The notes under the pieces are model-generated. The model ran no database searches, was not told the origin of the DNA, and worked only from the letters and a program-made list of their open reading frames with translations. Source: an uncultured virus (IMG/VR IMGVR_UViG_2881717282_000001) (taxonomy: Duplodnaviria; Heunggongvirae; Uroviricota; Caudoviricetes). From it: a stretch of DNA of 20,000 bases. The DNA lies in the IMG/VR virus record IMGVR_UViG_2881717282_000001, positions 48,093 through 68,092 of that record; one strand, given 5' to 3'. The translations under genes and the position numbers were made by a program. Below, in pieces: positions 1 to 20,000 of this stretch (positions are counted from its first letter, which is position 1; each line of letters starts with the position of its first letter).

Positions 1-2
1 GC

Positions 3-317
3 CCTTACGTTATCGTCCGCACCAATCAGCAGGAAGTGGATGCGCTGCTCGGCCCTATCAGTGAGACAGCACCTTCCAATCCTGCGACCGGTGCCTTCTG
101 GTATAAAATCAGTCACTCAGCAAAGACCGTCACGCTCCAGAAATATTCTGGCAGCGCTTGGGCGGATGCCACAGAAAAGCAGTCTCTGACCTATAACTGG
201 TATGCACAGGATAAGGATGGCAATGCAGTCACCTTTGGTAAGACTGGCAAGGTCATCTATCTCTCCGCTGCCGATATCGACAGCTTGCTGACACTGCAGT
301 GTGATATTTCCAACTAG
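3..317 (+). CDS. Phage tail-associated structural protein, C-terminal part (5' end outside the window)
   Basis: Frame is open from base 3 (PYVIVRTNQQEVDALLG...) to TAG at 317. Beta-rich, Ig-like ending (LTYNWYAQDKDGN...TLQCDISN). Lies directly upstream of tail and lysis genes. Confidence 0.7.
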   Translation, partial: PYVIVRTNQQEVDALLGPISETAPSNPATGAFWYKISHSAKTVTLQKYSGSAWADATEKQSLTYNWYAQDKDGNAVTFGKTGKVIYLSAADIDSLLTLQCDISN

Positions 318-328
318 GAGGTGGTCCT

Positions 329-877
329 ATGGCACTTATCACTTCCTGTCAGGCCTCTTTCCAGAATGTTGCTGGATACGAGGATGACATCGCAGCCCTT
401 CAGGAAAATGTGCGTGAGTGCTATTCGGAGATTTCAAAATCCTCAGAGCAGATTCGTCTCGCTGTCCGTGAAGATTATATCTCACGCTCGGAAATGGCAA
501 CTATCCAGCAGGATTTCCAATCTACGATTACACAAAACAGTAGCGAAATCCGTATGGACTTCTCCACTATCACAGACGAACTGAAGGACAATATCGCTAC
601 CAATCAAGAGCTCCTTGAAGAATATATCCGCTTCAAAGGAGCTCTTATTGAGCTTGGCAAGGTCGGAAACGCCTTCACTGCCGAGCTCTCCAACAATGAA
701 CTGGCCTTCAAAGAGAACGGTCAGAAAATCGCATATATCTCCAATAACAGCTTGGTCATCACCAATGCGGAGATTCGTAACAAACTATCCCTTGGAAATG
801 AGACCAGAGGATGGTTTGATTTTATCCCAAGAAGTAACGGTAACCTCTCTATCAAATGGAGAGGCCCGGCATCGTAA
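329..877 (+). CDS. Phage minor tail protein (coiled-coil N-terminus, beta C-terminus)
   Basis: 182 aa with RBS AGGAGG. The C-terminus (YIRF.GA.IELGK.GN...LSN..LAF..NGQKIAYISNN.L.ITNAEI...F.PRSNGNLS) is typical of the gene preceding DUF859-type tail genes in Firmicutes siphophages. Confidence 0.75.
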   Translation: MALITSCQASFQNVAGYEDDIAALQENVRECYSEISKSSEQIRLAVREDYISRSEMATIQQDFQSTITQNSSEIRMDFSTITDELKDNIATNQELLEEYIRFKGALIELGKVGNAFTAELSNNELAFKENGQKIAYISNNSLVITNAEIRNKLSLGNETRGWFDFIPRSNGNLSIKWRGPAS

Positions 878-891
878 AGGAGTGATTCATT

Positions 892-2787
892 ATGGCTTCC
901 AGCGGAAGTATTACAACCGGCCAGAAAGAAGGCCGCTCTGTTACTCTCTCTTGGACATTGTCCAGTCAGAATATAGCAAACAATACATCAACTATTGCAT
1001 GGACCCTCAAAGGTTCTGGCTCTGCAAGCGGCTGGGTCATGTCTGGTGGATTTAAGGCTGTTATCAATGGTACTACGGTTTATTCATCGTCTACGGATAA
1101 CCGTATCCAGCTGAAAAATGGCACTGTTGTTGCCTCCGGCTCTTTGACCATCGCTCATAATTCGGATGGTACAAAATCCTTCAATCTGAGTTGCGAGGCC
1201 GGTGTTTATACCTATGCAGTCAGTGTTTCAGCAAGTGGAACACATACGCTGAATACCATTCCAAGAGCCTCCTCGGTAACAGCCACCTCAGTGAATATGG
1301 GAAGCGCCACAACGATTACTATCTCAAGGGCTTCTTCCTCCTTCACCCATACGCTGACCTATGCCTTTGGCAATTCTACAGGTACCATCACGACAAAGAC
1401 CACCTCTACCTCGGTATCATGGACACCAGCTCTCACACTGGCAAATCAGATACCAAGCACGACAAGCGGTACTTGTACGATTACCTGCGATACCTACAAT
1501 GGCTCATCTAAGATTGGAACCAAAACCTGCACGCTAACTTTGACGGTTCCTTCCTCCGTCAAGCCTACCATCAGCAGTCTGACTGCTACTCGTGTGGACG
1601 GCTCTGTCCCTGCCGCTTGGGGTATCTATGTGCAGTCGAAGTCGAAAGCAACGCTAACGATAAATGGTGCTGCTGGAATCTACGGTTCCACTATAAAGTC
1701 CTACAGTATCAGTGGTGGCGGCTACTCTGGAACACAGAGTTCACTCACGACAGGCTTCCTTAACTCATCCGGAACGATTACCTTCACAGCAACCGTAACA
1801 GACTCCAGAGGAAGAACCTCTGCTGCAGCAACCGTGTCGATTTCTGTCATTGCCTACAGTCCACCTTCTTTTAGTTCCTACAACTCACAGCGTTGTAATA
1901 GTGGAGGCACGCTCACCGATGATGGAACCTACATCAAAGGAACGGTATCCTACAGCTTTGCTTCCTGCAGCTCCAAGAATACAGTGACTCGCTCCACCTA
2001 CTACCGAGTCTCCGGAAGCAGCACGTGGACCAATGCCTCTGCCAGCTTCAATTCCGGTACGGCCTTCACCTTTGGTGGCGGTAAGATTTCCACCGAGACC
2101 TCCTATGAGGTCCGCTATGATTTGAAGGATGCATTCTCAACTATCAGCATCACTGACATCGTATCTACGGCATCGGTAGTCATGGACTTTAAAAGTGGTG
2201 GCAAGGGTGTGGCCGTTGGTAAGGTATCTGAAACAGACAATTGCTTTGAGGTATCTGAAAAATGGGATGTAAAGGTCTACGGCAAATTGCTGAAGGATTA
2301 CATCAAGGAATTCACAGGTGCTCTTTATCCTGTCGGAAGTATCTACATGAGTGTCAAGAATACCAACCCTTCCACCTACTTTGGAGGCACTTGGGTGGCT
2401 TGGGGAACGGGCCGTGTTCCAGTCGGTGTGAATGCAAACGACACAAACTTTGCAACAGTAGAAAAAACAGGTGGTGCTTCTACTGTCACACTGACCACAG
2501 CGCAGATGCCTTCTCATACGCATGCAAAAGGTACGCTGGCAACAGCAAACGCTGGTGGGCATACCCATGACTTAAAGAACCAGAAAGCCTCATGGGGTAC
2601 CAGCGGTGGCAATCGAGTGCTTATCGACGCCACTTCCGGCTATACTGCTGTCAGCAACAAGACAACTACCAGCGCCGGTTCTCACTCGCACACTGTCTCT
2701 GGTTCCACTGCCGCAGCTGGTTCCGGCAGTGCCCACAATAACCTGCAGCCCTATATCACATGCTACATGTGGAAAAGGACTGCTTAA
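892..2787 (+). CDS. Siphovirus DUF859-like minor tail/receptor-binding protein with C-terminal baseplate/tail-fibre tip
   Basis: 631 aa, Ser/Thr-rich. Motifs include 'L.TIPRAS', 'TLTVP.SVKPTISS', 'YPVGSIYMS...NPS..FGGTW', HxH repeats (HTH, HTH, HSH) and the ending 'HNNLQPYITCYMWKRTA'. Confidence 0.85.
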   Translation: MASSGSITTGQKEGRSVTLSWTLSSQNIANNTSTIAWTLKGSGSASGWVMSGGFKAVINGTTVYSSSTDNRIQLKNGTVVASGSLTIAHNSDGTKSFNLSCEAGVYTYAVSVSASGTHTLNTIPRASSVTATSVNMGSATTITISRASSSFTHTLTYAFGNSTGTITTKTTSTSVSWTPALTLANQIPSTTSGTCTITCDTYNGSSKIGTKTCTLTLTVPSSVKPTISSLTATRVDGSVPAAWGIYVQSKSKATLTINGAAGIYGSTIKSYSISGGGYSGTQSSLTTGFLNSSGTITFTATVTDSRGRTSAAATVSISVIAYSPPSFSSYNSQRCNSGGTLTDDGTYIKGTVSYSFASCSSKNTVTRSTYYRVSGSSTWTNASASFNSGTAFTFGGGKISTETSYEVRYDLKDAFSTISITDIVSTASVVMDFKSGGKGVAVGKVSETDNCFEVSEKWDVKVYGKLLKDYIKEFTGALYPVGSIYMSVKNTNPSTYFGGTWVAWGTGRVPVGVNANDTNFATVEKTGGASTVTLTTAQMPSHTHAKGTLATANAGGHTHDLKNQKASWGTSGGNRVLIDATSGYTAVSNKTTTSAGSHSHTVSGSTAAAGSGSAHNNLQPYITCYMWKRTA

Positions 2788-2796
2788 TTTTTATCC

Positions 2797-2825
2797 GCAG
2801 CTATCAGATGGTAGCTGCTTTTCTT
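2797..2825 (+). terminator. Putative intrinsic terminator after the tail fibre gene
   Basis: Stem GCAGCTATC / GGTAGCTGC followed by TTTTCTT. Confidence 0.6.
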
Positions 2826-2857
2826 ATATCTAATTTCAGAAATGGAGGTACTTATCA

Positions 2858-3271
2858 ATGAAAGAATTCTGGAACACGATTCAACTCGTCTTTACCGGCA
2901 TTGGCGGCTGGCTCGGCTACTTCCTCGGAGGTTGGGATGGATTGCTCTACGCACTCATCGCATTTGTAGCCATCGACTATGTCACTGGCGTCATGTGCGC
3001 CATTAGTAATCACACCCTCTCCAGCGAGGTCGGCTTCAAAGGTATCTGTAGAAAGGTGCTTATTTTCTTGCTCGTTGGCATTGGCAGTATTCTTGATGCT
3101 CACGTCATCGGCTCTGGCAGTGTTCTTCGTACAGCGGTCATCTTCTTCTACATTTCCAATGAAGGTGTCAGCATTCTGGAAAACGCTGCTCGTCTCGGAC
3201 TTCCGGTCCCTGAAAAAATCAAAGTCGTATTAGAACAGCTTCACGACAGAAGCGCAAAGGATGGTGAATAA
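2858..3271 (+). CDS. Phage holin (phage_holin_4_1 / toxin secretion-phage lysis family)
   Basis: 137 aa. Contains 'GGWLGYFLGG.DGLLYALIAFV.IDYVTG', 'LSSEVGFKGICRK' and 'NEGVSILENAA.LGLPVP'. RBS GGAGG; directly upstream of the lysin. Confidence 0.93.
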   Translation: MKEFWNTIQLVFTGIGGWLGYFLGGWDGLLYALIAFVAIDYVTGVMCAISNHTLSSEVGFKGICRKVLIFLLVGIGSILDAHVIGSGSVLRTAVIFFYISNEGVSILENAARLGLPVPEKIKVVLEQLHDRSAKDGE

Positions 3272-3272
3272 A

Positions 3273-4259
3273 ATGAAGCTCGTACAATCTATTCTTACAA
3301 AGAACCCCTGCTATACCGCAGGAAGAAAAATCACTGTAAAAGGACTTATGCTCCACTCCGTCGGATGTCCTCAGCCAAGGGCATCCGTTTTCATTAACAA
3401 CTGGAACAGCCCTAGCTACAATAATGCCTGCGTCCACGGTTTTATTGATGGTAACGATGGCACTGTCTATCAGACACTTCCTTGGAATCATCGTGGCTGG
3501 CATGCAGGTGGTGCAGCAAACAATACTCATATCGGTGTTGAAATGTGTGAACCTGCCTGCATCAAATACACCGGTGGCTCTACTTTTACCTGCAGCGACC
3601 TTGCAACTGCAAAGGCTTCTGCAAAGAGAACCTACAACGCTGCCGTAGAGCTTTTCGCAATGCTCTGCAAGCAGTATGGGCTGAATCCTACTGCTGATGG
3701 CGTCATCATTTCTCATAAAGAAGGTCATGCCCGTGGCATTGCCTCCAATCACGGAGACCCGGAACATCTCTGGAGAGGTCTTGGCCTTTCTTACACGATG
3801 GCTGGATTCCGTAAGGATGTAAAAGCAGCTATGGGCTCTGGCTCTGCTCCTTCTGATGGAGGTACAAAGCAGCCAGCAACTCAGATGTACCGTGTCCGCA
3901 AAACTTGGTCCGATTCCAAGAGTCAGCTGGGTGCCTATAAGGTACTGGCCAATGCCAAGAAAAAAGCAGATGAGAATTCCGGTTACAAGGTATTTGATGC
4001 TTCCGGCAATGTTGTCTACCCAGCTGTATCCACACCGGCACCCACTCCTTCCAAGGATACTTCCTATAAAGTTCAGATTGATATCTCTAATCTGAATATC
4101 CGCAAAGGACCGGGTACCAACTATGGAAGAACCGGTCAGTTCACTGGCAAGGGAATCTTTACAATCGTTCAGGAATCCAAGGGTGAAGGTGCTACCCTCT
4201 GGGGCAAGCTGAAATCCGGAGCTGGATGGATTTCTCTCGATTTTGCAAAGAAGTTATAA
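3273..4259 (+). CDS. Endolysin, N-acetylmuramoyl-L-alanine amidase (Amidase_2) with C-terminal SH3-like cell-wall-binding domain
   Basis: Amidase motifs 'LMLHSVGCPQP', 'WHAGG..NNTHIGVEMCE' and 'HGDP'. SH3b-like C-terminus 'LNIRKGPGTNY...WGKLKSGAGWISL'. Start placed at ATG 3273, just after the holin stop. Confidence 0.93.
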   Translation: MKLVQSILTKNPCYTAGRKITVKGLMLHSVGCPQPRASVFINNWNSPSYNNACVHGFIDGNDGTVYQTLPWNHRGWHAGGAANNTHIGVEMCEPACIKYTGGSTFTCSDLATAKASAKRTYNAAVELFAMLCKQYGLNPTADGVIISHKEGHARGIASNHGDPEHLWRGLGLSYTMAGFRKDVKAAMGSGSAPSDGGTKQPATQMYRVRKTWSDSKSQLGAYKVLANAKKKADENSGYKVFDASGNVVYPAVSTPAPTPSKDTSYKVQIDISNLNIRKGPGTNYGRTGQFTGKGIFTIVQESKGEGATLWGKLKSGAGWISLDFAKKL

Positions 4260-4274
4260 GGCACACCTTTTCAC

Positions 4275-4314
4275 AGGGTCTGTGGGAGTTTTCTCCTGCA
4301 GGCCCTCTTTTTTT
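4275..4314 (+). terminator. Intrinsic terminator after the lysis module
   Basis: AGGGTCTGTGGGAG-tttt-CTCCTGCAGGCCCT stem followed by a long T run. Confidence 0.8.
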
Positions 4315-4323
4315 ATTTTTGAT

Positions 4324-4441
4324 GGCTCAAAAGCTCACTTCACCTCCATTGGATAGTGGAGGCAGATAATTTTATCTTTTTTTCGGCCAAACCGCTATCT
4401 CGCCTCCATTTAGTAGTGAGGAACTTCCTCAGATTGGAGGC
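4324..4441 (+). promoter_or_regulatory. Two imperfect direct repeats (60-bp period) and an RBS-sequestering stem upstream of the recombination module
   Basis: GGC.AAA..GCT...C.CCTCCATT...TAGTG(G)AGG at about 4324-4362 and 4385-4421. GCCTCCA (4402-4408) is the reverse complement of TGGAGGC (4435-4441), which contains the RBS. Confidence 0.55.
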
Positions 4442-4446
4442 AAGCT

Positions 4447-4869
4447 ATGACAAGCGAACAGAAACAACAGATACATCTTCTAAGAGAGAAAGGATACGGC
4501 TATGCCACCATCGCTGAAGCTCTCGGTCTTACGAAGAATCAGGTGTCAGCCTATTGCAGAAGAAATAATCTCTCCGGTACAAAAGCAGAACGCACAGTTA
4601 GTAGTCGTCCAGATAGTGATTGCTGTCTTTGCTGCGGAAAGCCGCTGACCCAGACTCCCGGAAGAAAGCCTATCAAGTTTTGCAGCAATGAGTGCCGTGT
4701 TAAGTGGTGGAACAGCCATCAGGATATGGTGAATAAGAAAGCCATCTACTCCTTTACCTGCGCCTGCTGCGGAAAGGAGTTTACTGCTTATGGCAATGCA
4801 AAAAGAAAATACTGTTCTCACGCCTGCTACATCACCGACCGATTCGGAACCGGCAGCACCAATGACTGA
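4447..4869 (+). CDS. HTH plus Cys-rich zinc-finger protein (often annotated as a sigma-70 region 4 protein); candidate recombination accessory/directionality factor
   Basis: N-terminal HTH (GYGYATIAEALGLTKNQVSAYCRR), then CLCCGK..FCSNEC and CACCGKEF..YCSHAC. First gene of the recombinase operon. Confidence 0.75.
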   Translation: MTSEQKQQIHLLREKGYGYATIAEALGLTKNQVSAYCRRNNLSGTKAERTVSSRPDSDCCLCCGKPLTQTPGRKPIKFCSNECRVKWWNSHQDMVNKKAIYSFTCACCGKEFTAYGNAKRKYCSHACYITDRFGTGSTND

Positions 4870-5041
4870 TGAACAATTCGAGCGTGAAAAACGCTATCAG
4901 GCAAGCATGAATCTCTTCCAGAATATGCTCAACAAGGGCCTCATTACCCCTGAACAGTACGCCATAATTGATACAAAGATGCTGGAAAAATACCAGCCAC
5001 TATTGGGTACATTATTTGCCACAGATGGCTTGACTATATAG
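4862..5041 (+). CDS. Small SHOCT-like protein (59 aa) typical of tandem serine-recombinase modules
   Basis: MTDEQFEREKRYQASMNLFQNMLNKGLITPEQYAIIDTKMLEKYQPLLGTL. Start overlaps the end of the preceding gene (ATGACTGA). Confidence 0.75.
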   Translation: MTDEQFEREKRYQASMNLFQNMLNKGLITPEQYAIIDTKMLEKYQPLLGTLFATDGLTI

Positions 5042-5082
5042 CCTTTTAGAGTGATGTATAGTAATGGAAAGGAGCTGATTTC

Positions 5083-6864
5083 ATGCGAAAAATCAACAAA
5101 ATCGAGCCAAAGATACCGACGCTGCCGACCAGAAAAAAGGTCGCTGCATACGCCAGAGTTTCAATGGAAACAGAGAGGCTCCACCATTCTTTATCAGCTC
5201 AGGTCAGTTACTACAGTGAACTGATTCAGCGCAATCCTGAATGGGAGTACGTTGGCGTATATGCAGATGACGGTATCACCGGCACACAAACAAATCGAGA
5301 AGAATTTCAAAGGCTTATGGCAGATTGCGAAGCTGGCAAGATAGACATTATTCTTACCAAGTCCATCTCCCGTTTTGCAAGAAACACCGTAGACCTTCTC
5401 CAGACAGTCCGTCACCTAAAGGAGCTTGGAATTGAAGTCCGCTTTGAAAAGGAACACATCAATTCACTCTCCGGCGATGGCGAGGTCATGCTGACGCTTC
5501 TGGCATCCTTTGCACAGGAAGAAAGCATCAGTATCAGCAACAATGTCAAATGGGGCACCAGAAAACGTTTCGAACAGGGAATTCCAAACGGTCGCTTTAT
5601 GATTTACGGCTATCGCTGGGAAGGTGACCATCTTGTCATTGAACCAGAAGAAGCCAAAATCGTAAAACTCATCTTCAACAATTTTCTCAAAGGTCTCTCC
5701 GCTGAGGCCACAGAAAAGCAGCTCGAAGAAATGGGTGTAAAGTCCTATAAGGGACAGCACTTTGGAAATACATCCATCCGCCAGATTCTTGGAAACATTA
5801 CCTACACTGGTAACCTTCTCTTTCAAAAGGAATATGTGGTTGACCCACTGACAAAGAAAACCAGAAAGAATAAGGGTGAGTTGCCACAGTATTATGTTGA
5901 GAACACCCACGAGGCTATCATCGACAAAGAAACCTTCGATACGGTCCAAGAAGAAATCAAAAGGCGCAGGTCCCTTGGTGTGTTTGCAAACTGGAGCATT
6001 AACACCACCTGCTTTACCAGCAAGGTAAAATGCAGCAAATGCGGCATGAGCTACCGACGCAGTGGAAAGCGCCAACGCAAGAATCCGGACGAAGTTTACT
6101 ATGTCTGGATATGCCGCAGCAAGAGCGACAAAGGTGCGAAGGCCTGTAGCGCCAAAACTATCCCGGAAAAGACGCTCAAACAGTGCTGTACTACTGTTCT
6201 TGGCCTTTCAGAATTTGACGAGGATGTCTTCTTGGATAAGGTTGAAAAGATTGTAGTTGTTGGTGACGACCAGCTGGACTTCTACTTCTATGATGGCCAT
6301 ATTGTAAACCACAAGTGGAAATCCACTGCCAGAACAGATTGCTGGTCTGATGAGCGTCGTAAGGCTTGGGGCGAACTTCATAAAGGTAAGAACTTCAGGA
6401 AAAAAGACCAGAATCCATTCACCGGCTACTTCCGCTGCCCTAACTGTGGCGGTAACTTCCGAAGACAATCCAGAACCTATGTGGATGGCACAAAATTCAC
6501 TTACTGGCATTGTGTAAACGGAACCAGCTGCGGAAATAAAAGCAAGCTGCCAGAAGAGACAGCAAAACAATTTATAGCCGATGCTGCTGGTACACCCGAA
6601 TTTGACGCTGATGCCTTCCACGATAAGATTGAAGCCATTTATATGACCGATACTTATGAGGCGACCATCCACATGAAGGATGGAAGCAAAATCGTCAGGA
6701 CATGGGAGCCATTAAAGCGTCGAGGCCACAAGCATACCGAGGAATACAAAGAGCATATGCGACGGCTCATGAAGGAGCGCTGGACAGATGAGCGCAAACA
6801 AGAAATGAGCGACAAAATGAAAAAGATAAGGAGTGAGAAATATTGGGCGTCAACAGGAAAGTAA
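5083..6864 (+). CDS. Large serine recombinase 1 (resolvase + recombinase domains + duplicated zinc-ribbon module)
   Basis: Catalytic 'YARVS', plus 'KSISRFARN', 'AQEES.SIS.N' and 'HEAII'. Two zinc-ribbon modules (CSKCG..., CPNCG...). RBS AAGGAG. Confidence 0.95.
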   Translation: MRKINKIEPKIPTLPTRKKVAAYARVSMETERLHHSLSAQVSYYSELIQRNPEWEYVGVYADDGITGTQTNREEFQRLMADCEAGKIDIILTKSISRFARNTVDLLQTVRHLKELGIEVRFEKEHINSLSGDGEVMLTLLASFAQEESISISNNVKWGTRKRFEQGIPNGRFMIYGYRWEGDHLVIEPEEAKIVKLIFNNFLKGLSAEATEKQLEEMGVKSYKGQHFGNTSIRQILGNITYTGNLLFQKEYVVDPLTKKTRKNKGELPQYYVENTHEAIIDKETFDTVQEEIKRRRSLGVFANWSINTTCFTSKVKCSKCGMSYRRSGKRQRKNPDEVYYVWICRSKSDKGAKACSAKTIPEKTLKQCCTTVLGLSEFDEDVFLDKVEKIVVVGDDQLDFYFYDGHIVNHKWKSTARTDCWSDERRKAWGELHKGKNFRKKDQNPFTGYFRCPNCGGNFRRQSRTYVDGTKFTYWHCVNGTSCGNKSKLPEETAKQFIADAAGTPEFDADAFHDKIEAIYMTDTYEATIHMKDGSKIVRTWEPLKRRGHKHTEEYKEHMRRLMKERWTDERKQEMSDKMKKIRSEKYWASTGK

Positions 6865-8426
6865 AAACCATACCGGCTACGCTGACAAAGTTTACAGCTA
6901 CGCCGATTACAGAACAGAAAAAGCGCAGGACTGCTGGATATGCCCGTGTTTCCACCGACCATGATGACCAGTTCACCAGCTACGCTGCGCAGATTGATTA
7001 TTATACCAACTACATCAAAGGCCGTGACGATTGGGAGTTCGTGGATGTCTATACCGATGAAGGTATCACCGGAACCAGCACCAAACGTCGAGAGGGCTTC
7101 AAGAATATGATTGCTGATGCCCTTGATGGCAAGATAGACCTAATCGTCACCAAGTCGGTCAGCCGATTTGCCAGAAACACGGTAGACAGCTTGACTACCA
7201 TCCGTAAGCTCAAGGAAAAAGGCGTAGAAGTCTACTTCGAGAAGGAAAACATCTGGACCTTCGACAGCAAAGGCGAGCTGCTGCTTACCATCATGTCCTC
7301 ACTGGCACAGGAAGAAAGCCGCTCCATTTCAGAGAACTGTACATGGGGCCAGCGAAAGCGATTTGCAGACGGTAAGGTCACCGTTCCCTTCAAGAGATTT
7401 CTTGGCTACGACCGTGGCCCAGACGGAAACCTTGTAGTAAATCCAGAACAGGCCGTTACCATCAAACGAATTTACAGTATGTTCCTTCAGGGAATGACCT
7501 ATCACGGGATAGCAAAACAGCTCACCGATGACGGCATCCTGACACCGGGCGGCAAAACAAACTGGAACCAATCAGCTGTAAAAAGCATTCTCACAAACGA
7601 AAAGTACAAAGGTGATGCCCTTTTGCAGAAGTCCTACACTACTGACTTCCTTACTAAGAAGACCAAGGTCAATGAAGGAGAAATCCCACAGTATTATGTA
7701 GAGAATAACCACGAAGCCATTATCGAGCCGGAAGTATTCGAAATGGTCCAGCGTGAGATATTGAAGCGAGGTCGAGGCAAGAAATACCACAGTGGAGTTC
7801 ACATCTTCTCCACTAAAATAAAATGCGGCTGCTGCGGAAGCTGGTACGGCTCAAAGGTCTGGCATTCCAACAGCAAATACCGTAAGGTCATCTGGCAATG
7901 CAATCACAAATTCGATAATGATGAGCGCTGCGATACGCCTCACCTTTACGAAGATGACATCAAGGCAGCATTCCTTTCCGCAGCAAACCAGCTGCTCTCC
8001 TGCAAGGACAGTGTCATTGCCGATGCTGAAGAAATGATGTCCGCCATCCTTGATACCACAGTATTGGAAAAAGAACAGGATGAGCTGCTCGAAGAGACAC
8101 AGCTTATTTCCGAGATGGTCCAAGCCGCCATTAGAGAAAATGCTACCGTTGCCCTAGACCAAACCGAATACCAGAAACGCTACGACAGCCTTTCGACAAA
8201 ATTCGACAAATCAAAAGCAAGGCTCGAACAGGTCATGGCCGACCTGCAACAGATGCAACTACAAAGAGCTGAATACGAATCCTTCCTCAAAACCTTCAAG
8301 CAGCTGCCGGACTCCTTGGAAGAGTTCAGCATTGACAGCTGGAATAGTCTTGTAGAATACGCAACAGTCTACAGCACTGACGACATCCGCTTCACCTTCA
8401 AGAACGGTCAGGAAATCAAGGCATAA
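6843..8426 (+). CDS. Large serine recombinase 2 (integrase-type with zinc ribbon and coiled coil)
   Basis: 'YARVST', 'KSVSRFARN', 'SSLAQEESRSISEN', 'CGCCG...WQC', then a long coiled coil. TTG start after AAGGAG, overlapping the end of LSR1. Confidence 0.95.
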   Translation: MGVNRKVKTIPATLTKFTATPITEQKKRRTAGYARVSTDHDDQFTSYAAQIDYYTNYIKGRDDWEFVDVYTDEGITGTSTKRREGFKNMIADALDGKIDLIVTKSVSRFARNTVDSLTTIRKLKEKGVEVYFEKENIWTFDSKGELLLTIMSSLAQEESRSISENCTWGQRKRFADGKVTVPFKRFLGYDRGPDGNLVVNPEQAVTIKRIYSMFLQGMTYHGIAKQLTDDGILTPGGKTNWNQSAVKSILTNEKYKGDALLQKSYTTDFLTKKTKVNEGEIPQYYVENNHEAIIEPEVFEMVQREILKRGRGKKYHSGVHIFSTKIKCGCCGSWYGSKVWHSNSKYRKVIWQCNHKFDNDERCDTPHLYEDDIKAAFLSAANQLLSCKDSVIADAEEMMSAILDTTVLEKEQDELLEETQLISEMVQAAIRENATVALDQTEYQKRYDSLSTKFDKSKARLEQVMADLQQMQLQRAEYESFLKTFKQLPDSLEEFSIDSWNSLVEYATVYSTDDIRFTFKNGQEIKA

Positions 8427-8430
8427 AAGT

Positions 8431-8475
8431 ACAGCCCCACCACTGGATTTTACTCCAGTAGTGAGGCTGTTTTTT
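8431..8475 (+). terminator. Intrinsic terminator between convergent genes (probably bidirectional)
   Basis: ACAGCCCCACCACTGGA...TCCAGTAGTGAGGCTGT followed by TTTTT. Confidence 0.8.
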
Positions 8476-8599
8476 ACTTCTGTTCAATCTGAGGATTTGC
8501 AGGCAACGTCCTCTTTATTAGCTCAAGGATAATTTCCTTGACACTATCAACAATTTTAATAGCTACTTCATCACTAAACACATTTCTTTTTTCTTCCAT
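8474..8599 (-). CDS. Small hypothetical protein (41 aa)
   Basis: RBS GGAGG before ATG; MEEKRNVFSDEVAIKIVDSVKEIILELIKRTLPANPQIEQK. Follows the XRE gene. Confidence 0.55.
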   Translation of the reverse strand: MEEKRNVFSDEVAIKIVDSVKEIILELIKRTLPANPQIEQK

Positions 8600-8615
8600 A
8601 GGATAACCTCCGCAA

Positions 8616-8915
8616 TTATATTTTTTCCAAGTTGTCGATAAATACTTGAAGTCCAGCAAGTAAACCCGGATATTTTTTCAAGAAATCATCTGGTTGCTTC
8701 TTTTTCAAATAGTTCAATTCGTCTTCAAAAAGCGCATCGAGTGAGATGTCGAGTTTAGCCGCCAGAACGAGTAGCTTCTCTACTTCTGGATAACCACCGT
8801 CACGCTCCCATTTAGATACAGCCTGACGGCTAAAGTTCTCACCGAAGAAATCGGCCACGTCGTCTTGGGACAGTCCTTTTTCTTCTCTTCTGGCTTTTAG
8901 CTTCTCACCAAACAT
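8616..8915 (-). CDS. XRE-family HTH transcriptional regulator
   Basis: 'FGEKLKARREEKGLSQDDVA...SRQAVSKWE....PEVEKL..LA..LDISLD.L'. RBS GAGGTG before ATG at 8915. Confidence 0.92.
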   Translation of the reverse strand: MFGEKLKARREEKGLSQDDVADFFGENFSRQAVSKWERDGGYPEVEKLLVLAAKLDISLDALFEDELNYLKKKQPDDFLKKYPGLLAGLQVFIDNLEKI

Positions 8916-8967
8916 ATCAATCACCTCTCTTTCTGATTACATTTTACTTGCTATGGAAGAAAAAATC

Positions 8968-9005
8968 GAAAACCTGAATTTGCATCTAGCAACTTGAAGT
9001 TGCTA
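8968..9005. promoter_or_regulatory. Putative XRE operator(s)
   Basis: Perfect inverted repeat TAGCAACTT-G-AAGTTGCTA at 8987-9005, with an adjacent degenerate copy (minus strand GCAAATTCAGGTTTTC), upstream of the XRE gene. Confidence 0.6.
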
Positions 9006-9009
9006 ATCT

Positions 9010-10188
9010 CTATTTTGAATCTTGTTCGTTCTCATCATGTTCAGGCAAAGCATATCCACCAGTCATATCTGATAAAAATGGATAATAGTGGAATGGCTCA
9101 TCCTGACAGATAGCCATAAACATTTCATGCTCATATCCAGTGGTTTGTGGCGTGTATTTTCGATAATATACTTCTTTTTCATCCTTAATGCTTAATGACA
9201 CTCCATCGTCTGGCTTCATTATCCCAACAATTCTTTCGGACGCAGAGTCTCTAAGCATAATAATTGGATACGGAGAATTGAATACCTCAATGCTCTCCTC
9301 CTCCGAACCGTTCATTCGGTCGCAGACAAGAAGGACTTGATATGAATCTTGAATATTGGCTGCATCCACCTCTATATAGTGATAATGATTAACTGGGGAG
9401 CGCATAGCCTTATAATCCTCTTCGCTTCCAAAGAATAAATAAGTTTTCGGGTTATATAATCTATGTGCAACATGTTGATTGTCTACATTGGCGAAAAAGG
9501 TCTCTATGTATGTCTTGGAATCGTCCAAGATACTGCTGCAAAAATTTATTTTCTTTTTCAACAAATCAAGCGCATTTTCTTTGACATGCGGTCTTCCGTC
9601 TTTTTCAAACTCTGGTACTGCAACGCTCCCTTTGACTGCTAAAATATCAAACTTGTTTTCAACATATATCTGACGTCTATGCTTTAATGTATTGTTATAG
9701 TCAGCAATATAGAGATACTCCTGATTAGTTGGCAGCGCAATTACGTCCGTTATAAATTGTCCTGTATATTCAGGGAAAGAAGCCATCTTTCCTGCAACCT
9801 TTGTAAGCGATACTCGCTCCATCGGTAATCCATCTTCTGCAAATAGACTTGCATTTAACCACTGAGCAAACGTGTCAAAGAAATTATGCAATAAGCTCAA
9901 TATCTCCATTGTGAGCTTATCCATAATCACTGTGGGAGATGCTTCCACTCCTAAATAATTAACACTATTGGTATGCGCAGAATATGTTCCTTTACCTTTC
10001 GTGGCTGCATCTCTATAAAATTCTTCTGCCACATCTGTTTCTTTTTTCTGATAATCTGCAACAACATTATTTAATGCCGATAGGCTCAATTGGGCCAAAT
10101 ACAATTTATAACTACATGCTTCATAATACTGATATGCATCAACCATCTTCTTATCTTTCAAAAATTTTATAAACTTGTAATCTGTCAT
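9010..10188 (-). CDS. Hypothetical prophage cargo protein with a putative N-terminal HEPN-like (Cthe_2314-like) domain and an unknown C-terminal domain
   Basis: 392 aa. Helical N-terminal ~230 aa contains 'LHNFFDTFAQWLN' and 'YIADYNNTLKHR', an N-x3-H variant of the HEPN Rx4H motif. AT-rich relative to the phage core. The CDS is solid; the family call is tentative. Confidence 0.5.
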   Translation of the reverse strand: MTDYKFIKFLKDKKMVDAYQYYEACSYKLYLAQLSLSALNNVVADYQKKETDVAEEFYRDAATKGKGTYSAHTNSVNYLGVEASPTVIMDKLTMEILSLLHNFFDTFAQWLNASLFAEDGLPMERVSLTKVAGKMASFPEYTGQFITDVIALPTNQEYLYIADYNNTLKHRRQIYVENKFDILAVKGSVAVPEFEKDGRPHVKENALDLLKKKINFCSSILDDSKTYIETFFANVDNQHVAHRLYNPKTYLFFGSEEDYKAMRSPVNHYHYIEVDAANIQDSYQVLLVCDRMNGSEEESIEVFNSPYPIIMLRDSASERIVGIMKPDDGVSLSIKDEKEVYYRKYTPQTTGYEHEMFMAICQDEPFHYYPFLSDMTGGYALPEHDENEQDSK

Positions 10189-10374
10189 CTAAAACACCCC
10201 TTCACTTTTAAATTTTGCGTATATCTCTAGCATCTGCTTCCCAATGACTTCCGGTTCACACTTGTTAGCTTCGCAAATCATCCTCAAGCCATCCGGTGTA
10301 AGTATTCTTCCGTATGTCCTATCTTCACACAGTTTATTATAATCTTCCAGCTGCTTCTTTGTAATTGTTGGCAT
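10189..10374 (-). CDS. Small hypothetical protein (61 aa), translationally coupled to the 392-aa gene
   Basis: RBS GGAGG before ATG 10374 (MPTITKKQLEDY...GRILTPDGLRMICEA). Its TAG directly abuts the ATG of the next gene. Confidence 0.75.
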   Translation of the reverse strand: MPTITKKQLEDYNKLCEDRTYGRILTPDGLRMICEANKCEPEVIGKQMLEIYAKFKSEGVF

Positions 10375-10413
10375 GTATAAAACCTCCGTATAAAAAAATA
10401 AGCCGGTACGGGA

Positions 10414-10445
10414 CCGACACCTCAAACGACACCCCGACACCTCAA
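10414..10445. repeat. Direct repeats next to the prophage att end
   Basis: CCGACACCTCAA at 10414-10425 and 10434-10445, with a third core CGACACC at 10427-10433. Confidence 0.75.
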
Positions 10446-10448
10446 GGG

Positions 10449-11168
10449 TTATGCAACATTAAATTGTATTAAATAGCGAGTCTTAATTTCGTAAACTTTA
10501 TTGATAGATGTTTTGCCTACAGTTCCCAATTTTGTCAAAAGTACTGAAACCTGTGAAGGTGTGAAAAACTCACCTCCAGACTTACCTGCATTAGACGCAT
10601 ACATAGACATCAAATATTCATAAGCATCTCCAAACGCATCAATATCATGATCTGAGATAGAACCCAGCTTCATATCGCGAATACCAATCAGCAATTTAGC
10701 AAGTCGTTTGTTTCTTTGTGCAACAGTATTTCCCAATTTATTGCTATTAACATCAAAATCATCAAACAATCCAGAAAAATCAGCTTCTGATTCTGTACCA
10801 GATGCGGATTCTTCAATATGTCGGAATACTTTTTCTAATGTTTCGTTTAAGTTTTCATCTTTTTCAGCACGACTACAAACATTGGAAAAAAGTTCACTTG
10901 GCAAGATAAAATATCCCTTTTCATTTACCAGTCCTTCTCGTGCTTCTTCTGCTTCATCATCTGACATTTTTGCATAATCAAAATCGGTGTTTCCTGCATC
11001 CCATTCGCCCTGATTGATATAATATGTCAAATCTTCTGATATATAACGATAAAACATCGTGCCAAGAACATAATTTTTAAAATCCCAACCATCTACGGCT
11101 CCTCGTAGATCATCAGCTATGCTCCATATAGCACGATGTAATTCTTCTCTTTGATTATTATTTGGCAT
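10449..11168 (-). pseudogene. hsdM: Type I restriction-modification methyltransferase subunit, 5' fragment disrupted by prophage insertion
   Basis: 'QREELHRAIWSIADDLRGAVDGWDFKNYVLG', 'DAFGDAYEYLM.MYASNAGKSGGEFFTP'. After 'INKVY' the expected DPACGSG is replaced by EIKTRYLIQFNVA*. Confidence 0.93.
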
Positions 11169-11335
11169 TGTACTCTCCCTTTATATGTTATTAAATGTTC
11201 TCTTTAATGTAAGCGTCAGATAAAACAGTGGATTCCAATTCATCAATAAATCTCCGATAATTTTAGTGAATTCAATTAGAGTTTTTAGAGCTGCTCCAAG
11301 AACTTTAAAAAATTCTAGATCGGAGTCTAAATTAT

Positions 11336-11713
11336 ATGAAGGCTGAATTATCTCCTGTGAAACAGGTGAAGATCGAATACTGGCTTGAAGTGATCCATAA
11401 GTGCCGGGCCAGTGGTCTCACAAATACAGAATTTTGTAAACAGAACAATATCAGTGAAAAAAGCTATTACTATTATCTGGCCAAGATTCGAAAGATGGCG
11501 ATCGAAGATATCCCGAAGAAAAATTCAAATCTTCCAGTTGACTGGTCATCAAAAAATAAAAATACCTGTTTTGAAGAAATACCTGTATCTTCATTGCCTG
11601 CTGCACATACTGATTCCATATCTATCCATATCGGTAATGTGGATATCGAAATGTCAGAAGATGTATCGGAAGAATTTCTGATCAAATTATTTAGAGCGGC
11701 ATCAAAATGTTAG
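11336..11713 (+). CDS. tnpA: IS66 accessory protein TnpA (HTH)
   Basis: 'W...I..CRASGLT...FC..NNISEKSYYYY...IRK'; overlaps tnpB. Confidence 0.88.
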   Translation: MKAELSPVKQVKIEYWLEVIHKCRASGLTNTEFCKQNNISEKSYYYYLAKIRKMAIEDIPKKNSNLPVDWSSKNKNTCFEEIPVSSLPAAHTDSISIHIGNVDIEMSEDVSEEFLIKLFRAASKC

Positions 11714-12060
11714 ATCTAAACAAACTCGATCACATCTATTTAGCTTGTGGTCATACCGATATGCGAAAGTCAATTGATGGTCTTTCCGCCATCGTCCAGG
11801 AAGAATTTCAATTGGATCCGTTTTCAAGCAGTCTGTTTCTTTTTTGTGGAAGGAAGAATGATCGGATCAAGGCATTGTATTGGGATGGTGATGGTTTTCT
11901 TTTGATGTATAAACGTTTGGAAGACGGACGGTTCAGATGGCCTAGAAAACAGAAAGAAGTCAAAGATCTTACACATCAGCAGCTTCGATGGCTGCTGGAA
12001 GGATTAGAGATCGAACAGCCGAAGGTCATCAAAAAAGTCAGTCCAAAAAGTGTGATATAA
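11707..12060 (+). CDS. tnpB: IS66 accessory protein TnpB
   Basis: 'IYLACG.TDMRKSIDGL', 'LFLFCGR...RIKALYWDGDGF.L.YKRLE.GRF.WP', 'LRWLLEGL'. Confidence 0.95.
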   Translation: MLDLNKLDHIYLACGHTDMRKSIDGLSAIVQEEFQLDPFSSSLFLFCGRKNDRIKALYWDGDGFLLMYKRLEDGRFRWPRKQKEVKDLTHQQLRWLLEGLEIEQPKVIKKVSPKSVI

Positions 12061-12106
12061 ATCGCTCAAAAACGCGATATATAAAGCATATTATGGTATA
12101 ATATAG

Positions 12107-13588
12107 ATGATGAAAACAGGCCAGATCAATGATCAAGACTACAAAGAATTATATCTTCAGACAAAGCAGTTATATGCAGATATGATGACTGTATATGATG
12201 AATTGAAGAAACAGGTTGAACTGCTTCAACAGGAAAATTTCTTATTGAAGGAAACCAATGAATATTACCGAAAAAAACTGTTCGGAACCAAAAGTGAGAC
12301 GGCAAGGTCACTTGGTTTTGAGCAGCTTTCTTTATTTGATGAGGCCGAAACGATACTGGGAGAGAATCCCGGATATGTGGATATCACCTATAAACGCAAG
12401 AAGAAACATAAAAAAGTGCCTGGCGAGATCAGTGCAAAATTTAAGAACCTGCCAAAGATCAAACGACTGCTGGATATCCCCAAAGAAGACCGGTACTGTG
12501 AACAATGTGGATCTGAGATGGTCCGTGTCGGTGAAGAGTTCGTACGCAATGAATTGAAGTTCACACCGCCAAAACTGGAACTGGTCGAAGTATATCGAAC
12601 GACATATGAATGCAGAAACTGCAGGAAACATGGCAAGCCCCATATGATTAAAGCAGAAGTACCGGCCAATGTGATACCGCACAGCTATGCATCCGCAGAC
12701 AGTGTGGCATATATCATGGTACAGAAGTATGTGAATGCAGTGACACTTTACCGGCAGGAGCAGACATGGAAGCACCTGGGAGCAGAATTGAGCCGTGCCA
12801 CCATGTCAAGCTGGATGGTCATTGCTGCCAGAGAATGGCTATATCCTTTGATTCGCAGGATGCATTCCATATTGATTGATCAGAAGTATATCCATGCGGA
12901 TGAAACAACGGTCCAGGTGCTCAAAGAAAAAGACAAGAAGAATACTTCAAAGTCATATATGTGGGTATATACAACGCATAAATATTCGAAGACACCGATA
13001 CGATTGTTCGATTATCAGCCGAACCGGAAAGGTATCCAGGCAAAGGAATACCTGGAAGGATTCAGTGGATCATTGATCACCGATGCGTATGCAGGATATG
13101 ATCAGATCAACGGAGTAGAACACTGTTACTGCTGGGCACATCTGAGAAGATATTTCACCGATGCCCTGCCAAAGGATCTGAAGTCAATGAATGCCACCTA
13201 TCCAAAACAGGCCATCGAGAAACTGCAGAAGATCTTCCATGAAGAAGCATTATTAGAAGATCTTGATGCAGAGACCAGACAAAGGAAACGGAAAGAGATA
13301 CAGGCGCCAATGGTCGAAGAATTTTTTGCGTGGATAGAAACAAATAAGGACAAAGTACTTGCGTCATCAAAATGCGGAAAGGCTTTTCATTATGCTCTAA
13401 ACCAGAAAGCAGGACTCATCAAATATCTGGAAGATGGAAATATACCAATGACCAACAGCATAGCTGAAAGAGCTATACGGCCATTCACGGTCGGCAGAAA
13501 AAACTGGCTGTTCAATGGAGGACCACAAGGAGCGAAAGCGAGTGCAGCGATATACAGTATCGTCGAAACAGCGAAAGCGAGAGTGTAA
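12107..13588 (+). pseudogene. tnpC: IS66 transposase TnpC, C-terminally truncated by IS256 insertion
   Basis: Leucine zipper, 'LFG.KSE', zinc finger, 'HADET', 'TDAYAGY', 'CWAHLRR.F', 'NSIAERAIRPF.VGRKNWLF'. Ends at 'SIVETAKA' plus RV* supplied by the IS256 end, and lacks the usual IS66 C-terminal element. Confidence 0.9.
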
Positions 13589-13685
13589 TCTAAACTGTGT
13601 AAGTTAGTTAGATGCGTACGGCTAACTAATGAACACAGTTTTTATTATGCCTATCTCATGATATGGTTGAAGGAGAAAAAGGAAA

Positions 13686-15040
13686 ATGAATGAAATGAGT
13701 AAAATTAAAAGAAATCCCGCCGCTGTCAAGATTGCCAATGAAATCCTTAAAGAATATGACTGTGATTCATTAACCGATATGCAGGATGCTCTCAAAGAAA
13801 TCTTTGGTCCATTGTTTGAAGGCATGCTTCAGGGGGAAATGGACAATCATCTTGGTTATAAATCCAATTCAAAAGAGCCAAAATCTACAAAGAACAGAAG
13901 AAATGGTTCCAATCCCAAAACTTTAAAAACCACAATGGGAGAAGTAGAAATCAATGCGCCAAGAGACAGGAATGGATCCTTCGAACCAGTCATTGTTCCC
14001 AAACGATCAAAGGATGTTTCCGATATCGAAGGAAAGGTATTATCCATGTATGCACGTGGAATGTCACAACGTGATATCTCATCAACGATCGAGGATATTT
14101 ATGGTTTTAAAGTATCACATGATATGATNTCGAAGGAAAGGTATTATCCATGTATGCACGTGGAATGTCACAACGGGATATCTCATCAACGATCGAGGAT
14201 ATTTATGGTTTTAAAGTATCCCATGATATGATCTCGGATATAACCAATGCTATCCTTCCGGAAGTGGAAGAATGGCAGAACAGACCGCTCAAAAAATGTT
14301 ACCCATTTGTTTTTGTCGACTGTATGTATGTTTCTGTCAGAAACGATTATGAAGCCAAAGAAGAAGCCGTTTATGTGATTCTTGGGTATGACCTGCAGGG
14401 ACAAAAGGAAATTCTTGGTTTGTGGATGGATTCCACGGAATCAAAGAACTACTGGATGCAGGTATTTGATGAGATCAAGGCACGAGGAGTCGAAGATATC
14501 TTTTTCATTTCTATGGATGGCGTATCCGGTCTTGAATCGGGTGCCAAAGCTATTTTCCCCGGAGTTGTCGTACAAAGATGTATCGTTCATCTGATTCGGA
14601 ACTCCATCCGATATGTACCAACCAAGGACTACAAAAAATTCACTGCCGATCTTAAAAAAGTATATGGAGCCTCTTCACTAAAAGCAGCTAAGACTGCGTT
14701 CGACACATTCTGCGACAACTGGAAACAATATCCTGGAGCGATCGAAGTATGGAAAAGGAATTTCCTTCATGTAGAACAGCTGTTTGATTATGGATCTGCT
14801 GTTCGAAAAGTCATGTATACGACAAATGCGATCGAATCGGTAAATTCCTCCTTTCGAAAAGTGACGAAAAAAGGGTCATTTCCAAATCATGAAGCTGTAT
14901 TCAAGCTGCTCTATTTACGGGTGAAGGAACTACAGAAAAAATGGGACAAAGGACATTTGAATAATTGGTCGATGGTATTGAATCAATTGTTGGTCAACGA
15001 TCAGTTTAAGGATCGTATCGAAAAGTACATTCAATACTGA
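13686..15040 (+). CDS. IS256-family (Mutator) transposase, artificially split by an assembly join
   Basis: 'EMDNHLGY', 'NRRNG', 'PRDRNGSFEP', 'MYARGMSQRDI', 'EWQNRPL', 'QRCIVHLIRNS', 'YTTNAIES.N'. Removing the 103-bp duplication and the N gives one continuous 416-aa frame. Confidence 0.92.
14026..14232. other. Scaffold-join artefact: 103-bp duplication around N at 14129
   Basis: 14026-14128 is repeated at 14130-14232 with two synonymous differences (CGT/CGG, TCA/TCC). Confidence 0.9.
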
Positions 15041-15167
15041 ATCTTGAAATGATATATATTCCANATAATTGGTCGATGGTATTGAATCAATTGTTGGTCA
15101 ACGATCAGTTTAAGGATCGTATCGAAAAGTACATTCAATACTGAATCTTGAAATGATATATATTCCA
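14961..15167. other. Scaffold-join artefact: 103-bp duplication around N at 15064
   Basis: 14961-15063 is repeated at 15065-15167. Confidence 0.9.
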
Positions 15168-15381
15168 ATTTCCTTGTTTACAATGAGACTCCGCCCCTAA
15201 GAACCCGAAAAAACGGCCAGTCAAAAAAATCAATTTTCAGCTGGCCGTTTTAAGCATACCTTAGGGTCGATCATTATAAACAAGTTTTCTCGGCATAAAA
15301 CATCATTTTAAAAACAAGATCGAGAACTTATCAAAATCGACTATAAAATATTAAATACACACTTTTCTTGACAAACCCATA

Positions 15382-15564
15382 TCAATCGTACTTTTTCATT
15401 TTGCTTTTTTTGTACTCTTCCGGAAATGTATAAGAATTATATTCATCCATGGCCTTTTTTGCATTATCTGGGCATTCTTCAGTTGGTATAAACATATGCC
15501 CCAATTCATGTGTATACCACTCTGGATGTCCACAAAATTTTCTTAAGTTATGGTCTGCTCTCAT
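15382..15564 (-). CDS. Small hypothetical protein (60 aa), member of the small-ORF array
   Basis: RBS AGGTG; MRADHN...PEWY...IPTEECPDNAKKAMDEYN. Stops 3 bp before the IS256 right end. Confidence 0.6.
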   Translation of the reverse strand: MRADHNLRKFCGHPEWYTHELGHMFIPTEECPDNAKKAMDEYNSYTFPEEYKKSKMKKYD

Positions 15565-15699
15565 AATTTAACACCTGCCCTTTTAAAACGTCATCTGCGT
15601 ATTATGATTTCGTCACATTCTGTGCATTATTTACATCTGGAACTAATTCCAAACGAGAATTCCAGTATCTATTACTTGTATGTTTTAGCACATACTTGG

Positions 15700-15819
15700 T
15701 CACTCCTGATTACAACATTCAATACCAAAAGGCTTCATAACGGTCCTTAAATCGCCTTCTGGGTAATAGTCAAATTCGACAATATTATTCGTTTGTTTAA
15801 CGTTCTTTATGATTACCAT
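15700..15819 (-). pseudogene. Short, probably truncated ORF (39 aa) of the small-ORF array
   Basis: MVIIKNVKQTNNIVEFDYYPEG.... From memory, the N-terminus resembles small proteins found after phage minor-capsid genes. Not listed in the ORF track. Confidence 0.4.
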
Positions 15820-16020
15820 ATACGACCTTACCTTTTTAGAATAATCATACAACTTTTCTATGGATTACAGAGGGGGCTTATATAAAAATTTCTAAAACTG
15901 AAGACGGTTCAGGAACGTCGATATGGTGACTTCTCTTCATATCTAATTTCTATTATATATAGAACTAGAACGTTGATTTTTATATCAAAAACAGTAGCAA
16001 TCAATGTGACTTTGTAAGTA

Positions 16021-16194
16021 TCAATATTCGATATCATCATCTAAAGTAAGATATCCAGCCTCATAGACATCTTTCTCTTGCTTTAGGCAATCGTCTATAA
16101 TTTTGATAATTTCATCATCTTCGTACCCTATAAATATCATGGTCGGAAAACCGCCAAACCTTTTATCATATTCTTTGATTTTTTCATCTAGCAT
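16021..16194 (-). CDS. Small acidic hypothetical protein (57 aa)
   Basis: MLDEKIKEYDKRFGGFPTMIFIGYEDDEIIKIIDDCLKQEKDVYEAGYLTLDDDIEY. Confidence 0.7.
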   Translation of the reverse strand: MLDEKIKEYDKRFGGFPTMIFIGYEDDEIIKIIDDCLKQEKDVYEAGYLTLDDDIEY

Positions 16195-16264
16195 TGTAAT
16201 CACTCGACTTTCCTTATGATATCGGTAACTAATTACTCTTTTTCCGCCTAGTTGGCTGTTTTTT

Positions 16265-16432
16265 TTAAAGTCCACATTCTTTTGCAATTTTCTTACATTC
16301 CTCATCGACTTTTCGGTCGAGTTCCTTTGTATCAGGGAAATTTGCTACTTCTTCTGGTGATGGCATCTTGCTATCATCTAAATAATATGACCATATTTCT
16401 TCGGGTTTTATATTCTTTTTTTGGTTTTCCAT
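16265..16432 (-). CDS. Small acidic hypothetical protein (55 aa)
   Basis: RBS GGAGG; MENQKKNIKPEEIWSYYLDDSKMPSPEEV... Confidence 0.65.
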   Translation of the reverse strand: MENQKKNIKPEEIWSYYLDDSKMPSPEEVANFPDTKELDRKVDEECKKIAKECGL

Positions 16433-16570
16433 ATCATTGCCTCCATATAATAAACATCCAGCCATTTAGAAAATTGACGATCAATTGCATTATATTTTCT
16501 GAGTTAACAGATCGTCCATTTTCAACTTGTTAATAACAAGATTAAAATAATCCAATATCAGTAATTCTTA

Positions 16571-16786
16571 TTATCTTTCATACTTTTTGTCTAGATTATT
16601 TTCACAATTCAAACATATAGATCTGAAGCCTATTATTTCTCGAATTTCATTAGGTAGTATTCTTTCTTTAATGTGACGCGCTGCTACTTCTTGAACGTCT
16701 ATACAAGCACCGATACCAATTGTTTTCTTATACAATGGACATTCAACATATTCAGGTATTTCATCCGACTTATTTACTTCTTGCAT
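16571..16786 (-). CDS. Small Cys-containing hypothetical protein (71 aa)
   Basis: MQEVNK...VECPL..KTI....C.DV....ICLNC. Four Cys suggest possible Zn binding. Starts 1 bp after the previous stop. Confidence 0.7.
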   Translation of the reverse strand: MQEVNKSDEIPEYVECPLYKKTIGIGACIDVQEVAARHIKERILPNEIREIIGFRSICLNCENNLDKKYER

Positions 16787-16787
16787 T

Positions 16788-17015
16788 TTAATTATCACCA
16801 TCCCATTTAGGCCAGTCATCGTCATCGTTAGCAATCCGATCCATGATAGCTTCCGCCTCATATGTTTTTTGAGTAGGTTCATCATCGCGTGTCATTGCTG
16901 CTACAGAATAGTCACATAATGCGCCTATCACATCATTTGGATTTTTCATATTGATGATTTTTTCACCATTTGGTACATTCTTTAGTATCCATTTCTTTTC
17001 TTCTTCTAATAGCAT
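16788..17015 (-). CDS. Small acidic hypothetical protein (75 aa), first gene of the array
   Basis: RBS AAGGTGA; MLLEEEKKWILKNVPNGE...DDEPT......EAIMDRI. Confidence 0.7.
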   Translation of the reverse strand: MLLEEEKKWILKNVPNGEKIINMKNPNDVIGALCDYSVAAMTRDDEPTQKTYEAEAIMDRIANDDDDWPKWDGDN

Positions 17016-17114
17016 GATCTCACCTTCTTCTTTTTTGAGTGGCAAGGACACGGGCTTAAACTATGCTACGATGCATAACTAAATGGCTATGATCCTTTCA
17101 AGATTTCTATAATA

Positions 17115-17143
17115 ATTATAACCTTTTGACATTAGACTCACAA
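17115..17143 (-). promoter_or_regulatory. Sigma-70/SigA-type promoter for the small-ORF array
   Basis: Minus strand TTGTGA-N17-TATAAT. Confidence 0.6.
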
Positions 17144-17276
17144 AACATATTTCAAATACGCTCCATATTGCAATTATTTTTTGAATGAAATTTTCCTTTA
17201 ATAGCCACGAGTAGACTCATTACTGCTTGTAGCGTTTATTCATTATTAAAAAATCAATCCATTTTAAAATCACGTT

Positions 17277-17410
17277 TCCCCTTTTTAGTTGTACTTTTTG
17301 GATCAATCTAGACTTTGTCATTTTCACAAAAGCCCCTTATAGTTGTACGAAATCATCAAAAAATGCTTATTTTGAGCACATCTTCTTCCTTTATTAGTTG
17401 TATCGAAACA
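17277..17410. repeat. Three regularly spaced short direct repeats
   Basis: CC-T/A-rich-TAGTTGTA(C), with cores at 17286, 17340 and 17395 (spacing 54 and 55 bp). Confidence 0.6.
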
Positions 17411-17540
17411 TGAACTGTTTTTGTTAAATTAAAAAGGGCAAAAAGAAATTAAAGAGGGCTTTTAGTGAAAACACCTTCTTTCTAATATTAAATAAAAAAG
17501 GGCAAATATTATTTTGATTATGAAGCAAGACAACATACAT

Positions 17541-17570
17541 AAAAAAAAGAAGAAGTATTTCTACTTCTTC
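17541..17570 (-). terminator. Intrinsic terminator downstream of marR
   Basis: Minus strand GAAGAAGTA-gaaa-TACTTCTTC followed by T8. Confidence 0.75.
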
Positions 17571-17781
17571 AGAAGGTGCAATTCTATAAATCAAGATAAG
17601 CGGTGATATCTTTTGATGTTGGTTTCTTTTTACTTGTACGACGTTTCTTTTTCACCGGTTTGTGCTGCAGGATATCGAGCGTTTGCTGTGCAATCTCATA
17701 AGTACGCAACTTATGGTCTTGATCCCTTTGAATCGGAATCAAATTGAGGAAACATTCGATGGACCATCTCGATAACCTCTT

Positions 17782-18210
17782 TCAACCCTCCATTAAATTG
17801 TCATAAGCTCGCGATAAAAAGTCTTTAAAACATTGTATTTCGGTTTTGGTAAATCCTTTTAATAAGGTTGTTTCATTGTCTTCGGCATTTTTATTTAATT
17901 GATCATAGATAGAAGGATCTCCCCAAATCAACGTCACTAAATTGGCACGTCGATCCTGTGGATTCTTTTGAATCTTGATCATTCCCTTCCGTTCCATGCT
18001 CTTTAATAAATTGAGAGTTGTTGTATGTGCTACGCCCAACAATTCCATAATCTCTGTTTGAGTGGCCGTATAGTTTGTTTGATCCGCTAAATAAATAACC
18101 ACCAATCCTTGCGATTGGGTCAAATGATAGACCGCATTTTGTTCGTTGATTCGTCTTTCGATGGCTGTATTGACCATTTTAATAGATGGCCTAATGACAT
18201 ACTTTTTCAT
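17782..18210 (-). CDS. MarR-family transcriptional regulator
   Basis: 'LTQSQ..V..YL...ATQTEI...LGVAHTT...LLKSMERKGMI.....PQDRRAN.V.L'. Confidence 0.92.
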   Translation of the reverse strand: MKKYVIRPSIKMVNTAIERRINEQNAVYHLTQSQGLVVIYLADQTNYTATQTEIMELLGVAHTTTLNLLKSMERKGMIKIQKNPQDRRANLVTLIWGDPSIYDQLNKNAEDNETTLLKGFTKTEIQCFKDFLSRAYDNLMEG

Positions 18211-18225
18211 ATATTTCTCCGTTAT

Positions 18226-18286
18226 GTAGTTAACTACTTATAAAAGTAGCTAGCTACTATTATACATAGTATGATCATTTATTCAA
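18226..18286 (-). promoter_or_regulatory. marR promoter with two palindromic operators
   Basis: Minus strand TTGAAT-N16-TATAAT (18286-18259), followed by perfect palindromes AGTAGCTAGCTACT (18245-18258) and GTAGTTAACTAC (18226-18237). Confidence 0.7.
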
Positions 18287-18302
18287 CAAAAAAATGCCGA
18301 TT

Positions 18303-19430
18303 TTACTCGACATTCTTTGGCCATACCTCTTGGGCAATTTCTTTGACCAATTTCAGTTTTGACCATTGTTGCTCTTCGGTTAGTTTATTACCAATCTCAC
18401 AAGAAGCAAAACCACATTGAGGACTTAAATATAAACGATTCAATGGAACATATTTTTCGGCTTCATGAATACGTGCAATCACTTCTTCTTTGTTTTCAAG
18501 TTTTGGTGACTTGGTTGTTACTAAACCCAATACGACTTTTTTATCATCGGATACTTTTGCTAGTGGCTCAAAGCCACCAGAGCGTTCATCATCAAACTCC
18601 AAATAGTAGGCGTTCACATTTTCCTGACCAAATAAGACATCGGCTACAGGATCGTAAGCACCACTATTGGCATAGGTTGAATGGAAATTACCTCGACACA
18701 CATGCGTATTGATGATCAAATCTTTTGGTGCATTCGCAATCACTTGATTATTGATATCTTTATGTGTCTTTTGGATATCCAATAACCCTTCTTGTGAAAC
18801 GCCATATGCTAAATGGCCGGAATGATCTGCCATCATTCCCCAGGTGCAATCGTCCAACTGAAGATTGCGACATCCTGCATCATAAAGATCTTGAATGAAC
18901 GCTCCATAAGCAGCGACTATATCGGATATCAAATCGGTATCCGAATCATAGTATTTTTCGGTTGCGATTCGATTGAAAGGCATTGTGAATTGAGCTAAAA
19001 ATTGTGCCGGTGCCGGAATCGTTTGTTTAGCTATTGTATTTTCATCTTCAAATTGTTTTACAAACTTAAAATGATCTATAAATGGATGTTTCTTAGAAAG
19101 ACCAACTTTACCGGTTAAATAGGTATCATCGATCATTGCTGCTTCATCATGAAATGGCAATCCAGTTTTGGTTGGCGTATGGCCAATGCCATCAAATCCC
19201 CACATGAAGTCAAGATGCCAAGTGGCTCTTCGAAATTCCCCATCGGTGATCACATGATAACCAAGCGATTTAATTTTGGTAATCAAATCTGTAATGGCTT
19301 GGTCCTCCACTTCTTTTAATTTGTCGTATGTCAGCAACCCTTGATCAAATTGGGCTCTTGCCGCTTTTAGTTTTTCTGGCCGTAGGAAACTTCCTACATA
19401 ATCGTATCGAAATGGTGTTTGTAGACTCAT
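18303..19430 (-). CDS. Cobalamin-independent methionine synthase II family protein (short, YxjG/YxjH-like)
   Basis: 'DYVGSFLRP', 'TDGEFRR..WHLDF', Zn ligands in 'HVCRGN', 'LEFDDERSGGFEPL', 'LSPQCGFAS'. Confidence 0.93.
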   Translation of the reverse strand: MSLQTPFRYDYVGSFLRPEKLKAARAQFDQGLLTYDKLKEVEDQAITDLITKIKSLGYHVITDGEFRRATWHLDFMWGFDGIGHTPTKTGLPFHDEAAMIDDTYLTGKVGLSKKHPFIDHFKFVKQFEDENTIAKQTIPAPAQFLAQFTMPFNRIATEKYYDSDTDLISDIVAAYGAFIQDLYDAGCRNLQLDDCTWGMMADHSGHLAYGVSQEGLLDIQKTHKDINNQVIANAPKDLIINTHVCRGNFHSTYANSGAYDPVADVLFGQENVNAYYLEFDDERSGGFEPLAKVSDDKKVVLGLVTTKSPKLENKEEVIARIHEAEKYVPLNRLYLSPQCGFASCEIGNKLTEEQQWSKLKLVKEIAQEVWPKNVE

Positions 19431-19517
19431 ATAACATCCTCCTGTTGTTGGGATTATTATATTTTATCGATTTCTTTTTGTATAATACGAAAAAACTAGG
19501 TCTATCATAGTTTTAAA

Positions 19518-20000
19518 CTATATATTCTTTCCCGTTTGATAAGCAATCCCTAGTTGTGGATGATTGGCAATGTTGCCATCCGTCGTTGTGCCACCTGCAA
19601 ATACATGACCAACCAGTTTTGCTTTAGAAAAAACACGAAGCCAACCTTTCAAACCATTTACCGCATTGTTTGGTGTAGAAGGATCTGTTGCTTCAGCTGT
19701 TGTCAAAAGATAAATGTCTTTGAAATGATAATTTGCTGTATATAAACAATTGGTGCGATCCAATAAGACTTTCATTTGACCACTCATTTCATAGTAATAA
19801 ATAGGTGTGGCAAACACTAAAACATCGGCATCTTTCATTTTCTGTACAATCCAATCGGCATCATCATGAATAACACAACGATGTGTTTTTAAACAGCCCC
19901 AACATCCGAGACAAAAACCAATCTTTTTTCCCACTAAAGAAATGGTTTCTACTTCGTGACCAACTTCTGTTGCACCTCGTGCAAATGCTTGTGCTAACAT
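19518..20000 (-). CDS. Flavodoxin family / NADPH-dependent FMN reductase (iron-sulfur flavoprotein-like), 5' end outside the window
   Basis: 'FCLGCWGC....RC...DD', 'ADVLVFATPIYYYEMSGQMK.LLDR'. Confidence 0.88.
   Translation of the reverse strand: MLAQAFARGATEVGHEVETISLVGKKIGFCLGCWGCLKTHRCVIHDDADWIVQKMKDADVLVFATPIYYYEMSGQMKVLLDRTNCLYTANYHFKDIYLLTTAEATDPSTPNNAVNGLKGWLRVFSKAKLVGHVFAGGTTTDGNIANHPQLGIAYQTGKNI

Follow-up and report, generated by a model that had tools for sequence, protein, structure and literature searches.

The segment from position 10449 to 11168 of the window (the whole 20,000-nt stretch analysed, positions 48,093 to 68,092 of IMG/VR record IMGVR_UViG_2881717282_000001) is very probably an attL, in which the P' arm of a temperate siphophage is joined to a type I methylase gene, hsdM, cut by one or more large serine recombinases at the GA of its motif I Asp codon. 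Lysogeny by this phage probably switches off a host defence. The features found in the window, with their strand in brackets, were as follows:

1..4259 (+): prophage late genes, including tail/baseplate at 892-2787 (DUF859 + Gp10_C), holin at 2858-3271 and amidase endolysin at 3261-4259
4447..5041 (+): 140-aa HTH/Cys-rich protein (p140; phrog_2308) and SHOCT_2 protein, upstream of SR1
5083..6864 (+): SR1, large serine recombinase of 593 aa (Resolvase + Recombinase + Zn_ribbon_recom; catalytic motif YARVS)
6843..8426 (+): SR2, large serine recombinase of 527 aa (Resolvase + Recombinase + Zn_ribbon_recom; catalytic motif YARVST)
8616..10440 (-): att-side phage genes, namely an XRE-type HTH regulator (8616-8924), a 392-aa ORF without a family match and an 83-aa ORF
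10402..10447 (-): the 12-nt direct repeat CCGACACCTCAA (+ strand) in two copies, with a terminator-like hairpin, immediately inward of the phage end
10449..10488 (-): attL arm from the phage (P'); past a hybrid GAA codon formed across the core, it adds 12 whole codons IKTRYLIQFNVA and then a stop
10489..10490 (-): GA core of the crossover (+ strand, TC), the opening two bases of the motif I Asp codon
10491..11168 (-): host hsdM 5' fragment, codons 1-226 (HsdM_N and the start of N6_Mtase; last residues ...INKVY)
11209..15378 (+): IS66-family element (tnpA/B/C, 11336-13588) and IS256-family transposase, both from Pfam matches and not part of the phage

Truncated hsdM and its crossover point

The minus-strand ORF 10449-11168 encoded 239 aa, which read as a type I methylase as far as ...GGEFFTPSQVSVLLTKLGTVGKTSINKVY and continued from there as EIKTRYLIQFNVA*, so that the initial annotation was right to describe an hsdM running up to INKVY and then into foreign sequence (...INKVY-E-IKTRYLIQFNVA*). 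Pfam matches to this ORF comprised HsdM_N and, from the 311 positions of the N6_Mtase profile, positions 2-42 only. Motif I (DPACGSG) and motif IV (NPPY) were absent from the fragment and sat on another protein, P0124 (see below), which marks the window copy as a broken member and not a natural short form.

The three blastn alignments of the window with intact hsdM loci (L005, L002 and L046) all stopped at 10489. Among contigs from public sequencing runs, the phage-side ones ended at 10490 and the hsdM-side one started at 10489. The end of homology to intact hsdM thus coincides with the GA at about 10489-10490 that had been proposed as the att crossover, and site-specific integration of a serine-recombinase prophage into hsdM, with a GA core directly before motif I, is supported. 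Decay of the fragment was also considered, as 10 of 153 near-invariant columns differed from the consensus compared to 0-3 in intact copies, and was rejected in view of the intact alleles in the same cluster, which match the window copy exactly. The dN/dS ratio was uninformative for the fragment, dS being saturated.

The same break in related hsdM genes

In a reference set of 80 hsdM loci, drawn from contigs of one genome per species, 69 continued through KVYD-PACGSGSLL, ten broke after the same GA and one (L027) was frameshifted there, while 79 of 80 metagenomic hsdM loci were intact and the remaining one was broken at the same codon. Such recurrence of a break at one nucleotide is far beyond chance. 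For six pairs made of a broken copy and its nearest intact relative, homology (80-95% nucleotide identity; 91-95% in four of the six) ended at one base. The 11 broken copies were scattered over a DNA tree of 78 rows, where 9 changes were needed (10.5 on average with shuffled labels) and starred branches forced at least five. As broken copies lie scattered among intact ones, the breaks arose many times and do not descend from one inherited truncated gene.

The complete arrangement was found on an IMG/VR contig of 26,709 bp (G023), organised as hsdM 5'|element|hsdM 3' with GA at both joints. It started with ...NKVYD|IIMQSLIQFN (TACGA|TATAATC) and ended with ...KDGIFI|DPACGSG (TATAGA|CCCAGC), and joining the two ends restored KVYDPACGSG in frame. 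Its interior possessed homologues of p140, SHOCT, SR1, SR2, the 83-aa ORF and the XRE gene. Among 57 IMG/VR loci with an hsdM 3' half, seven were attR sites with TTGTATCAA-N16-GA|YCC, 46 were intact and four lacked the motif. No second case with both halves was found in the seven attR contigs or in five contigs of the type III mod type. Two further loci, L151 and L152, were 99.2% identical over 12,788 nt and diverged directly after the TC core, past which L151 ran into a second att arm (attP) and L152 into a host gene.

A matching hsdM 3' half was not found in any of the five related genomes with an hsdM-type junction, one of which is complete. In Levyella, the far end of the prophage abutted ahpF, adjoining a truncated polA, and in BVAB1 short remnants stood in tandem together with further broken methylase genes. 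Given the absent 3' halves and the position of the Levyella far end at ahpF, such insertions seem often to end as trapped remnants.

Several observations were made at individual loci. At L027 (6226-6366), an extra G located exactly at the crossover, TATGGACCCC instead of TATGACCCC, shifted the hsdM frame; it may be an imprecise-excision scar or a MAG sequencing error. Levyella (L089:7229-8272 and L090:400-3100) also possessed a methylase 3' ORF that started at motif I (GLDSSCGTGG) and was followed by an HsdS-like gene. It was set aside as a candidate far junction, as no P-arm motif occurred at the right distance and the prophage ends elsewhere. In BVAB1 (genome G004 of 592.4 kb, L088 at about base 2460, and L030:10666-14772), a phage arm was joined to DPACGSGVFLV of a different long methylase, after 21-nt tandem repeats, and adjoined the recombinase end of a second prophage, which gives this junction the opposite orientation. 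At a distance of 50 kb, the same organism harboured a single serine recombinase together with two methylase pieces, one an hsdM 5' fragment and the other an HsdM_N fragment of another lineage.

The 3' half and the rebuilt gene

The initial annotation had proposed, as a check, looking for an hsdM 3' half starting with (D)PACGSG at the other prophage end, and a protein of that description exists. P0124 (348 aa), annotated by its source as HsdM of Absicoccus porci, began with 54 non-HsdM residues ending in ...YACIKDCVLI and then continued with DPACGSGSLLLK... to the normal C-terminus. Its pattern CIKD-x4-D corresponds to the translation of the phage's other arm, as in the attR junctions of relatives. 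The attR of the window phage is known as protein only (P0124, ...LI|DPACGSG). P0124 and P0001, the 239-aa protein of the window, each occurred on a single contig of 931,075 bp, and this equal length together with the equal species name suggests that both lie on one contig.

The intact 521-aa HsdM protein P0128, present on seven contigs, showed 0 mismatches both to the 226 aa of the window and to the 294 C-terminal aa of P0124, and in silico 226 aa + D + 294 aa reproduced its 521 aa. Because P0128 matches both halves exactly, precise excision at the GA would rebuild an allele that is intact in other strains. Intact 521-aa proteins without mismatch over the 226 aa were P0122, P0123, P0125-P0129 and P0133. 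P0002, a 521-aa HsdM in a cluster of 73 members, was listed at 100% identity to residues 1-226 and had one mismatch when counted. Among the 15 cluster members listed, 12 were full length, two were of the attL type, including P0131 with a slightly different phage tail, and one was of the attR type. Scanning metagenomes with the hsdM fragment yielded no copy closer than 81%, and hence no attB for the window allele.

At attR, the frame was open for 30-62 codons upstream of DPACGSG, giving annotated HsdM proteins of 325-357 aa (P0124; G025, G026 and G028-G030). With this open frame, a phage-driven, N-terminally shortened methylase might be expressed in lysogens.

Phage genes and recombinases

Two serine recombinases had been noted inward of the junction, and SR1 and SR2 proved to carry three large-serine-recombinase domains each, with PF00239 matches at E values of 1.5e-31 (SR1) and 1.6e-33 (SR2) and both PF07508 and PF13408 in either protein. 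The two genes overlapped by 22 nt, and both products matched the phrog_95 integrase (E = 2.5e-148 for SR2). SR2 had at least 80 relatives in IMG/VR, at 62-87% identity, and SR1 was always in tandem with SR2 in these relatives. The 83-aa ORF and the XRE gene recurred beside SR2, and the order p140-SHOCT-SR1-SR2 was kept in nearly all related loci reaching that far (L096-L175). p140 and the SHOCT_2 protein are therefore mentioned as candidate accessory or directionality factors. All phage ORFs in the window were open, and the late-gene part showed weak DNA matches to gut phage records. Judged by its sequence, the phage is a member of a large gut prophage family with the module holin-lysin-p140-SHOCT-SR1-SR2. 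In one IMG/VR contig (L143), the lysis-recombinase module was mirrored about position 9600 to give a perfect palindrome, probably an assembly artefact.

Arms of the attachment sites

On the + strand, the P' arm of the window comprised TTGTATTAA at 10464-10472, followed by 16 nt and then TC, and this TTGTATTAA differed by one mismatch from the arm common to broken relatives. The arm TTGATACAA(T)TTAA was located about 15-17 nt from the GA at 16 further junctions and at 28 IMG/VR junctions. A complete attP was present in L151, as TTGTATCAA-N16-TC-N16-TTGATACAA, with imperfect inverted-repeat arms around the core, and the attP rebuilt from the two arms of G023 had the same form. As far as sequence can tell, the attP of the family is an inverted repeat, TTGTATCAA-N16-GA-N15-17-TTGATACAA, a layout that comes from the relatives L151 and G023 and to which the window phage contributes its P' arm only. 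The GA core was found at both G023 junctions, in seven attR and 16 attL sites and in the attL of the window, without long direct repeats.

The direct repeats previously noticed in the non-hsdM sequence are real, the 12-nt CCGACACCTCAA occurring twice (10414-10425 and 10434-10445) beside the terminator-like hairpin. Read-through from the hsdM promoter into phage genes was set aside, as the hairpin follows the fragment. In many relatives, a GGGGTGTCG-like motif was located 40-60 nt inward from the phage end, and in the window it was repeated.

Targets beyond hsdM

The 80 loci related to SR2 were scanned for the arm motif, which was present in 41. After removal of matches whose flank translations had many stops, and of five at contig ends, 28 IMG/VR junctions were kept and classified as follows:

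hsdM type (n = 9): ending in ...Y before GA; Pfam, run on six, found HsdM_N + N6_Mtase in five and N6_Mtase only in L135
Type III mod type (n = 8): ending in ...GDNLE.LK...K(M/C)IYI; L108 aligned to EcoP15I Mod
Other (n = 8): FxTP-like motif, then a hydrophobic residue at the end; methylase-like, putative
attP (n = 1): L151
Unclear (n = 2)

The L108 fragment, the sole mod-type fragment compared with solved structures, aligned to residues 21-122 of EcoP15I Mod (E = 1.5e-8), a match that presumably ends just before the DPPY motif. Searches of the fragments in the other class against Pfam, NCBIfam and PDB returned nothing usable. The recombinase pairs inserted in hsdM (L106) and in mod (L108) were 98.9% identical for SR1 and SR2 alike, and identical P' arms occurred in phages of different target classes. 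The feature common to the sites was GA followed by YCC in intact genes, corresponding to the Asp/Glu-Pro codons of methylase motif I or IV. On these sequences, the recombinase family seems to home to a methylase motif, in hsdM, type III mod and apparently other methylase genes. The target is thus wider than hsdM, a point missing from the initial annotation.

A further-reaching proposal, put forward tentatively and with considerable doubt, is that this gut prophage family evolved paired serine integrases that home to methyltransferase Asp/Glu-Pro codons, in motif I for type I hsdM and other N6 methylases and in motif IV for type III mod, so that lysogeny deliberately disarms host restriction-modification and prophage loss re-arms it. 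If this were true, the system would be re-armed in a cell whose chromosome is unmethylated, which would penalise curing and turn the defence of the host into an addiction device, and lysogens would be open to foreign DNA.

Insertion sequences beside hsdM and public sequencing runs

The IS66/IS256 block began 40 bp upstream of the hsdM start codon. A contig from run X2 contained the same hsdM 5' DNA with 0 mismatches and without this block, joining 11208 to 15379 with 190 other letters in its place, and with 2,073 other letters replacing the phage. With the native DNA beyond these 40 bp replaced by the block, a rebuilt hsdM might lack a promoter. In runs X1 and X2, the phage-side contigs carried 28 letters past 10490 that did not fit the window and that may belong to an attP, an attB or another host gene, as may the 2,073 letters beside the hsdM end in X2.

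The window was held almost fully by 18 runs and at least partly by 20 rows from 13 studies, mostly of pig gut, and the runs that hold it best may include the source sample. The window had an N at 14129 and at 15064, and three runs skipped 104 nt (14117 to 14222), for which reason the IS256 transposase ORFs seem to be split through a duplication, around an N, that arose in assembly.

Probable consequences for the host and alternative readings

In the proposed course of events, SR1, SR2 or both would catalyse insertion at the GA of the motif I Asp codon, cutting an intact hsdM of 521 codons. The 5' part (226 codons) would gain a 13-residue phage-derived tail, and the 3' part, from DPACGSG to the end, would come to lie on the same contig at the far prophage end, with about 54 phage-arm codons fused to it. 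A split between motif X (FFTP) and motif I would leave no working M subunit, and methylation and restriction by the type I system would therefore be off in the lysogen. Excision upon induction would restore hsdM. By default, the locus is read as ordinary lysogeny that disarms a host defence.

That the prophage is trapped, no longer excisable, and that hsdM is permanently lost in the window genome, is considered unlikely. Related cases are indeed remnants (the deleted far end in Levyella, the short tandem remnants in BVAB1), IS66/IS256 activity is seen directly beside the hsdM fragment, and the junction appears stable, as at least 93% of its words occur in 18 runs. Against this, there is a 3' half that equals intact alleles, the hsdM fragment is free of stop codons and shows 0 changes relative to intact alleles, the phage ORFs of the window are all open, and in runs X1 and X2 the phage end continues into other letters.

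The initial annotation had gone beyond integration to a possible reversible switch of restriction. Its integration reading stands; a regulated switch, in which lysis-free excision would restore hsdM and restriction before a later re-integration, is quite unlikely, and on balance less likely than ordinary lysogeny. Such active lysogeny has reportedly been described for comK/phi10403S. Both hsdM halves being identical to intact alleles, both recombinase genes being intact, the coexistence of strains with intact and with split identical alleles, and the branching of contig graphs at the core would all suit a switch. However, lysogenisation of some strains explains the allele polymorphism equally well, the 3' half was missing from the five related genomes, the IS66 block stands 40 bp upstream of hsdM, and no directionality factor was identified. 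Type I enzymes cut unmodified sites and methylate them poorly, and self-restriction would be expected when the system returns to an unmethylated cell. A restored type I system would thus be harmful in a long-term lysogen, which makes a freely reversible switch less likely and points to a cost of curing. The same idea of a switch is raised for integrative and conjugative elements (ICEs) in hsdM by Ambroset et al. (PMC4701971).

Finally, it is barely credible that the HsdM N-terminal fragment belongs to the phage as a gene of its own, for example a type I restriction decoy, and is not a broken host gene. In favour of this idea, the frame was open in all 11 genome-copy rows examined, the five related genomes lacked the 3' half, host core genes lay directly upstream of the fragment in relatives, and both GenBank and a published prophage survey place ORFs of this type in phage records. 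Against it, broken copies are interspersed with intact ones and match different intact genes at 92-96% nucleotide identity, homology stops at a single nucleotide, matching 3' halves that bear phage arms are known, the L151 attP is free of any hsdM piece, and the same phages adjoin unrelated methylase 5' ends.

Relation to known elements

Disruption of a host defence by ordinary lysogeny, the reading preferred here, has parallels among large-serine-recombinase elements that split host genes, such as A118/phi10403S in comK, SPbeta in spsM and skin in sigK, where the crossover is precise at 2 bp and excision can therefore rebuild the frame. Like these elements, the present prophage lies inside a coding gene, encodes large serine recombinases and has a 2-bp crossover; unlike them, it targets a defence gene, and its family targets many methylase genes and not one locus. 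The clostridial recombinases TnpX of Tn4451 and TndX of Tn5397 also use a GA crossover core, at targets resembling the joint of the circular form. Those elements are transposons of small size that encode a single recombinase and have less strict targets, whereas the present element is a phage of 40-50 kb with a protein-motif-coding target. Multi-targeting large serine recombinases, in which one enzyme uses several related attB sites, are known from large-scale surveys, and the sites described here differ from theirs in all belonging to one functional class, D/E-P codons within motifs I and IV of restriction-modification methyltransferases. Site-specific integration that splits genes is thus already known, and what is new is motif-directed, multi-gene targeting. 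In the open-access literature, no report was found that ties multi-targeting large serine recombinases to methylase genes or that describes phage integration into hsdM or methylase motifs.

Among bacterial defences, restriction-modification is the most common, and a widespread gut prophage lineage inserting into methylase genes would link lysogeny directly to the immune state and methylome of the host. Gene flow would be affected, as "immune-off" lysogens would take up DNA more easily. Serine integrases whose natural attB is a short motif found in many bacteria could be of use for engineering the genomes of gut Firmicutes. The existence of an identical allele both intact and split among strains makes this a cleanly testable case.

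The closest described elements are the streptococcal ICEs, whose serine-integrase triplets insert into hsdM, mutT or traG according to Ambroset et al. (2016, PMC4701971), which bears out the earlier statement that such elements occur in streptococcal hsdM and also cites the comK case. Both systems share tandem large serine recombinases by the target, a disrupted type I methylase gene and very short direct repeats (2-8 bp in the ICEs, likewise short here). The ICEs are conjugative and carry recombinase triplets, in contrast to a tailed phage with lysis and tail genes and with two recombinases in the window (three in L001). No conjugation genes (relaxase, coupling protein, VirB4) were found in the 10.5 kb of the element that lie in the window.

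The phenomenon seems to be present in existing data and unrecognised, since a GenBank record carries such an ORF and a prophage survey counts an "HsdM N-terminal domain" ORF as phage cargo. Insertion into methylase genes would explain orphan HsdM N-terminal ORFs filed in this way. The GenBank record, PV036454.1, is classed in Ca. Heliusvirales, whose defining paper makes no mention of an integrase or hsdM. Labelled as a complete genome, it ends in a 238-aa hypothetical protein (61176-61892; L083:1-717), and as this protein is an hsdM 5' fragment that breaks at ...RIYE|KTFSTLIQ, the end of the record is host DNA at an attL junction.
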